Source: a virus | IMG/VR virus record: IMGVR_UViG_3300045988_054439 | DNA: 34,726 nucleotides | Direction: 5' to 3' (one strand) | Part shown: in pieces, positions 1-34,726 of the stretch | Numbering within the stretch: the stretch's first letter is position 1 | How the letters are laid out: each line of letters begins with the position of its first letter | Notes under the pieces: model-generated | What the model was told of the DNA's origin: nothing | What the model saw: only the letters and a program-made list of their open reading frames with translations | Database searches by the model: none | Translations under genes and position numbers: made by a program

Positions 1-99
1 ATTTTTTTTTGTTCTTCTCACACCAAAAAACGGTCTTATACATTTCTTTTTCCGCTTCTCGTTGTAACTCCAAACAAGACCGATTTTTCCAACAAGGTC
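1..99. repeat. Terminal direct repeat. Bases 1-99 are identical to 34628-34726, either a circular-assembly overlap or terminal redundancy. Unique length is 34,627 bp.
   Basis: Direct comparison of both window ends (attttttttt gttcttctca ... tttttccaac aaggtc). Confidence 0.95.
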
Positions 100-1290
100 T
101 TTTATTTTTTTGCAGCCGAAAACTGTATTCACGACGGTGTCACCAGTCAAGCAATGGTCGTTCTCCTTAACCACTCGATCATCCCCTGCCTTGTCGTCCC
201 AGCGATACAGCCCAAACTCGGCAATGCTGTCAACGCAAGAGCGGTGAATTTGGATATTGCCAGCGTGCAGATATACAGACACCCGGCGGATACCATCAAG
301 GACTGTGTTGTCGGCCTTAATAACCTTAAAGCCCCGCTGCCGCAGCGCTGCAATGAATGAAGCCGCAGACGGGTCAACAACAACCTTTCGGATTTTATAT
401 CCATCAGCCAGCTGCTCCACATCGTCGCAATACTGCTCGTCTGTCCTCTGCACGGCCTTTTGACGGCCATTATAGTAGAACTCCTTAACCCTTGTCGCTT
501 TTGAGCCTAAAACGCACCACAGGCCAGCAGAAAACGGATTTTGCGTGCCGTAGTCGATAGAGATATAGTATTCGCCATTCGTTGGCACATCGTCGGTTAT
601 ATTGTCCTCGCCAAAATCGTAAACCAAGCCCTCGGCAACGCACCACTCACCGAGAATATACCGCCGGTAGAACACTCCGGTGTACATTGTTTCATATCGC
701 TGGAGTATGTGTTCTGTTAGCGCCGGGTTGTCCCGCAATTCAAAATGCAATCGCAAGGCATTGTGCGACTCCGGCTGGCTCACCCACTCGGTATAGAACC
801 AGTGCTGCGGGCTGTCCGGGTTGCAGTTGAACCAAAACTTTGACCCATCGACAGAGCAGCGGGAGAGTGCCTGCTCTACGAACGACCGGGGCATTAGCGC
901 CACCTCATCCAGCAGAACACCAGCCAATGTTCGGCCTTGGATGAGTGTAAAGCTGCTTTCGTCTTTGCCGCCGAATATTTCAAAATAGTTCTCGATCCGG
1001 CCACAACGAACCACCAGCAGCTTGTCACTCCGACGCCATTGTATGTCCATTCGTTCCCTCGGCTCGGTCATTCCAAGATACGGCACAATTATGTTTTTGA
1101 CGGCGCTGTCAACAGTCTTTCCGCAAATGCCAAAGCGCTGCCGGTCGTACCGTCTCATAGCGTCCTCGACAAATGCGTACATCATCCAAACGGTCTTACC
1201 GGAACGGATGGCGCCGTCAGCAATCAAGGCGTCAAAGCGCGTGTAAGGAAACGCCAATATTTGCAGCTGCTTATCACTCAACCCAGGCAT
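1..1290 (-). CDS. terL: Terminase large subunit, N-terminal fragment. The N-extein runs 1290->154 (379 aa) and is fused to the N-half of a split intein (153->1, continuing at 34627->34490).
   Basis: ATG 1290 overlaps the terS stop. The frame is open to base 1 and stays in phase with 34627 across the junction. Motifs: Walker A GAIRSGKT, Walker B VLLDEVA, nuclease Asp motifs ISIDYG and VVVDPS, ending KENDH. It then continues CLTGDTVV (intein block A, Cys1 codon 153-151). This ORF is absent from the ORF track because it runs off the window edge. Confidence 0.88.
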   Translation of the reverse strand, partial: MPGLSDKQLQILAFPYTRFDALIADGAIRSGKTVWMMYAFVEDAMRRYDRQRFGICGKTVDSAVKNIIVPYLGMTEPRERMDIQWRRSDKLLVVRCGRIENYFEIFGGKDESSFTLIQGRTLAGVLLDEVALMPRSFVEQALSRCSVDGSKFWFNCNPDSPQHWFYTEWVSQPESHNALRLHFELRDNPALTEHILQRYETMYTGVFYRRYILGEWCVAEGLVYDFGEDNITDDVPTNGEYYISIDYGTQNPFSAGLWCVLGSKATRVKEFYYNGRQKAVQRTDEQYCDDVEQLADGYKIRKVVVDPSAASFIAALRQRGFKVIKADNTVLDGIRRVSVYLHAGNIQIHRSCVDSIAEFGLYRWDDKAGDDRVVKENDHCLTGDTVVNTVFGCKKIKDLVGKIGLVWSYNEKRKKKCIRPFFGVRRTKKN

Positions 1291-1663
1291 TGTTGCCCTC
1301 GCTCCGTTCTATCGCTCTCGCTGTTTCTTTCAGCGCCAAAGTCAGCGGGTCATCCTCCCGCCTATCAACCGCAATAGTGTACTCGCCTTGGTCGCTTTGG
1401 CCAAGATACTGCTTACCGAGCCAAATGGCCATATTTGCGTTCTTTTCCGCCAGCCGAAACTGGGCACGGCGCAGGGAAATTTTCCCCACGCCCCGCTTTT
1501 CTTTGAATATTTCGGAAAAACTTTGCTCGTATGTCCGCTTGCACCAGCTGTTCAGCGTCTTGTCTGTCACACAGAACCAGCCGCAAATCTCTTCTTGCGT
1601 GCATTGCAGGCCGCAGAGTTTTTCAAATTCTTCTTGATCTATTTCTTTTCTTGGCCTTGCCAT
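1274..1663 (-). CDS. terS: Terminase small subunit (HTH type)
   Basis: 129 aa, lying directly upstream of and overlapping terL. The N-terminal HTH-like segment (EEFEKLCGLQCTQEEICGWFCVTDKTLNSW) and a basic helical core are typical of small terminases. Confidence 0.8.
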   Translation of the reverse strand: MARPRKEIDQEEFEKLCGLQCTQEEICGWFCVTDKTLNSWCKRTYEQSFSEIFKEKRGVGKISLRRAQFRLAEKNANMAIWLGKQYLGQSDQGEYTIAVDRREDDPLTLALKETARAIERSEGNNAWVE

Positions 1664-1677
1664 TTACTCACCCCTCA

Positions 1678-2955
1678 TTATTTCCTCATATTTGCTTTTT
1701 TTTTGTAAAATTCAAAGCCATAAACCAATTCTTTTATATAATTTGGGACAATTTTAATTTTAGGACTTTTCAAAAGCTTTTCAAACATTTCCGGTGTCGG
1801 TATTCCAGTTTGACCATCAAGCTGAACGCACAACCAATGAGAGTACATTTGTGTCCCTGTTAATTCTTCAATTTCTTTCGCTTTTATGCCAGTTGATTTT
1901 AGCCATTTCGTAAACTTCAATCTATCTTGTGGCGAATCGCTCCTTTCAAAGTTCCCAAAAATGACGGGCTCGTAAGAATCAAAAATTTCTTTTGAATCCA
2001 TTATGTCTACAAAACTTTTGCTTCTTAAAAATTTAGAGCTTCCTGCGTTTTGATAAATAGCTTTGAAACATCCAGCGGTTCCAGACTTTTCCATCATTTC
2101 GGTTGCTTCAACTTTTTCTCCGTTGTATATGTGTTCAAGATTATATTTATTTATCTTAAAGCCTTCTACGCCCTCACATCCGCAGCAAGTCATACTGTCG
2201 CCCATTGTTCGCAACCTATTTTCGGCGCACATAAAAGTAAGACCCAAGCTGTGGCATTTTTGCTTTATCGCTTCATAATCTTTTACAAGAATATGCTTCG
2301 GATATACAAAATCTCCTCCGACTTTAATAAGCCCGGGTTTAGGCTTTACAAACTTCATGTTTTCAATCGTAATTCCATAAATTCCGATTTTTGCATATTC
2401 GTCAAGACTTTGCATTACCTCTTCAAAGACTTCGGTCATATACGGCTGAATGCGGACAACAACCCTTTTACAATTACCAACAAGTTTTCTAAGCATTTCA
2501 AGTCTTTCGGAATATTTCGGGGCACCTTTTTCCAAAACATCATATTTTGAACAAACCATTGAAACCTGAACAACTGCATTGCATTGCCTCAAAAGGCTCA
2601 AGTAATCATCTTCGCAAATAAGTTTTCCCTTTGTGCTTACTATAAACGGATATTTTGTTTCTGCAAAAATCTTTAATGCTTCATAACTTATTCTATGGAC
2701 TTTTTCGCAGGGCTGAAATGGGTCACTCATTCCGCCCCAGTGCAACGGAATGCCCCAATCGCACCACTTTGTAACTTCGCTTCTCTTGCCGTTTATAAAA
2801 TCTTTTAATTGCTTCAAGCAGTTATCTTTTTCAATTTTTGTTATATCGCTTTTCCTTTGAACAAAACAATATTTGCAGGCATGCGAACATCCTTTATATG
2901 TATCAATTCTGACAGGGCAATCGCACAAAACAATTTGAGAACCACAAGCAATCAT
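1678..2955 (-). CDS. Radical-SAM protein of the SPL / 'DNA repair photolyase' (COG1533)-like type, with a C-terminal HTH-like extension
   Basis: CxxxCxxC cluster motif GCSHACKYC near the N-terminus. Motif order (WGGMSDPFQP, IVSTKG, VQVSM, RIQPYM) resembles SplB-like enzymes. The C-terminal ~90 aa read IKAKEIEELTGTQMYSHWL...GIPTPEMFEKLL. GC is about 33-35% in hand-counted lines, against more than 50% in the flanks. Confidence 0.7.
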   Translation of the reverse strand: MIACGSQIVLCDCPVRIDTYKGCSHACKYCFVQRKSDITKIEKDNCLKQLKDFINGKRSEVTKWCDWGIPLHWGGMSDPFQPCEKVHRISYEALKIFAETKYPFIVSTKGKLICEDDYLSLLRQCNAVVQVSMVCSKYDVLEKGAPKYSERLEMLRKLVGNCKRVVVRIQPYMTEVFEEVMQSLDEYAKIGIYGITIENMKFVKPKPGLIKVGGDFVYPKHILVKDYEAIKQKCHSLGLTFMCAENRLRTMGDSMTCCGCEGVEGFKINKYNLEHIYNGEKVEATEMMEKSGTAGCFKAIYQNAGSSKFLRSKSFVDIMDSKEIFDSYEPVIFGNFERSDSPQDRLKFTKWLKSTGIKAKEIEELTGTQMYSHWLCVQLDGQTGIPTPEMFEKLLKSPKIKIVPNYIKELVYGFEFYKKKANMRK

Positions 2956-2956
2956 T

Positions 2957-3526
2957 TTATAATACTCCCATGATCTTCAACAACTCTTTGCTATAAAACT
3001 CTTTTGTCATTTCTTTTATCTTGCCCTTAACGGCGTCCTCATATTGTTTCGGAAAACAAAAAGAAATTGAAAATTCTTCTCTTTGAAGTTTATTGTTGTT
3101 TGTCATACAGTTTTCGTCTTCAAGAAGTTCATCAATATAACTCAATTGTTGACCTTGTTCGTTCACTTCAAAGCCAAAATCAAAATCAAAATCACTAAAA
3201 TCAAGATCTGCAATTTCATCCGCCAGCAGGTCAAAGTCCCAGTCGCTCTCATTGCTCTTGTTATCCACCAACCGCAGGGCGTTCACTTGTTCGGGTGTCA
3301 AGTCGTCAACACAAACGCACGGCACCTCCTTCAGCCCCAGCTTCTTTGCGCCAAGGGCTCGGCAATGACCGATCACAATCACGCCGTCCTTATCTACAAC
3401 GATAGGCTGAACGAAACCATACTGCCGAATACTCTCGGCCACATTGTCAATTTGCGTTTGGTCATGCTTTTTAGCGTTCTTCTCATACGGCTTGATTGTA
3501 TCAAGCGCTCGCATTTCAACCTTCAT
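2957..3526 (-). CDS. ParB/Srx N-terminal-domain protein with an acidic linker
   Basis: Start chosen at MKVEMRAL (SD AGGAGG upstream). Carries ParB-N motifs (KPYEKNAKKH, GFVQPIVVD, IGHCRALGAKKLG) followed by DWDFDLLADEIADLDFSDFDFDFGFEV. No ParB HTH or dimerisation domain is recognisable. Confidence 0.75.
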   Translation of the reverse strand: MKVEMRALDTIKPYEKNAKKHDQTQIDNVAESIRQYGFVQPIVVDKDGVIVIGHCRALGAKKLGLKEVPCVCVDDLTPEQVNALRLVDNKSNESDWDFDLLADEIADLDFSDFDFDFGFEVNEQGQQLSYIDELLEDENCMTNNNKLQREEFSISFCFPKQYEDAVKGKIKEMTKEFYSKELLKIMGVL

Positions 3527-3573
3527 CAAAACGCACCTCCTAAATATAATTGTAGCAGAAAAGCCACCAAAAA

Positions 3574-3903
3574 TCAACTTTTTGGCGGCAAATGATAAAA
3601 CGCTCTGTATAATTCCTCCGCTGTGTCCAGGTTCTTGTCAGCGGTGTAGGCTTCCGTGGCGGCGGTGATCCGTTCCTCCAGCGCCAACGATTCTCGGCTT
3701 AAAAATTCCGCTTTCGACCGCAGCAGGGTGCAGTTGTACCGCAGCGCCTCTTTCTGCCGCTTCGCTGTTTCTTTGTCCATCAGCCCAGCACGGAATAGCC
3801 GATATATAGCCAGCAAGCCAATATACTCGGCACTGTCCGCTGCTGTCAGCCCTTTCGGTAAGATTTTGCCATCAGCGGCGGCTTTTTCTAAACTCTTGTC
3901 CAT
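3574..3903 (-). CDS. Hypothetical helical protein; first gene downstream of non-coding module M1
   Basis: 109-aa ORF with SD AAAGGAG before the ATG. No recognisable motif. Confidence 0.6.
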   Translation of the reverse strand: MDKSLEKAAADGKILPKGLTAADSAEYIGLLAIYRLFRAGLMDKETAKRQKEALRYNCTLLRSKAEFLSRESLALEERITAATEAYTADKNLDTAEELYRAFYHLPPKS

Positions 3904-4218
3904 TATCTCGCTCCTTTACGCAAAACAACCTACAATGTAGTAGTTCGTTTGTAGCGACCCATTTTTGGCTCAACCACGCCAAATTTTAGACTTTCGAACC
4001 GCTACAAACTACAAAAACTACGTTTTCTCCTATAAATATATTTCTATTTTTACTTTTTTTCTTATTTTATATTATTCTCTCAAATAATGTAGTGTTTGTA
4101 GTGTTAGTATATAGAATGTGGTTTTTTTGGCTTTGTTGCGCCAAATTTTCGGACTACAAAGTCGCACTACAAAGCCTACTACAACGCTACAAACACCACG
4201 AAGGCGGCAGATTTTTGG
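3904..4218. repeat. Non-coding module M1, paralogous to M2 at 28065-28308. Carries 11 copies of the CTACA(A)/TGTAG motif in conserved order around an AT-rich core.
   Basis: Motif copies at 3930, 3936, 3950, 4002, 4009, 4088, 4097, 4154, 4167, 4179 and 4187. Blocks shared with M2: TGTAGTGTTTGTAGTG, AGTATATA, TTTTTGGCT, GGACTACAAA. There is a ~60-bp core of about 85% A+T and no ORF. Confidence 0.85.
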
Positions 4219-5685
4219 CTAAAATTCGAGGATGTCGTCAAGGTCGATTTGGTCGGAATTGTCCTCGTTCGCCCACCAACGCTGATTTCCATAAACCGGA
4301 AACTTCTTGGGATATGGCTGCTTGACCCACCCGCTCATTGATTGGAGTATGAGCCCGATTTCTTGGCTTTCCTTTTTGGTGGGCTTTGAATATTCGCCCA
4401 TACGCAAAGCCTCCTGCCAAAGTTCAAGCACGCAAATCTCGGTCTTATTTTCCAAATAATCCTCGATCATACCAACACGGAAATCATCTTCTGTTGCTTC
4501 TGCCTGCTCCTTTCGAATGTCATCAATCAGCGACCGGTCAGCATACGGCAGCAGCTTGCCGGCCTTGTACAGTTCCAACGCTTCTGCCCAGCACTGGCGG
4601 ATGTCGGCTTTGATTTGCTTCTCATTGTCAAACAACTCATAACCGCTTTGCTTCACCCGCACCGGATAGAACCGCCGGTTGCCGGTCTTATCCGTCAAAA
4701 ACTGCTCTTTGTTGGTCGTTCCTATGAATATACACTGCCGTGGGTGGTCGGTCACTCGCTTGTCGAACGGCATTCGGTAGCGATCATTTAACCGGGTAAG
4801 GTAGGACTTGACGGCTTCCTGCTCCTTCGTTCGTGTCATTGCAAGTAGTTCCGACACCTCGCAAATCCACGCACCCTCGATTGATTCAATTCCGCGCTGG
4901 CCGTCAAATTCGTTGACCTCTGTAAAATATTCGTCCGCCAAAGCAAGCCAGCGGATCAGCGTTGACTTGCCTTCTCCCTGCTTTGTGCCGATCAGCACCG
5001 GCATATCGTCGAATTTGCAACCTGGATTGTATAGCCGGTGAATACCGCCGGCAAAGATAAGGCGGCTGACTTCTCGGGTGTACGGCGTGTCCTCGCATTT
5101 CGTCCACTTTGCCAAGAAGCCGTAAATTCTCGAAACGCCGTCCCATTCCAATCCGTCCACAATCTCACGCACTGGGTGGTACTCGTGGCGAGCCAGCACA
5201 ATGCGCATAGCGTCCTCGCTTTTCTGCACGCTGTGGAAGCCGTATTTTTTCTCAATATACCGCCGCATTTCTGCGTCGTCAGCGTCCGTCCACCGTTCCG
5301 CCACGCCGTTGACGGTCTTTTCCGGGCTATATGTAAGCAAATTAAACTTTATGCCGGAGAACCTCGGGTCACCCTCGAGCACCTTAACGAAATTGTCTAT
5401 TGACGCCACCGGACGGCCATTTGCGTCAAAGTCCAAGTCAACGCCGCAGCGCAGCTTTGCATTCGTCCGCTTGTACTCTTTTGCAAGGCTCTCGTTTGCC
5501 TTGTTAAACGCTTTTAGAACGCTCTTGAATTCCTGCTGAATGCCGAATTCCTTTGCCTTTATCGCCATCAACGCCGCCAGCCTTGCTTGGTCTTCCGGCC
5601 GTTCCTCACATAAGTCCAGCAGCAGATCGGTGTTCAGCAGCTGCTCCGGCGTCGCAATCACTTGTATCTGTTCATCTGTAAGCAC
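4219..5685 (-). CDS. VirE-family primase-helicase (P-loop NTPase)
   Basis: 488 aa with Walker A in VLIGTKQGEGKSTLIRWLA and a downstream ICEVSEL Walker-B-like motif. The overall pattern matches virulence-associated protein E / D5-type phage replication proteins. Confidence 0.8.
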   Translation of the reverse strand: MLTDEQIQVIATPEQLLNTDLLLDLCEERPEDQARLAALMAIKAKEFGIQQEFKSVLKAFNKANESLAKEYKRTNAKLRCGVDLDFDANGRPVASIDNFVKVLEGDPRFSGIKFNLLTYSPEKTVNGVAERWTDADDAEMRRYIEKKYGFHSVQKSEDAMRIVLARHEYHPVREIVDGLEWDGVSRIYGFLAKWTKCEDTPYTREVSRLIFAGGIHRLYNPGCKFDDMPVLIGTKQGEGKSTLIRWLALADEYFTEVNEFDGQRGIESIEGAWICEVSELLAMTRTKEQEAVKSYLTRLNDRYRMPFDKRVTDHPRQCIFIGTTNKEQFLTDKTGNRRFYPVRVKQSGYELFDNEKQIKADIRQCWAEALELYKAGKLLPYADRSLIDDIRKEQAEATEDDFRVGMIEDYLENKTEICVLELWQEALRMGEYSKPTKKESQEIGLILQSMSGWVKQPYPKKFPVYGNQRWWANEDNSDQIDLDDILEF

Positions 5686-6232
5686 TTCCTCGCCTCCTCA
5701 AATCGGCCTGTGTTAGCCTTTCATCCGCCAAGCCTATCCGTTGTAGCGCTTCAACGAAAAGCGGGTTTAACGGCTCTGTGGCGGCCTGTGGGCGGTATTT
5801 GCGCAGCTGGTAGTCCAGCCTTGCCCACTCGTCGAACGCCGCCCAGTAGTCCCGCTCCAACCGCTCTTGCATTGCTTTTTCGGCCTTGCGTTTCTCTTTG
5901 CGCTCCCTGGTGGCCTGCTCCATTCTTCGCTGTTCTCTGACGGAAATTCGCTGACCAATCGGCAAGCCAAGCGCAAAATCATTATTCAATTTCTCGCACG
6001 CTTTCCAAAAAGAAAGTCCAAAATATTCTTGCACGAATGTCAAAATGTCGCCGTTCTCTCCGCACGCAAAACAGTGGTAGCCATTGCTTCCGGAATAGAC
6101 TTGCATTGACGGCGTGTTGTCGTTGTGAAAAGGGCAGACAGCACGCCCTTTCCTGTCAATATGAATGCCGTATGCTTCCAGCACCTCCGCCGTGTCCAGC
6201 CGTTCCTTGATTTCTGTTGCATAATCAATCAT
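5672..6232 (-). CDS. CHC2 (DnaG-type) zinc-finger protein, primase-associated
   Basis: CPFHNDNTPSMQVY...YHCFACGENGDILTFV is a CHC2 zinc finger. Start taken at MIDYATEIK (ATGATTGA overlap with the upstream stop). The C-terminal half is a basic coiled coil. Confidence 0.75.
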   Translation of the reverse strand: MIDYATEIKERLDTAEVLEAYGIHIDRKGRAVCPFHNDNTPSMQVYSGSNGYHCFACGENGDILTFVQEYFGLSFWKACEKLNNDFALGLPIGQRISVREQRRMEQATRERKEKRKAEKAMQERLERDYWAAFDEWARLDYQLRKYRPQAATEPLNPLFVEALQRIGLADERLTQADLRRRGSAYR

Positions 6233-6437
6233 CTGCTTGCACCAAAATATACTTGCCATCACTGTTGCGGTACGGCTTATCGCCATATTCTCCGGACAAC
6301 ATCTTTTTAATGCTCGACATACATCTTGTCTTAAACTGGTTGCCTAATGTTGGAAGAAATTCCGGACAAGTTTCGCATTCTTGAGTTCTGCAAAACTCGC
6401 TTTCTGTCATCGCCCGCAGCTTGATACGCTTTTTCAT
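6225..6437 (-). CDS. Hypothetical small Cys-containing protein
   Basis: 70-aa ORF, translationally coupled to its neighbours. Confidence 0.5.
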   Translation of the reverse strand: MKKRIKLRAMTESEFCRTQECETCPEFLPTLGNQFKTRCMSSIKKMLSGEYGDKPYRNSDGKYILVQADD

Positions 6438-6444
6438 TCATCTT

Positions 6445-6855
6445 TTACCTCCCTGTACTCCCGAACCCGCCGTTACCGCGTTCGGTGTCTGCCAGCTTGT
6501 CCACCAGCACCAGATCTGGAGTGTCGACATTAACCACCACCAGCTGGCTGATCTTGTCCCCACGGCGCACGGTGTAATCCATACCGCTGTGGTTGTACAG
6601 TTTGACAGCAATACTTCCGGTGTAGCCCACATCAATCACGCCCTCGCTTGTAATGCCGTACTTAACATTCAATCCGCTTTTTGATTTGAGAAAGCCTGCG
6701 GTATTTGGCGGCAACTCAATATGTACCCCGGTGCCAACGGTCACCGATCCATGTGCCGGAATTACCGTGTCCACCGGTGACAGCAGGTCAAGTCCTGCGT
6801 CAGTGTTGTGCGCTCGAACAGGCATTAACGCCTGATTGTCAAGTTGAATTTTCAT
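6445..6855 (-). CDS. dut: dUTP diphosphatase
   Basis: Motifs AGLDL, GVIDVGYTGSI and RGNGGFGSTGR. 136 aa. Confidence 0.92.
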   Translation of the reverse strand: MKIQLDNQALMPVRAHNTDAGLDLLSPVDTVIPAHGSVTVGTGVHIELPPNTAGFLKSKSGLNVKYGITSEGVIDVGYTGSIAVKLYNHSGMDYTVRRGDKISQLVVVNVDTPDLVLVDKLADTERGNGGFGSTGR

Positions 6856-7001
6856 TTTTCTACCTCACTATTAACCCATTTTTCTATAATTGGAAGACAG
6901 TCTGCATTTTCTTCATCATTGAAACAATAGGCAATTATTGAGTTAATGAGTTTTGCCATTTCCTCAACGCTCATATTTTTGATTCGTTCGTAATTTGTCA
7001 T
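6852..7001 (-). CDS. Hypothetical 49-aa protein
   Basis: Strong SD (AAAGGAGG) 7 nt before the ATG. ATGA-type coupling to dut. Below the ORF-track size cutoff. Confidence 0.5.
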   Translation of the reverse strand: MTNYERIKNMSVEEMAKLINSIIAYCFNDEENADCLPIIEKWVNSEVEK

Positions 7002-7117
7002 TTCTGTGCCTCCTTTCTTTTCCTAAAACAAGTCCATATTTCCGCATATTTTTCACAAGGTTTAAAGCCTTTGTTTTTACTGCACAGTTCATAATGAATA
7101 CAATCTTTGCAAGTCAT
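6998..7117 (-). CDS. Hypothetical 39-aa Cys-rich protein (MTCKDCIHYELC...)
   Basis: ATG preceded by AAGGA. The stop overlaps the next ATG. Four Cys residues. Confidence 0.4.
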   Translation of the reverse strand: MTCKDCIHYELCSKNKGFKPCEKYAEIWTCFRKRKEAQK

Positions 7118-7140
7118 TTTTCATTCATCCTTTCCAACGC

Positions 7141-7683
7141 TTATATCTCATCCCCAAAAGAGTTCCAGCCTTTTCGGGTGTTTCTTGCAAATAACTCCAC
7201 CTTGGAACAGTTAGGGAACATATCTTCAATCATTTTGTAAGCGATTTCGGGCTTTTTGGAATGGCTTGTTGAGTGTTCTCGCAAAACAGTGGTATATTTG
7301 CCACGATATTCTTTGATTGGCATAAGAATTTTTCCTTTTTTGTAAAACCACAATAAATATTCGTGCGAGTATCTTACAGTAAACGCAGGAGCAACGCCGT
7401 TTTCCTTATCCCATATAATGCGAGCGTGCAATTCATACCCTAACTCTCGCATAAATTTTTCCGTTTGCGGTAAAAACTTGTCAATCGTCCACATAAAGAC
7501 ATTGTGTTTTTCTGCGGTGTTATTAACGAGAAATTGTTTGTGCAGCTCTTTTATATCGCCGAGGTTCATGGTCTTATAATCAAGCTCTTTGCCTTGATTT
7601 GGTCTGCATTTTCTTGTATTGCCTTTTTTCTGCTGCCACGGCGGGTCGGAGTATATAATTTCATATTTTTCCGTATGTTTTTT
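7141..7683 (-). CDS. MT-A70-family N6-adenine DNA methyltransferase; start codon unresolved
   Basis: The catalytic DPPW motif (IIYSDPPWQQKKG, D codon 7647-7645) lies upstream of the first in-frame ATG (7569). The frame is open from 7683, immediately after TAA 7686-7684, with only ATT/ATA as candidate starts. Confidence 0.65.
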   Translation of the reverse strand, partial: KKHTEKYEIIYSDPPWQQKKGNTRKCRPNQGKELDYKTMNLGDIKELHKQFLVNNTAEKHNVFMWTIDKFLPQTEKFMRELGYELHARIIWDKENGVAPAFTVRYSHEYLLWFYKKGKILMPIKEYRGKYTTVLREHSTSHSKKPEIAYKMIEDMFPNCSKVELFARNTRKGWNSFGDEI

Positions 7684-7771
7684 TTAGATTATCAATAATC
7701 ACTCTTTTTCATCCTTTCCAAGTTTTAAGGCGTGCAGATACGCTATTTCAAAATCAAACTTTTTCATTTTT

Positions 7772-8101
7772 TTACTCCTTTAACTTCCTCGGCGGGTCAG
7801 GCAGCTCTCGCCAATGAGTGATGCGCGGGCGGAGTGTCGGTAAAACATTCCACTCACTTCCTCTGCGAGACATCACGTAGCAACCGCTGTTCAAATCGTA
7901 AACGAGCACTTTTCTGTCTGTGTCCGGCAGCCTGTCCTTTACGCTGATCCAGCCGTCCTGGACGCCGTGATTGAAGAGTCGCATTTCGTCTTTCTTGAGC
8001 CATTTCTGCCACTTACCACAAGCAGAGCAGTAAAGTCCGGTCTGATTGCCGTGTTTCTCAGTGAAGAACTCCTTGCTGCCACATTTGCAAATCATATCCA
8101 T
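7772..8101 (-). CDS. DUF551-like protein with an N-terminal zinc ribbon
   Basis: CKCGS...CSACGK ribbon. The C-terminal WISVKDRLPDTDRKVLV...HWRELPDPP matches the DUF551 pattern. Start at MDMICK (SD GAGGT). Confidence 0.65.
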   Translation of the reverse strand: MDMICKCGSKEFFTEKHGNQTGLYCSACGKWQKWLKKDEMRLFNHGVQDGWISVKDRLPDTDRKVLVYDLNSGCYVMSRRGSEWNVLPTLRPRITHWRELPDPPRKLKE

Positions 8102-8103
8102 AT

Positions 8104-8331
8104 TTATACCTCGCGACATGTTATGATATATTTGCCGATTTCTACCGACAGTTTTGCGGCGATGACACGAGCGTGTTCATACTGGGCTTTCACACCAGGT
8201 TTATAAGTGCCTTTCCATTCCTCGCCCGAGTGCTTTATGGCTTCCTGGATATTGCTGTCGTTGTCCATAAGAAGTTCGGTTTGGTACAGGTTTAATAACC
8301 GTACCAATTCCTGTTTTTCGGGTATCATCAT
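8104..8331 (-). CDS. Hypothetical protein
   Basis: 75-aa ORF in an operon of coupled small genes. Confidence 0.5.
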   Translation of the reverse strand: MMIPEKQELVRLLNLYQTELLMDNDSNIQEAIKHSGEEWKGTYKPGVKAQYEHARVIAAKLSVEIGKYIITCREV

Positions 8332-8519
8332 TTTCTGTACCTCTTTTCTGCGGACTGAATCATCTCGTGGATTTCCTCGATGGACTCCGTAACCATGACA
8401 TGGTCATCGCAGCCATCAAAATAGACAGCGTTACTCCCATTTCCGCCAATTACAACAGCGACAAGGTTGATGTTTATAAGTACCCGTTCGAAATCAGGGC
8501 TTGTTAGACAAATGAACAT
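8328..8519 (-). CDS. Hypothetical protein
   Basis: 63-aa ORF with ATGA-type overlaps on both sides. Confidence 0.5.
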   Translation of the reverse strand: MFICLTSPDFERVLININLVAVVIGGNGSNAVYFDGCDDHVMVTESIEEIHEMIQSAEKRYRK

Positions 8520-8521
8520 TG

Positions 8522-8698
8522 TTATACCTCCTCAAAAATGTCGAGAGAAACGGTGATTTCGTCCGTCTCGGTATCGTCTACGGCAACATAACCAATGCCT
8601 TCGCATACGCCACACAACTGGTCGCAATCCAAATCTTCCCCCATTGCTTCGATGAAACTGTCGCGGTCGATTTCGACCACTTTGAAATATCGTGCCAT
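8522..8698 (-). CDS. Hypothetical acidic 58-aa protein
   Basis: Strong SD GAAAGGAGAA before ATG 8698. Not in the ORF track because it is under 60 aa. Confidence 0.5.
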   Translation of the reverse strand: MARYFKVVEIDRDSFIEAMGEDLDCDQLCGVCEGIGYVAVDDTETDEITVSLDIFEEV

Positions 8699-8751
8699 TA
8701 TTTCTCCTTTCCGTTATCGCAACCGCACTACCATTCTGTACTGCCTTTCGC

Positions 8752-9036
8752 TCATCCTCTTGTCACGAGTCCGTCAGCGTCTTTCCACATCAGCCGCTGG
8801 CCACAATGCGGGCAAAACTCTGTGCGCTCGACTGTTTGAAAACAAGTGGGGCAAGAATTTACATTCACTTCTTCGTGGTGGCCGTTTGTCGTGAACACTG
8901 GGACAGTGAATTCTAAGACCCTCTCGGGTTTTTGCTTTTTTACGATTTCTATTGCGCAATCGATCGCCTCGGCGGTATCTGCGCTCGTTCTTTTTCTAAA
9001 ATCTTTCAAAAAATAAATGATTTTTTCAATGTCCAT
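8752..9036 (-). CDS. Hypothetical zinc-ribbon protein
   Basis: 94 aa with CPTC...CPHC pairs. Confidence 0.5.
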   Translation of the reverse strand: MDIEKIIYFLKDFRKRTSADTAEAIDCAIEIVKKQKPERVLEFTVPVFTTNGHHEEVNVNSCPTCFQTVERTEFCPHCGQRLMWKDADGLVTRG

Positions 9037-9038
9037 AG

Positions 9039-9557
9039 TTATGCCTCCTTAAAATATTCTGTGATTTTTTCCTTTGCTTCTCTGTATAGAACATCTTTAA
9101 TCAACTTCGGCGCCGTCCTGGCGGTGCAAAAAAGAACGACACAGTTATACCGAGCCATCCAAGCCGTTAGGCTTGCCACCAAACACTGCGGCAGAACCTT
9201 GGATCGGTAACGGCCAGCGTATGCCGACTCCCAGCTTTCACCTTCGATCAGCAGATAGACTTTGAAGCCTGCCGCCATTGCTCGCTCAAACTCACGAACG
9301 AACCGATCTCGGTGCTGAAAGAAATTACCGCAGATTTCTGTCAATGACATTTTGCGTTCTACCACGGCGGGGCAAATCCACTTGCCAAATCCAGGTATGT
9401 CAAATTCTGCGCCATAGTCGCCAAAGTCCAGCTTATCCTGTCGGTACGGAACGCCAAACGTTTCCCACCTCTTGACGGCTTCTGCTGTGCGGTGCTCTCG
9501 TGTGTCAACAACGATCTGCATTGTGTCCAGCACCGCCTCAATTTCCGTCTGCCGCAT
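9039..9557 (-). CDS. ERCC4-type (Mus81/Hef-like) structure-specific nuclease
   Basis: VVDTREH ... GDY ... VVERKMSLTEI (GDxn-ERK motif). Confidence 0.7.
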   Translation of the reverse strand: MRQTEIEAVLDTMQIVVDTREHRTAEAVKRWETFGVPYRQDKLDFGDYGAEFDIPGFGKWICPAVVERKMSLTEICGNFFQHRDRFVREFERAMAAGFKVYLLIEGESWESAYAGRYRSKVLPQCLVASLTAWMARYNCVVLFCTARTAPKLIKDVLYREAKEKITEYFKEA

Positions 9558-10135
9558 TAGAACGGCAGGTCGTCATCGTCTCCATCGTCGATGACCTCAA
9601 AATCGGAGTTGCTGTCAACGGCAGCCGGTTTTTGACTTGCAGGCAGCGGCTTTGCCTTTGGCGTCTTGAATTTGCCGTCTTGAATATCCTGCACTGACAG
9701 AATGGAGCACGCCTCTGTAGTCCAGCCAGTGTTGCCATTGTACGCCCATTCTCTTTCACGGAACAGAACACCCACACGCTTGCCTTTGAGTGCCGTTTCG
9801 TCCCAGTCCCAATGGTAGCCGTCGTTGCTTTCCTCCAAGCAAGCAATCAAGTTGCCGAACCGTTTCAGCTGGCTTTCGTACCACTGGTTGGACTTATCCG
9901 GAACCGTAACGCGGATGTTGCCCTTCCATTTTTTATCCTCGAAAGGTGAGTTTTTGAATTGCTGGCGGAAAAAGTCTTTATACTCGCCCTCGTCAATGTC
10001 AAAAGAAATAACCAGCACCTCGCCCCAATCGTATGCCTTGATAAGTGCGTTTACAATTTTCGCCACATATCCACCAGCGGGCAGCGGATCGGACGCCATA
10101 CCTGTTTTTTTTGCTTCAAAATCAAACTTTTTCAT
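9557..10135 (-). CDS. DUF669 / T7 gp2.5-like single-stranded DNA-binding protein
   Basis: N-terminus MKKFDFEAKKT...LPAGGYVAKI is typical of DUF669. The acidic C-terminal tail ends DDGDDDDLPF, resembling an SSB tip. Confidence 0.7.
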   Translation of the reverse strand: MKKFDFEAKKTGMASDPLPAGGYVAKIVNALIKAYDWGEVLVISFDIDEGEYKDFFRQQFKNSPFEDKKWKGNIRVTVPDKSNQWYESQLKRFGNLIACLEESNDGYHWDWDETALKGKRVGVLFREREWAYNGNTGWTTEACSILSVQDIQDGKFKTPKAKPLPASQKPAAVDSNSDFEVIDDGDDDDLPF

Positions 10136-10368
10136 TTTTCAAACTCCTTTTGTTCTTCAAATTTTAGCGGGCAATCATACCCGATATAGCGCTCCGGAAA
10201 CTGTACCGGACGCTGATTAAGCTGGCAGTAACGCTTACTACTTGACAGGTACGGACACTGTACACAGCACACAAAGCTGCGCCCTTGCCAGTCTACTGGA
10301 AAGTGTACCACGACGGTTGCTGTTCCGTCAATAAACGATTTAACGCCGTTCAGCGTGTCACTGCTCAT
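10132..10368 (-). CDS. Hypothetical Cys-rich protein
   Basis: Start taken at MSSDTLNG, overlapping the upstream stop. Contains the motif CCVQCPY...YC. Confidence 0.45.
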   Translation of the reverse strand: MSSDTLNGVKSFIDGTATVVVHFPVDWQGRSFVCCVQCPYLSSSKRYCQLNQRPVQFPERYIGYDCPLKFEEQKEFEK

Positions 10369-10984
10369 CTGTTTCACCGCCGATGTCGTAATACTCGCGG
10401 ATAACGCTGTCAACCGCCTTTAGATCGTTGTCGATCAAGTCTTGGTCAAACATCCCCAGCGGGCTCTTGACTGTGTCCTGTCCGTTGTTGTGCGTTTGGA
10501 AACAATACCGGCCGTCCTGCACAACTGTCTTTAGAACGATTGTAAACCGCCCCTCCAGCGTGACATAGTTGTCCAGCATTTTCCCAATGGTCTTGAAGTG
10601 TTCTCGGCCGTCGTCCATTTGGTCGCTGTGCCCCAAGAAGTAGACGATTTTGTCGTCCGGCAGCTTGGCGGCAAATTCAACCAGGTGATTGAACGAAAGA
10701 GCCATATCGGTGAATTTTTGATAACCGGTCACCTTGGCATTGCGCATAAACTCGTTTACCATAAGGTAGGTGGCGTCGTCGATCACAATGGACTGCTGCG
10801 GCGCTGCTGCAATAGCCTTTTCGATCTTGGCATAGTTGTCGCTATTGTATGTTTTCAGCTTGTTTTTGAACGGCAGCGGCTTTCCGCTCACATTTACGAT
10901 TGCAACATCGTCCGTGGCGAAGTTGCGCAAACTGGTGGACTTGCCTGTGCCGCTTTGGCCATAGACCATTACAATAATTGCCAT
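10358..10984 (-). CDS. Sak4-like RecA-fold ATPase (AAA_24 type)
   Basis: Walker A YGQSGTGKST at the N-terminus and Walker B SIVIDDAT. Adjacent to the SSB, as in Sak4-SSB recombination modules. Confidence 0.7.
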   Translation of the reverse strand: MAIIVMVYGQSGTGKSTSLRNFATDDVAIVNVSGKPLPFKNKLKTYNSDNYAKIEKAIAAAPQQSIVIDDATYLMVNEFMRNAKVTGYQKFTDMALSFNHLVEFAAKLPDDKIVYFLGHSDQMDDGREHFKTIGKMLDNYVTLEGRFTIVLKTVVQDGRYCFQTHNNGQDTVKSPLGMFDQDLIDNDLKAVDSVIREYYDIGGETDEQ

Positions 10985-10987
10985 TTT

Positions 10988-11146
10988 TTACTCTCCTTTC
11001 TCTTTGCCCGCTTCTGCGAGCAGAACCATACGAACATAAGCCGACATCGTCAGCCCACGCAGGTCAGCAGCCTGCCGAATTTGTTCTTTTTCGCCGTCTG
11101 TCATTTTGACCAGTAGCAAGTTGTCCCTGGTTGTCGTGTTGTTCAT
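10988..11146 (-). CDS. Ribbon-helix-helix (CopG/MobC-like) DNA-binding protein, 52 aa
   Basis: LLVKMTDGEKEQIRQAADLRGLTMSAYVRMVLL fits a beta-strand, helix, helix pattern. ATGA overlap with the upstream gene. Below the ORF-track cutoff. Confidence 0.55.
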   Translation of the reverse strand: MNNTTTRDNLLLVKMTDGEKEQIRQAADLRGLTMSAYVRMVLLAEAGKEKGE

Positions 11147-11553
11147 CTCTCACCCTCCTTTCTGTCATTTTCAATGAAGCGCTCGCAGAACCAGTCCTCG
11201 TCCGCTTCTATCACCGGCGAAAGGTCAACCGTGCCAGCCTCAACGGCCTTTCGGATTTCTCTCTCGCAGATTTCCTCGATTTCGTCCGGGTCTAACATCG
11301 AAACAACCAACGCAGATAGCTGAACGCTTTCCTTTTCGTCGCCGACTACCGCTTTGACAGTGTCAAACTGCCAAGCAGTCTCGCTCAAGCAGTCGGAGCA
11401 AACGCCGTGCGGCATATCTTCCAGGTAGTGTTCTTTGCCGCAAATTGGGCAAACAATCTTGTCATCGTCCATAGCTTCAGCACAGCTATCGCATACGCCG
11501 CCGCTGATTTCCCAGCCATCGAAAGTCCGACCACAAATCGTACATCTGTTCAT
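11143..11553 (-). CDS. Hypothetical double zinc-ribbon protein
   Basis: Start at MNRCTICG (SD AAAGGAGAG). Three CxxC pairs. Confidence 0.55.
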   Translation of the reverse strand: MNRCTICGRTFDGWEISGGVCDSCAEAMDDDKIVCPICGKEHYLEDMPHGVCSDCLSETAWQFDTVKAVVGDEKESVQLSALVVSMLDPDEIEEICEREIRKAVEAGTVDLSPVIEADEDWFCERFIENDRKEGER

Positions 11554-11608
11554 TTTCTGCTCTCCTTTTCTGCCGGTCTTTACACCATCCCGGCGTTGGC
11601 TTATCTTC

Positions 11609-11902
11609 TCATATTCCGTCCCAGAGTCCGCCGCCTTTGTCATTGACTAGCAACACCCGGCAGCATTTGTTTACCAGCTTGTCGGCGATCTCAACCACGC
11701 CGTCGGCTGTGCAGCTGTTTTTTTTTATTGCTTTGGCAATATACGCCAACGCTCCGGTGTTGAAACCATCACGGTTTAGCAATCCAACTATTTTGCAAAG
11801 GTTGTCAATCTGCTCACTGTTACAATCCGTCAGCCAGCTGTTGTCGGCTATTTCTTTTTTCAAAAGATCAACCATTAAAATCCGGTGTTCTTTTAGTGCC
11901 AT
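11609..11902 (-). CDS. Hypothetical protein
   Basis: 97-aa ORF with SD GGAGGA upstream. Confidence 0.5.
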   Translation of the reverse strand: MALKEHRILMVDLLKKEIADNSWLTDCNSEQIDNLCKIVGLLNRDGFNTGALAYIAKAIKKNSCTADGVVEIADKLVNKCCRVLLVNDKGGGLWDGI

Positions 11903-11921
11903 TTTGTCGTCCTCCTTTCAA

Positions 11922-12296
11922 TTAGGCAATGTACTGCAAGCCGGCAGCCTCAACCTTGGCCAGGATCGTGGCCTTGCGCATACCTTTGCGAACGCCCTTG
12001 ACGCCGTTGTCCTTGGCGAAAGTCAGCAATTTTTCATAAGCTTCGCAACCAGCCTGGAAGCGGTCAACCTGTGCCTGCTCATCTGCCTTGTACTCTTCTT
12101 CGGTCATCGTGCAAGACTTCGGACACCACATAGCCTTGGTGGTTTCAAACTCGCCGTCATAAGTCGTTGCGATCATCTCGAGTTTGTAAGCCTTGGCTGT
12201 TTCGTCAATCACCTGCACAGCGGTGTGAACCAAATATACGCCGCAAGCCTCATCCTGCATTTTATTGAAAAACCAGTCTTTAACCATTACCTTCAT
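11922..12296 (-). CDS. Hypothetical protein; first gene of early operon 2
   Basis: 124 aa with SD GAAAGGAGAA, directly downstream of promoter 12348-12376. Confidence 0.55.
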   Translation of the reverse strand: MKVMVKDWFFNKMQDEACGVYLVHTAVQVIDETAKAYKLEMIATTYDGEFETTKAMWCPKSCTMTEEEYKADEQAQVDRFQAGCEAYEKLLTFAKDNGVKGVRKGMRKATILAKVEAAGLQYIA

Positions 12297-12347
12297 TTTA
12301 TTTTCTCCTTTCGTCGGGGGTCTTTATCTCTCCCCCTTACATTTACT

Positions 12348-12376
12348 ATTCTACACCATCCAGGCCGAAAAGTCAA
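12348..12376 (-). promoter_or_regulatory. Sigma-70/SigA-type early promoter
   Basis: Minus strand TTGACT (12376-12371), a 17-nt spacer, then TAGAAT (12353-12348). Phased T/A tracts lie upstream (12377-12415). Confidence 0.7.
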
Positions 12377-12442
12377 TACCTTTTTTATATTTTTTTTATA
12401 TTTCTTTTATACAATCGGTATAAAACTTGCGTGATATGCTCG

Positions 12443-12471
12443 TGGAAATACAAACTGTAAAATTCTAAAAT
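12443..12471 (+). promoter_or_regulatory. Candidate promoter of the plus-strand cassette
   Basis: TGGAAA, a 17-nt spacer, then TAAAAT, about 25 nt before the SD GGAGGG and ATG 12498. Confidence 0.4.
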
Positions 12472-12497
12472 AGAGATAGAAACGGAGGGAACAGTCA

Positions 12498-12905
12498 ATG
12501 TATAACACATTCAACGGCTATATGCAGGGCGTGCAGCCCTATGGGAACCCATACGCTGACAGGCTGGCAGCAATGCAGCAGAACCAAGCAATGCAACAGC
12601 GTTGTGATGTAGTCACTGTCAATGGCGAGAACGGAGCGCAGGCATACCCGCTGGCACCTAACAGCAGCGCCTTACTGCTGGACGAAAGTCAGCCGCTTGT
12701 GTGGCTTGTCAAGACCGACGGCGCAGGATATAAGACGGTGTCTGCGTTCAACATCACTCCACACGAACAGACGCAACAGCCGACCAACGCAGACCTTGAA
12801 CAGCGCATAGCAAGACTGGAGGAGATCATCAATGCGCAACCCGATACTGGACGCAATGCAAAAACAAAGCAGCGGGCAGCAGCCGCAGAACCTGCCGGCA
12901 AATAA
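12498..12905 (+). CDS. Hypothetical Gln-rich protein (cassette P1)
   Basis: 135 aa with SD GGAGGG. The Q/N-rich N-terminus is followed by a beta-rich core. The 3' 74 nt overlap P2 in another frame. Confidence 0.55.
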   Translation: MYNTFNGYMQGVQPYGNPYADRLAAMQQNQAMQQRCDVVTVNGENGAQAYPLAPNSSALLLDESQPLVWLVKTDGAGYKTVSAFNITPHEQTQQPTNADLEQRIARLEEIINAQPDTGRNAKTKQRAAAAEPAGK

Positions 12906-13068
12906 CGGCGGGAATTTCTTGCAGCAGCTGGCGGAATTCCGTAAAGCCCTTGGCGGGAAAGACCCGCAAGCGATCGTACAGAATTTGCTAAACACCGGGC
13001 AGATGAGCCAACAGCAGTTTCAGCAGTTGAAAGCCCAAGCCGAGCAAATCCAATCAATGTTAAAATGA
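12832..13068 (+). CDS. Hypothetical Gln-rich helical protein (cassette P2)
   Basis: 78 aa with strong SD GGAGGAG 7 nt before the ATG. Confidence 0.55.
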   Translation: MRNPILDAMQKQSSGQQPQNLPANNGGNFLQQLAEFRKALGGKDPQAIVQNLLNTGQMSQQQFQQLKAQAEQIQSMLK

Positions 13069-13119
13069 GGCGGTGCACAGCCCATTTTATAAAAATCTAA
13101 CGAAAGGACAAAAAGCGAA

Positions 13120-13695
13120 ATGGATAACTATTCACTTTCCGACCTGCGGGCAGCCGTAGGTGATGACAACGGCGCATTTGGCGGCAACGGCGCTTGGTGG
13201 GTGATCCTGCTCTTCCTGTTTTGGGGCTTCAATGGCAACGGCTGGAACCGCCAGGGCGAGTTTGGCCAGTACGCAACCGCTGCCAGCCAGCAGGAAATCC
13301 TGTTCGGCCAGCAGTTCGGCCAGCTGAACGACCGGCTGAACACTATCGGCAATGGTATCTGTGACAGCACCTTTGCTTTGAACAACAGCATTTTGACCGA
13401 GGGTCGAGCAATCCAAGGCCAGCTGGCAGACTGCTGCTGCAAGAACCAGCTTGCGACGGCCAATCTGTCTGCGCAGATGAACCAGAACGCTTGCGACATC
13501 ACAACGGCGATTCACGCAGAGGGCGAAGCCACCCGGCAGCTGATTCAGAAGAACGAGATCCAGGCACTGCGGGACAAGGTGACAAGCCTTGAAATGGACA
13601 GCCGTTTCTGCGGCGTCGTTCGCTATCCGATGAGTTACGCATACAATGCGGGCCCGTCTCCGTTCTGCGGCTGTAACAGCTGCTGCAACATCTAA
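13120..13695 (+). CDS. Membrane-anchored Cys-rich protein (cassette P3)
   Basis: A Gly/Trp-rich transmembrane (TM) segment (NGAWWVILLFLFWGFNGNGW), Q/N-rich helical repeats, a CCC triplet, and C-terminal FCGCNSCCNI. Confidence 0.6.
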   Translation: MDNYSLSDLRAAVGDDNGAFGGNGAWWVILLFLFWGFNGNGWNRQGEFGQYATAASQQEILFGQQFGQLNDRLNTIGNGICDSTFALNNSILTEGRAIQGQLADCCCKNQLATANLSAQMNQNACDITTAIHAEGEATRQLIQKNEIQALRDKVTSLEMDSRFCGVVRYPMSYAYNAGPSPFCGCNSCCNI

Positions 13696-13780
13696 ACACA
13701 CGCCACCACGGCGAGGATTTCAACCGGCGGGGGCGGCAACAGCTGCTCCCGCTAATCTTTTACGAAAGGAAAAACTAAAA

Positions 13781-14182
13781 ATGTCAAAATCTGCAATTTA
13801 TACCACCAATACCACCGCACCCACCATCACGGCAGGCAATGTCATCCCGGTAGGCGTGACAAGCCGCCGGTTCGGCTGCAATATCCGCCAGGACGGCAAT
13901 ACAATCACGCTTTGCGGAAGCGGATATTACAAAGTGACAGCCGTGGCCACCGTTACGCCTCCTGCTGCTGGCACTGTTTCTTTGACAGCCCAAAAGGACG
14001 GCGTTGCCGTGATCGGCGCAACATCCAGTGCCACCACAGCCGCCGTAAATGAAACCGTTACGCTGACAGTGAGCGCCATTCTCCGCAATGCCTGCGGCTG
14101 CGACAGTTCGATCCTGTCCTTTGTGCTGGGCGGCGCAACTGCCGTTGTCAACAACCTGTCCGTGACGGTCGAGAAACTGTAA
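13781..14182 (+). CDS. BclA C-terminal-domain / C1q-like beta-jellyroll protein (cassette P4), without collagen repeats
   Basis: Start at MSKSAIY (SD AAAGGA). The pattern GYYKVTAVATV...LTAQKDGVAVIG...LSVTVEKL parallels the BclA CTD, recognised from memory. Confidence 0.45.
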   Translation: MSKSAIYTTNTTAPTITAGNVIPVGVTSRRFGCNIRQDGNTITLCGSGYYKVTAVATVTPPAAGTVSLTAQKDGVAVIGATSSATTAAVNETVTLTVSAILRNACGCDSSILSFVLGGATAVVNNLSVTVEKL

Positions 14183-14194
14183 AGGCGGCCGACT

Positions 14195-14755
14195 ATGACT
14201 TCAAGCGAAATTTTTGGGCGCATAAATGCCCACCAAATCGAGGGAATAATGCTGCATAGCCAGCTGGCTGAATATTTCGGCTTTTTGAATTTGTGTGGCT
14301 ATCAACGCCAGCAAGAATGCCAGGCAATGTCCGAATTTTACGAACACCAAAAAACTGCCCTGTATTTTGTCTCACGCTTTAACCATTTGCTGCCGGAAAC
14401 GGCCGCCAAAGACCCGGAGATCATTCCGGACGCTTGGCGCGGCTACACCCGCCAACAGGTTGACGCCGGAACAAAACGCAAGGCTGTCCGTGACGCATTT
14501 TTGCGGTGGAAATCCTGGGAAACCGAAACCAAGAAGCTGTACGAACAGGCATACGCAGACCTGCACGAACTTGGCGAGATTGCAGCAGCTTGCGAAGTCA
14601 AAAAACTTGTTGAGTCGGTAGCTTGCGAGTTGGAGCGTGTCGAAAGTCAGCGCATAACCTTGGAGTGCTTGGACTATGACCTTGCGGCGATCTGCTCCGA
14701 GCAAGACAGATTGCTCGCAAGATATTCTCTGAATTACGGAGTTGTGACAGCCTAA
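14195..14755 (+). CDS. Ferritin-like four-helix-bundle protein (cassette P5), tentative
   Basis: QIEG...ECQAMSEFYEHQK (E...ExxH) and WETE...ELERVE resemble di-iron ligand spacing. 186 aa. Confidence 0.35.
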   Translation: MTSSEIFGRINAHQIEGIMLHSQLAEYFGFLNLCGYQRQQECQAMSEFYEHQKTALYFVSRFNHLLPETAAKDPEIIPDAWRGYTRQQVDAGTKRKAVRDAFLRWKSWETETKKLYEQAYADLHELGEIAAACEVKKLVESVACELERVESQRITLECLDYDLAAICSEQDRLLARYSLNYGVVTA

Positions 14756-14760
14756 AAGAA

Positions 14761-14787
14761 AAGGGCGGAGCCTTTCGCTCTGCCCTT
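14761..14787. terminator. Bidirectional intrinsic terminator between convergent units
   Basis: AAGGGCGGAGC-CTTTC-GCTCTGCCCTT forms an 11-bp stem with one G-U pair. A/T runs lie on both sides. Confidence 0.75.
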
Positions 14788-14791
14788 ATTC

Positions 14792-14926
14792 TCAATATTC
14801 CCGCTGCACATTGACCAGCTTGCCGTGCTTGGCTTCTGCGTGTTGTAATTCGACTTTATCGAACCCAGCGCACCAGCAACGGTACCCGTCAGCGAAAGTG
14901 TACACGAACACAACCTCTTTGTTCAT
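14792..14926 (-). CDS. Hypothetical 44-aa protein; last gene of early operon 1
   Basis: Start at MNKEVV (SD GGGGGTGA). Confidence 0.4.
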   Translation of the reverse strand: MNKEVVFVYTFADGYRCWCAGFDKVELQHAEAKHGKLVNVQREY

Positions 14927-14957
14927 TTTATCACCCCCAATACGAAAGGAAAAAGCT

Positions 14958-15293
14958 ATGATTTCTTTGGATATACTCAATCAAGATATACTCGATTTGG
15001 AGCGCAACCACGACACGACTTGGGCGACGGTTGAACGCCTTGCCTGGCTATATATCGTCCGTGACCACCTTGCCGGCGGCGCCAGCAAGTCCACCAAGCC
15101 TGTGAGCACTGACGGCTCAAGCGACTTCTTGGCCGCCGCTGACGGCCTGGACACCTGCCAGGTGCTCGACCTTATGGACGAACTAATGGACACGCTCCAG
15201 GTGATCTCTCCAGCACTTTATCACTCCGCAATGCTCCGGCTGGACGCATTGGAGCCGTCCTCGTCCTTGCCGAGTGAGCAAGCGAGCAAATAG
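14958..15293 (+). CDS. Hypothetical 111-aa protein embedded antisense in early operon 1
   Basis: SD AAAGGA 8 nt before ATG 14958. The composition is protein-like (MISLDILNQDILDLERNHDTTWATVERLAWLYIVRDHL), whereas the minus-strand frames here are S/R-rich. Confidence 0.5.
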   Translation: MISLDILNQDILDLERNHDTTWATVERLAWLYIVRDHLAGGASKSTKPVSTDGSSDFLAAADGLDTCQVLDLMDELMDTLQVISPALYHSAMLRLDALEPSSSLPSEQASK

Positions 15294-15523
15294 GTCTGCT
15301 GAAAGTCTGTAATCCGGGCGACTGGCTGCTGCCGGTCGTCTTTTTTGCGCCCATCGTCCTCCCAGTCGTCTACGGCCAACATAACGCCCGCTAAGACGGT
15401 CAAGCCGCCAAGGCATATAACTGGTATGGGTAGCCACCAAAACTGCTCCGAAACCAAGCAGAAGCCCACACAGGCCACTACACAGCCAAGCCACCGCAGC
15501 ACGGCAGATATTGCATTCCTCAT
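15221..15523 (-). CDS. Small membrane protein (2 TM)
   Basis: ATGA coupling to the upstream gene. Two hydrophobic helices and an acidic/basic tail. Confidence 0.55.
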   Translation of the reverse strand: MRNAISAVLRWLGCVVACVGFCLVSEQFWWLPIPVICLGGLTVLAGVMLAVDDWEDDGRKKDDRQQPVARITDFQQTYLLACSLGKDEDGSNASSRSIAE

Positions 15524-15843
15524 CGTTCTTTCGCCCCTCTTTCCAAGTGTTCGGCAAGTTCAATCAGCCGCTTGGCTTCTTTCCGTCTGCCGTCCAATTT
15601 CAACCAAATTCTGTCCGGCGTGAATTCCGACGCGTCCTTGATATGTAACGCATTCAAGAACGCCAACTCTGTTCGGCTCTCTCCGTGTCGGCGGCAAATG
15701 TAGAAATGCCGCTCTCCGTCTAACAGGTGTTGCAACAGCACCGCCATATATCTGCTGTACTCCGGCAGCACTCGCTTGTTTTTACTGAACAGCCTGGGCG
15801 AATAGCCGCCCAAGTGCCAGTAGATCGTATTGTGAATGTCCAT
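15520..15843 (-). CDS. Hypothetical basic protein; possible DNA binder
   Basis: 107 aa. No secure motif. Confidence 0.5.
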   Translation of the reverse strand: MDIHNTIYWHLGGYSPRLFSKNKRVLPEYSRYMAVLLQHLLDGERHFYICRRHGESRTELAFLNALHIKDASEFTPDRIWLKLDGRRKEAKRLIELAEHLERGAKER

Positions 15844-15847
15844 TCCG

Positions 15848-16240
15848 TCAGCCCTCCATCTTCTTCAAGTCGTCGTAGCCCTCAATGCCGCGCTCCGGGT
15901 CTCTCGGGTCGTAATCCATCTTGCGCAGTTCAATGCGTCTGTTCTTCATATTGTGCCGGTTCTCCCAGCACAGCCGCTCGAATGCATCCAGCGCTTCCTG
16001 TTCGTTGTCACCGATCCAAAGCAGATCCTCGTCTCCTGGCTCGCCGTTCTTGCGGATGTTGATGTCTGCCACGCTGTACCAGGTGCCCTCGTAAGCGACC
16101 TCGTAAGCCCATTTGGTGAATGTGCCTGCCTTTTCGTCCCGCTCTTCGTAATGTTCAATGGCAGCTAACGCTGTCTCCAGGCTTTCAAAGCGGTCGATTT
16201 CTTTCTTGTCTTTTGCGGTTCTAACAATGTATGCGTTCAT
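15848..16240 (-). CDS. Hypothetical acidic protein
   Basis: 130 aa with SD GAAAGGAGAA. Confidence 0.55.
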   Translation of the reverse strand: MNAYIVRTAKDKKEIDRFESLETALAAIEHYEERDEKAGTFTKWAYEVAYEGTWYSVADINIRKNGEPGDEDLLWIGDNEQEALDAFERLCWENRHNMKNRRIELRKMDYDPRDPERGIEGYDDLKKMEG

Positions 16241-16317
16241 AGTTTTCTCCTTTCGCGTTTTTGCTCGCCAGCTTTTATTTGGGCTTGGGCTGATGTGCTC
16301 AACCCCAGCAGAAGCAT

Positions 16318-16572
16318 TTAAGCCGTTAGGCCGTAAGCGTAATTAACAAACACAAAAGTGTTTCCTCCGCTTAATATCTCGCCGGTGAACTCGTCTCGCT
16401 CGTAGCTTTCATAGCCTTTTGTGAGTTGCTCAATTTCTTTGATGTCAATGGCCAAATCTTTGATTGTCAGCCAAATGGCATATCCATCATACCGAACGCC
16501 AACCTTGCGGCTGCTGTATCCGTGTTCTTTCAGTGCTTGTCTAATTGCTGCAATTCTTTCACGATCTGTCAT
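16318..16572 (-). CDS. Hypothetical protein; first gene of early operon 1
   Basis: 84 aa with SD GAAAGGAGAA, downstream of promoter 16631-16659. Confidence 0.55.
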   Translation of the reverse strand: MTDRERIAAIRQALKEHGYSSRKVGVRYDGYAIWLTIKDLAIDIKEIEQLTKGYESYERDEFTGEILSGGNTFVFVNYAYGLTA

Positions 16573-16630
16573 TTTTTTTGTTCTCCTTTCAACTTCGGCC
16601 GGGGTTCCTTTCCCCCTCCCCTGTGACTAT

Positions 16631-16659
16631 ATATTACCACAATGCAAAGCGAATGTCAA
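16631..16659 (-). promoter_or_regulatory. Sigma-70/SigA-type early promoter
   Basis: Minus strand TTGACA (16659-16654), a 17-nt spacer, then TAATAT (16636-16631). Phased ATACTTTTT repeats lie upstream. Confidence 0.75.
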
Positions 16660-16699
16660 TACTTTTTTTATACTTTTTCAATACTTTTTCTATATTTTT

Positions 16700-16728
16700 T
16701 TGACTTTTCCAAAATCTCGTTGTAAAAT
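16700..16728 (+). promoter_or_regulatory. Divergent sigma-70-type promoter
   Basis: TTGACT (16700-16705), a 17-nt spacer, then TAAAAT (16723-16728). Confidence 0.65.
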
Positions 16729-16734
16729 AAAAGT

Positions 16735-16795
16735 GATTAGGCCACCCGCACCTCTGCCAATGATTCTCGGCAAGTGTCCCAGCGGTGGCTTTTTT
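16735..16795 (+). ncRNA. Candidate ~60-nt small RNA (promoter, hairpin and T6)
   Basis: Outer stem GCCACC (16741-16746) / GGTGGC (16784-16789), inner stem TGCC/GGCA, then TTTTTT (16790-16795). No ORF. Confidence 0.35.
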
Positions 16796-16797
16796 GG

Positions 16798-16986
16798 CAT
16801 AAAGAAAACACCCAGCCAGTTGACCGGGTGTTTCCTTCTGCTCGTCACATTCTTGCTTGAAAGGAGAAAAGAATATGCTCGGCGGATTGCCGTCCGCCTT
16901 GTTGATAGTTACCCGCTCCCTGGTTGGCGTAGAGCAAATGCTCAGCTTGGGAGAAATACGGCGCTTCAGGTGGCAGTTCTACCAAC
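16798..16986 (-). ncRNA. Candidate ~185-nt non-coding RNA with CU-rich anti-SD tracts
   Basis: A consensus promoter lies immediately upstream. The intrinsic terminator AACACCC-N12-GGGTGTT plus TTTTCTTT sits at 16833-16798. No SD/ATG-initiated ORF. Contains an internal hairpin GGCGGA-CGGCAA-TCCGCC and the tracts UUUCUCCC and UUCUCCUUUC. Confidence 0.45.
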
Positions 16987-16992
16987 AATATA

Positions 16993-17021
16993 ATTATAGC
17001 CGATTGCAGCGGTCTTGTCAA
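16993..17021 (-). promoter_or_regulatory. Perfect-consensus sigma-70 promoter driving the candidate ncRNA
   Basis: Minus strand TTGACA (17021-17016), a 17-nt spacer, then TATAAT (16998-16993). Confidence 0.75.
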
Positions 17022-17031
17022 CGGCCGGTTT

Positions 17032-17196
17032 TCAAATGTGGCGCAAGATCTTCTTTTCGCACTTGTACACGATGTTCTGTGCGTGTCGAACAGAAATGTC
17101 AAACTCCTCCGCCAGCGGCTCAAAACAAACACCATCAAGCCACCTGCGCTTGAATATCCGGCGGTGTTGCTCGTTGAAAATGTACTGCTCTATCAA
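17032..17196 (-). CDS. Small sigma-70-region-4-like HTH protein, putative late-gene regulator. The TTG-initiated remnant is annotated; the upstream ATG 17244 is cut off by an in-frame TAA.
   Basis: IFKRRWLDGVCFEPLAEEFDISVRHAQNIVYKCEKKIL resembles a sigma region 4 HTH. SD plus ATG at 17244 give MRADDVADLSR, then TAA (17211-17209), then the same frame continues QWEHL(TTG)IEQY. Confidence 0.5.
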   Translation of the reverse strand: MIEQYIFNEQHRRIFKRRWLDGVCFEPLAEEFDISVRHAQNIVYKCEKKILRHI

Positions 17197-17357
17197 GTGC
17201 TCCCATTGTTATCTTGACAGATCCGCCACATCGTCCGCCCTCATCTGCTCCACCTCATCTTGATTTCACCCGCCCGCTGCCTTTGCATGTCGGGCACTTT
17301 TTGTAGCCGGAATTTCCGCCAGTCTTGCGAACTCTCCTGCGAGTGACAGTTTTTGTT

Positions 17358-17642
17358 CTAATCGTTTGTCGTGCCAACCATATCACAACCTACGAAATTG
17401 TTGTCACCACCGCCTGCCGTGTCTTGCGTTACCGTTTGCTCTGTTTGACTTGTAACATCCTCAAACTGGCTCTCGTAACACAGCCACGCAATGTTTGATC
17501 CAATTAGCGCAAGGATCAAAAAAACGATGATTAAAGCAAGCCGCCGAATGTTACGCTCCGCCCTGGCAGACACCGCCTCAAATGCTGCATAAGGCACATT
17601 GGCAGCCACTTGGCAGCCGTCGCACTGTTTGTTGTTGTCCAT
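17358..17642 (-). CDS. Single-pass membrane protein of the lysis cassette
   Basis: Start at MDNNKQ (SD GGAGGA). TM segment LALIIVFLILALIGSNIAWL. Confidence 0.55.
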   Translation of the reverse strand: MDNNKQCDGCQVAANVPYAAFEAVSARAERNIRRLALIIVFLILALIGSNIAWLCYESQFEDVTSQTEQTVTQDTAGGGDNNFVGCDMVGTTND

Positions 17643-17655
17643 CGCAATTCCTCCA

Positions 17656-17895
17656 TTATCCGTGTATAATGATCGACACAACCGATGTTACAAGCGTTCC
17701 TACAACGCTTGTTGTGATTATCCATAGCAACTTATCATAAGACGCAAGCCGCTGGAGCAACAACTCAATTCTCTTGTCATCGTTTGCAAATTTATTGCTG
17801 GCCGCCCGGTGGCGCTCGTCGCAGGTCGCTTGTCGGACATATCTGCCGTCGAATTCATCCCGCATTGCGTCAATATCGTCTCTGTTCATTCCCAC
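17656..17895 (-). CDS. C-terminally anchored membrane protein; holin-associated or holin-like
   Basis: 79 aa with a helical N-terminal part and C-terminal TM LLWIITTSVVGTLVTSVVSIII. Confidence 0.5.
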   Translation of the reverse strand: MGMNRDDIDAMRDEFDGRYVRQATCDERHRAASNKFANDDKRIELLLQRLASYDKLLWIITTSVVGTLVTSVVSIIIHG

Positions 17896-17912
17896 CGATC
17901 TCCACCCCTTTC

Positions 17913-18839
17913 TTATTTAATGAATAAGGTGTTGTCGGATTTTTCCCAAATGCAAATCCAACCGCTGGGAATTTTCGCCCACAGATTGCCCGATTTCGCC
18001 TTTTTGACTTCAAGTAAGGAAACTATCGTCCCTTTTTTCAAAAACGCAAATGCGGACTTCTTGGCGGTCGTGGCGTGCTTCTGCCCATCCTCTGACAAGT
18101 CGCTGACCTTTTTACGCCCAGTATCTGCGCCGCAACCTTTGTAAACGCCACGCACGGCGGTCAAGATATGTTGGCCAAGGCCTACCACCGGCGCCACCGG
18201 CTTCGGCTTCTTGTGATTTACATCGTTCACGCTGCACAGCGGTTTGACGCCTTTCGGGGCGGTGAACAGCCAAATGCTGCCGATGTCTGCCGCCATCGCT
18301 GACGGCTGCACATAGACCTCTCGGTCGTTCTTAACCTTTGTATAAGCCTTTCGGCGTGCTGTCAAAGTGAACTTTCCGTCGTACCAGTAAGGGTCGAGAA
18401 TAATCAAGTTGCCGGACTTATCAATGCCGCCAACATAGACATAATGCCCGCTGTTACTGAACAGCCGTTTCCCTCTGCCGGTGACACAGATAATGGCGCG
18501 CCCGCCGTTTCTCAAATGCTTTTTCAGCGTTTCGGTGCTTTTCGTCTGCTTGGTGGTAATGCCGTAAAACTTTTTGAAGTGCTCGGCGATTTTGGCCATA
18601 TTCGTGCCCTCTGCCGCTCTTGCGCCCATCTTGACACATTCGGCTGCCCACTTCTTGGTGTTCATCGTGGCAGGCACAACGCCGAAGTTACGCAGAACCA
18701 TCAAGCTGGAGCACACTCCGCAGCCGCTGGTGAATATGCACCCGCTTGTGCCGTATCGGTAAGGATGGCTTTTGCTTGCATACGGAATACCTTTGCACGC
18801 CTCAGTGGTCTGCCGGCAATAATAAAGAAGTGTACCCAT
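17913..18839 (-). CDS. Endolysin: C39-like cysteine peptidase domain plus C-terminal SH3-like wall-binding domain
   Basis: Cys motif SGCGVCSSLMVL and His motif SGHYVYVGGID...ILDPY. C-terminal GTIVSLLEVKKAKSGNLWAKIPSGWICIW. ATG 18839 overlaps the holin stop as TAATG. Confidence 0.7.
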   Translation of the reverse strand: MGTLLYYCRQTTEACKGIPYASKSHPYRYGTSGCIFTSGCGVCSSLMVLRNFGVVPATMNTKKWAAECVKMGARAAEGTNMAKIAEHFKKFYGITTKQTKSTETLKKHLRNGGRAIICVTGRGKRLFSNSGHYVYVGGIDKSGNLIILDPYWYDGKFTLTARRKAYTKVKNDREVYVQPSAMAADIGSIWLFTAPKGVKPLCSVNDVNHKKPKPVAPVVGLGQHILTAVRGVYKGCGADTGRKKVSDLSEDGQKHATTAKKSAFAFLKKGTIVSLLEVKKAKSGNLWAKIPSGWICIWEKSDNTLFIK

Positions 18840-19102
18840 TACTGCTCCCACTCGTCTTCGGTTCCGCCCTCGGCTTTTTCGATCTTCAAAACCTCGTCGG
18901 CTTTGACAGCCGCAGCAGTAAAGCTGTTATTTTTCCACCAAGCCCAAATGGCTGCGACGGTAGCCACCACGGCAGAAACGCCAGTGTAAACTTCATCATC
19001 GCTGAACGGCAGCGGGTTCTTGCCGCAGGCATTCAACACGGTGTTCAGCAGTGCCACGAACAGCACCACCGTTCTTACGATTGTTTCCTTGCTTACTTTC
19101 AT
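18839..19102 (-). CDS. Holin
   Basis: Start at MKVSKE (SD AAAGGTGG). Two TM segments, the WWKNNSFT motif and an acidic tail. Lies directly upstream of the endolysin. Confidence 0.7.
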   Translation of the reverse strand: MKVSKETIVRTVVLFVALLNTVLNACGKNPLPFSDDEVYTGVSAVVATVAAIWAWWKNNSFTAAAVKADEVLKIEKAEGGTEDEWEQ

Positions 19103-19119
19103 TTTTGTTACCACCTTTC

Positions 19120-19302
19120 TTAATTTTCGCTGCTCTCTTGCAGCTTATTGATTTCCGCTCTGTATTCTGCCCGCTGCTGACGGATCGGCGCATACTCCTC
19201 CTCAGACAGCGCTCCGTCTGTAAACTTCAAACACAGATAATCCGTCTCGGCAAGCTCTGCCTTAAGATATGCAATGCGGCTTTCGGTTTCAATGTCCATC
19301 AC
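19120..19302 (-). CDS. Small helical protein adjacent to the tail fibre genes
   Basis: 60 aa, coupled to the upstream fibre gene. Confidence 0.5.
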   Translation of the reverse strand: MMDIETESRIAYLKAELAETDYLCLKFTDGALSEEEYAPIRQQRAEYRAEINKLQESSEN

Positions 19303-19967
19303 TTTGCCACCCCCAAAATCTCGATTTGCGTTCCGGCGCCAATGGTCTTTCCGTTTGTCGGAAAAGACAGGGCTTTGATCGCACCGTAAGCCTCGACATC
19401 CCTAAAGATATTGAATGTTATGCCGCTTGCGTTCCATATCGTCTGTCCGTTCATTGAATTGGCCGCGTTGAAGTTGCTCGAAATATTGCTTTTGTTTGCT
19501 TGCACACGCACCATATTATCGGTGATCTCTGCTTCTGCCACGACGAAAGAGCCTTTTGTGGTGGCCGCCTCAAACCGGAAAGCGTTTGGCAACATACACT
19601 TGCTTGTGTATGAGTTGATGTACACAGATTGATCGCCAGCGGCAGAATTTGCAGCGCTCCCAGCCACCGCCATACGCAGTCTGATCTTGCGGCAGGGCTT
19701 GGCTAAATCCCATCTTTGGCTCGCTGTGGTGTCAGTGTCAAAAGTCTTTGAAAACACCTGCTCCCAAACCTCGGCAGCAGGTGCAGAACCTCCACCGCCG
19801 AACCAAGGCAAGTCAGCCCAAGCCGTCACGCCGTCTCCGACCTTCTCCTTGCCCTCGGTGCTGTCAATGCCTCGCTCGCCTTTGTAAAGAACCGGGTTTG
19901 CAGCCGCCCAGTTTTCGCTCGTATCAATTCGAGTGGTGAACACGCTGTCCTTTAAGTAAACATTCAT
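19299..19967 (-). CDS. Tail fibre / receptor-binding protein with an Mtd-N / HylP-like N-terminal motif
   Basis: DTSENWAAANPVLYKGERGIDSTEGKEKVGDGVTAWADLPW. Confidence 0.65.
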   Translation of the reverse strand: MNVYLKDSVFTTRIDTSENWAAANPVLYKGERGIDSTEGKEKVGDGVTAWADLPWFGGGGSAPAAEVWEQVFSKTFDTDTTASQRWDLAKPCRKIRLRMAVAGSAANSAAGDQSVYINSYTSKCMLPNAFRFEAATTKGSFVVAEAEITDNMVRVQANKSNISSNFNAANSMNGQTIWNASGITFNIFRDVEAYGAIKALSFPTNGKTIGAGTQIEILGVAK

Positions 19968-19970
19968 TGA

Positions 19971-20657
19971 TTAGTCCTCCCACTCCACCACTTCGGCATA
20001 TAGAATGGTGCTGTCCTTGTACGCGGATATGGTCGTGTCCGCTTTGCCGATATATCCAGCTAACAGAGTCTGCCCTTGGCTGACTGGTATAATAATGCTC
20101 TGCGTGCCATAGCTTTCATACTTTCCGCTGCGGGTTCGAATGCAGCGCAGGAGCCGGTTTTTTGTGCCATCTGCATTCAGCAAAAAAAGATCGATTTCAC
20201 ACTGCGTCAACGCCGTAGAGCTCCACATATATCCTTGCGCCGACACCCGAACCTTTTTTACTCCGGCACTAAATGTAATGCCGTTGTCGGCCAAGCTCAA
20301 GCCTGTTCCGCCCTGCCGGGTCACGCCGGTGAACGGCAGAATAATCGGAGCCTCGTATGTGCCCTCTTTTGTGATTTTCGTATCACTCGCCAAATATGCT
20401 TGCAGGAACGACGCACCCTTGTACGCCTCCAGCTTGTCAACTCTCGCTGACTGGTCATTGATTGCCTCGGTGATCGCCGCGTTCGTGACAGGGTTTTGGC
20501 TGCCCTCCGACAGCGCCGTGTCCAGTGTAAACTCTACGCTGTCTTTGATCGCTCCACCAGCGTCAAACACGAAAGTGATGTCTTCGCCTGTTAGCATATT
20601 TGCCAACGCTTCCAGCTGCTGGGCTTTCACATTTAATTTAATTGGTGATAATGCCAT
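19971..20657 (-). CDS. Tail fibre protein
   Basis: 228 aa, assigned by position. The pattern SQNPVTNAAITEAIN is fibre-like. Confidence 0.55.
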   Translation of the reverse strand: MALSPIKLNVKAQQLEALANMLTGEDITFVFDAGGAIKDSVEFTLDTALSEGSQNPVTNAAITEAINDQSARVDKLEAYKGASFLQAYLASDTKITKEGTYEAPIILPFTGVTRQGGTGLSLADNGITFSAGVKKVRVSAQGYMWSSTALTQCEIDLFLLNADGTKNRLLRCIRTRSGKYESYGTQSIIIPVSQGQTLLAGYIGKADTTISAYKDSTILYAEVVEWED

Positions 20658-20686
20658 CTTCGGAATTCCTCCTTTATATTTCTATT

Positions 20687-22402
20687 TTAGCTTATTACGC
20701 TCGCAAAGTCAACCGCAACGGAAGTTCCGCGAGCAGCCAATGTTCTGCCGTCAACGGTGGGCGTGCCGTCCGTGCATTGTAGGTAGCCCCAGTAGCCGAC
20801 ATCCGTGGTCAGCATTTGGAATAGATCTTCCAAGATTTGCAGCCAGCGCCATACTCCGGCCTTGTCAATCCCCCAAGGGTCAATTCGGTAGCTGCTCGTA
20901 ATATAATACACGCTTTCAATTTTGGACGAGTTGAGCGCCTGCATATCCGTTTCGACGCCGTCAAGAACAGCCTTTACATCAGCCAGCTGTGTCCCGCCGT
21001 ATGGCTGTGCTACTCCACCAACCGTGCTTTGTGGCGGCTTTGTTAGCGCTCCAATTTTGTACTTGTCTTTTGTTTGCAGATCAAACAACGCTTTGATAAT
21101 CTGCGCGTTTCGCCATATATCGTTGAGCACATTCTCGGTTAAGAAGTCGACCGGCTCGTAATAATTTTGGTAACCCTCGAGCGAACCAGCCGCAACAACG
21201 GTCACCTCGCAAACATCCGTGTACTCCTTTTCGTCGGCGGTCACTACAACGCTGATCGGAGCAACACCAGCCGCAACAGCTGTCACCACAGACCCGTTGA
21301 CAGTTGCAACGCTTGGCATAAGCGACCGCAACTCGACATCGTAGCCATCACAGCCAATCGGGAGCACGGTGTAGTCTGCCTGCCAGGTGTCCCCAACTCG
21401 CAGCGTTATTTGCTTGATGTTGAAGCTTACGCCCTCAACCGGAACCTTGACGCTGACACGCACCCGGAATTCCGGCACGCCGTAAATAGGCAGCGTGCTG
21501 TTTACAGACAGCCGCAGGTCTGCCGTTCCTTTTGCCTTGCCGTGAACCACCACGGCGCCGTCCACATATTCTGCGCTGCAAACGCTGCTGTTCGTGTTCT
21601 TGACCGTCAGCGACTTGTCGGTTGCGTCCTCGGGATAAAGGAAGTAGTCCACACCCTCTACCAGCTTTGCCGTTTCGCCTTGCTTGACCGATATATAATC
21701 TTTGTCCAACTCAAAATCGTTTACATATACCTTTGATGTCTTGAAAGTGATCTGCGGCGATAGCGCTTGCATATTGTTGCCCGCTTTGGTGATCCGAACC
21801 ACAAGCGAATAAACGGTGTCGATTTTCAAATCACGAATGTAGAAAGAAACAAAAGCCGAGCCGGAATAATCAACCGCAATGAAGTCTCCGCCATCGAGAG
21901 AATACTCAACAAGCGAAAGATCTGATTTTGTAGTGAAAGTCACTTTCACATAGTCCTTGCCTTTGATTGGAACGAGTACATTCGACGAGAATATAGGCGG
22001 ATCAACATCCGCTTTGTCCATCGCAGCAATGCCTTCAATCCTGCCGCCACCGGTGAGCGTTGTGCCGGTCACCCAGCCAACCTCTCCCTTTATCTCTACT
22101 GCCTTGTATCCGTCCGGGTCGTGCTCCACCAGTTGATTGTACACTCCAAACAGCAGAACCGGCCGCCCGCTGCTCGTATCAACTTTCGTGTCGGTCGCTT
22201 CGCGCTTCTTGCCGTCAATGGCCAAAATCGGCGCTCCGTTCCATTGCCCAGCTGCACCGGTTCCGCTGCCTATGTATTGAATGTACATTTCTGCCGTGAC
22301 CAGTGAACTATTGCGCATATTGTCAACGACAGACCGCCAATCAACAAACAGCTTGTAATCCGTCGTGTCGAACATTTCGCCGAGAATTCTACCCGATGCC
22401 AT
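20687..22402 (-). CDS. Tail/baseplate protein with two Big_2 (Ig-like) domains
   Basis: VKQGETAKL...ATDKSLTVKNTNSSV...GKAKGTADLRLSV and a second similar repeat. Confidence 0.65.
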   Translation of the reverse strand: MASGRILGEMFDTTDYKLFVDWRSVVDNMRNSSLVTAEMYIQYIGSGTGAAGQWNGAPILAIDGKKREATDTKVDTSSGRPVLLFGVYNQLVEHDPDGYKAVEIKGEVGWVTGTTLTGGGRIEGIAAMDKADVDPPIFSSNVLVPIKGKDYVKVTFTTKSDLSLVEYSLDGGDFIAVDYSGSAFVSFYIRDLKIDTVYSLVVRITKAGNNMQALSPQITFKTSKVYVNDFELDKDYISVKQGETAKLVEGVDYFLYPEDATDKSLTVKNTNSSVCSAEYVDGAVVVHGKAKGTADLRLSVNSTLPIYGVPEFRVRVSVKVPVEGVSFNIKQITLRVGDTWQADYTVLPIGCDGYDVELRSLMPSVATVNGSVVTAVAAGVAPISVVVTADEKEYTDVCEVTVVAAGSLEGYQNYYEPVDFLTENVLNDIWRNAQIIKALFDLQTKDKYKIGALTKPPQSTVGGVAQPYGGTQLADVKAVLDGVETDMQALNSSKIESVYYITSSYRIDPWGIDKAGVWRWLQILEDLFQMLTTDVGYWGYLQCTDGTPTVDGRTLAARGTSVAVDFASVIS

Positions 22403-24087
22403 TATATCGCCTCCACTTCATATACGCCCGTCAGCGTGTCCGTGACTTTGGTAATCACCATCACTTTGCCCAAAATGTTGTACGCCTTTCCGATTTTCGG
22501 GCGGTCAAGGGTGCTGAATGTGATTTTCGTGCGCCGGTTGTTTTGCTCCAACAGTTCGTCGCAGATTGCCTGCGGGTCATCTGTGCAGATATAAGTCTCA
22601 TAGCTGACCTCGCTTGCTTCGTCGTTGTCCACCAACTCGGCGCTTTTTGAAACATACTCGACCGTGGTGTCTTCGTATTTGTTTCCGATAATAACAATCT
22701 TATTGCTCGACTTATTCACAACGACGCAATAGTTTGCTTCTTTTTTGTCAAAAATCACATTGCTGCTCGGCGTTCCGGAAATCACATCGTCGCCGTCTGC
22801 ATTCTTGCCGGTCACTTCATACGCCTTTAGGTTGGCGTGCGGGCTACTAAATGTGATTTTGACCTTTTTGTTCTTGGCAATGTACCAGTGGTACAACTCC
22901 TCGGTGTCTTTGACCTGCGATAGCTTGTGCAGCTTCAGCGTGACGGACTTTACAAGATCTGTCTTGTCGTATTTTGGAGTTCCTACAATGTTTGCTTCCG
23001 TGTACTCCACCGCAGTCTCCTCCGGCTCTGTCGGAACAGGCTCTGACAACAAACAGCGGTTGTTGTCGATTCCATCTTGGCTGCTGAACCGCAAGCCGGA
23101 GCCTATCGCGATGTATTGCAGCGCCTCTCTTATGGTGCAAATCGGCAAATAACCGTCAATAGTCGGAGCGTTTGCAACATCCATTCCAACCATATTGTAT
23201 CCAAGCGGTTTAAGCAGCCGTTCAATCACAAGGCTTGCTCCTCCGCCTGTAAATCCGCCGAGCGTCTGCGCTTCAAAAATCGACACAACATTGTACGCCT
23301 GTATCGTTGTCGTGTTGTCTCCATTTTCCGCTCCCTGGTTGGCAAAAAAGCGCTCAATATTTTTTTCGCCGACGCAAAAGTCAATCGTCTGTTTGTTCTG
23401 CACGAGATAGTCACCACGCTGTGGGTCAAGCACCGTCAAATCCAGCGTGTCATACTCCAGCGATTTTGCCGTCAGCGAATACAGCTTTGACGCCGACGCG
23501 GATATAATGCTATCGTCGCCGAATTCTCGAGCAGTGCCAAACTCAATGCCCCAAATACCGATGAACGACAGCGGCTCCACCTGCTCAACCGTCAATGTAA
23601 TGCTGTTTGCATTATCTATCACGAGCGGGAAAAATTCTTCTTTTTCGCTGCCGGTAAACTGCCCCGAAGCAACCAGCGCATTGTCTTGAAACGCCTCGAT
23701 TTTTAGCGATTTAATCACATTCCGTGATTTTATCGTCAGCCCTGACATCGAACAAAAGCCTTTTAGCGATATTTCAATCTTAAACGGAGAGTTTGTCGCC
23801 CCATCAGCAAAAAGTCCGTTGCTGCCGCTCCTGTAAGCCGACACGACGCCATCCGTGAACTGCTGCGCGCTCGGGTCAAGCAAACGGACGTACTTATTCA
23901 AATCAAAACCCTGCGGCTCAAAGGACAGGAAGTCCTGGGAGCGGCCAGTAAACACAGCTTGCAGGTTTCCGCTGTTGTCGTTAAAGAAAGGCTGCAAAGT
24001 CACATCCGGTATCTCAAATGTTGCCCCATTAGCGGCGCTTGCTGAGAAGTCTGAATACTTAAAATAGCCGTATTTGTTCTCACTCAT
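22402..24087 (-). CDS. Tail tip / Tal-like structural protein
   Basis: 561 aa, assigned by its position after the tape measure and the small distal tail protein. Confidence 0.55.
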   Translation of the reverse strand: MSENKYGYFKYSDFSASAANGATFEIPDVTLQPFFNDNSGNLQAVFTGRSQDFLSFEPQGFDLNKYVRLLDPSAQQFTDGVVSAYRSGSNGLFADGATNSPFKIEISLKGFCSMSGLTIKSRNVIKSLKIEAFQDNALVASGQFTGSEKEEFFPLVIDNANSITLTVEQVEPLSFIGIWGIEFGTAREFGDDSIISASASKLYSLTAKSLEYDTLDLTVLDPQRGDYLVQNKQTIDFCVGEKNIERFFANQGAENGDNTTTIQAYNVVSIFEAQTLGGFTGGGASLVIERLLKPLGYNMVGMDVANAPTIDGYLPICTIREALQYIAIGSGLRFSSQDGIDNNRCLLSEPVPTEPEETAVEYTEANIVGTPKYDKTDLVKSVTLKLHKLSQVKDTEELYHWYIAKNKKVKITFSSPHANLKAYEVTGKNADGDDVISGTPSSNVIFDKKEANYCVVVNKSSNKIVIIGNKYEDTTVEYVSKSAELVDNDEASEVSYETYICTDDPQAICDELLEQNNRRTKITFSTLDRPKIGKAYNILGKVMVITKVTDTLTGVYEVEAI

Positions 24088-24448
24088 CGCAAGTCACCCT
24101 TTCAAATGTGACGGACAGCGCCGTGCTGTAATATGTGCCGTCGTAAAGCACGCCCTTAATGTCGTCGCCGGTCACTGTGACGGAATACTCTCCGGTGTTT
24201 GTCCCGGTGTTGCTGTCCGGCACTTCCAGCAAGACGCTGTCTGCTGTCATTAGCAGCGTTTTAAGTGCGTCGTACGCCGCAAAATCGTTGTTAAAAAAGG
24301 TCACATCGTAGTTTGTGCGCTTGCCCTTAATGTCCCGGTGGCGACGGCCGTCCATCGTGACGACATCGTAATAATATTCATACACCACCGACGGCTTGAT
24401 CGTTCCCACATTCTCATAAGTGACGCCGTTGATTTTAATTGCAATCAT
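24080..24448 (-). CDS. Small distal tail protein
   Basis: 122 aa, immediately after the tape measure gene. Confidence 0.5.
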   Translation of the reverse strand: MIAIKINGVTYENVGTIKPSVVYEYYYDVVTMDGRRHRDIKGKRTNYDVTFFNNDFAAYDALKTLLMTADSVLLEVPDSNTGTNTGEYSVTVTGDDIKGVLYDGTYYSTALSVTFERVTCDE

Positions 24449-24450
24449 TA

Positions 24451-26376
24451 TCAGCCTACCTCCTTCGCTACAACTTTAAGAACCGGCAGCAGAGCCCTGG
24501 CAAGTGCGTTCAAGCTGGCGTTCGGGTCAATGCCAAGCGTTACATTGACATTGCCGGCACCGCCAACGCCACCAGCGCCGGAGCCTTTAATGTTGTATCC
24601 CGCGCTGATTGTTTGCTCGCCAAAATCAAACGATTTCTGTATCTGCGACAACACAAGCCATTCATTCTCTTTAATGCCTTTTGCAAACAGCTTCATCATA
24701 TCCGGCGCATAAGTGTGAAAGTTTGACAGCGGGCCTTTTTTCGGCTCGGAGAAGCCCAAAATATCGCGGACTTTCTGCGCCGTGTTGCTTACTGTGCTCA
24801 CAAGATTGCCCCACATTTCTTTAATGCCCGACACGAAATTGTCGATCATGTCTCGACCCCAATCGCGGGCACCATCAATGGCTGCGCTAAATCCGTCACC
24901 GACTTCGTGTATAATGTCGCTGCCTATCCGAAACAGAGAAGATATAGACCCAGCGACGCCTCTTACGACCGACATTATAATTTGCGGCGCCGCCTTTACA
25001 ATCTTTGGCAGTGCTGCGACCAATCCTTGGGCAACGCTAACGATAATCGTTATGCCCATTTGCAGGATCTTTGGCAACATTGCATTCAGCGCAGTGATTA
25101 AATTTCCAATAATGACCGGAGCCTGCTGCAAGAGAACCGGCAACGCATTAATCAATCCGGTTGCCAGCGCTGTGATCAGCGTAACAGCAGCGTTCAGCAA
25201 GTTGTTCAGAGTTTCGGGGTCTGTCAGCATTGTTACAATCTGCAAAACGACATTGACTATCGTCGGCACGAGTTCCGGCAGCGCTTGGGCAATTCCGAGA
25301 GCCAGCTGCGTGATGATGTTCAGCCCCATCTCCAAGATGGTCGGCAGCATTTCAACAAGTCCGGTTGCGAGAGTTGTTACAACACTTACCACTGCCGGAA
25401 GTAGTGCAGGCAAAGATTGATTTATTCCATCAACCAATGACTGGATGATACCGAGAGCGGCTTCACCCAGCGACGGCAACACTTCCGTTATCAGTTCCGG
25501 GAGTTTTTCGGAAATCACAGGCGCCAGCTTCTCGATCAGCGAACCGACACCCTCAAGCGCTTGCTGCACTCGCGGCAGAATGTTGTTTGCTGCGGTTGCA
25601 ACACTGTCAACAAACTGATTTACGAGACCCTGGAAGTCCTGGTCGTCGTCCGCCATTCCGGTGAGCAGATTTTGCCACGCCGCCTTGGCTGAGTTTACAG
25701 AGCCCTCAATTGTAGTCGCTGCCTCGCGCTGTGTCGTACCAGTGATGTCCATTTCCGTTTGGATAACATGTATTGCGTCGACGACATCGGAATAGCTCGA
25801 CAAGTCGTATTTTACTCCGGATATTTTTTCCGCGTCCTGCAGTAGCCGAGCCATTTCCTCTTTGGTACCGCCGTAGCCCAGCTTAAGGTTGTCGAGCATG
25901 GTATAGTTTTGTTTCGCAAAACCTTTGTATGCGTTCTCTACATCCACCATGTTCGAGCCCATTTTGTTGGCATTATCCGACATATCGGTAATTGCCATGT
26001 TTGCTTTTTCTGCCGCCTTGTCGGTGTCGCCACCAACGGACTGTAAAAGCGAAGCCGAGAAGCTCGTCACCGTCTCCATATACTGGTTGGCAGACAGACC
26101 GGCAGTCTTATACGCGTTTGCGGCGTACGCCTGCACCTTTTGCGACGACTTCTTGAACAGTGTGTCGACACCGCCGACAAGCTGCTCATAATTCGCATAG
26201 GCTTCTGTCGACTGCTTCACGAGTGCTCCGGCGGCAGTCGCTGCGGCAGTAACGGCAGCGCCAGCAACCTTGGCAGCCTTTCCAAGTCCGCTTTTAATCT
26301 TGTCACCGACAGCGCCGACCTTGTCACTTGCCTGGTCGTCAACTCCGATTTTGACGAATAATTCAAATAAATTCAT
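24451..26376 (-). CDS. Tape measure protein
   Basis: 641 aa. Ala/Leu/Gly-rich with repeated helical segments, lying after the G/GT chaperone pair. Confidence 0.85.
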   Translation of the reverse strand: MNLFELFVKIGVDDQASDKVGAVGDKIKSGLGKAAKVAGAAVTAAATAAGALVKQSTEAYANYEQLVGGVDTLFKKSSQKVQAYAANAYKTAGLSANQYMETVTSFSASLLQSVGGDTDKAAEKANMAITDMSDNANKMGSNMVDVENAYKGFAKQNYTMLDNLKLGYGGTKEEMARLLQDAEKISGVKYDLSSYSDVVDAIHVIQTEMDITGTTQREAATTIEGSVNSAKAAWQNLLTGMADDDQDFQGLVNQFVDSVATAANNILPRVQQALEGVGSLIEKLAPVISEKLPELITEVLPSLGEAALGIIQSLVDGINQSLPALLPAVVSVVTTLATGLVEMLPTILEMGLNIITQLALGIAQALPELVPTIVNVVLQIVTMLTDPETLNNLLNAAVTLITALATGLINALPVLLQQAPVIIGNLITALNAMLPKILQMGITIIVSVAQGLVAALPKIVKAAPQIIMSVVRGVAGSISSLFRIGSDIIHEVGDGFSAAIDGARDWGRDMIDNFVSGIKEMWGNLVSTVSNTAQKVRDILGFSEPKKGPLSNFHTYAPDMMKLFAKGIKENEWLVLSQIQKSFDFGEQTISAGYNIKGSGAGGVGGAGNVNVTLGIDPNASLNALARALLPVLKVVAKEVG

Positions 26377-27034
26377 CAGTCGTTATTCCTTTCTTCGGCC
26401 GCGTCTTTCAACTTGCCGAGAATTTGTTGTTTTACCTGTTCAGGTGTGCGTGTCTCCGGCGGTGGCGGATTGATAATGTCCAAATACGATTTGGTCAAAT
26501 AAGAACCGCCAGCCGACTTGGCCGTGTTTTCAGTCAAGATTTTTGCGCAATTAGTCACATAAATACGAAAGGCCAGTTCTTCGGACTGCCGCTCGATAAG
26601 TAACGGCAGAGCGAGAACCAGCCCTTGTACTGTCAGTCTTGGCGCGTCAATTAACGCCCTTGTTACGCTTTTTCCGTGGACACGCACGACTTGAAAAAAT
26701 CAATCAAGTCTTTATCCTGTGCCATCTCTTTAATGGCGGTCATTGTCTTAATGATTTTCTGCTGCCGCACCTGCTCGAGCGTCAGCCCATTCACAGCTGC
26801 GACAATGCCGAACACATCGTCTTTGTGCTTTTTCAGCAGAAGCGGGACAAGTTCGGCGATTTTTTCGCTTGCAACGGCGATCATCTCCGCTTTGGTACTG
26901 TCGCCGTCCGTGCCCTCCAACTGCATACGCAGAGAAGCAAGCAGCTCCTTATCGCTTAAGATATTCAGCGCATAAATGCTGACTTCGCAAAGGACATCCG
27001 CTGCCCGCTCCGTCGTTAGTTCTGAAATTTTCAT
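26376..27034 (-). CDS. Tail assembly chaperone GT fusion, made by a -1 frameshift at 26699-26693
   Basis: The zero frame ends at TAA 26665-26663. The -1 frame stays open from the slip site to 26376 (QVVRVHGKSVTRAL...). Confidence 0.65.
26663..27034 (-). CDS. Tail assembly chaperone (gpG-like)
   Basis: 123 aa, between the major tail protein and the tape measure gene. Confidence 0.75.
   Translation of the reverse strand: MKISELTTERAADVLCEVSIYALNILSDKELLASLRMQLEGTDGDSTKAEMIAVASEKIAELVPLLLKKHKDDVFGIVAAVNGLTLEQVRQQKIIKTMTAIKEMAQDKDLIDFFKSCVSTEKA
26693..26699 (-). other. Slippery heptamer T_TTT_TTC for a programmed -1 frameshift
   Basis: Minus strand GA-T TTT TTC-AAG with zero-frame codons GAT TTT TTC, 9 codons before the G stop. 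Confidence 0.65.
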
Positions 27035-27062
27035 ATCATTTTACCTCCTGTTGAAAAAGTCC

Positions 27063-27665
27063 TTATTTGCTGGCCACAGCAGCCTTGCCCTGCGCAGCCT
27101 TGCTGGCAGCGGTTGAGTAGAATACCATCGGCACGGTCTTTTGGTCAGTGATAGACACATGGCCGGTCAACTCCACAGAGATCTGCCCCTTGCCGTTCTT
27201 GGTGGTCTGCAAAGAAAAGCCGCCAGTGGACAATGCGTTCTTAAGCTGGATAGCAACCAAGCCGCCGTCGGCCTTATCACCAACCCACCAAAGGTCTGAA
27301 AAATCCGCCTGTGCAATATCTGCCCGGGGCGTGATCTTTGTTGTGTCAACCTTGTCAACATCAGCAGAACCAAGCGCAAGTCGGATTGCCTCCGGACTTG
27401 TACCCAAAGCGGTGAAAGCCAACTTACACTCCCAGCTGTCAAGGTGCTTCAACTCTTTCATACCGTTGGGACAGTTGTCCACATCCTCACCGAAGTCGGA
27501 ATAAGTCGGAACGCAAGTTGCGTTGATACCGCCGGTGGTGGCGCAAATAATATCCTCATCCGCCGGTTCCGTCGTGGTGCCGGGGGTGAAATTCTTTAGC
27601 AGAACGCCTGCGTCAAGCTGCAGGTCGTCGAAAGTGCTCTCGGGAATAACTGCAAATTTACCCAT
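27063..27665 (-). CDS. Major tail protein
   Basis: 200 aa, assigned by position and a phi13-type pattern (MGKFAVIPESTFDDLQLDAGVLLKNF). Confidence 0.75.
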   Translation of the reverse strand: MGKFAVIPESTFDDLQLDAGVLLKNFTPGTTTEPADEDIICATTGGINATCVPTYSDFGEDVDNCPNGMKELKHLDSWECKLAFTALGTSPEAIRLALGSADVDKVDTTKITPRADIAQADFSDLWWVGDKADGGLVAIQLKNALSTGGFSLQTTKNGKGQISVELTGHVSITDQKTVPMVFYSTAASKAAQGKAAVASK

Positions 27666-27680
27666 TTCAAAAATCCTTTC

Positions 27681-28064
27681 TTAATTTTTCGTTAGATATT
27701 CGGCGGTGACATTGATTATCTTCCGCCGGATTTGGTCATCGTCCGGGTCGGACATATTCTGTGCAAACGGCGTTCCCCGCTTTAGCCATATATAGCCATC
27801 AGCGGCGGGAATAACCAACCCATCAAAGCCCAGTGTCTCGCTTATCTTTTCAGCCATCGCATTGCACGGCTTCCAGGTCGTTCCCCTGTACCACAGCGAA
27901 ACGGAAATGCTGGTGTCGCCGCTTCCGTCAGCGTGGAAACTGTCCGTCACAAGCGCATAAGTTAGATACGGCAGCGCTGCTCCCTGCGGCACTGTTGTTT
28001 CCTCATACGCCGGCAGAAAGCGCTCAAAAAACGCTTGCACTGCTGCCGCTTTGGTCTGCGCCAT
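27681..28064 (-). CDS. Tail terminator / tail completion protein (DUF3168-like)
   Basis: 127 aa, directly upstream of the major tail protein. Confidence 0.55.
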   Translation of the reverse strand: MAQTKAAAVQAFFERFLPAYEETTVPQGAALPYLTYALVTDSFHADGSGDTSISVSLWYRGTTWKPCNAMAEKISETLGFDGLVIPAADGYIWLKRGTPFAQNMSDPDDDQIRRKIINVTAEYLTKN

Positions 28065-28308
28065 TTGCTTTGCCCTCCCTTTGAACCTACTACAAAACTA
28101 CAAAAACTACAACAAAACAAGGTTCTGTATTTAATATATTTCAATATATTAACCACTCTTTATATTACTCTCTAAAACTTTGTAGTGTTTGTAGTGAGTA
28201 TATAATAAGTACCTTGTTTTTGGCTTAACGGCGCCGTTTTTTGTGGACTACAAAATGCCACTACAACGCCGTCTACAAGTCTACATTCTCGCCCGCTGAC
28301 GGCTTATT
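28065..28308. repeat. Non-coding module M2, paralogous to M1. Carries 9 CTACA(A)/TGTAG motifs in the same order and orientation around an AT-rich core.
   Basis: Motif copies at 28090, 28098, 28107, 28181, 28190, 28248, 28261, 28273 and 28281. Shares the blocks TGTAGTGTTTGTAGTG, AGTATATA, TTTTTGGCT and GGACTACAAA with M1. Confidence 0.85.
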
Positions 28309-28665
28309 TTAACCGCCAATGCTGGGCGTGAATTCCTCCGCCGTGACCTGGAACACCTGGAAACTGGCGGATTTCGGCGTCATCTTGTCGTCGCCGTCGG
28401 AAGTCACACGGAACACCTTGCCGTCGGATAGTCGCTTGAATACATCATAATACTCAATGCGTGTTCCGAGCGGTACAGTGACAGTGTACAGACTTGTAAC
28501 GCCTGCCTTTTCCGCCGTGCGGGCTTCCATCGAGCTGTCGAAGGTAATTGCCGCCTTGAACGGCGCACCCTCCACCCAGCTGGTGGTATATCCGCCCTCT
28601 CCGTCCGGTATGTCTGTTTTTCGCATAAAGACGCAATCTGTCATTGCCTGCGCCAAAAGACTCAT
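28309..28665 (-). CDS. Head closure / head-tail adaptor protein
   Basis: Start at MSLLAQ (ATGA overlap, SD GGAGGA). SPP1 gp16-like in size and position. Confidence 0.55.
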   Translation of the reverse strand: MSLLAQAMTDCVFMRKTDIPDGEGGYTTSWVEGAPFKAAITFDSSMEARTAEKAGVTSLYTVTVPLGTRIEYYDVFKRLSDGKVFRVTSDGDDKMTPKSASFQVFQVTAEEFTPSIGG

Positions 28666-29087
28666 TGTAGCTTCCTCCATTCGTTTAGGCGGGCGCGAAA
28701 GACAGTAGGCCAGTCAAGCGCAGCGCCGTTTGCGTCAGTTCCTCGGCTATAAGAATAACCGCCGAAACTTTCGCTCACAAACGCGCCGGGCTTGCCCGCC
28801 TCACTCTCGCAAAACGCCTTGATTTCCCTTGATAAGTCCACCAGTTTAGGAGGTATCGCCAGTGCCCATATCGCCCCGCTGAAAGTCTCGTCAGTCAAAT
28901 CCAAGTCGGCCTTCGCATACCTATGAACGCCATCATTGAAGACGCTCCCCACGATGCGGAAGTATTGCCCTTCCTGCAAAAAGTCCAGCGGCGTGATTTT
29001 GCCGCCTTCAATTTTGTACTCCCCCTTGTGTATGCCGTCCAGCACCAAGAAGTAGTTGTGCAACTTTGCACAAATCTCTGTCAGCAT
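28662..29087 (-). CDS. Head-tail connector protein
   Basis: 141 aa, first gene after the capsid gene. Confidence 0.5.
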   Translation of the reverse strand: MLTEICAKLHNYFLVLDGIHKGEYKIEGGKITPLDFLQEGQYFRIVGSVFNDGVHRYAKADLDLTDETFSGAIWALAIPPKLVDLSREIKAFCESEAGKPGAFVSESFGGYSYSRGTDANGAALDWPTVFRARLNEWRKLQ

Positions 29088-29136
29088 AAGTCACGCCGCC
29101 TTCCTTGTCTTAGGTCTTAATTTGATTTTGCTCCGC

Positions 29137-29994
29137 TTAGAATGTGCACTTCAGGCCTGCCAGACGCTTAGCGTCAACAACCTTTGCACCGTACACATGC
29201 AGACCCTTCACAGCGTCAGCAAAACGCTTCTCGGGACGATAAGCCTCAGTGCTCACGATCTGCTCGGCATAGGTGCATGCGCCCTCGTCGCCAGCGGTTA
29301 CGGTGAAAGTAGTGGTGCCGGTTGCTGTCTTGCTTGCGCAGTTGTTAGACATATAGATGTCAAAGCCAGCAGCACGAGCAACAACACCGTTCTGCAGTAC
29401 ATCCTCAGCCATAGAACCGCCGGTCTTAACAAAGCGGTCGTCCTGCAAGATGAGAGCGATCATCTCGGGAGGTGCTACCAGCCAACGGCCTACGGTCGGC
29501 ACATTAGCCTTATCAAGCAGCAGCTTCATTTTTACGACATTCTCGTAAACATTTGCAGCGGTCAGTGCCACAGCGTCGGTAGCAACAAGGTTGCCATTGC
29601 CTGCGGTGATAGCGTCGGCCAGCTGCTTAGCCAGGTAAGTGTCAGCGGCGTCGTTTAAGCCATAAGCTGCACGCTGCATTGCCTTATCCATCACATCACC
29701 GGCAGCCTGGGCAGCGTCCACATCGTCAACTTGGAAGTTGAAATACTTGGCCTGGTCAATTGTTAGCGTTTGCTCGGTGGTAGCCAGCGTTTCCGGGCCA
29801 CTTGTGAAATCGGTGTTCTTGGTGTAGTCACCAATGGTCACAGCACCAATGGTGTTGATTTTAACGGTATCGCCCTGCTGCTTGATGTCGCCCTCGTAGT
29901 CACGATTGACCACATTAGCGAACACATGCGCCTTGTCCAGCGCGTTCAGCAGCCGTGCGTCCCAAATTTGAGGGATAAAAGAAGAAATAGCCAT
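29137..29994 (-). CDS. Major capsid protein (HK97 fold)
   Basis: 285 aa with N-terminus MAISSFIPQIWDARLL, lying after the scaffold gene. Confidence 0.8.
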   Translation of the reverse strand: MAISSFIPQIWDARLLNALDKAHVFANVVNRDYEGDIKQQGDTVKINTIGAVTIGDYTKNTDFTSGPETLATTEQTLTIDQAKYFNFQVDDVDAAQAAGDVMDKAMQRAAYGLNDAADTYLAKQLADAITAGNGNLVATDAVALTAANVYENVVKMKLLLDKANVPTVGRWLVAPPEMIALILQDDRFVKTGGSMAEDVLQNGVVARAAGFDIYMSNNCASKTATGTTTFTVTAGDEGACTYAEQIVSTEAYRPEKRFADAVKGLHVYGAKVVDAKRLAGLKCTF

Positions 29995-30016
29995 CTTTTT
30001 TTGCTCCTTTTTCAGT

Positions 30017-30628
30017 TTAGTTTGTCGATTTCAACGACTGTTTGATATTTTCCCAATTGGCATTGATCTCGGCAGCGGACATTTTTTTCATATCATCAGC
30101 AGAAAAAACAGTCTTGTTTTGCGTATTACCGGGCGGCGTTGAAGTGTTAGCACCTCTCTGTCCCTCGGACACAATAAAGTCAGCCCATTCGGTCTTGACG
30201 GATTCTGTCAGCTTGTCAGCGCCCTTGATTTCGCCTTTTGCGTCGAGTTCGATACTGTCAATGTCCGACACCTTCAAAACGCTGTCAATTCGTTTTTCGG
30301 AAACTCCTGCGGCCTGTAACATTTTACGGTAAGCCGTCGCCTTTGCCGTGTGTGCTTCCTTAACGCTTGCGGCTTGTTTGAAATCGTCGAACTCTTGCTT
30401 AAGATCGTCGTACTGCTTTTTGTAGCCATCGCTGTCCCCGGCTGCTTCAAGTTGCTTTTTCGTTTCGTCCAATTCCTTTTGGACACCTGCCAATTCCTGC
30501 GCCTTGCCTTTCAAAGTGTCCCGCTCTTCTTTCAGTGCGTCCACCGTGTCGGCGTGTGCTTCGATGATTTGGTCGATTTGTTCCTCGCCAATGCCCATTG
30601 CTTTGAGCATTTTACGTGTCAATGCCAT
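30017..30628 (-). CDS. Scaffolding protein (GP20-like)
   Basis: 203 aa, a charged coiled coil, directly upstream of the capsid gene. Confidence 0.7.
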   Translation of the reverse strand: MALTRKMLKAMGIGEEQIDQIIEAHADTVDALKEERDTLKGKAQELAGVQKELDETKKQLEAAGDSDGYKKQYDDLKQEFDDFKQAASVKEAHTAKATAYRKMLQAAGVSEKRIDSVLKVSDIDSIELDAKGEIKGADKLTESVKTEWADFIVSEGQRGANTSTPPGNTQNKTVFSADDMKKMSAAEINANWENIKQSLKSTN

Positions 30629-30688
30629 AGAACCTGTCTCCTTTTCCTCGGCGGCTATTCTTTGCCGTTAGATTTTGTTCTTGCTTTA

Positions 30689-30717
30689 ATTATACAGCAA
30701 GCATATTTTTTTGTCAA
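30689..30717 (-). promoter_or_regulatory. Perfect-consensus sigma-70 promoter in front of the scaffold and capsid genes
   Basis: Minus strand TTGACA (30717-30712), a 17-nt spacer, then TATAAT (30694-30689). Confidence 0.7.
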
Positions 30718-30739
30718 TGATTATACCAAAAGTTAATAA

Positions 30740-31072
30740 TTAAGCGTTGCGCAGGCTGTCTTCCAATATCTTCTTGTACTCTTCCGTATTTTGAGTTGCA
30801 GCATTCCGCAAATAATGAGCAGCCGCCATTTTTCGTGTGCCCTCCTCGACATATAGAGCATAATCAACATTTGTGCCAATATATGCCGCCTTGTTCGTTG
30901 TGGCGTGTGAAATACTATTCATAAGTCGCCCGGTATCAACTCGGGGAAAGTCCCGCACATTCGTCTTTGCGTGTGTTTCCGCCGACGCTCCAACAGCTTC
31001 AAGCCCTCGCTCGATAGCATTTTGTAGTGCTCTTTCAAATTCTTCCGTGTTGTCTTTGACTGTTACGCTCAT
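30740..31072 (-). CDS. HK97 gp10-family protein
   Basis: DTGRLMNSI ... YALYVEEGT motifs. 110 aa. Confidence 0.65.
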   Translation of the reverse strand: MSVTVKDNTEEFERALQNAIERGLEAVGASAETHAKTNVRDFPRVDTGRLMNSISHATTNKAAYIGTNVDYALYVEEGTRKMAAAHYLRNAATQNTEEYKKILEDSLRNA

Positions 31073-31998
31073 CTCTTGCTCACCTCACTAAGCGGTTTGA
31101 AACCAGCTATCTTGTAACCAAGGCTACAGCGGCAGTTGTATGTGTTCGCCGGGTCTGCCGCCGGGTCGCCCGGGTACATTATTGAGCCAATAGAATTAAC
31201 GAACGGCTTATCCTGCGGCACGGACTTCATATCCAACTCGGCGTGCCAGTCTCTTGTCCTTGCGTCGTGCGCAGCAATCCACATTTTGTCGACCACAACG
31301 CCTTTTGCTTCCATCTCGTCGAGCATATCCATACGCCCTTTGTTCTCTGCGCCGGTGACAGCTGTTCGCGCAGTCCTGACAGCAGCGTGCATATTCATTT
31401 GCTGCACCTTGGCAATGCGGTTTGCGATCTTCGGTATGCTCTCGCCCTGTAAAATTCCTTGCAGAACCTCGGAATTTATCTTTTTCATATTCCACCGGAC
31501 ATCCTTGGCTTTGTTCAACTTCCGCAGCGGCAGCAGTGAGCGGTCACCACGCAAGATCAAATTCTCGACAGTGTGAGCGTCCACCAGCGAAAAGGAAAAG
31601 CCCCGCAGTTCTCGCTTGGCTGCTTTCCCTATCGCATTGTAATTCAAAGCATAGACTTCCGGCAGCCTGCCGTTGGTGTACTCCAGCGCAATCTCATTGA
31701 CCCGGCTCAAATTCTGGGCAGTCTGTTCCGCAATGCTCTTGAACCGGTCATTTTGCACAGTCGCTTCACGCTTGGCGAACGCCAACTCACGGCCGGCCTT
31801 TTTGATCTCAGCCTTGTCGCCCGCCGCTTTGGCAGCTTCGTACTTTTCTTGTAGACCCGCCAGCTTTGGCTCGGTTTCCGCCATATAAGTGTCCCAGGCC
31901 TGCCGCACTTCGTCCTGCGTTTGCCGGTATATCCGCCGAATGCGGCGCTCCAGCGAAAGCAATAACTTGTCTGTTTCTCTGTGTGCCTTATCTGCCAA
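31069..31998 (-). CDS. Head morphogenesis protein (SPP1 gp7 / Mu F family)
   Basis: C-terminal TRDWHAELDMKSVP...PANTYNCRCSL. Confidence 0.85.
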   Translation of the reverse strand: MADKAHRETDKLLLSLERRIRRIYRQTQDEVRQAWDTYMAETEPKLAGLQEKYEAAKAAGDKAEIKKAGRELAFAKREATVQNDRFKSIAEQTAQNLSRVNEIALEYTNGRLPEVYALNYNAIGKAAKRELRGFSFSLVDAHTVENLILRGDRSLLPLRKLNKAKDVRWNMKKINSEVLQGILQGESIPKIANRIAKVQQMNMHAAVRTARTAVTGAENKGRMDMLDEMEAKGVVVDKMWIAAHDARTRDWHAELDMKSVPQDKPFVNSIGSIMYPGDPAADPANTYNCRCSLGYKIAGFKPLSEVSKR

Positions 31999-32061
31999 CG
32001 CTGAAGCCCCCTTCTTTTCTCTTTGGCGTTTTTGTGTTTATATCCGCTGAACGATTTGCAT

Positions 32062-33633
32062 TTATTCCGCGTTTTTTTCTTTTATTTTCTTGGTGATCTT
32101 GTCAAGCAGCGCCTGCAACTCCTCATCTGTCAAGGCGTCCAAGTCGTCATCCTGCCCGCTTCCGGTTGGCTCATTGCCTTGCTGGCCAACATCCTGCTCC
32201 GCCTGCTGCCCTGCCGGTTCTGCTCCATCAAGGGTGGGGTCGTCGTCAACCTCGATCCTGTCGCCCTCTTCGTCCCTCTTTCTCTTGATGATCTCATCCG
32301 CCTGGTCGCCGATACCCAGCAAGAAGCAGACCTGCTCGGTGATCGTTTCATTGTCCAAATACTCGGCAGCGGAAAGAACCATCTGCATTTCTTCGGATTG
32401 ATTTACAATCTTTGACCGCTTGAAACTGACATTGTCTGTAATTTCAGCAAGCTGCAAAATCTTTTCAACAAAGTTCGTCACGCAATACTCGAACATATCC
32501 GTCTTGCTGTCAAGAGGTTGATACGCCGCCCGGATTTCTGTGGCAGTTTTTGAGTTGGCCGAAATGTCGAGAACATTCAAGCACATAAAGTCCTCATACA
32601 GTCGCGCTTTGATTGTGGCTATCGCAGCGTCGGACGCGCTGATCGGCGCTTCCACTGTGTGGGCTTCAACCTGCGCGCCGTCGTCGTCGATGTGCGCAAC
32701 ATGCATTGTGCGCAGCCGCTCCAAGAACCGCTGGTCGTCCTCATCGTCCATTCCGCCAGCGTTTGTGATTGCCCAGTAAATCATGTTGCCCTCGTCGACA
32801 TTGTTTACGAGGTTGCTATTGATAAGGTCAAATGCGTCAAGCGTGCCCTGGCGTCCAACCAACTCCGACTGCTTCTTGTCGTTTCCATAAAGCGGAATGA
32901 TTGGAAATTCCGGGTAGTTTTCAAAGTCGTAAATCTCGGTTCCGTCAGCGATAGAGTGACGCACCTTCATCTTGTAAGCGGTCTTCGGCTGGATAATCAA
33001 GATCTTTTCGTTTGTACCCGTCGGGCTTAGGTATTCCGTGTAGCCGTCCACTTCATACAGTGTTGCCCGCAGCGGTTTATCATCTGCAAGTTGCCAAAAC
33101 CGAATGCCAGCCCGCAGCGCTCCGCTCTCCTCATCAAACAGCGGGACAAACTCCGTCACATCGAACACATCCAGGTGGTCAAGGTTCCAAAAGCCAAAAG
33201 CAACGCCACCAATCAAAGCAGACTTGCCGATCTTCTGCAATTGGTAGTCGAAGTCATAAGAACCGCCGTGCAGTTCGCCCTGTCCGCCGCCCAGCTTTTC
33301 CTTTGTCTTTTTGTCGCCGAAGATTGCACCGTTGCCAAGCAGGTACTGATTCTCCTGCGTGATTGCGAAGTTGAAAAAGTTGCTTGTGATCTTGTGATTT
33401 GGTGCCCATCTGTCAACATGAGCGTCACCCCACAAGTCATAGATCAACTTCTCGTAGTGCATTATTGTTGGGTTCAGTCCACGATAATACTCCCACGCCC
33501 GGCAAGCAGTCCGATAAAGCTGCCCGGCCTTGTGCTGGCGGATAGCCGAAAGGACAAACGCCTGCCGTTTGCCCTCAAATGCTCCGCACGCTTCAAGGTC
33601 TTGATAAGTCAAGTAAGTAGAAATTGTAACCAC
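32062..33633 (-). CDS. Portal protein (SPP1 gp6-like)
   Basis: 523 aa, between terL and the MuF-like gene, with an acidic C-terminal tail. The start (GTG 33633) is uncertain. Confidence 0.85.
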   Translation of the reverse strand: MVTISTYLTYQDLEACGAFEGKRQAFVLSAIRQHKAGQLYRTACRAWEYYRGLNPTIMHYEKLIYDLWGDAHVDRWAPNHKITSNFFNFAITQENQYLLGNGAIFGDKKTKEKLGGGQGELHGGSYDFDYQLQKIGKSALIGGVAFGFWNLDHLDVFDVTEFVPLFDEESGALRAGIRFWQLADDKPLRATLYEVDGYTEYLSPTGTNEKILIIQPKTAYKMKVRHSIADGTEIYDFENYPEFPIIPLYGNDKKQSELVGRQGTLDAFDLINSNLVNNVDEGNMIYWAITNAGGMDDEDDQRFLERLRTMHVAHIDDDGAQVEAHTVEAPISASDAAIATIKARLYEDFMCLNVLDISANSKTATEIRAAYQPLDSKTDMFEYCVTNFVEKILQLAEITDNVSFKRSKIVNQSEEMQMVLSAAEYLDNETITEQVCFLLGIGDQADEIIKRKRDEEGDRIEVDDDPTLDGAEPAGQQAEQDVGQQGNEPTGSGQDDDLDALTDEELQALLDKITKKIKEKNAE

Positions 33634-33648
33634 CCTTTCATCGTGTTG

Positions 33649-33888
33649 TTATTTGGCCACGCTCAAAATAAGCGGACTTTCTTTTTTGCCGATTTTTTTG
33701 CGTAAAATCGTATTCACAAAATATCGAATATCATCCATGCAGTTATGAACGATCAAGCCGCCGTTAACGGAAAAGTTGTGCGTGCCGATCACTTCCATGT
33801 TATACACGTCTTCATTTTGCACACTCTCGATTTTTAGCACCTTTACAAGATTGGCAGAACTTCGTTTTTTGGTACTTGTTCGCGACAT
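33649..33888 (-). CDS. terL: Terminase large subunit, C-terminal fragment: the split-intein C-half (49 aa) plus a 30-aa C-extein
   Basis: SD GGAGGGG and ATG 33888. Reads ...VYNMEVIGTHNFSVNGGLIVHN (Asn codon 33744-33742), then Cys+1 (33741-33739) and CMDDIRYFVNT. This completes the TerL nuclease motif ENDH-x-MDDxRY. Confidence 0.8.
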   Translation of the reverse strand: MSRTSTKKRSSANLVKVLKIESVQNEDVYNMEVIGTHNFSVNGGLIVHNCMDDIRYFVNTILRKKIGKKESPLILSVAK

Positions 33889-34444
33889 ATTCCCCTCCAC
33901 ACCTTTCACAGATTTTTGTCACATTGTCAAAGCCCATCTTCCTGCGATATGCAGATTTGCATTTGTTTGAGCAAAAGCGGTTTTTGTTCTCGCCATACGT
34001 TGCCTTTGTCTCAAATTCTTTTCCGCAGAAGGTGCAACGATAAGACTTCAAGGGCATATTTTTGAAAGTTTCGATTGCGTGTTGCGAGTGCCATTTTTTG
34101 CCCTCTTCGCTGCCATGCCATTTAGACGCTTTTGGTCTCGCATTTTTTGCGAGGTTTTCCCTCGCCCACTCTCGTCTTTCCTCGCTCCACGAACTGCCAT
34201 GCAAGTTAGAATGTTCTTTCGCTGTCATCAGCACAAGGTTTTCGATTTCGTTGTTGTTCTTATCAAAATTCTTGTGGTGAACGTTGTACCCCTTTGGGAC
34301 TTCTGAGCCGTTGTAATACTCCCACACATAAACGTGAAGCCGTTTGTGTGTTTTCGCATTCAAAAAATATCCGGTTTTCTTATCTCTGCGGAACGACAAG
34401 CCGTCAAAGCAAGCGAGATCGCCGTCGTCAACATATTGAACCAT
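33812..34444 (-). CDS. Free-standing HNH homing endonuclease (HNH_3 type) with tandem C-terminal zinc-finger repeats
   Basis: SD GGAGGA (34457-34452) and ATG 34444. HNH motif VHHKNFDKNNNEIENLVLMTAKEHSNLH. Two CxxCG...FCxxxCK repeats. Confidence 0.85.
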   Translation of the reverse strand: MVQYVDDGDLACFDGLSFRRDKKTGYFLNAKTHKRLHVYVWEYYNGSEVPKGYNVHHKNFDKNNNEIENLVLMTAKEHSNLHGSSWSEERREWARENLAKNARPKASKWHGSEEGKKWHSQHAIETFKNMPLKSYRCTFCGKEFETKATYGENKNRFCSNKCKSAYRRKMGFDNVTKICERCGGEYVANKYQKTKFCQSCKGAKNRECAK

Positions 34445-34489
34445 AGTTACATCCTCCGTGAATATTAATCTACAAATATTGTAGCGCAT

Positions 34490-34627
34490 TTAGTCCATAA
34501 TGTCAACGATTTTGCTTGATTGCGTTAGATATTTTGCCTTTACCCATCCTTTGTCGGTCAAAACTTTGTGATCTTCGGTGCATTTAATAACCTTGCCGTT
34601 TTCAAGCGTTATTTTCAAAATCGGTTG
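34490..34627 (-). CDS. terL: Continuation of the terL N-fragment: the last 45 residues of the split-intein N-half, plus the stop
   Basis: In phase with base 1 across the junction. Reads ...NQPILKITLENGKVIKCTEDHKVLTDKGWVKAKYL...IVDIMD then TAA (34492-34490). TEDH is intein block B. Confidence 0.8.
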   Translation of the reverse strand, partial: QPILKITLENGKVIKCTEDHKVLTDKGWVKAKYLTQSSKIVDIMD

Positions 34628-34726
34628 ATTTTTTTTTGTTCTTCTCACACCAAAAAACGGTCTTATACATTTCTTTTTCCGCTTCTCGTTGTAACTCCAA
34701 ACAAGACCGATTTTTCCAACAAGGTC
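34628..34726. repeat. Second copy of the 99-bp terminal repeat (identical to 1-99)
   Basis: Exact identity to the window start. Confidence 0.95.

Follow-up and report, generated by a model that had tools for sequence, protein, structure and literature searches.

We report that, in the genome of a gut-type phage, IMG/VR record IMGVR_UViG_3300045988_054439, a ParB-like gene and a radical-SAM (rSAM) gene together form one exchangeable cassette in the ParB-terminase locus, at the position where close sister phages carry a ParB-fused DNA methylase or another modifier. Our preferred interpretation, to which we give a probability of about 60%, is that a radical enzyme carries out post-replicative modification of phage DNA with the help of the ParB-like protein, the pair making up a protective late cassette. 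The assignment of DNA as the substrate is an inference by guilt by association, with no chemical or genetic evidence behind it.

The window, by which we mean the whole 34,726-nt stretch of DNA that was analysed, has a common 99-nt repeat at its two ends, and the gene for the large terminase subunit (TerL) spans both; we therefore regard the window as a circularly closed phage genome of ~34.6 kb. The junction-spanning ORF, of 475 aa, is 93.5% identical to the ORF in the terL position of sister phage L004. Both cassette genes lie on the minus strand, rSAM at 1678-2955 (425 aa) and the ParB-like gene at 2957-3526. The ParB stop codon (2957-2959) and the rSAM ATG (2953-2955) leave an intergenic gap of 1 nt; the rSAM stop codon lies at 1678-1680, and the following minus-strand ORF (1274-1663) begins 14 nt further on. 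Within the ParB ORF (2957-3577, minus strand), the start is most likely the methionine at 3526, which gives a protein of 189 aa as in the L001 homologue. All the sequence features that the original prediction had described for the two genes are present, on a strand that it had not given. The features discussed below are as follows.

1..1290, minus strand: N-terminal part of the large terminase subunit, running over the circular junction into 34490-34627
1274..1663, minus strand: probable small terminase subunit (TerS), right anchor of the cassette (weak PHROG matches; sister-phage synteny)
1678..3180, minus strand: swapped low-GC cassette, comprising the ParB linker and tail plus rSAM (GC; sister-phage alignment)
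1678..1950, minus strand: helical extension at the rSAM C-terminus (aa ~336-425 plus stop codon), confined to the "long" form of the family (tblastn, pairwise comparison, model)
1951..2955, minus strand: radical-SAM catalytic core (aa 1-335), with cluster cysteines C23/C27/C30 and the family-wide C11 and C257/C258 (NCBIfam, PHROG, AF2, Foldseek, hhalign)
2957..3076, minus strand: C-terminal tail of ParB (aa ~151-189 plus stop codon), made up of a strand and a long helix and found specifically in rSAM-linked ParBs (motif, HMM, pLDDT)
3077..3241, minus strand: ParB acidic linker (aa ~96-150), holding the left recombination junction at ~3170-3197 (pLDDT, motif, identity break)
3242..3526, minus strand: ParB-like N-terminal nucleotide-binding domain (aa 1-95) (Pfam, AF2, Foldseek)
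3574..3903, minus strand: 109-aa ORF, conserved and of unknown function, adjoining the slot on the left (synteny)

Cassette exchange beside the terminase genes

The exchange and its boundaries are observed directly by comparison with sister phages L044, L045, L049, L050 and L052, which are 88-94% identical to the window at the nucleotide level on both flanks of the cassette. Identity breaks off sharply at ~3170-3197, inside the ParB linker, and resumes as sharply at ~1643-1673, at terS; in the alignments of these five phages it extends to 3170-3181 and starts again from 1643-1663. The GC trough coincides with these breakpoints: GC content is 0.30-0.40 within the cassette (apart from one bin of 0.49) as compared to ~0.5 outside, and the drop starts at ~3200. 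Because the left junction falls inside ParB, the rSAM gene arrives with its own ParB tail.

The original prediction placed the two genes in the slot of a ParB-fused DNA methyltransferase, and this equivalence is borne out, since the phages with matching flanks carry there a ParB::N6_N4_Mtase fusion, ParB with Mom, or ParB with a GNAT-like protein. Among the 80 closest ParB-N loci, the slot most often holds a ParB::N6_N4 MTase fusion (58 loci); in 10 it holds a fusion whose C-terminal domain is unclassified, in 3 a GNAT-like protein, in 2 Mom and in 2 rSAM, with one more copy that is truncated. ParBs of ~197 aa that are paired with Mom, upstream of the packaging genes, make up a large family. 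The methylase fusions and ParB-Mom pairs share with the window the slot between the 109-aa ORF and terS, the late or packaging context, and the linker motif; they differ in that the fusions and Mom perform SN2 methyl or acyl transfer, whereas the window has radical chemistry, a separate ParB polypeptide, and a distinct C-terminal tail. Such natural swaps amount to an unusually clean experimental design, near-isogenic phages in which the effector alone differs.

The 109-aa ORF, which has no family match in Pfam, PHROG or PADLOC scans, is kept upstream of ParB in sister phages whichever effector is present, and close homologues of terS directly follow the slot in all of them. The terS call itself rests on weak PHROG matches (phrog_309, 1.5e-6; phrog_606, 1.5e-5) and on synteny with terL. 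The gene order ParB-rSAM-terS-terL is found in the window and in the homologue loci, and meets the criterion for a ParB-terminase (ParB-Tls) locus. An earlier prediction, given in PMC4738411 with reference to Iyer et al. 2013, has "ParB-Tls loci" modifying phage DNA during packaging. Matches among the other ORFs scanned in the window were to dUTPase, truncated MT-A70, ERCC4 nuclease, Sak4, VapE-like, CHC2 zinc-finger and structural proteins, and the rest were unmatched.

The ParB-like protein and its linkage to the radical-SAM gene

The ParB-like ORF, which contains SDWDFDLLADEIADLDFSDFDFDFGFEV, scores 35.2 bits against Pfam ParB_N, over the family cutoff. Its AF2 model, built from database homologues, consists of a nucleotide-binding domain at residues 1-95 (pLDDT ~90), a linker that is predicted to be disordered (pLDDT 51-69) and keeps a conserved WDFDLL..E motif, and a C-terminal domain at 151-186 (tail pLDDT 82-93). 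Only the nucleotide-binding domain matches ParB, Noc and KorB structures (Foldseek superposition on M. xanthus ParB-CTPgammaS, 7bnr: rmsd 2.0 Å over 95 columns), and there is no HTH. Four invariant residues, S32, G53, R56 and N89, correspond in the alignment to the CTP-pocket motifs of Spo0J, with GH(x)R in place of GERR. This architecture satisfies the description of the partner ParB in 5mYOX-type systems, namely an NTP-pocket N-domain plus a C-terminal domain without HTH.

Against the N-termini of ParB::MTase fusions (at least 484 IMG/VR matches), the N-domain shows 65-91% identity. The original prediction, in which an acidic linker of this kind bridges a ParB domain to a methylase domain, is borne out by two profiles: phrog_498, labelled "DNA methyltransferase", covers ParB residues 1-135, and the PADLOC model MTase_II covers 2-123. 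Past the linker, the tail motif "F.(T/S)F.FP..Y...I..YIK.NGK" occurs in all rSAM-adjacent ParBs, even at N-domain identities of 17-25%, and an HMM of the C-terminal domain matches the ORF immediately upstream of rSAM in 55 of 72 genome loci. None of the Mom-, GNAT- or MTase-linked ParBs has the rSAM-type tail. Mirror-tree analysis of pairwise identities in 79 loci gave weak, non-discriminating correlations of rSAM with the ParB N-domain and tail (Spearman 0.32 and 0.26, respectively); the tail shows no sign of following rSAM more closely than the N-domain does, and the result is no evidence either way on co-evolution of tail and enzyme.

Linkage of the two genes extends well beyond the window. 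A ParB-cluster gene is found in 87 of 105 rSAM loci (at position -1 in 82, with a second copy at -2 in 18), and no other gene is comparably linked to rSAM in these 105 loci. In a genome scan, ParB lies immediately upstream in 56 of the 72 loci with enough upstream sequence, or in ~64 of them after correction of ORF starts. The overall linkage is ~83-89%, an adjacent ParB being lacking in ~10-17% of rSAM loci. The first large ORF downstream of rSAM is usually TerL, represented by at least three Pfam types. Hosts are anaerobes (Collinsella, Eggerthella, Clostridia, Bacteroidales, Planctomycetota, Elusimicrobia and Victivallales). Isolates in which such loci occur include Clostridium hydrogeniformans DSM 21757 and Atopobium minutum DSM 20586 (loci L165 and L197). 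In twelve loci a PLP fold-type-II enzyme directly follows rSAM, a ParB-ParB-rSAM-PLP order being one variant, and distant rSAM paralogues adjoin a C5 DNA methylase, PAPS-reductase-like genes, a PLP enzyme and ParB. Our literature search, whose scope did not take in Iyer et al. 2013, returned nothing on the ParB-rSAM pair.

The two genes could conceivably be unrelated neighbours, ParB being a packaging or partition nuclease that serves the terminase and rSAM a passenger "moron" that inserted where recombination is frequent. The variety of its cargo clearly marks the slot as a recombination hot spot, and ParB-like nucleases and HNH genes often adjoin phage terminases. Yet ParB and rSAM keep together at the above frequency across differing phages, terminase types and phyla; the cassette junction falls inside ParB, the tail motif is common to rSAM-linked ParBs and missing from others, and only 1 nt separates the genes. 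We find a chance association barely credible.

The radical-SAM enzyme and its C-terminal extension

The 425-aa ORF carries YKGCSHACKYCF, a CxxxCxxC motif at C23/C27/C30. This C23-x3-C27-x2-C30 arrangement is kept in 96% of 150 diverse family members, among which C11, C257, C258, Y20, Y29, Y102 and Y118 are invariant besides the cluster. The protein clearly belongs to the radical SAM superfamily, despite a score against Pfam Radical_SAM (24.4 bits, E 3.7e-5) just under the cutoff of 29.5. We found 972 relatives in a 90% database and 1,729 50%-identity clusters at E ≤ 1e-3; tblastn against 50,697 GenBank phages gave one weak match, and cultured phages essentially lack the family. The dN/dS of 0.07-0.08 against two relatives indicates purifying selection on a functional gene. 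PADLOC has no defence-system match for the enzyme, and phrog_13321, which it does match, has no known function.

The enzyme falls under the cutoff of every curated family in Pfam and NCBIfam. Its best NCBIfam matches are the Rv2578c family (NF038135; E 1e-15, 57.7 bits, cutoff 430) and PA0069 (NF033668; E 5e-13, 48.7 bits, cutoff 360), COG1533 families that are cellular and of unknown function and that match the N-terminal ~200 residues. Its AF2 model (pLDDT 91.7) matches many rSAM structures. The top four Foldseek hits are spore photoproduct lyase (SPL) entries (4fhg, 4k9r and 4fhf among them), at E 4.5e-8 to 2e-7, TM 0.42-0.56, rmsd 4-5 Å and 17% identity; other rSAMs follow from 1e-5, with SkfB, CteB and NifB not far behind, and the peptide-modifying SkfB, CteB and SuiB lie at E 1e-5 to 1e-3. 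SPL was not reached by phmmer or by the family profile against PDB sequences, and no SPL model is among the four families returned by the NCBIfam scan. The placement near SPL and COG1533 that had been proposed from motif order holds at this remote level, with the NCBIfam matches far under their cutoffs and the structural match to SPL a modest one.

These affinities could point to DNA repair, by an SPL-type lyase that would reverse thymine-thymine lesions, similar to the spore photoproduct, of dense, dehydrated capsid DNA, with ParB aiding the scanning. SPL being the closest solved fold, COG1533-type families the best sequence matches, and relatives being labelled "DNA repair photolyase" in databases (P0077), the idea has a basis, but several observations make it very unlikely: the hosts are gut or sediment anaerobes with little UV; the gene lies in a late packaging operon, not among early or virion-delivered functions; the cassettes it swaps with (methylase, Mom and GNAT) encode modifiers, not repair enzymes; SPL is missing from the NCBIfam result; and the PLP enzyme added in some relatives suggests biosynthetic tailoring.

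The family has two length classes, a majority "short" form of ~335 aa without the C-terminal extension and a form of ~405-460 aa; its absence from the majority means that the extension is not essential for the reaction. In the AF2 model, helices span residues 342-417. In tblastn with the family consensus, at least 17 of 22 phage matches fall under genes annotated as DNA methylases, and the extension is 51% identical over 39 aa (E 2e-9) to residues 175-210 of PY54 gp60, which lie inside its PF01555 domain. Judged from these alignments, the extension has its homologue in an insert carried by phage N6-adenine DNA methylases, a resemblance that the original prediction had associated with the C-terminal ~90 aa. 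PHROG scans are weak (phrog_6952, "DNA methyltransferase", in 9 of 23 members, best E 0.016), and the extension profile gave only chance-level matches against the PDB, including an XRE-type repressor. Because the profile has no match in the sister phages' own ParB::MTase fusions, the module was not inherited from the replaced methylase. The 77-aa extension alone retrieved only a near-identical fragment from an index of 5.8 billion proteins, there being too few shared words.

It is also possible, though unlikely, that the enzyme does not act on DNA. It might modify a nucleotide, RNA or a protein (terminase or capsid), or counter host defence by SAM consumption or by making a nucleotide analogue from ParB-bound NTP, ParB being merely regulatory or nucleotide-binding. 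ParB-fold proteins do bind CTP, ATP or GTP (PMC12704722, a survey of ParB fusions), rSAM enzymes are chemically versatile, and the present one lies outside every curated family and has peptide-modifying enzymes among its structural matches. However, in sister phages this ParB N-domain occurs fused to, or as the partner of, bona fide DNA modifiers, the long form bears a DNA-methylase-derived helical module, and DNA is the substrate of both of the nearest homologues that have been characterised, SPL and M6 gp53; nor does rSAM have any conserved precursor-peptide-like or nucleotide-metabolism neighbour. A viperin-like action on ParB-bound CTP was rejected as the main reading, given that the ParB domain is methylase-fused elsewhere and the enzyme resembles SPL and not viperin.

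Proposed mechanism and comparison with known systems

If the cassette modifies phage DNA, as we prefer, the ParB-like protein would serve as a DNA-loading or activating adaptor, its C-terminal tail docking the rSAM enzyme by analogy with the ParB-dependent activation of phage thymine dioxygenases on double-stranded DNA; physical interaction between the two proteins is itself inferred. The enzyme may grip DNA partly through the C-terminal helical module borrowed from adenine methylases. Its [4Fe-4S] cluster at C23/C27/C30 would cleave SAM to yield a 5'-deoxyadenosyl radical, which would abstract hydrogen from a phage DNA base, and C11 and C257/C258 might help resolve the resulting radical as hydrogen donor, methyl carrier or second-cluster ligands. 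The predicted outcome is that bases become covalently modified late in infection, at the time when the packaging genes are expressed. Modified progeny DNA would be shielded from host nucleases, as with the methylase or Mom cassettes of sister phages; this protective role is likewise an inference.

The chemistry, too, is inferred. Our best guess, a doubtful one, is attack at the thymine C5-methyl or the pyrimidine C5-C6 region, since SPL and M6 gp53 both work through a thyminyl radical. RlmN/Cfr-style C-methylation via the conserved Cys pair comes next, as a long shot. RlmN/Cfr are absent from the enzyme's matches in Pfam, NCBIfam and Foldseek at E ≤ 1e-3; the conserved Cys-Cys-Gly loop has what we take to be a loose resemblance to the RlmN/Cfr catalytic cysteines. 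A bolder proposal, which we put forward tentatively and rate as less likely than not, is that ParB and rSAM install an unknown modification directly on canonical dsDNA bases by radical chemistry, with the thymine C5-methyl functionalised or a base C-methylated. The pair would then be the anaerobic counterpart of the O2-dependent, ParB-activated thymine dioxygenases. It would also be the first radical-SAM DNA "writer" to work on its own, and one found widely among the prophages of anaerobes from gut and sediment.

In that dioxygenase system, ParB176 activates the phage thymine dioxygenase 5mYOX176 on dsDNA (O'Toole et al., PNAS 2026, PMC13229309). Like the window's protein, ParB176 is a stand-alone ParB with a nucleotide-binding N-domain, a C-terminal domain and no HTH, is encoded beside a post-replicative DNA base modifier, often near terminase genes, and has similar pocket numbering (S29 and R56, as compared to S32 and R56 in the window). 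The effectors differ: that of 5mYOX systems is an Fe(II)/2-oxoglutarate dioxygenase, whereas the window's is an oxygen-sensitive rSAM enzyme, which leaves the effector criterion of such systems unmet, and there are no data on its dependence on ParB. Hosts of the window type are anaerobes, where an O2-dependent dioxygenase could not work. Neither PMC13229309 nor PMC12704722 mentions a radical-SAM partner of ParB.

M6 gp53, from Pseudomonas phage M6, is an SPL-like rSAM enzyme that works at the polymer level, where it isomerises thymidine that is already modified (Lee et al. 2021, PMC8989533, which mentions no ParB partner). By hhalign it matches the window's enzyme at 93.8% probability (E 1.7e-7, 178 columns), as compared to only 19% identity over 113 aa in BLASTP, and the two have in common a pre-cluster Cys/Ser segment and an (S/T)DPF.P.E motif. 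It requires 5-hmdU, a kinase, an amino-acid transferase and a PLP decarboxylase; 5-hmdU synthesis, 5-HMUDK kinase, aGPT-Pplase and PLP decarboxylase are all missing from the ORFs scanned in the 34.6-kb genome, so the gp53 reaction itself cannot occur here. The original prediction had called the system distinct from thymidine hypermodification, which stands as regards the rest of that pathway and has to be qualified as regards the enzyme, a remote homologue of gp53. SplB (PDB 4FHC-4FHG, 4K9R), the best structural match in the PDB, is likewise an rSAM enzyme acting on DNA via a thyminyl radical, and its CxxxCxxC motif has His and Tyr similarly placed (CMGHCHYC, as compared to CSHACKYC in the window). 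SplB belongs to sporulation and the window's enzyme to a prophage packaging operon, and for C11, C257/C258 and the methylase-type extension of the latter we could map no counterpart among SPL features, which include a catalytic hydrogen-donor cysteine (C141 in B. subtilis) and a tyrosine relay.

Known phage DNA modifiers comprise methylases, Mom, dioxygenases, glycosyltransferases, deazaguanine enzymes and multi-step thymidine pathways. To our knowledge, M6 gp53 is the only radical-SAM enzyme that installs a DNA modification, and it merely rearranges an already hypermodified base. The one-for-one replacement of a methylase by a two-gene, ParB-guided rSAM cassette suggests a new, compact and oxygen-free route to a non-canonical base in phages whose hosts are gut anaerobes such as Collinsella, Clostridia and Bacteroidales. 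If this is true, it would represent new DNA chemistry, would extend the activator role of ParB to a second enzyme superfamily, and would offer a possible sequence-directed tool for radical DNA labelling; it would also account for some of the resistance to restriction that gut phages show.

Gene layout around the radical-SAM gene

The radical-SAM protein (rSAM) and the ParB-like protein (ParB) were predicted to be products of tightly linked genes upstream of terS, and the ORF coordinates agree, with both genes on the minus strand.

Open reading frames of the ParB-rSAM region
2957-3577, minus strand: ParB-like ORF, contains SDWDFDLLADEIADLDFSDFDFDFGFEV
1678-2955, minus strand: rSAM ORF, 425 aa, contains YKGCSHACKYCF, cluster motif C23-x3-C27-x2-C30
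1274-1663, minus strand: ORF after rSAM, probable small terminase, 14 nt from the rSAM stop; weak small-terminase PHROG matches

The likely ParB start is the Met at 3526, giving 189 aa, the same length as the homologue at locus L001; only 1 nt separates the ParB stop codon (2957-2959) from the rSAM ATG (2953-2955). The large terminase gene comes next, spanning both window ends. Because these ends (1-99 and 34628-34726) share an identical 99-nt direct repeat, the window is a complete, circularly closed phage genome of ~34,627 bp (~34.6 kb).

The large terminase (TerL) looks “fractured” by a split intein (1-153, 33812-34489 and 33649-33888, all minus strand). Its N-terminal part ends ...VVKENDH/CLTGDTVV (intein block A) and reaches a stop ~90 aa into the intein. 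Next come a free-standing HNH endonuclease ORF and a 79-aa ORF ending ...GGLIVHN/CMDDIRYFVNTIL, that is, the intein C-terminal block and a C-extein with the TerL nuclease motif. The sister phage at L004 has the identical ORF layout (475 aa, 225 aa, portal), a correspondence of layout only.

At the end of orf109, a conserved 109-aa ORF, a terminator-like hairpin (3549-3589, minus strand; 11-bp stem and T-run) shares sequence with a promoter-like site (extended -10) that shortly precedes the ParB start; both features rest on consensus matches alone, and could mark a transcriptional control point of the ParB-rSAM-terminase unit. A very AT-rich intergenic stretch (4001-4100, GC 0.21), between a VapE-like primase/helicase gene and orf109, is a candidate origin or late-promoter region. 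An MT-A70-type DNA methylase ORF (7141-7569, minus strand) covers only the C-terminal half of family models (positions 151-293 of 329 in phrog_359; 41-172 of 172 in Pfam MT-A70); the gene may be truncated or a pseudogene, which would leave the phage one methylase short.

Cassette exchange between orf109 and terS

A search of IMG/VR with ParB as query identified at least 484 relatives, whose 65-91% identity to ParB ends beyond residue ~120-150. In these the ParB domain usually forms the N-terminal end of a protein of 363-455 aa, with a terS homologue directly after it, the C-terminal parts of the fusions being N6_N4 DNA methylases by Pfam; at other loci a ParB of ~200 aa precedes a Mom-family (E 5.7e-54) or GNAT-like protein.

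Occupants of the place between orf109 and terS at the best 80 loci among the at least 484 ParB relatives
ParB::N6_N4 methyltransferase fusion: 58/80
ParB fusion, C-terminal domain unclassified: 10/80
ParB + GNAT-like: 3/80
ParB + Mom: 2/80
ParB + rSAM: 2/80, plus 1 truncated

In a large family of ~197-aa ParBs (N-domain 70-82% identical), Mom is always the partner, and the pairs lie upstream of terminase-position genes and a portal gene.

In nucleotide alignment, five sister phages match the window at 88-94% identity over two stretches, one running from 6000 down to 3170-3181 and the other from 1643-1663 downward, with no aligned sequence between ~3170 and ~1663; GC is ~0.5 outside and 0.30-0.40 between ~3200 and ~1680. 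From these breakpoints and the drop in GC, the mobile unit is rSAM together with aa ~117-189 of ParB (linker and tail), with the conserved ParB N-domain/linker and terS as its two sites of recombination. The methyltransferase fusions and the sister-phage alignment breaks thus uphold the original prediction that rSAM occupies the slot of a ParB-fused DNA methyltransferase. A cassette junction inside ParB, along with ParB-rSAM linkage across phyla, contradicts the notion that the two are unrelated neighbours, which we regard as very improbable.

Ten sister loci (L055:1391-2614, L056, L062, L064, L082, L092, L100, L106 and L118 among them) carry 403-450-aa ParB fusions whose C-terminal domain has no match to methylase probes; the one fusion scanned against Pfam (L055) matched ParB_N only. 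At least five of the ten have a second acidic linker motif. These fusions may be a further effector type that uses this slot. At L045:4569-5408, L046 and L047 (phages with ~90-94% identity to the window), the gene after a 210-aa ParB encodes a GNAT-like protein of 280 aa with a weak Acetyltransf_1 match, perhaps a DNA acyltransferase resembling Mom.

Linkage of ParB and rSAM in phages and bacteria

Every close IMG/VR relative of rSAM that has upstream sequence carries a homologous ~190-220-aa ParB directly upstream. A bacterial survey (contigs, one genome per species) retrieved 80 rSAM loci from Collinsella, Eggerthella, many Clostridia, Bacteroidales, Planctomycetota, Elusimicrobia, Victivallales and others; the named host lineages we take to be anaerobes. 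ParB is immediately upstream at 56 of the 72 loci with sufficient upstream sequence under a strict rule, and at about 64 allowing for over-extended ORF starts. Neighbour clustering of 105 loci found ParB in 87 (at -1 in 82, and a further ParB at -2 in 18) as the sole consistently linked gene. The first large ORF downstream is usually a TerL, and these TerLs fall into three or more Pfam types. The proposed gene-neighbourhood check for ParB and terminase came out positive. The rSAM-linked ParBs, with N-domains as low as 17-25% identical, have in common a C-terminal motif, F.(T/S)F.FP..Y...I..YIK.NGK, that is absent from ParBs linked to Mom, GNAT-like proteins or methyltransferases.

A four-gene variant at ~12 loci (L006:4795-7861, L129, L132-L134, L136, L138, L183 and others) comprises two tandem ParB paralogues, a short-form rSAM and, overlapping the rSAM stop, a PLP-dependent fold-type-II enzyme (PF00291). 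At L029, a distant rSAM paralogue lies between a PAPS-reductase-like gene and the same PLP enzyme; together these orders suggest amino-acid- or sulfur-derived hypermodification. Distant paralogues (27-29% identity) adjoin a C5 DNA methylase, PAPS-reductase-like genes, a PLP enzyme or ParB. The PLP variants and these neighbours further support a place for the family in DNA-tailoring pathways.

The two proteins and their proposed chemistry

ParB was described as a ParB N-domain with an acidic linker, and rSAM as an SPL/COG1533-like enzyme whose C-terminal ~90 aa resemble a phage DNA-methylase insert; each description holds. For ParB, the ParB_N Pfam match is above cutoff and SDWDFDLLADEIADLDFSDFDFDFGFEV is present; profile matches to Spo0J, Noc and ParB structures cover residues ~6-98 only, and S32, G53, R56 and N89 coincide with CTP-pocket motifs. 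GH(x)R stands in place of GERR, which removes the hydrolytic Glu. The AF2 model is confident for the N-domain, which superposes on M. xanthus ParB-CTPgammaS at 2.0 Å (Foldseek), and for the strand-plus-helix tail; the acidic linker between them is disordered (pLDDT 51-69), and the model contains no HTH.

The rSAM gene is functional, as judged by its homologues (972 in a 90% database; 1,729 clusters in a 50% library at E<=1e-3, 131 of them at E<=1e-30), a dN/dS of 0.07-0.08 against two relatives and an AF2 pLDDT of 91.7. Its Radical_SAM Pfam match is just under cutoff, and it falls in no curated family: the best NCBIfam scores, from uncharacterised COG1533 families, are 58 bits for Rv2578c (cutoff 430) and 49 for PA0069 (cutoff 360). 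It matches phrog_13321, of unknown function, and PADLOC gave no match. Four spore photoproduct lyase (SPL) entries top the Foldseek results (E 4.5e-8 to 2e-7, TM 0.42-0.56), ahead of SkfB and other radical-SAM enzymes. That fold would suit an SPL-type repair enzyme; a late operon, anaerobic hosts and interchangeability with modifiers are at odds with repair, which we consider improbable.

Pseudomonas phage M6 gp53, an SPL-like enzyme shown to isomerise N-alpha-glycinylthymidine in DNA and described as the first radical-SAM enzyme in DNA-modification installation (PMC8989533), matches the rSAM family profile (93.8% probability, E 1.7e-7, 178 columns), sharing a pre-cluster Cys/Ser segment and a (S/T)DPF.P.E motif. 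Beyond the cluster triad, 150 diverse members conserve C11 (93%) and a C257-C258 pair (98%) in a Gly-rich loop. The family has short (~335 aa) and long (~405-460 aa) forms, the window enzyme being long. By tblastn, the C-terminal extension consensus has 22 phage matches, at least 17 inside genes annotated as DNA methylase, including PY54 gp60, VHML ORF17 and phiKO2; GIKAKEIEELTGTQMYSHWLCVQLDGQTGIPTPEMFEKL is 51% identical (E 2e-9) to PY54 gp60 residues 175-210, within the PF01555 domain. At the level of sequence, this extension is independent evidence for a DNA substrate. A substrate other than DNA cannot be excluded, but the set of ParB partners, the methylase module and the relatives that act on DNA all speak against it, and we think it unlikely.

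For one subclass of phage thymine dioxygenases, activity on dsDNA depends on a cognate ParB (O'Toole et al., PNAS 2026; PMC13229309); this partner consists of an NBD and a CTD, both required, and no obvious DNA-binding domain, and the loci often co-occur with terminases. Aravind's group had earlier introduced the name “ParB-Terminase large subunit loci”, with the prediction that such loci act during packaging to modify phage DNA (PMC4738411, citing Iyer 2013). Kaljevic et al. (PMC12704722) catalogue phage ParB-fold fusions, N6N4 methylases included; neither they nor O'Toole et al. mention radical SAM. No description of a ParB-rSAM pair turned up in literature searches, although a prior computational mention (Iyer et al. 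2013) is not excluded.

What is shown is the cassette exchange, the linkage, the folds and the methylase-derived module; the other steps of the mechanism are inferred. As the model with the best support, we propose that ParB would act as a DNA-loading or activating adaptor whose partner-specific tail recruits rSAM; rSAM would generate a 5'-dA radical that abstracts hydrogen from a base in phage DNA, conserved C11 and C257/C258 may help resolve the radical, and the modified DNA would be packaged, resistant to host nucleases. This genome has no 5-hmdU pathway genes; the substrate, if DNA, is therefore canonical or host-methylated. Our first, tentative guess by analogy is the thymine or pyrimidine C5/C6 position, because both characterised relatives work via a thyminyl (C5-methylene) radical; Cfr/RlmN-like C-methylation using the Cys pair is a weaker second guess.

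The original observation is thus confirmed and its interpretation, a DNA-modification or repair module, supported. The ParB-terminase locus concept, a ParB activating a DNA modifier and an SPL-like radical-SAM enzyme on phage DNA are known already; new, as far as could be checked, is their combination in a minimal two-gene cassette substituting for a methylase. This cassette is widespread in prophages of anaerobes, and, because the named hosts are presumed anaerobes, rSAM could, speculatively, be an anaerobic equivalent of the ParB-activated dioxygenases, which depend on O2.

Follow-up and report, generated by a model that had tools for sequence, protein, structure and literature searches.

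What do the two largest non-coding regions of this phage genome do, and which protein would read the short repeats that they contain? The DNA analyzed, referred to as the window, is a virus record of 34,726 nucleotides (IMGVR_UViG_3300045988_054439). The regions in question, M1 (positions 3904-4218) and M2 (28065-28308), are the largest non-coding stretches and were confirmed as paralogous modules that share one layout, their alignment having a mean column identity of 74%. The initial annotation had left two readings side by side: replication origins composed of iterons and an unwinding element, or arrays of late promoter and activator sites. The first is strongly supported for M1 by the analysis described below, whereas the second found no support.

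The TGTAG repeats of M1 and M2 are under purifying selection

The hexamer TTGTAG occurs 35 times in the whole window, against an expected 12.5 ± 3.7, and none of 100 shuffled sequences contained 35 or more copies. Almost half of the occurrences (17 of 35) lie in M1 or M2. The heptamer TTGTAGT was found 16 times (2.6 expected), and a scan of the window confined clusters of the core TGTAG to 3.8-4.3 kb and 28.0-28.4 kb. Counted by this core, M1 carries 11 copies (7 direct and 4 inverted) and M2 carries 9 (7 direct and 2 inverted), the same numbers as reported initially. The sequence AGCCAAAAA occurs four times, each time within or at the edge of a module.

M1, a putative complete origin module on the minus strand, starts at the stop codon of a helicase gene. 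Its left iterons, four direct TTGTAG copies (4154-4192), are spaced by 8, 12 and 13 bp and are followed by the inverted repeat TTTGGC-N8-GCCAAA and an A-run (4126-4145). Next come an inner pair of inverted iterons with 9-bp spacing (CACTACAAACACTACA, 4088-4103), an A+T-rich core ending in TATAGGAGAAAAC, which is a putative DNA-unwinding element (4024-4087), and the direct right iterons CGTAG, TTGTAG and TTGTAG (4002-4023), which oppose the inner pair across the core. A third part (3930-3983) comprises a second TTTGGC-N8-GCCAAA (3964-3983) and the distal iterons CTACAA, CTACTACA and TTGTAG (3930-3955). M2, also on the minus strand, is a truncated paralogue that retains the core only. It consists of ATGTAG and three TTGTAG copies as left iterons (28248-28286), GGC-N8-GCC followed by AAAAA (28222-28235), the inner inverted pair (28181-28196), an A+T-rich core (28113-28180) with a degenerate TATAG-like end, ATACAGAACC, and three direct TTGTAG copies spaced by 9 and 8 bp as right iterons (28090-28112). 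The latter directly precede the ribosome-binding site of the gene at 27681-28064. The 8, 12 and 13 bp spacing of the left iterons is common to both modules, the conserved block with its inverted motif pair reads CACTACAAACACTACA in M1 and in M2, and the A+T-rich core between the repeat sets measures 64-68 bp, its richest 50 bp being 90% A+T in M1 and 84% in M2.

Conservation was analyzed in an alignment of close relatives comprising 15 distinct sequences, the window included. In M1, only 2 of 55 columns inside TGTAG cores were variable, compared with 83 of 286 columns outside (p = 1e-5). The same held for M2, with 1 variable column of 45 inside the cores and 70 of 221 outside (p = 5e-6). The left iterons of M1 were nearly invariant in these 15 sequences, while the spacers between them varied. 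The TGTAG repeats of both modules are therefore under purifying selection.

Such repeats could in principle act as RNA, through UUGUAG/CUACAA pairing or as protein sites in the leader of a late mRNA, and serve attenuation, antitermination or translational control. Both modules indeed fold better than shuffled sequences (z = -3.5 and -4.3), and the inner CACUACAAACACUAC can pair with GUAGUUUUUGUAG, which lies downstream of it, at 12 of 13 positions. The low folding energy is, however, a consequence of the inverted repeats, and the predicted folds differ between the modules, involving the left repeats and the inner pair in M1 but the inner pair and the right repeats in M2. An Rfam scan of the whole window gave no match at gathering thresholds, and since the repeats are invariant, no covariation is obtainable. 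A function at the RNA level is thus extremely improbable. Neither module is predicted to contain an intrinsic terminator at the GC inverted repeat on either strand, and a tRNA scan found none. The cumulative GC skew is monotonic and gives no origin signal, as expected because nearly all genes lie on one strand.

The helicase gene beside M1 and its relatives

M1 is bordered by the helicase gene on one side and by packaging and head genes on the other. The helicase gene (4219-5685, minus strand) ends with its stop codon at 4219-4221; the first iteron of M1 follows 26 nt further on, and all 11 lie within 3930-4192. Its product, here termed Rep, matches the Pfam family VapE-like_dom (E = 1.3e-63), and a phmmer search of the PDB returned 7PDS, the SaPI1 Rep1 protein (E = 1e-46, residues 130-414). 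In the AlphaFold model (mean pLDDT 79.5), the first six Foldseek ranks were all chains of 7PDS (E = 4.5e-25, TM 0.59-0.63). This fold alignment has about 460 columns for a target of 448-457 residues, at 23-24% identity; it spans the target and hence includes the C-terminal domain. Rep is thus annotated as a VapE-like helicase-initiator of superfamily SF3 with a C-terminal winged-helix-like domain (residues ~415-475), where model residues 416-473 display a strand-helix-helix-wing pattern with a pLDDT of ~74-87. SaPI Rep contacts its penta- or hexanucleotide iterons via a C-terminal winged helix (PMC9371898). At the level of structure prediction, the C-terminal domain of the phage helicase would likewise be a winged helix that reads the iterons. 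Directly upstream of rep lies the gene of a small primase-like protein (5672-6286, minus strand, 204 aa) with a DnaG-type CHC2 zinc ribbon (Pfam Zn_ribbon_DnaG, E = 4.9e-21), in which no catalytic primase domain was identified. A primase-like gene is also found upstream of the helicase gene in the related contigs L115, L118 and L119.

The region following the helicase gene was compared among 26 distinct relatives whose helicases are 33-77% identical to Rep. The 330 bp that follow their helicase stop codons share the layout of M1, yet the repeat itself differs by lineage, being TTGTAAC in L115 and GGTAAC, GGAATTA, GTTGACA, GGGAACA or others elsewhere (at least 12 motifs over 26 lineages). The most frequent 6-mer of this region is present in 6-12 copies (median 8), a number of copies (6) reached by only 0.6% of 1235 control windows, and in most lineages a spacer of ~60-80 bp separates the iterons. 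At the position of the M1 inverted repeat other lineages carry a different GC palindrome; among relatives with the TTTGGC-N8-GCCAAA element the stem is conserved and the loop variable. The stretch 3930-3990 had been taken for an extra partial duplication added to M1. A homologous third part, composed of a spacer and two more repeats, also follows the helicase gene in L115, L118, L119 and L164, hence it is M2 that is the truncated copy. The genes downstream of the module are unrelated in L115, L118 and L119 (Terminase_2/3, GP3_package and Terminase_6), so the module goes with rep rather than with the late genes.

The initial annotation had also suggested a search for covariation of the repeat with a particular regulator, and the repeat was found to covary with the C-terminal winged-helix-like domain of the helicase, in which the TTGTAG clades have the signature QPYPK / G[NS]QRWW. 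Pairs of helicases using the same repeat have C-terminal domains that are more alike than their cores predict, with a mean residual of +8.8 compared with -0.3 for other pairs (Mann-Whitney p = 2e-4), a comparison that includes only 11 same-repeat pairs, which are phylogenetically non-independent. In the cultured distant phages Javan100 and EMB2, no clean iteron pattern was seen after the helicase gene. Contigs L105 and L113 were rejected as sharing the binding protein, because BLASTP searches and HMMs of the helicase or of its C-terminal domain missed their 1067-aa primase-helicases and the neighbouring proteins. Long CTACAA arrays picked up by a 16-mer scan of IMG/VR (L002, L007, L019, L034, L079, L082, L093 and L106) are unrelated Cys-Ser coding repeats.

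A gene for a ParB_N protein (2957-3577) lies two genes downstream of M1, and the modules might accordingly be parS-like centromere sites serving partition of a plasmid prophage or organization of the DNA for packaging. In P1, parS has a bend site with short repeats on either side. A search of the window for an integrase found none, and two marine fragments with TTGTAG-type clusters (L063 and L087) encode ParB_N about 0.5 kb downstream. In these fragments, however, ParB_N sits in DNA-modification proteins, either fused to a methyltransferase or beside a TAGT glycosyltransferase. Most relatives bearing the module have no downstream ParB_N gene (it is absent in L115, L118 and L119), no ParA and no complete ParABS arrangement were found, and the repeat tracks the helicase lineage. 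We therefore consider a partition site very unlikely.

M1 as a candidate origin of the SaPI type

In SaPIs the origin directly follows the rep ORF; it has 6-12 iterons and an A+T-rich centre that is flanked by at least two iterons per side in opposite directions (PMC9371898). Each of these sequence features is present in M1. The opposed iterons are two CTACAA copies (4088-4103) and, across the 64-bp core, CGTAG plus two TTGTAG copies (4002-4023); M2 shows the same arrangement of opposed iterons around an A+T-rich core. That the iteron sequence is cognate to Rep is supported by comparative evidence, namely the lineage-specific motifs and the excess identity of the C-terminal domains. In SaPI1, SaPIbov1 and SaPI5 of Staphylococcus aureus the helicase-initiator is a homologous SF3/VapE-like protein, which is self-loading, the origin lies immediately 3' of rep, and the iteron is specific to the Rep lineage. 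Differences exist as well. The present genome is that of a complete tailed phage of ~34.6 kb, whereas SaPIs are satellite islands, and M1 includes a third iteron group. The foremost difference is a second conserved copy of the origin core, located ~10.6 kb away in the late operon. We know of no second origin-core copy in SaPIs.

As the gene adjoining M1 encodes a SaPI Rep homologue and the same layout, with lineage-specific repeats, follows this gene in every distinct relative examined, M1 is most likely the replication origin of the phage. For the reading as a whole, in which M1 is an origin of the SaPI pri-rep-ori type and M2 a copy of the origin core that most likely serves as a second origin, the sequence comparisons make a good, though not overwhelming, case. 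The helicase (4219-5685) would then be initiator and replicative helicase in one, and its C-terminal winged-helix domain would recognize the TTGTAG iterons. Helicase hexamers might assemble on the iteron sets flanking the ~64-bp A+T-rich core, melt the core and load themselves, and primers could be provided by the small zinc-ribbon primase-like protein (5672-6286).

A similar organization is known from iteron plasmids such as P1, R6K and RK2, in which direct initiator sites are located beside an A+T-rich unwinding element and extra clusters outside the origin can regulate initiation. Plasmid iterons are, however, ~17-22 bp long and bound by a winged-helix Rep that recruits host DnaB, while the repeats described here measure 5-7 bp and the presumed initiator is itself the helicase. 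The alpha protein of the satellite phage P4 combines a primase, an SF3 helicase and a C-terminal origin-binding domain, comparable to the primase-like protein and the helicase with its presumed iteron-reading domain described here, and P4 has short octamer iterons at two loci, ori and crr, several kb apart. In contrast to the present system, the functions of alpha are fused in one polypeptide and its primase is of another type, while crr, which is needed in cis, consists of two 120-bp repeats.

The modules might instead be primarily late promoters, with the repeats binding a late activator or an alternative sigma factor so that M1 drives the packaging/head operon and M2 the tail operon. Both modules head late gene blocks and are co-oriented with transcription. 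In line with the earlier description, no sigma-70-type -35/-10 pair is predicted in M1 or M2 on either strand, nor is a canonical sigma-70 promoter predicted for nearby late genes. Both modules have a conserved TATAA(A/T), without a canonical -35 element, at a distance of 16-17 bp on the downstream side of the proximal inverted repeat, a geometry typical of activator-dependent promoters; this hexamer is retained through small indels in relatives. The module nevertheless follows the helicase gene where the downstream genes are unrelated, and its repeat covaries with the C-terminal domain of the helicase. Contig L141 has a separate canonical promoter (TTGACA-17-TATATT) after its module. Phages that have homologous head-closure genes and replicate by another system carry no module at the site of M2; at 16 of 18 such loci the genes overlap or nearly abut, so that no promoter is needed there. 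The search for an activator identified none. The ORF at 17032-17196, which had been proposed to encode a sigma-region-4-like reader of the modules, scores below threshold for Pfam Sigma70_r4 (E = 0.0044, 16.9 bits compared with a cutoff of 24.1), and the module travels with the helicase; across relatives, linkage of the module to late operons and to an activator or sigma gene was not found. Taken together, a primary role as late promoters is distinctly unlikely. Given the co-orientation and the conserved TATAA(A/T), a promoter embedded in the A+T-rich core is possible. Two specific promoter types were rejected: for a Bacteroidetes-type promoter (TTTG/TAnnTTTG) M2 has TAGTTTTG, though with a misfit in the -33 spacing, and M1 is without the motif; for a sigma-54 promoter at TGGCGC-N-AAGC, one base too few separates GG from GC, and there is no TTGC.

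With M1 read as an origin, the two largest non-coding regions of this uncultured phage from the gut would gain a concrete function and a predicted protein partner. A practical rule would also follow: in phages with a VapE-like helicase of the SaPI Rep type, the origin could be read as a lineage-specific repeat in the 300 bp after the stop codon. Such a rule would be useful for origin annotation, for predicting replicon incompatibility and specificity, and for vector design in phage-host systems that cannot be cultured.

The conserved copy at the head/tail gene junction

The SaPI-type origin is already known; what is unusual here is its second conserved copy between head and tail genes. M2, flanked by the head-closure gene and the tail genes, has retained the left and right iterons, the palindrome, the inner inverted pair and the A+T-rich core. 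Both clades that use TTGTAG possess it, the helicase of the second clade being only 68% identical, and every one of the six contigs of that clade that a pattern scan recovered carries M2 (6/6). Each clade has its own variant, common to its M1 and M2: CACTACAAACACTACA in the clade of the window and AACTACAAACTCTACAA in the second clade, whose left iterons mostly read TTTGTAGAG. In the other helicase lineages, M2 is absent within the 10 kb examined, indicating that this replicon type does not need a second copy. A large gap after the head-closure gene of L237 was considered as a further module, but contains small ORFs instead. These patterns are best explained if M2 entered the head/tail gene junction in the common ancestor of both clades that use TTGTAG and has remained functional in them.

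In the Bacillus phage SPP1, two loci bound by the initiator, oriL and oriR, are separated by ~13 kb, with oriR lying among virion genes (PMC6316719). This oriR is a second 'origin' that is proposed to stall replication forks (PMC6316719). The dual-origin layout is also seen here: two loci combine repeats that would bind the initiator with an A+T-rich unwinding element, one at the replication genes and the other within a large intergenic region of the virion genes, at a distance of ~10.6 kb on the circle. Both phages encode an annealase, an SSB and a structure-specific nuclease; in the window these are a Sak4-like annealase, an SSB-like protein and an ERCC4-type nuclease, by analogy the kinds of function invoked for the replication switch of SPP1. 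The systems differ in that SPP1 uses gp38 for origin binding, gp39 as loader and the DnaB-type helicase gp40, whereas here one SF3 helicase is the presumed initiator, and in that oriL lies inside gene 38 while M1 is intergenic. By analogy with oriR, M2 is probably a second origin bound by the same Rep. It could be a Rep-bound obstacle that aids the switch from circle-to-circle to concatemeric replication. Rep binding, melting and firing at M1 and M2, as well as the specific role of M2, are what we infer from these comparisons.

M2 might also bind Rep without firing, either as a programmed fork barrier, as proposed for SPP1 oriR (PMC6316719), or by tuning initiation as a sink for Rep or through 'handcuffing' with M1, in the manner of the auxiliary iteron clusters of iteron plasmids. 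This would fit the missing third part of the full origin, the absence of M2 from other lineages, which shows that the replicon type does not require it, and the SPP1 precedent together with the recombination genes. A pure binding site, however, needs no A+T-rich core, yet the core is conserved, and M2 retains every SaPI-defining core element, including the opposed iterons and the degenerate ATACAGAACC. We therefore regard a non-firing M2 as unlikely and favour the second origin.

An additional and equally doubtful proposal is that M2 couples replication to the late programme through Rep at the head/tail junction. Rep bound or loaded at M2 could arrest forks coming from M1 and thereby lead to concatemer synthesis, or it could open the A+T-rich core of M2, which would delay transcription of the tail and lysis genes until Rep has built up. 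If true, this would be a replication-coupled late switch derived from a duplicated origin in an SF3-helicase replicon. The conserved late-operon copy in any case offers a natural system to address why some phages keep two initiator-binding origins, a question that has stood for decades in the case of SPP1 oriR.

Strong Shine-Dalgarno sites on most genes and an SPP1-type holin suggest that the uncultured gut host is probably of Firmicutes type, although a nearly identical contig of 34 kb was assigned to the bin of a Bacteroidaceae MAG. Among cultured phages, the best relative of the helicase is 36% identical at the protein level, and a megablast search with 25 kb gave no match.

Architecture and conservation of the two modules

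The two iteron-rich non-coding modules, M1 (3904-4218) and M2 (28065-28308), are both read on the minus strand; M1 begins at the stop codon of a gene for a 488-aa helicase, and M2 sits between two structural genes. The window contains 35 copies of TTGTAG where 12.5 are expected, a number reached by no shuffle. Almost half of these copies (17/35) lie inside M1 and M2, and a scan of the window revealed no further cluster. The modules align with 74% identity and share one order of elements, which bears out the description in the initial annotation in its details. Four direct repeats at spacings of 8, 12 and 13 bp come first; a GC inverted repeat with an A-run behind it leads to the inverted pair CACTACAAACACTACA, and a core of 64-68 bp (84-90% A+T in the richest 50 bp) separates this pair from two to three further direct repeats. 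Beyond these, only M1 carries a second GC inverted repeat with three to four extra repeats. The copy numbers of 11 and 9 originally stated correspond to the TGTAG cores, 7 direct plus 4 inverted in M1 and 7 direct plus 2 inverted in M2.

The inverted repeat (T)TGGC-N8-GCCA(A) with its A-run is present in three copies (4126-4145, 3964-3983 and 28222-28235). In relatives its stem is conserved and its loop variable; in other helicase lineages its place in the putative origin is taken by a different GC palindrome. The A+T-rich core is terminated by a TATAG(G/A)(G/A)AAAC-like element (4024-4036 and 28113-28128), 10-15 nt from the right-hand iterons. This element, which also occurs in the putative origins of L115, L118, L147, L164, L166, L179 and L180 and is shared by lineages with differing iterons (judged by eye, about 8 of 17), is possibly a conserved site for melting or priming.

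A 16-mer scan of IMG/VR recovered about two dozen relatives of 30-35 kb, all of them carrying modules of both the M1 and the M2 type. Distinct sequences, window included, were aligned (15 for M1, 10 for M2). Within the TGTAG/CTACA cores 2/55 columns of M1 were variable, compared to 83/286 outside (p=1e-5); for M2 the values were 1/45 and 70/221 (p=5e-6). This strong depletion indicates purifying selection on the repeats of both modules and drift in the intervening spacers. In agreement with the initial annotation, no sigma-70-type promoter was predicted within M1 or M2, nor was an intrinsic terminator, and the whole window contains no Rfam family or tRNA. A role at the RNA level, to which the favourable folding energies of M1 and M2 might point, is not supported: the inverted repeats account for such energies, and M1 and M2 are predicted to fold differently.

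Linkage of the module to a Rep-like helicase

The product of the gene upstream of M1 (4219-5685) has a Pfam VapE-like domain. Its only sequence match among solved structures was 7PDS (E=1e-46), a Rep1-DNA complex of the Staphylococcus aureus pathogenicity island SaPI1. When an AlphaFold model of the helicase (mean pLDDT 79.5) was compared, 7PDS chains took ranks 1-6 (E=4.5e-25), with about 460 columns aligned, essentially the full length. Residues 416-473 of the model follow a strand-helix-helix-wing order, the pattern of a predicted winged helix. SaPI Rep is initiator and self-loading helicase in one, and reads penta- or hexanucleotide iterons by the winged helix of its C-terminal domain (PMC9371898). 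The paper on 7PDS, from which our criteria were taken, places 6-12 iterons directly downstream of the rep ORF, with an A+T-rich region near the centre and at least two iterons per side in opposite directions (PMC9371898). All of these features are found in the sequence of M1.

Helicase homologues are plentiful (4055 proteins at E<=1e-20 among 8000 scored candidates). In three contigs with 63-69%-identical helicases, the helicase stop is followed by a 290-340-bp gap with an M1-like layout built from a different repeat, TTGTAAC, TTGGTAAC or GTTACAC. The next genes in these contigs (Terminase_2/3; GP3_package/T7-type terminase; Pyr_excise/Terminase_6) are related neither to each other nor to those of the window. 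A profile-based IMG/VR scan with the helicase yielded 80 loci at 33-100% identity. Across 26 distinct lineages, the most frequent 6-mer in the 330 bp past the helicase stop has 6-12 copies (median 8); of 1235 control windows drawn from the same loci, only 0.6% reach a count of 6. Lineage motifs include CTACAA, GTAACTA, GTAACCA, GGAATTA, TAACCGA, GTTGACA, TGCAACA, GGGAACA, CGGCAAC and AGTAACA. The layout is constant: direct repeats, three or four in number, come first and are separated by a spacer with a GC palindrome from two or three inverted ones; an A+T-rich stretch, in most lineages about 60-80 bp long, then leads to a last set of two or three direct repeats. In L139 (11470-12150) and L152 (4346-5006), contigs of a second TTGTAG clade, about 680 bp lie between helicase stop and module; hence the linkage is tight, not absolute.

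Within the helicase, divergence is faster in the C-terminal domain than in the ATPase core. Covariation of repeat and regulator, which the initial annotation proposed to look for in related phages, is seen with this domain: in same-repeat pairs the C-terminal domains are closer than the cores predict (mean residual +8.8 vs -0.3, p=2e-4, for 11 non-independent pairs). Linkage and covariation would be expected of cognate initiator-iteron pairs, unlike a late promoter. Module positions, co-orientation with the late genes and a conserved TATAA(A/T) hexamer in the modules had favoured late promoter/activator arrays. A purely late-promoter role is nevertheless contradicted: the module is linked to the helicase gene and its repeat covaries with the C-terminal domain, other phages have no module at the M2 site, and no credible activator was found. 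A promoter embedded in an origin is possible. In contig L141 a canonical TTGACA-17-TATATT promoter directly follows the origin module (~11740-11790), so that here origin and downstream promoter are separate elements.

The alternative put forward at the outset, an iteron-plus-unwinding-element origin, is strongly supported for M1. With a SaPI Rep homologue adjoining it, the sequence features of a SaPI origin and linkage to the helicase, M1 is most likely a phage origin of replication. The winged helix of Rep would bind the M1 iterons, and Rep assembly on either side of the A+T core would lead to melting and self-loading, with priming by the adjacent zinc-ribbon protein; we infer binding, melting and firing alike. 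The window resembles SaPI-type systems in its homologous Rep and in the putative iteron/A+T origin right after the helicase gene, but is unusual in having a conserved second origin copy within the late operon.

A second module in the late operon

Head-closure genes 55-66% identical to that upstream of M2 were found in 18 phages. In 16 of them this gene overlaps the following ORF or ends at most 51 nt before it, and the widest gap (365 nt, L237) is occupied by small ORFs. Since these homologous loci lack the module, M2 is an inserted copy of the putative origin. Outside the TTGTAG users, no second cluster was detected in the 10-kb flanks of any helicase lineage. In the second TTGTAG clade the helicase is 68% identical to that of the window and the major capsid protein just 26%, and each of the six contigs of this clade recovered by pattern scan has an M2 at the corresponding junction. 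On this comparison, M2 is old and maintained.

M1 and M2 both carry the inverted pair CACTACAAACACTACA in the window clade and AACTACAAACTCTACAA in the second clade, where the left iterons are mostly TTTGTAGAG. Whether these shared variants arose by gene conversion or by co-evolution with Rep, both modules would evidently be read by the same protein. M2 keeps the entire origin core and lacks the third part of M1 (3930-3983). This part, initially regarded as an extra partial duplication, is indeed extra relative to M2, but it belongs to the full origin of several lineages and is therefore ancestral in M1, M2 being a shortened copy.

M2 is most likely a second Rep-bound origin core. The nearest precedent for the pair is SPP1, in which oriL lies at the replication genes and oriR about 13 kb away among virion genes, each with repeats and an A+T-rich unwinding element and both bound by the initiator (PMC6316719). 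According to one proposal, forks stall at the initiator bound to oriR, and this sets off the change to concatemeric replication, aided by a phage recombinase, SSB and resolvase (PMC6316719). Comparable functions are encoded in the window (annealase, SSB-like protein, nuclease).

Genome layout and similar repeats elsewhere

About 100 nt recur at the two ends of the window, which thus represents a complete phage genome of about 34.6 kb closed into a circle. The large-terminase ORF crosses the junction (regions 1-1290 and 33600-34726), leaving position 1 and resuming at the opposite end. It is broken by a Hint/intein-like insert (CLTGDTVV ... VHNC), inside which an HNH endonuclease ORF (33812-34489) lies in another frame. 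The minus strand carries nearly all of the genes. In the direction of their transcription, the early region encodes a Sak4-like annealase, an SSB-like protein, an ERCC4-type nuclease, a methyltransferase fragment, a dUTPase, the zinc-ribbon primase-like protein (5672-6286) and the helicase. M1 is followed by genes for a 109-aa protein, a ParB_N-domain protein (2957-3577), a radical-SAM-like protein, small and large terminase, portal, scaffold, major capsid and head-tail connectors, and then by M2, tail genes, tape measure, holin and lysin. The 425-aa protein preceding the small terminase, encoded by low-GC DNA (36-38%), has a sub-threshold radical-SAM match, and the region of this protein and ParB_N (1678-3577) may be a transferred DNA-modification cassette. 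The sole plus-strand ORF block (12498-15293), where AT skew is reversed, gave no family matches except a weak BclA_C-like one. Neither integrase nor repressor was found anywhere in the window. Strong Shine-Dalgarno sites at most genes and an SPP1-type holin make a Firmicute the probable host, although a nearly identical 34-kb contig was binned in a Bacteroidaceae MAG.

TGTAG clusters, including an identical 16-mer, also occur in two unrelated Bacteroidales-type elements, L113 (4520-4900) and L105 (5800-6050), one a Ca. Paraprevotella contig and the other a 38-kb IMG/VR contig. Each encodes a 1067-aa DnaG-primase-helicase (41% mutual identity), with no homology detectable to the window helicase or its C-terminal domain; the cluster lies directly after this gene in L113 and one gene further in L105.

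The ParB_N gene downstream of M1, and TTGTAG-type repeats near ParB_N genes in the IMG/VR phage fragments L063 and L087, would suit a ParB centromere; this explanation fails because most relatives have no such gene downstream. The repeats of L063 (64-280) and L087 (1796-2106) are 9-bp tandem TTTGTAG(C/T)G units with ACACTACAAACACTACAAG, upstream of a small ORF and a ParB_N (or ParB_N-methyltransferase) gene, and the same downstream stretch holds TET-associated glycosyltransferase and terminase genes. Both fragments come from environmental samples, which we take to be marine.

Follow-up and report, generated by a model that had tools for sequence, protein, structure and literature searches.

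A candidate structured small RNA with an exposed anti-Shine-Dalgarno loop in a clade of phages of uncultured human-gut Clostridia

The stretch of viral DNA considered here (IMG/VR record IMGVR_UViG_3300045988_054439, 34,726 nt; hereafter the window) contains on its minus strand, between a perfect consensus promoter and a strong intrinsic terminator, a unit that we regard with good confidence as an independent gene for a structured non-coding RNA. Comparison of the sequences indicates that it is a free-standing gene, present in a single tight clade of siphovirus-like phages of ~34.6 kb whose hosts are uncultured human-gut Clostridia. In the predicted folds, the conserved functional element is a hairpin that presents (U)CUCCUUUC in its apical loop. 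We consider the RNA to be a credible new phage sRNA family, for which masking of ribosome-binding sites (RBSs) is a plausible mechanism, as suggested by the complementarity of the loop to Shine-Dalgarno (SD) sequences.

Protein-anchored and DNA-pattern scans of IMG/VR and human-gut metagenomes yielded ~25 contigs, all from one phage clade, and from these IMG/VR and metagenome contigs 22 distinct versions of the RNA were recovered. An earlier reading of the window, made from its letters alone (the sequence-only reading), had described a promoter TTGACA-17-TATAAT at 17021-16993, which was confirmed with a consensus score of 12/12. It begins 11 nt past the stop codon of a gene for a sigma-region-4-like protein. 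The promoter is not unique, as it is one of two perfect TTGACA-17-TATAAT promoters in the genome, where four perfect or one-mismatch promoters were observed and 0.19 were expected. The other perfect copy is located at 30717-30689 on the minus strand, upstream of the genes for the scaffold (30628) and the major head protein, and suggests that the structural genes with the highest expression are likewise driven by host sigma-A. The strong terminator claimed at 16833-16798 proved to be real and stronger than described, with a 16-bp stem, a 4-nt loop and a UUUUCUUU tail (Table 1). The ORF-less unit between them, previously put at ~185 nt, was likewise confirmed and measures ~187 nt. Transcription would most likely start at the purine G16986, 7 nt 3' of the -10 box, and probably ends in the U tract at 16801-16798. 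Both promoter hexamers were kept in 22 of the 22 versions (the -10 box being TAAAAT in three), also in the short-type versions, in which the spacer has wholly diverged. The terminator was present in all 22.

Table 1. Features of the RNA unit, of the adjoining early control region and of the candidate target sites (positions in the window).
Feature	Position	Strand	Details
Sigma-70-type promoter	16993..17021	-	-35 TTGACA 17021-17016, 17-nt spacer, -10 TATAAT 16998-16993
Predicted ncRNA, ~187-189 nt	16798..16986	-	MFE -70.7 kcal/mol, z -4.2 (189-nt RNA, against dinucleotide shuffles)
5' domain	16901..16986	-	closed by H1, GUUGGUAG 16986-16979 with CUAUCAAC 16908-16901
5'-domain interior helices	16959-16957 with 16931-16929; 16943-16940 with 16935-16932	-	GUA/UAC; GAGC/GCUC
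CU tract 1, UUUCUCCC	16956-16949	-	inside 5' domain, not conserved
GC hairpin	16881..16898	-	GGCGGA-CGGCAA-UCCGCC
Anti-SD hairpin	16846..16877	-	stem CAUAUUCUU 16877-16869 with AAGAAUGUG 16854-16846; apical loop 16868-16855
CU tract 2, UUCUCCUUUC	16868-16859	-	in apical loop of anti-SD hairpin
Intrinsic terminator	16798..16837	-	stem 16837-16822 with 16817-16802, loop 16821-16818, U tract UUUUCUUU
Imperfect palindrome, ~46 bp	16745..16790	-	GCCACCGC…GCGGGTGGC; between RNA terminator and early promoter
Three A-tract repeats	16656-16699	-	11-nt spacing, TCAATACTTTTT-like; immediately upstream of early promoter -35; highly conserved in relatives
Early promoter	16659-16631	-	TTGACA-17-TAATAT with TG extension; highly conserved in relatives
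Best candidate target RBS, UUGAAAGGAGAACAAAA	16576..16592	-	first gene of early operon I, ATG at 16572
Second candidate target RBS, ACGAAAGGAGAAAAUAA	12298..12314	-	first gene of operon II, ATG 12296; promoter 12376-12348 upstream

The last 99 nt of the window (34628-34726) repeat the first 99 nt (1-99), which indicates a complete circular assembly with a true length of 34,627 bp. The gene set is siphovirus-like (portal, head morphogenesis protein, scaffold, major head protein, tape measure, tail proteins and a C39-like lysin) and includes a replication module with a helicase-primase, an SSB-like protein, an ERCC4 nuclease, a ParB-like protein, a dUTPase and a methyltransferase. No integrase, repressor or other lysogeny gene was found among the ORFs scanned, so that the phage looks virulent. 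The immunity switch that the sequence-only reading had proposed is unsupported.

The RNA gene has the end of the late/lysis block before it and early operon I after it. The sigma-70-region-4-like gene on its upstream side (17032-17244, minus strand) encodes 70 aa in the relatives (P0001, MRADDVAYLSREQWEH…). In the window, codon 12 of this gene (17209-17211, minus strand) is an in-frame TAA where the relatives have GAA, which is a nonsense mutation or a sequencing error and leaves a 54-aa TTG-initiated remainder. On the downstream side, the palindrome between the RNA terminator and the early promoter is better conserved than the RNA gene, has a central GATC in most relatives and may be a second minus-strand terminator or a protein-binding site. 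The A-tract repeats that follow resemble curved DNA or a UP-type element. An extra insert of ~225 bp with a small gene (MEKI…) is present in about half of the relatives' genomes (L002, L003, L006, L007, L009, L010 and L011; ~2760-3000), between the early promoter/leader and the gene for an 84-aa early protein, with the same GAAAGGAGAAC RBS. The only plus-strand block of the window (12498-15293) comprises five ORFs, one of them weakly BclA_C-like; it diverges from operon II at 12296-12498 and has a terminator at its end (15316-15341).

The RNA was predicted to fold into four parts: a 5' domain, a GC hairpin, the anti-SD loop hairpin and the terminator. Because helix H1 closes the 5' domain, the 5' end of the RNA would be base-paired. 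H1 was 96.6% paired across the versions and showed compensatory changes from A-U to G-C (6 sequences) and from C-G to U-A (7 sequences). In three short versions 43 nt of the interior of the 5' domain are deleted and a different, shorter interior is present, with H1 retained. The GC hairpin GGCGGA-CGGCAA-TCCGCC was confirmed at the position where the sequence-only reading had seen it (16898-16881); its second pair alternates between G-C (8 sequences) and U-A (13 sequences), and four versions lengthen it by a 15-nt insert. The terminator is the best-conserved helix, with 99.7% of its cells paired in the alignment of the relatives, and eight of its pairs vary on one side only, still pairing via G·U, A-U or G-C. 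Both of the CU tracts reported earlier are present in the window, but only the second is conserved in the relatives.

Folding and covariation in homologous loci had been suggested as a check on the claim of a regulatory-RNA gene. Pairing was tallied for an analyst-specified structure on a MAFFT alignment (A2, 966 cells), with controls in which the partners were slid by 1-3 columns. The structure is kept: 95.8% of the 966 helix cells were paired, against 39-52% in the slid controls, and the covariation score was 0.146, against 0.055-0.069. There are 26 varying pairs, of which 14 vary on one side only and yet stay paired (G·U, A-U or G-C), while four show compensatory double changes that cover 22 cells, a level reached by 0 of 500 shuffles. 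Realignment of the 3' domain by the covariance model gave similar figures. The helices contain 126 G·U cells and 20 A·C cells, an excess which indicates that the RNA has the minus-strand sense; when they were read in the opposite sense, pairing fell from 95.8% to 84.8%.

In nine comparable genomes, 52 of the 188 RNA columns were variable, compared with 21 of 55 third codon positions. The primary sequence thus varies near the synonymous rate, and selection would act only on the structure and a few motifs. As the clade is shallow and the sequence near-neutral, the structural evidence is moderate, not overwhelming. A column variability close to the synonymous rate, together with the narrow clade and the relatives at 65-69% protein identity that are without the RNA, would also suit a locus that has no function, being a near-neutral spacer with a strong promoter and a terminator around it. 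In that case the terminator would end the late operon and the motif would be a relic of a duplicated RBS. We consider this improbable, since the variable paired columns mostly stay paired (14 one-sided, 4 compensatory), both promoter hexamers are kept despite the diverged spacer, and the octamer of the loop is exposed through five or six stem replacements, in loops of 8-14 nt.

No coding signal was detected on either strand, given the frameshifting indels and the lack of codon periodicity, unlike in the flanking genes. On the minus strand, the unit contains no SD with ATG, as the sequence-only reading had stated. The sole frame with a TTG start (47 codons), which that reading had also listed, exists in the window and is destroyed in the relatives by indels of 1, 2, 4 and 43 nt. 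On the plus strand, an SD (GAAAGGAGAA, 16859-16868) is followed six bases on by an ATG at 16875, so that a small peptide might start here, the minus-strand RNA being incidental or an antisense partner as in type I toxin-antitoxin systems. This textbook arrangement is well spaced in all 16 versions translated, and unrelated database matches to the same pattern are true gene starts on the opposite strand. However, the frame behind it (SD-ATG 16859-16877) ranges from 18 to >90 aa among the versions, and in its long form would overlap a real gene in antisense. It has no third-position bias, with variable columns of 7/16, 7/15 and 6/15 by codon position, where the sigma-like gene has 2, 3 and 28 of 55 and the 84-aa gene 12, 7 and 26 of 85. 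The substitutions seen in it (G/V, A/D, P/L) are radical, and it is these that compensate in the RNA hairpin; the G·U pairs favour the minus strand. The sole plus-strand promoter-like site (16700-16728) lies within or adjoining the phased A-tract repeats, in A/T-rich sequence, and is therefore probably spurious, and two U-tailed hairpins stand between it and the SD. Taken as the explanation of the locus, a plus-strand gene start is highly improbable. A type I toxin-antitoxin pair was rejected, as no conserved ORF for a small hydrophobic toxin was seen: the plus-strand ORF is variable in length and aperiodic and has charged residues. The minus-strand unit combines several properties of an independent bacterial-type sRNA gene: a conserved promoter and terminator of its own, a non-coding nature and a conserved structure with covariation.

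The anti-SD character that had been ascribed to the second CU tract was found in a conserved, predicted exposed loop. (U)CUCCUUUC occupied the apical loop in 21 of the 22 local folds, and the stems beneath it are of five or six kinds. Besides the stem of the window (CAUAUUCUU/AAGAAUGUG), these are GCAU-AUUCUU/AAGAAAUGC, CAUAUUUUU/AAAAAUAUG, UUUUU/AAAAG inside GCUC/GAGC, and GCAU..UUAC/GUAAUGC, with loop sizes between 8 and 14 nt across the versions. In full-length ensemble folds the octamer had a mean probability of being unpaired of 0.97 (minimum 0.88), compared with 0.31-0.39 for the whole RNA. CUCCUUUC was present exactly in 19 of the 22 versions; the other three carry one loop change each (CCUCUUUC, CUCCUUCC and CUCCUUAC), with CUCC or CCUC left. 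CUCCUUUC is the core of the 3' tail of Firmicute 16S rRNA (…CCUCCUUUCU-3').

A scan with Rfam/Infernal, also suggested in the sequence-only reading, revealed no known family: Rfam 15 had no match in the whole window at gathering thresholds, and at permissive thresholds the best matches (<=18 bits, E >=0.6) covered the terminator only. ARAGORN found no tRNA or tmRNA genes in the window, and BLASTN of 16573-17400 against 50,697 phage records gave no match. Among the sequences collected, a covariance model of the 3' domain (R1) retrieved nothing beyond the 22 known members, and the window contained no further copy. A scan of viral contigs for CTCCTTTC...GGGTGTTTTCTTT yielded no more than two additional loci, which are unrelated and are opposite-strand gene starts. 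Relatives at a greater distance, whether of the 84-aa early protein (L017-L019) or of the sigma-like protein (L043-L057, L176-L180), were without the RNA. Genomes in which the latter protein is 43-69% identical have only the terminator, or a gap of 93-126 nt, at the position of the RNA; at 65-69% identity just 93-126 nt follow the sigma-like gene and the RNA is absent. Confinement to a tight clade and absence in the next relatives indicate a clade-specific insertion.

A type II-A CRISPR array with the repeat GTTTGAGAATAGTGTAAATTCATAAGGTAGTTAAAC (~42 repeats, cas genes upstream) was found on human-gut contigs (L064:6058-8861, and L077). In the L064 array at least 8 spacers match the phage, four of them perfectly, and the sites matched in the window include 16769-16797, 33871-33901, 28390-28419 and 28945-28974. 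The first of these is in the conserved palindrome just 3' of the RNA terminator. The Cas1 of L064 is 63-65% identical to that of Eubacteriales, Ruminococcus and Clostridia MAGs. The spacer matches and the relatives of Cas1 point to an uncultured gut member of the Clostridia as host; an exact match of the CRISPR repeat identified no host, and the Cas1 relatives reach only 63-65%. A role as an RNA anti-CRISPR that mimics the CRISPR repeat, or as a tracrRNA-like RNA, was considered and rejected: the predicted duplex with the L064 repeat (-19.1 kcal/mol) was equalled by 13 of 200 shuffles, and for anti-repeat mimicry 48 of 200 shuffles did equally well.

The extended SD GAAAGGAGAA occurs at four minus-strand sites, 16590-16581, 16254-16245, 12312-12303 and 8711-8702. 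Three of these had been given correctly by the sequence-only reading, while its third (16243-16252) was off by two bases and should read 16245-16254. The 17-mer complement of the loop region, TTGAAAGGAGAAAAGAA, was found with <=3 mismatches at two other genome sites only, where 0.27 were expected by chance. Both sites (16592-16576 and 12314-12298) are on the mRNA strand, and each is the RBS of a gene that comes first behind a sigma-70-type promoter. The claim that the first genes of the early operons are among the SD complements was thus upheld, these two RBSs being the best matches genome-wide. The site in early operon I is complementary to the loop region at 15 of 17 nt, 12 of them contiguous, and was recovered independently in a repeat search without bias. 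In 16 of 19 related genomes 10-12 contiguous Watson-Crick bases are possible between the loop and the leader RBS. As in RBS-masking regulators of the c4, RNAIII or RsaE kind, an accessible loop is complementary to an early RBS. The 5' UTR of the 16572 gene also contains a GGGG/CCCC hairpin with an 8-nt loop, GAAAGGAA, at 16605-16612 (minus strand). Seven nt of this loop are complementary to the sRNA loop, which makes it a possible loop-loop kissing site upstream of the SD.

The core of the loop is generic. AAAGGAG is present 18 times and AAGGAGA nine times on the minus strand, and the 8-nt core is complementary to the SD of many genes, whatever their class. By cofold ddG, early and late genes did not differ in predicted binding (p=0.15), so that any specificity rests on the two 17-mer matches. 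Ranking of targets by prediction of full-length duplexes was uninformative, and an invariant segment of the 5' domain, considered as a second seed, had no complement elsewhere in the genome. In the related genomes the three loop point mutants were uncompensated in the leader SD, and a U/C polymorphism beside this SD was independent of the loop flank. Neither co-variation of seed and target nor specificity beyond generic SDs was therefore found. For the early/late switch proposed by the sequence-only reading, no preference for early genes was found other than at those two sites, and it is rather doubtful that the early operons are the physiological targets.

The same observations bear on a different use of a real RNA, in which the loop would act on host mRNAs with strong SDs (shut-off or reprogramming) or would stand in for the 16S tail, as a decoy of a protein or nuclease that recognises it. 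This use is favoured by a core common to the generic anti-SD, by the lack of a measurable preference for early over late genes, and by a loop and leader that do not co-evolve. The gene also resembles a moron, as an insertion confined to the clade and flanked by a promoter and a terminator of its own. However, the two best extended matches in the phage are both in first cistrons of promoter-proximal operons, and for a decoy no candidate protein partner is known. We regard this use as somewhat unlikely.

A further explanation is that the unit acts in cis. Transcripts from 17021 would in part read through the terminator and the hairpin at 16790-16745 into early operon I, and the loop would pair with the SD 264 nt downstream, so that these long transcripts would be translationally silent and those from 16659 active. 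The two promoters are indeed in tandem, and loop and SD form a same-strand inverted repeat of 17 nt, 88% complementary, with arms 264 nt apart. Against this, the terminator that would have to be passed combines a 16-bp stem and a U tract and surpasses all other helices in conservation, a second hairpin and the UP-like A-tract element precede the early operon's own strong promoter, and the match at 12314-12298 is unreachable in cis. A cis-acting leader therefore seems a poor candidate.

The reading that we prefer, and hold tentatively, is that a trans-acting sRNA masks strong extended SDs by means of its exposed anti-SD loop. The RNA gene would be transcribed by host sigma-A RNA polymerase from the perfect consensus promoter, and for that reason the RNA should be plentiful as soon as infection begins. 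The helix that holds its 5' end and the strong terminator hairpin at its 3' end should also make it stable. The working part would be one hairpin, of which the apical loop always displays UUCUCCUUUC, with the core CUCCUUUC that it has in common with the 3' tail of 16S rRNA. This loop would pair with strong extended SDs (GAAAGGAGAA), best of all with the first-cistron RBSs at 16592-16576 and 12314-12298, and the pairing would block binding of the 30S subunit. As the RNA accumulates, translation of the early genes would be turned down, a delayed shut-off that would be the RNA counterpart of the T4 RegA/RegB type. Transcription, stability and pairing in vivo, as well as the direction and timing of the effect, are what we infer from the DNA. 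In a bolder version, which we think unlikely, a lytic phage would use an abundant RNA copy of the anti-SD tail to compete against 30S subunits for the strongest SDs, as a timer made of RNA only that shuts the early operons and possibly host messages and needs no protein repressor or nuclease.

Timing of this kind is known from T4, where RegA is a translational repressor and RegB an endoribonuclease that cuts GGAG, and where shut-off acts at the RBS or SD of early mRNAs. Those effectors are proteins, whereas the effector proposed here is an RNA, with a presumptive role in timing. We rate this RNA as one of the phage-encoded base-pairing kind, but as a new RNA family that by sequence or model is outside c4, RNAIII and RsaE/RoxS. 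S. aureus RNAIII and RsaE/RoxS are stable, multi-hairpin Firmicute sRNAs of which the C/U-rich loops pair with purine-rich SDs of several mRNAs. They are chromosomal, use UCCC or CCCC motifs and belong to Rfam families. The RNA described here, in contrast, is phage-borne and has a single conserved seed loop, CUCCUUUC, equal to the 16S anti-SD core; it matches none of them. The pRNA of phi29 was considered too, being a phage RNA of ~170-190 nt with a strong early promoter and its 5' end in a helix. It was rejected, as there is no Rfam pRNA match and the RNA lacks paired interlocking loops; in addition, the genome assembled as a circle, and its portal and HNH endonuclease are usual for packaging of the terminase type (a terminase was not among the genes identified).

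The examples of phage sRNAs known to us are from phages of E. coli and Salmonella. The c4 RNA of P1/P7, with the sar RNA of P22 as its cis-encoded cousin, is such a phage small RNA, with loops that pair with the surroundings of an RBS and so keep a phage operon from being translated. It is processed from the leader of the operon that it controls, acts at a'/b' sites instead of the SD, and serves immunity in temperate phages. The RNA of the present clade differs in that it has a gene to itself, complete with promoter and terminator, and a generic anti-SD seed, in a phage in which no lysogeny genes were found, and it has no sequence or Rfam similarity to c4. Blocking of an RBS by c4 through complementary loop sequences has been reviewed, and in the same review, which covers phage sRNAs and dates from 2025, the term 'Gram-positive' does not occur (PMC12197685). 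The present RNA would be an sRNA family with structural support, borne by an uncultured phage of human-gut Clostridia, with a seed that is unusual because it is a generic anti-SD and not a gene-specific antisense stretch. If the proposed mechanism is true, it would give a phage a very cheap means of timing early-gene translation, and would represent a compact, portable RBS-masking module for Firmicutes.

Follow-up and report, generated by a model that had tools for sequence, protein, structure and literature searches.

Fractured genes, as defined by Dassa et al. 2009 (PMC2677866) with a phage terminase among the hosts, are encoded in two co-oriented ORFs, with a split intein at the break and a free-standing endonuclease gene between the two parts. 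Such loci have overlapping ORFs, and the endonuclease gene comes with control elements of its own. The locus described here, which encodes a phage large terminase subunit (TerL), is alike in all these respects. The terminase of Dassa et al. is T4 gp17-like with an atypical split, the C-terminal intein half (IntC) being 122 residues long, whereas the present TerL is of the PBSX type and has a canonical split, with 96 residues in the N-terminal half (IntN) and 33-49 in IntC. Their endonucleases are only GIY-YIG or Vsr-like, unlike the HNH_3 endonuclease found here; fracturing of genes by HNH endonucleases was predicted, and not observed, in that study (PMC2677866).

AceL-TerL and GOS-TerL, from cold or marine metagenomes, are likewise natural split inteins of large terminases of phages, and trans-splicing has been demonstrated for the two of them (reviewed in PMC11766414). 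They have an IntN of 25-37 residues and an IntC of 104-115 residues, with Ser1 in GOS-TerL. Judged by the published sizes, the atypical terminase split (IntN 25-37, IntC 104-122 residues) is not that of the present locus. The original prediction for this DNA treated the fractured arrangement as one not known for a terminase, which is wrong, given the terminase locus listed by Dassa et al. 2009 (PMC2677866) and the biochemical characterisation of GOS-TerL and AceL-TerL (PMC11766414).

The inteins gp41-1, NrdJ-1, IMPDH-1 and Npu/Ssp DnaE share with the present one the canonical split, in halves of roughly 90-105 and 35-50 residues, and the predicted fold. They differ in extein and insertion site, and their identity to the intein analysed here is 22-30%. 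The two DnaE genes lie far apart and have no endonuclease gene between or beside them, unlike the halves of the present locus. The Lake Gatun phage terminase locus, the one in Dassa's set, is presumably the source of the GOS-TerL intein.

The DNA polymerase B gene of the jumbo phage vB_PaeM_MIJ3 (PMC6892783) resembles our locus in its predicted split intein, the free-standing HNH ORF between the halves and the contiguous mini-intein of a related phage; it differs in host protein and in its Ser nucleophiles, and no population-level or selection evidence is given for it. [quoted passage not shown] The out-of-frame endonuclease of those phages is EndoVII-like and the HNH is in frame, whereas the HNH_3 family of the present locus takes all three forms, in-frame, out-of-frame and free-standing, among the TerLs of phages from gut and environment. 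In Aeh1 an HNH homing-endonuclease gene, MobE, also splits an essential phage gene, NrdA, into two co-transcribed ORFs, but without an intein, and the fragments form a non-covalent complex (cited in PMC2677866).

Organisation of the TerL locus

The stretch of DNA considered in the current analysis (the window) is the 34,726-nt IMG/VR record IMGVR_UViG_3300045988_054439. Bases 1-99 are identical to 34628-34726, the longest terminal overlap being 99 nt, which gives a unique circle of 34,627 bp. Three minus-strand ORFs spanning the circular junction encode the N-terminal part of TerL with IntN, an HNH_3 endonuclease, and IntC with Cys+1 and the C-extein:

154..1290 (-), TerL N-extein, 379 aa, from ATG 1290 to ...VVKENDH (TIGR01547, E = 5.6e-48), with Walker A GAIRSGKT, Walker B VLLDEV and most of the nuclease domain
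1..153 (-), IntN residues 1-51, Cys1 at 153-151, block A CLTGDTVV, TIGR01445 match
34493..34627 (-), IntN residues 52-96, block B TEDH, ending ...KIVDIMD
34490..34492 (-), TAA stop of the TerL-N/IntN precursor
34478..34506 (-), promoter-like sigma-70-type site TTGACA-17-TACAAT upstream of HNH, overlapping both the stop and the 3' end of IntN
34452..34457 (-), Shine-Dalgarno GGAGGA, 7 nt before the HNH ATG
33812..34444 (-), HNH_3 ORF, 210 aa, ATG 34444 to TGA 33814-33812, 45 nt after the TAA
33892..33898 (-), Shine-Dalgarno GGAGGGG of the IntC-ExtC ORF, within HNH codons (CGGEY)
ATG 33888 to TAA 33651-33649 (-), third ORF, 79 aa
33742..33888 (-), IntC, 49 aa from ATG 33888, ending ...IVHN, TIGR01443 match
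from GTG 33840 (-), conserved core of IntC, 33 aa, VLKIESVQNEDVYNMEVIGTHNFSVNGGLIVHN, blocks F and G
33812-33888 (-), overlap of IntC and HNH, +1 frame
33649..33741 (-), Cys+1 (33741-33739) and 30-aa TerL C-extein CMDDIRYFVNTILRKKIGKKESPLILSVAK, with TAA 33651-33649
32062..33633 (-), SPP1-type portal gene, directly downstream; PF05133 on orthologous genes

The first ORF runs past base 1 into 34627 before it ends at the TAA, and its 475 residues comprise 379 of TerL, up to ...KENDH, and 96 of the intein. TerL residues 1-379 and 380-409 are encoded in two minus-strand ORFs with about 0.9 kb between them. Their order, orientation and locus are those of the unbroken gene, and both pieces are colinear with intact 409-residue alleles and with PDB 5OE8, as in a fractured gene. 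IntN closes the first ORF and IntC opens the second, the two halves align to contiguous mini-intein alleles, and between them stands the HNH_3 ORF, with the TAA upstream and a Shine-Dalgarno site and ATG of its own; these too are the marks of a fractured gene. The HNH ORF is in the frame of IntN, from which the TAA alone separates it. The IntC frame is interrupted by 5 stops across the HNH region of the window, and removal of one A from the A5 run at 33835-33831 would join HNH to IntC.

The join of the window ends is confirmed by the independent contigs L009-L017, in which the region is internal and contiguous. The exact 475-, 210- and 79-residue proteins are encoded on contigs from several independent collections including NCBI, JGI/IMG, ENA and Logan, and the ORFs of the window are already present in GenBank, annotated separately. 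When the locus was re-derived, all coordinates, the circular junction and the three-ORF layout of the original prediction were recovered, together with its two Shine-Dalgarno sites, the 45-nt gap and the 210-residue HNH protein. Pfam scans of 10 other ORFs of the window yielded nothing bearing on the fractured TerL, and no tRNA genes were found.

Domains, splicing residues and predicted fold

The TerL part scores 164 bits with the PBSX TerL family TIGR01547 (cutoff 105), in agreement with the PBSX-type identity first proposed. The profile check suggested for the two Hint halves is also positive, with 42 bits for TIGR01445 (intein_Nterm, cutoff 24.5) and 21.4 bits for TIGR01443 (intein_Cterm, cutoff 15.6); chance cannot account for domain matches of this strength. 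Sequence matches include the DnaX, DnaB, NrdJ-1 and gp41-1 inteins. TerL spliced in silico matches Terminase_6N and Terminase_6C, as expected of a member of the PBSX family, and aligns with the TerL of PDB 5OE8 (E = 5.6e-117) colinearly through the junction. The C-extein is likewise colinear with 5OE8 (...NDHQLDADRYFVNTIL).

The residues of class-1 splicing chemistry, described as intact in the original prediction, are invariant in 8 aligned alleles, namely C1, T73-x-x-H76 (TEDH), the terminal H-N and C+1. The split is canonical, with 96 residues in IntN and 49 (from ATG 33888) or 33 (from GTG 33840) in IntC. Sizes of 96 and 49 had been regarded as typical of natural split inteins, and they fall within the reported ranges of 88-105 residues for IntN and 33-54 for IntC (Dassa et al. 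2009, PMC2677866). Block F has an Asn (VYNMEV) where many class-1 inteins carry Asp; this Asn is common to all the alleles, contiguous mini-inteins included.

The middle ORF matches PF13392 (HNH_3) with an E-value of 1.2e-15 and 57 bits (cutoff 24.8), has the motif HHKNFDKNNNEIENLVLMTAKEH and ends in CxxC zinc-ribbon repeats. By sequence, the only matches of the HNH protein among PDB chains are to zinc fingers, and these are insignificant.

An AF2 model of IntN fused to IntC has the HINT fold, with a pLDDT of 86 and a pTM of 0.81; the fusion of the halves is artificial and the alignment included contiguous relatives. The model superposes on the Npu and Ssp DnaB mini-inteins with TM scores of 0.88-0.92, on the NrdJ-1 split-intein fusion with 0.83, on gp41-1 with 0.72-0.84 and on NpuDnaE with 0.80.

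Expression signals

The promoter-like site upstream of HNH agrees with the consensus at 11/12 positions, and sites with a match of at least 11/12 number only 4 in the whole genome, this one among them. The homologous site is 12/12 in the related loci L046 and L052. By consensus match it is a candidate, and the HNH gene probably has its own promoter. The -35 hexamer of the site falls in conserved intein codons. The Shine-Dalgarno site of HNH is kept as GGAGG in all the lineages, and that of IntC with its ATG is also present in L052 and in the close-group loci L009 and L012. The start of IntC may be ATG 33888 or GTG 33840, public gene callers having taken 79, 63 or 57 residues for this ORF. In L046 the sole upstream IntC starts are distant and have weak Shine-Dalgarno sites.

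Empty, mini-intein and nested alleles

Intein-less TerL alleles of 409 residues, 96-98% identical to the exteins of the window, read KENDH-A-MDDIRYF at the site of insertion, and they are exactly as long as the spliced product is predicted to be. In blastn, the nucleotide homology between window and empty allele stops at about position 155 of the window and resumes at 33738; these breakpoints are the splice junctions, within the end-trimming of blastn. The NDH motif is followed by Cys, the Cys1 of the intein, in 17/17 intein-bearing alleles. At +1, Cys is present in all occupied alleles with the C-extein read, and Ala in all four intein-less ones. The empty-allele sequence, a putative HNH target, is ...GAGAACGACCAT-GCN-ATGGATGAT... 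in L054.

Contiguous mini-intein alleles of 539-542 residues have been identified at the same TerL site and are 68-79% identical to the halves of the window. The HNH gene is absent, and the portal gene directly follows TerL, in phages with 96-98% identical TerL and 88-90% flanking nucleotide identity; the mini-intein relatives also have the portal gene directly after TerL and no HNH gene. Wherever the HNH gene is found, it is inside an intein. [quoted passage not shown]

The protein P0013 has an identity of 51% in the ATPase domain against 95-97% in the nuclease domain and IntN, and P0061, P0065 and P0066 show 79% identity in IntN against 54-62% in the nuclease domain. Going by these alignments, the histories of intein and extein are decoupled, which fits homing or recombination. 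A fixed site, near-identical genomes with and without the element, and mosaic exteins make up the presence/absence pattern of a homing element.

Conservation of the fractured state

The identical TAA stop and +1 shift are present in 8/8 closely related IMG/VR loci checked, drawn from 11 with 97-99% HNH identity, despite nucleotide differences around them; these are independently assembled contigs with a mutual dS of about 0.15. Homologous lineages have the stop at the same place and spacers that are not multiples of three. The three-ORF layout is kept in L046 and L052, at about 70-79% amino acid identity, and in L001 and L004, at about 50% IntN identity. The frames of IntN, HNH and IntC in diverged lineages are 1/0/1, 1/2/0 and 2/2/0, the junctions being an ATGA overlap, a 14-nt overlap or spacers of 44-45 nt, and the IntC frame has 5-9 stops across the HNH region over the compared loci.

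Purifying selection on each of the three ORFs is strong in the split state, with dN/dS values within the close group (dS 0.14-0.33) of 0.053 for IntN, 0.063 for HNH and 0.031 for IntC with ExtC. Between the window and L046 the dN/dS of IntN is 0.08; values are given only where dS is defined, dS being saturated in most of the deep comparisons. All catalytic residues stay the same even between lineages with dS above 1. Compared by blastn with 50,697 GenBank phage records, the locus has only a 99-nt match of 77% identity, in Lactobacillus phage CL2, and no cultured relative among these records.

Alternative explanations

The single in-frame TAA between IntN and HNH and the A5 run, where a one-A deletion fuses HNH to IntC, make an error of sequencing or assembly plausible, and comparison with other assemblies was needed for that reason. 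The real intein would then be contiguous, with an in-frame HNH like those of the same family in L037 and L038, and the window would carry a miscalled TAA and an extra A. Tempting as it is, this possibility was dismissed since other assemblies repeat both stop and shift: all eight close contigs have them, the exact proteins come from several independent source collections, and sister lineages have spacers not divisible by three, extra stops and other frames, in addition to the 5 stops of the IntC frame. The chance of such an error, the very scenario that the original prediction had set against itself, is negligible. Read-through of the TAA and/or a +1 frameshift at the HNH/IntC overlap might alternatively give an intein precursor, either contiguous or with HNH fused to IntC, for splicing in cis, in line with the constant +1 relation of IntC to HNH and with an A5 run at the overlap in both the window and L052. 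The constant relation is put down here to descent from inteins with HNH overprinted on an open intein frame. Recoding is extremely unlikely in view of the variable relation of IntN to HNH (0, +1, -1), the overlaps or extra stops in other lineages, the lack of a conserved slippery site, with tails that differ in L046, L001 and L004, and the Shine-Dalgarno site and start that each ORF has for itself. Decay of the intein in a dead TerL of a defective prophage, with the ORFs as debris and no functional terminase, would agree with one relative lying on an 822-kb scaffold and with internal stops in the endonuclease region, which are one proposed route of intein decay (bioRxiv 10.1101/2025.01.02.630785). 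It is very unlikely for ORFs that all have dN/dS values of 0.03-0.06, with catalytic residues invariant at dS above 1, and for a group in which many contigs are about 34-35 kb like the circular contig of the window; no second TerL was noticed among the subset of window ORFs scanned.

A TerL of two chains, brought together by intein halves that only dimerise, would be comparable to the intein-less split NrdA of Aeh1, a gene in pieces known to work as a non-covalent complex (cited in PMC2677866). Against such reassembly stand the strict conservation of Cys1, TxxH, the terminal HN and Cys+1 and the alternation at +1 between Cys in occupied alleles read and Ala in empty ones, a combination to be expected only where splicing chemistry is in use. 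A HINT domain of about 130 residues left in the active-site helix of the nuclease would probably obstruct catalysis as well, and the chance of a non-covalent TerL is slim. As for the HNH protein, it adjoins the terminase and portal genes and might be a packaging cofactor, instead of or besides a homing endonuclease; HNH proteins that assist terminases are known (HK97 gp74-type). However, near-identical phages with an empty or mini-intein TerL have no HNH gene, the gene is always within an intein, and its product combines HNH_3 (PF13392) with zinc ribbons. The HNH protein does not appear as a required partner of its cognate terminase, as an HK97 gp74-like packaging protein would, and we give little credence to this role.

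Proposed mechanism

The locus is very probably a genuine fractured TerL gene of a siphovirus-like human-gut phage of about 34.6 kb, whose terminase would be made by trans-splicing. A class-1 intein interrupts TerL at the conserved nuclease motif ENDH/xMDDIRY, and is itself broken at the canonical endonuclease-insertion loop. Three polypeptides would be produced: TerL(1-379)-IntN(96) of 475 residues, HNH_3 of 210 residues, and IntC(33-49)-Cys+1-TerL C-terminal 30 residues, of 79 residues in all, initiated at the Shine-Dalgarno site and ATG that lie inside the 3' part of the HNH ORF. We infer that IntN and IntC associate, adopt the HINT fold and splice in trans by the standard pathway, in which an N-S acyl shift at Cys1 would be followed by trans-thioesterification to Cys+1, after which the terminal Asn would cyclise and an S-N shift would ensue. 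A 409-residue TerL would result, its nuclease domain having regained the C-terminal helix with the conserved D-x-x-R-Y motif. Comparative, selection and structural evidence lends support to the original reading that this protein could arise only by trans-splicing of the 475- and 79-residue polypeptides.

The HNH protein is the likely homing endonuclease of the element, expressed probably from the candidate promoter. Its predicted targets are intein-less TerL alleles (ENDH-A-MDDIRY) of phages or prophages in the same cell, and recombinational repair after the cut would then spread the whole cassette. The suggestion that splicing gates DNA packaging is speculative. An uninterrupted TerL suffices for near-identical phages, a sign that a selfish element is carried and not that packaging is regulated. 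The picture of DNA packaging is left unchanged, and the element looks like a tolerated selfish insertion, not a regulatory invention.

Significance and possible origin

The locus is a real fractured gene of a kind already known, phage terminases included. The short list of natural split inteins gains a well-supported member, with a canonical split, Cys1 and Cys+1, in a PBSX-type TerL of a human-gut phage. Relatives of the TerL itself run into the thousands. Matched empty, mini-intein, nested and fractured alleles in related phages are unusual, and offer a natural system for the origin of split inteins, for asking whether the split is selected or tolerated, and for the expression of endonuclease genes. 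The intein is also a candidate orthogonal trans-splicing tool.

A broader reading, which we put forward tentatively as possible rather than probable, is that the HNH_3 family, at a single nuclease-motif site of TerL, preserves in phage populations living today all the stages through which intein and endonuclease evolved together: the empty site, a contiguous mini-intein with a remnant of the HNH 3' end, an intein with in-frame HNH, an out-of-frame overprinted HNH and a stable fractured gene. The fractured state would, on the same tentative footing, have arisen from the overprinted one by nonsense mutations in the unconstrained linker of the intein frame, and selection would then have fixed the three genes as one unit that has a promoter of its own. 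If this is true, the birth of natural split inteins becomes directly testable, and a new canonical split intein with Cys1 and Cys+1 is gained from a gut phage of 37 degrees C. Related sequences on record number in the hundreds.

Organisation of the fractured terminase gene

The window is a circular contig with a unique length of 34,627 bp, positions 1-99 being repeated at 34628-34726 as the longest terminal overlap (99 nt). The minus strand encodes the large terminase subunit (TerL) in two separate pieces, each of which carries one half of a split intein, with an HNH endonuclease ORF between them. Re-reading of the window sequence has confirmed every coordinate of the original prediction for this locus.

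ATG 1290 through base 1 to 34627 and on to TAA 34492-34490, minus strand: N-precursor ORF of 475 aa (TerL 379 aa plus intein 96 aa)
34457-34452, minus strand: SD sequence GGAGGA preceding the HNH ATG
ATG 34444 to TGA 33814-33812, minus strand: HNH ORF of 210 aa, 45 nt beyond the N-precursor ORF
ATG 33888 to TAA 33651-33649, minus strand: C-precursor ORF of 79 aa, with GGAGGGG ahead of the ATG

The 379-residue TerL part ends in ...VVKENDH and is followed by the N-half of the intein (IntN, 96 aa; CLTGDTVV ... TEDH ... KIVDIMD), whose first residue, Cys1, is encoded at 153-151. The C-precursor comprises 49 intein residues (IntC) up to ...GGLIVHN, the first C-extein residue Cys+1 and then CMDDIRYFVNTILRKKIGKKESPLILSVAK. 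The 475-aa product matches the PBSX-family TerL model TIGR01547 (164 bits, cutoff 105) and the intein N-terminal region TIGR01445 (42 bits, cutoff 24.5), and the 79-aa product matches the intein C-terminal region TIGR01443 (21.4 bits, cutoff 15.6). The middle ORF has been assigned to the HNH_3 family (PF13392, E = 1.2e-15); its zinc-ribbon matches are weak and fall under the Pfam cutoff.

The 409-aa TerL spliced in silico is homologous to a large terminase of known structure (5OE8/5OEA, E = 5.6e-117). The alignment with 5OE8 runs unbroken over the splice junction (...vkendhCmddiryfvntil in the query against ...VKQNDHQLDADRYFVNTIL), which places the intein within a strongly conserved motif of the nuclease domain. 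The motif at this site supplies a catalytic acidic residue in TerL RNase-H-like nucleases.

Recurrence in independent assemblies and selection

IntN and the HNH ORF share one frame in the window, separated by the TAA alone, and one A fewer in the A5 run at 33835-33831 would fuse HNH in frame to IntC. Two small errors could therefore mimic the layout in the window considered by itself, and comparison with other assemblies is needed. An IMG/VR search with the HNH protein as query revealed 11 loci at 97-99% identity. Both the TAA and the +1 shift are present in all eight close IMG/VR loci examined at the junctions, and these differ from the window and from one another by substitutions in the spacer and the ORFs (e.g. 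TAAATG, TAAACG, TAAATGAGA). Recurrence in such non-identical contigs leads us to reject an assembly or sequencing artefact, and with it the miscalled stop and indel that the original prediction named as its refutation. Identical 475-, 210- and 79-aa proteins are also encoded on contigs from several independent collections, among them NCBI, JGI/IMG, ENA and Logan, the N-precursor belongs to a cluster of 397 members at 90% identity, and the region spanning the ends of the window is internal and contiguous in independent contigs.

A fresh pseudogene or neutral relic is likewise excluded by the low dN/dS and the invariance of the splicing residues. In the close group, at dS 0.14-0.33, dN/dS is 0.053 for IntN, 0.063 for HNH and 0.031 for IntC with the C-extein, and IntN gives 0.08 between the window and the more distant locus L046. 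All 8 aligned alleles share Cys1, TxxH, the terminal His-Asn and Cys+1, and their intein identity to the window goes down to 55-60% over the aligned region.

Alleles at the insertion site and probable mobility

Homologues of the TerL fall into three length classes, namely intein-less proteins (~405-413 aa), proteins with a contiguous mini-intein (~533-542 aa) and those that end after IntN as in the window (~472-489 aa). The 90% cluster of the window includes 409-aa TerLs, 96-98% identical to its exteins and reading KENDH-A-MDDIRYF, and this length equals that of the predicted spliced product. In a blastn comparison with an empty allele from human gut (L054), nucleotide homology ends at ~155 and restarts at 33738, so that the inserted block corresponds, to within blastn end-trimming, to the intein and the HNH gene. 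An Ala-to-Cys change at +1 accompanies the insert: Cys follows the NDH motif as Cys1 in 17/17 intein-bearing alleles inspected, +1 is Cys in every occupied allele with the C-extein read, and it is Ala in 4/4 intein-less alleles.

In phages with empty or mini-intein alleles TerL is followed directly by the portal gene and the HNH gene is absent; on this gene content HNH is judged dispensable for packaging and to behave as a mobile endonuclease gene. Another 475-aa N-precursor (P0013) has 51% identity to the window over the ATPase domain and 95-97% over the nuclease domain and IntN, which implies a putative mosaic TerL with a recombination breakpoint between the domains, adjoining the endonuclease-bearing intein. 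Three further TerLs (P0061, P0065, P0066) share 79% identity in IntN and 54-62% in the adjacent nuclease domain; as judged from these comparisons the histories of intein and extein are decoupled.

Distant lineages and related architectures

The three-ORF layout is kept in more distant phages with differing junctions. A spacer of 44 nt, 1 nt under that of the window, is present in L052 and in L046, which comes from an Acutalibacteraceae MAG; in both, IntN and HNH are in different frames and the spacer contains extra stops. L001 has a 14-nt overlap between the HNH start and the end of IntN, and L004 joins the two by an overlapping ATGA. Across the HNH region of these lineages the IntC frame contains 5-9 stop codons.

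The same HNH family has also been identified in TerL inteins of other architectures. Two loci with a distant TerL (L037, 1573-3613; L038, 1906-3946) carry HNH in frame inside one contiguous intein, in a single ORF with Intein_splicing at 302-636 and HNH_3 at 404-448. Their junctions read ..KKDDHA|C...VIVHN|CDALRY, and the insertion point seems to be one residue off that of the window. About a dozen distinct loci show a nested form, in which a contiguous TerL-intein ORF has HNH overprinted on it, at -1 to the intein frame (L021-L025, L027-L031, L033, L035, L039, L042 and L049; in L022, TerL-intein 1547-3781 and HNH 2950-3603). Pfam assigns terminase and intein to the long ORF and HNH_3 only to the overlapping one, and by codon shuffling an intein frame open for ~200 codons would arise by chance with a probability of 0.003-0.02 in each locus. 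A 2025 survey of actinobacteriophage TerL inteins (bioRxiv 10.1101/2025.01.02.630785) describes HNH in frame only and EndoVII-like endonucleases out of frame; the out-of-frame HNH version may thus be undescribed. One nested locus, L049, is a 4.9-kb contig (CAYONI010000043.1) binned with a Methanosarcinales archaeon MAG, and may represent either a viral contig binned in error or a virus of archaea.

Every nested or fractured locus examined has IntC at +1 relative to the HNH frame, and this constant relation fits a descent of the fractured form from the overprinted one after closure of the linker frame. In the mini-intein allele of L050 the HNH 3' end survives as a remnant with the last CxxC codons (~4400-4450, TGTTCAAATCTTGTA, against TGTCCATCTTGTA at ~5050-5100 in L052). 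The remnant, present in alleles of 539-540 aa from pig and human gut, suggests that the mini-intein alleles were probably derived by deletion of the HNH gene and do not predate its arrival.

Expression signals

The GGAGG before the HNH ATG is conserved in all lineages. A promoter-like TTGACA-17-TACAAT with 11/12 consensus matches is located at 34506-34478, one of 4 sites genome-wide that match at 11/12 or better, and L046 and L052 have a perfect TTGACA-17-TATAAT at the homologous position. It is absent at this position in L001 and L004, where start and stop codons overlap instead, suggesting that HNH translation may be coupled to the IntN ORF. Perfect TTGACA-17-TATAAT is also found on the minus strand at 30689-30717 and 16993-17021. 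Apart from these two and the HNH-upstream site, no minus-strand sequence reaches 11/12 matches, and one of the two perfect sites sits just upstream of the scaffold/capsid genes.

An alternative HNH start (ATG 34487-34489, minus strand), directly behind the TAA and giving 225 aa, is used in GenBank DAV09465.1. The related locus L009 has ACG in its place and sister lineages have spacer stops or a frame change, by which ATG 34444 with its SD would be the likelier start. The IntC start GGAGGGG-aat-ATG is embedded in the stretch of the HNH ORF that encodes CGGEY, and it recurs in L052. Different upstream starts are present in other lineages and public gene callers give 79, 63 or 57 aa, so it is uncertain where precisely the C-precursor begins.

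Predicted fold and proposed mechanism

The two intein halves were joined in silico and modelled with AF2 from an alignment of four contiguous mini-intein relatives (pLDDT 86, pTM 0.81). Among PDB structures the model is most similar to mini-inteins and to split inteins in fused form, with TM scores of 0.88/0.92 for NpuDnaB, 0.88-0.90 for Ssp DnaB, 0.83 for the NrdJ-1 fusion, 0.80 for NpuDnaE and 0.72-0.84 for gp41-1; sequence-search matches include the DnaX, DnaB, NrdJ-1 and gp41-1 inteins.

In the most likely working model, in which we infer splicing, HNH cleavage specificity and promoter use, the 475-aa and ~79-aa precursors would be produced from the packaging operon, the internal promoter being possibly an added source of transcription for the C-precursor and HNH. 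IntN and IntC would assemble as a HINT domain and carry out class-1 trans-splicing, which would yield the 409-aa TerL with ...ENDH-CMDDIRY... and set the intein halves free, and HNH would cleave empty alleles and so drive homing. The observed architecture, conservation, selection, allelic polymorphism and predicted fold uphold the interpretation as a fractured TerL with a split intein; the proposed gating of packaging is not upheld.

Relation to known systems

Nor does the claim hold that such an arrangement is not known for a terminase. The definition of fractured genes comes from Dassa et al. 2009 (PMC2677866), whose eight host enzymes include a phage terminase, and trans-splicing rates have been measured for GOS-TerL and AceL-TerL, two split inteins of TerL (PMC11766414). 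The terminase locus of Dassa et al. is gp17-like with an atypical split and a C-half of 122 aa, whereas the TerL of the window is PBSX-type and canonically split; the endonucleases of their loci are GIY-YIG or Vsr-like, that of the window HNH_3, and the same authors foresaw that HNH genes could fracture genes likewise. GenBank already holds the three ORFs as 'large terminase' (DAV09462.1), 'homing endonuclease' (DAV09465.1) and 'Hint domain C-terminal region' (DAV09449.1). Our literature search found no paper on this locus or this combination of features. It is distinguished by the canonical split in a PBSX-type TerL, the HNH_3 endonuclease and unusually rich population evidence, and represents a solid natural split intein with a good evolutionary series and no new principle.

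Other observations

The same fractured TerL and structural module occur near the end of an 822-kb scaffold (L058; ERZ28564499 scaffold_2, 799322-819954), where they adjoin a different replication module with PolA, SNF2 helicase and D5 primase; a prophage, modular recombination or a chimeric scaffold would account for this.

In the tail region of the window, a 222-aa ORF (19299-19967, minus strand) has a weak match to Mtd_N, the N-terminal domain of the major tropism determinant (24.7 bits, under the cutoff of 26.3), and is a possible receptor-binding protein.
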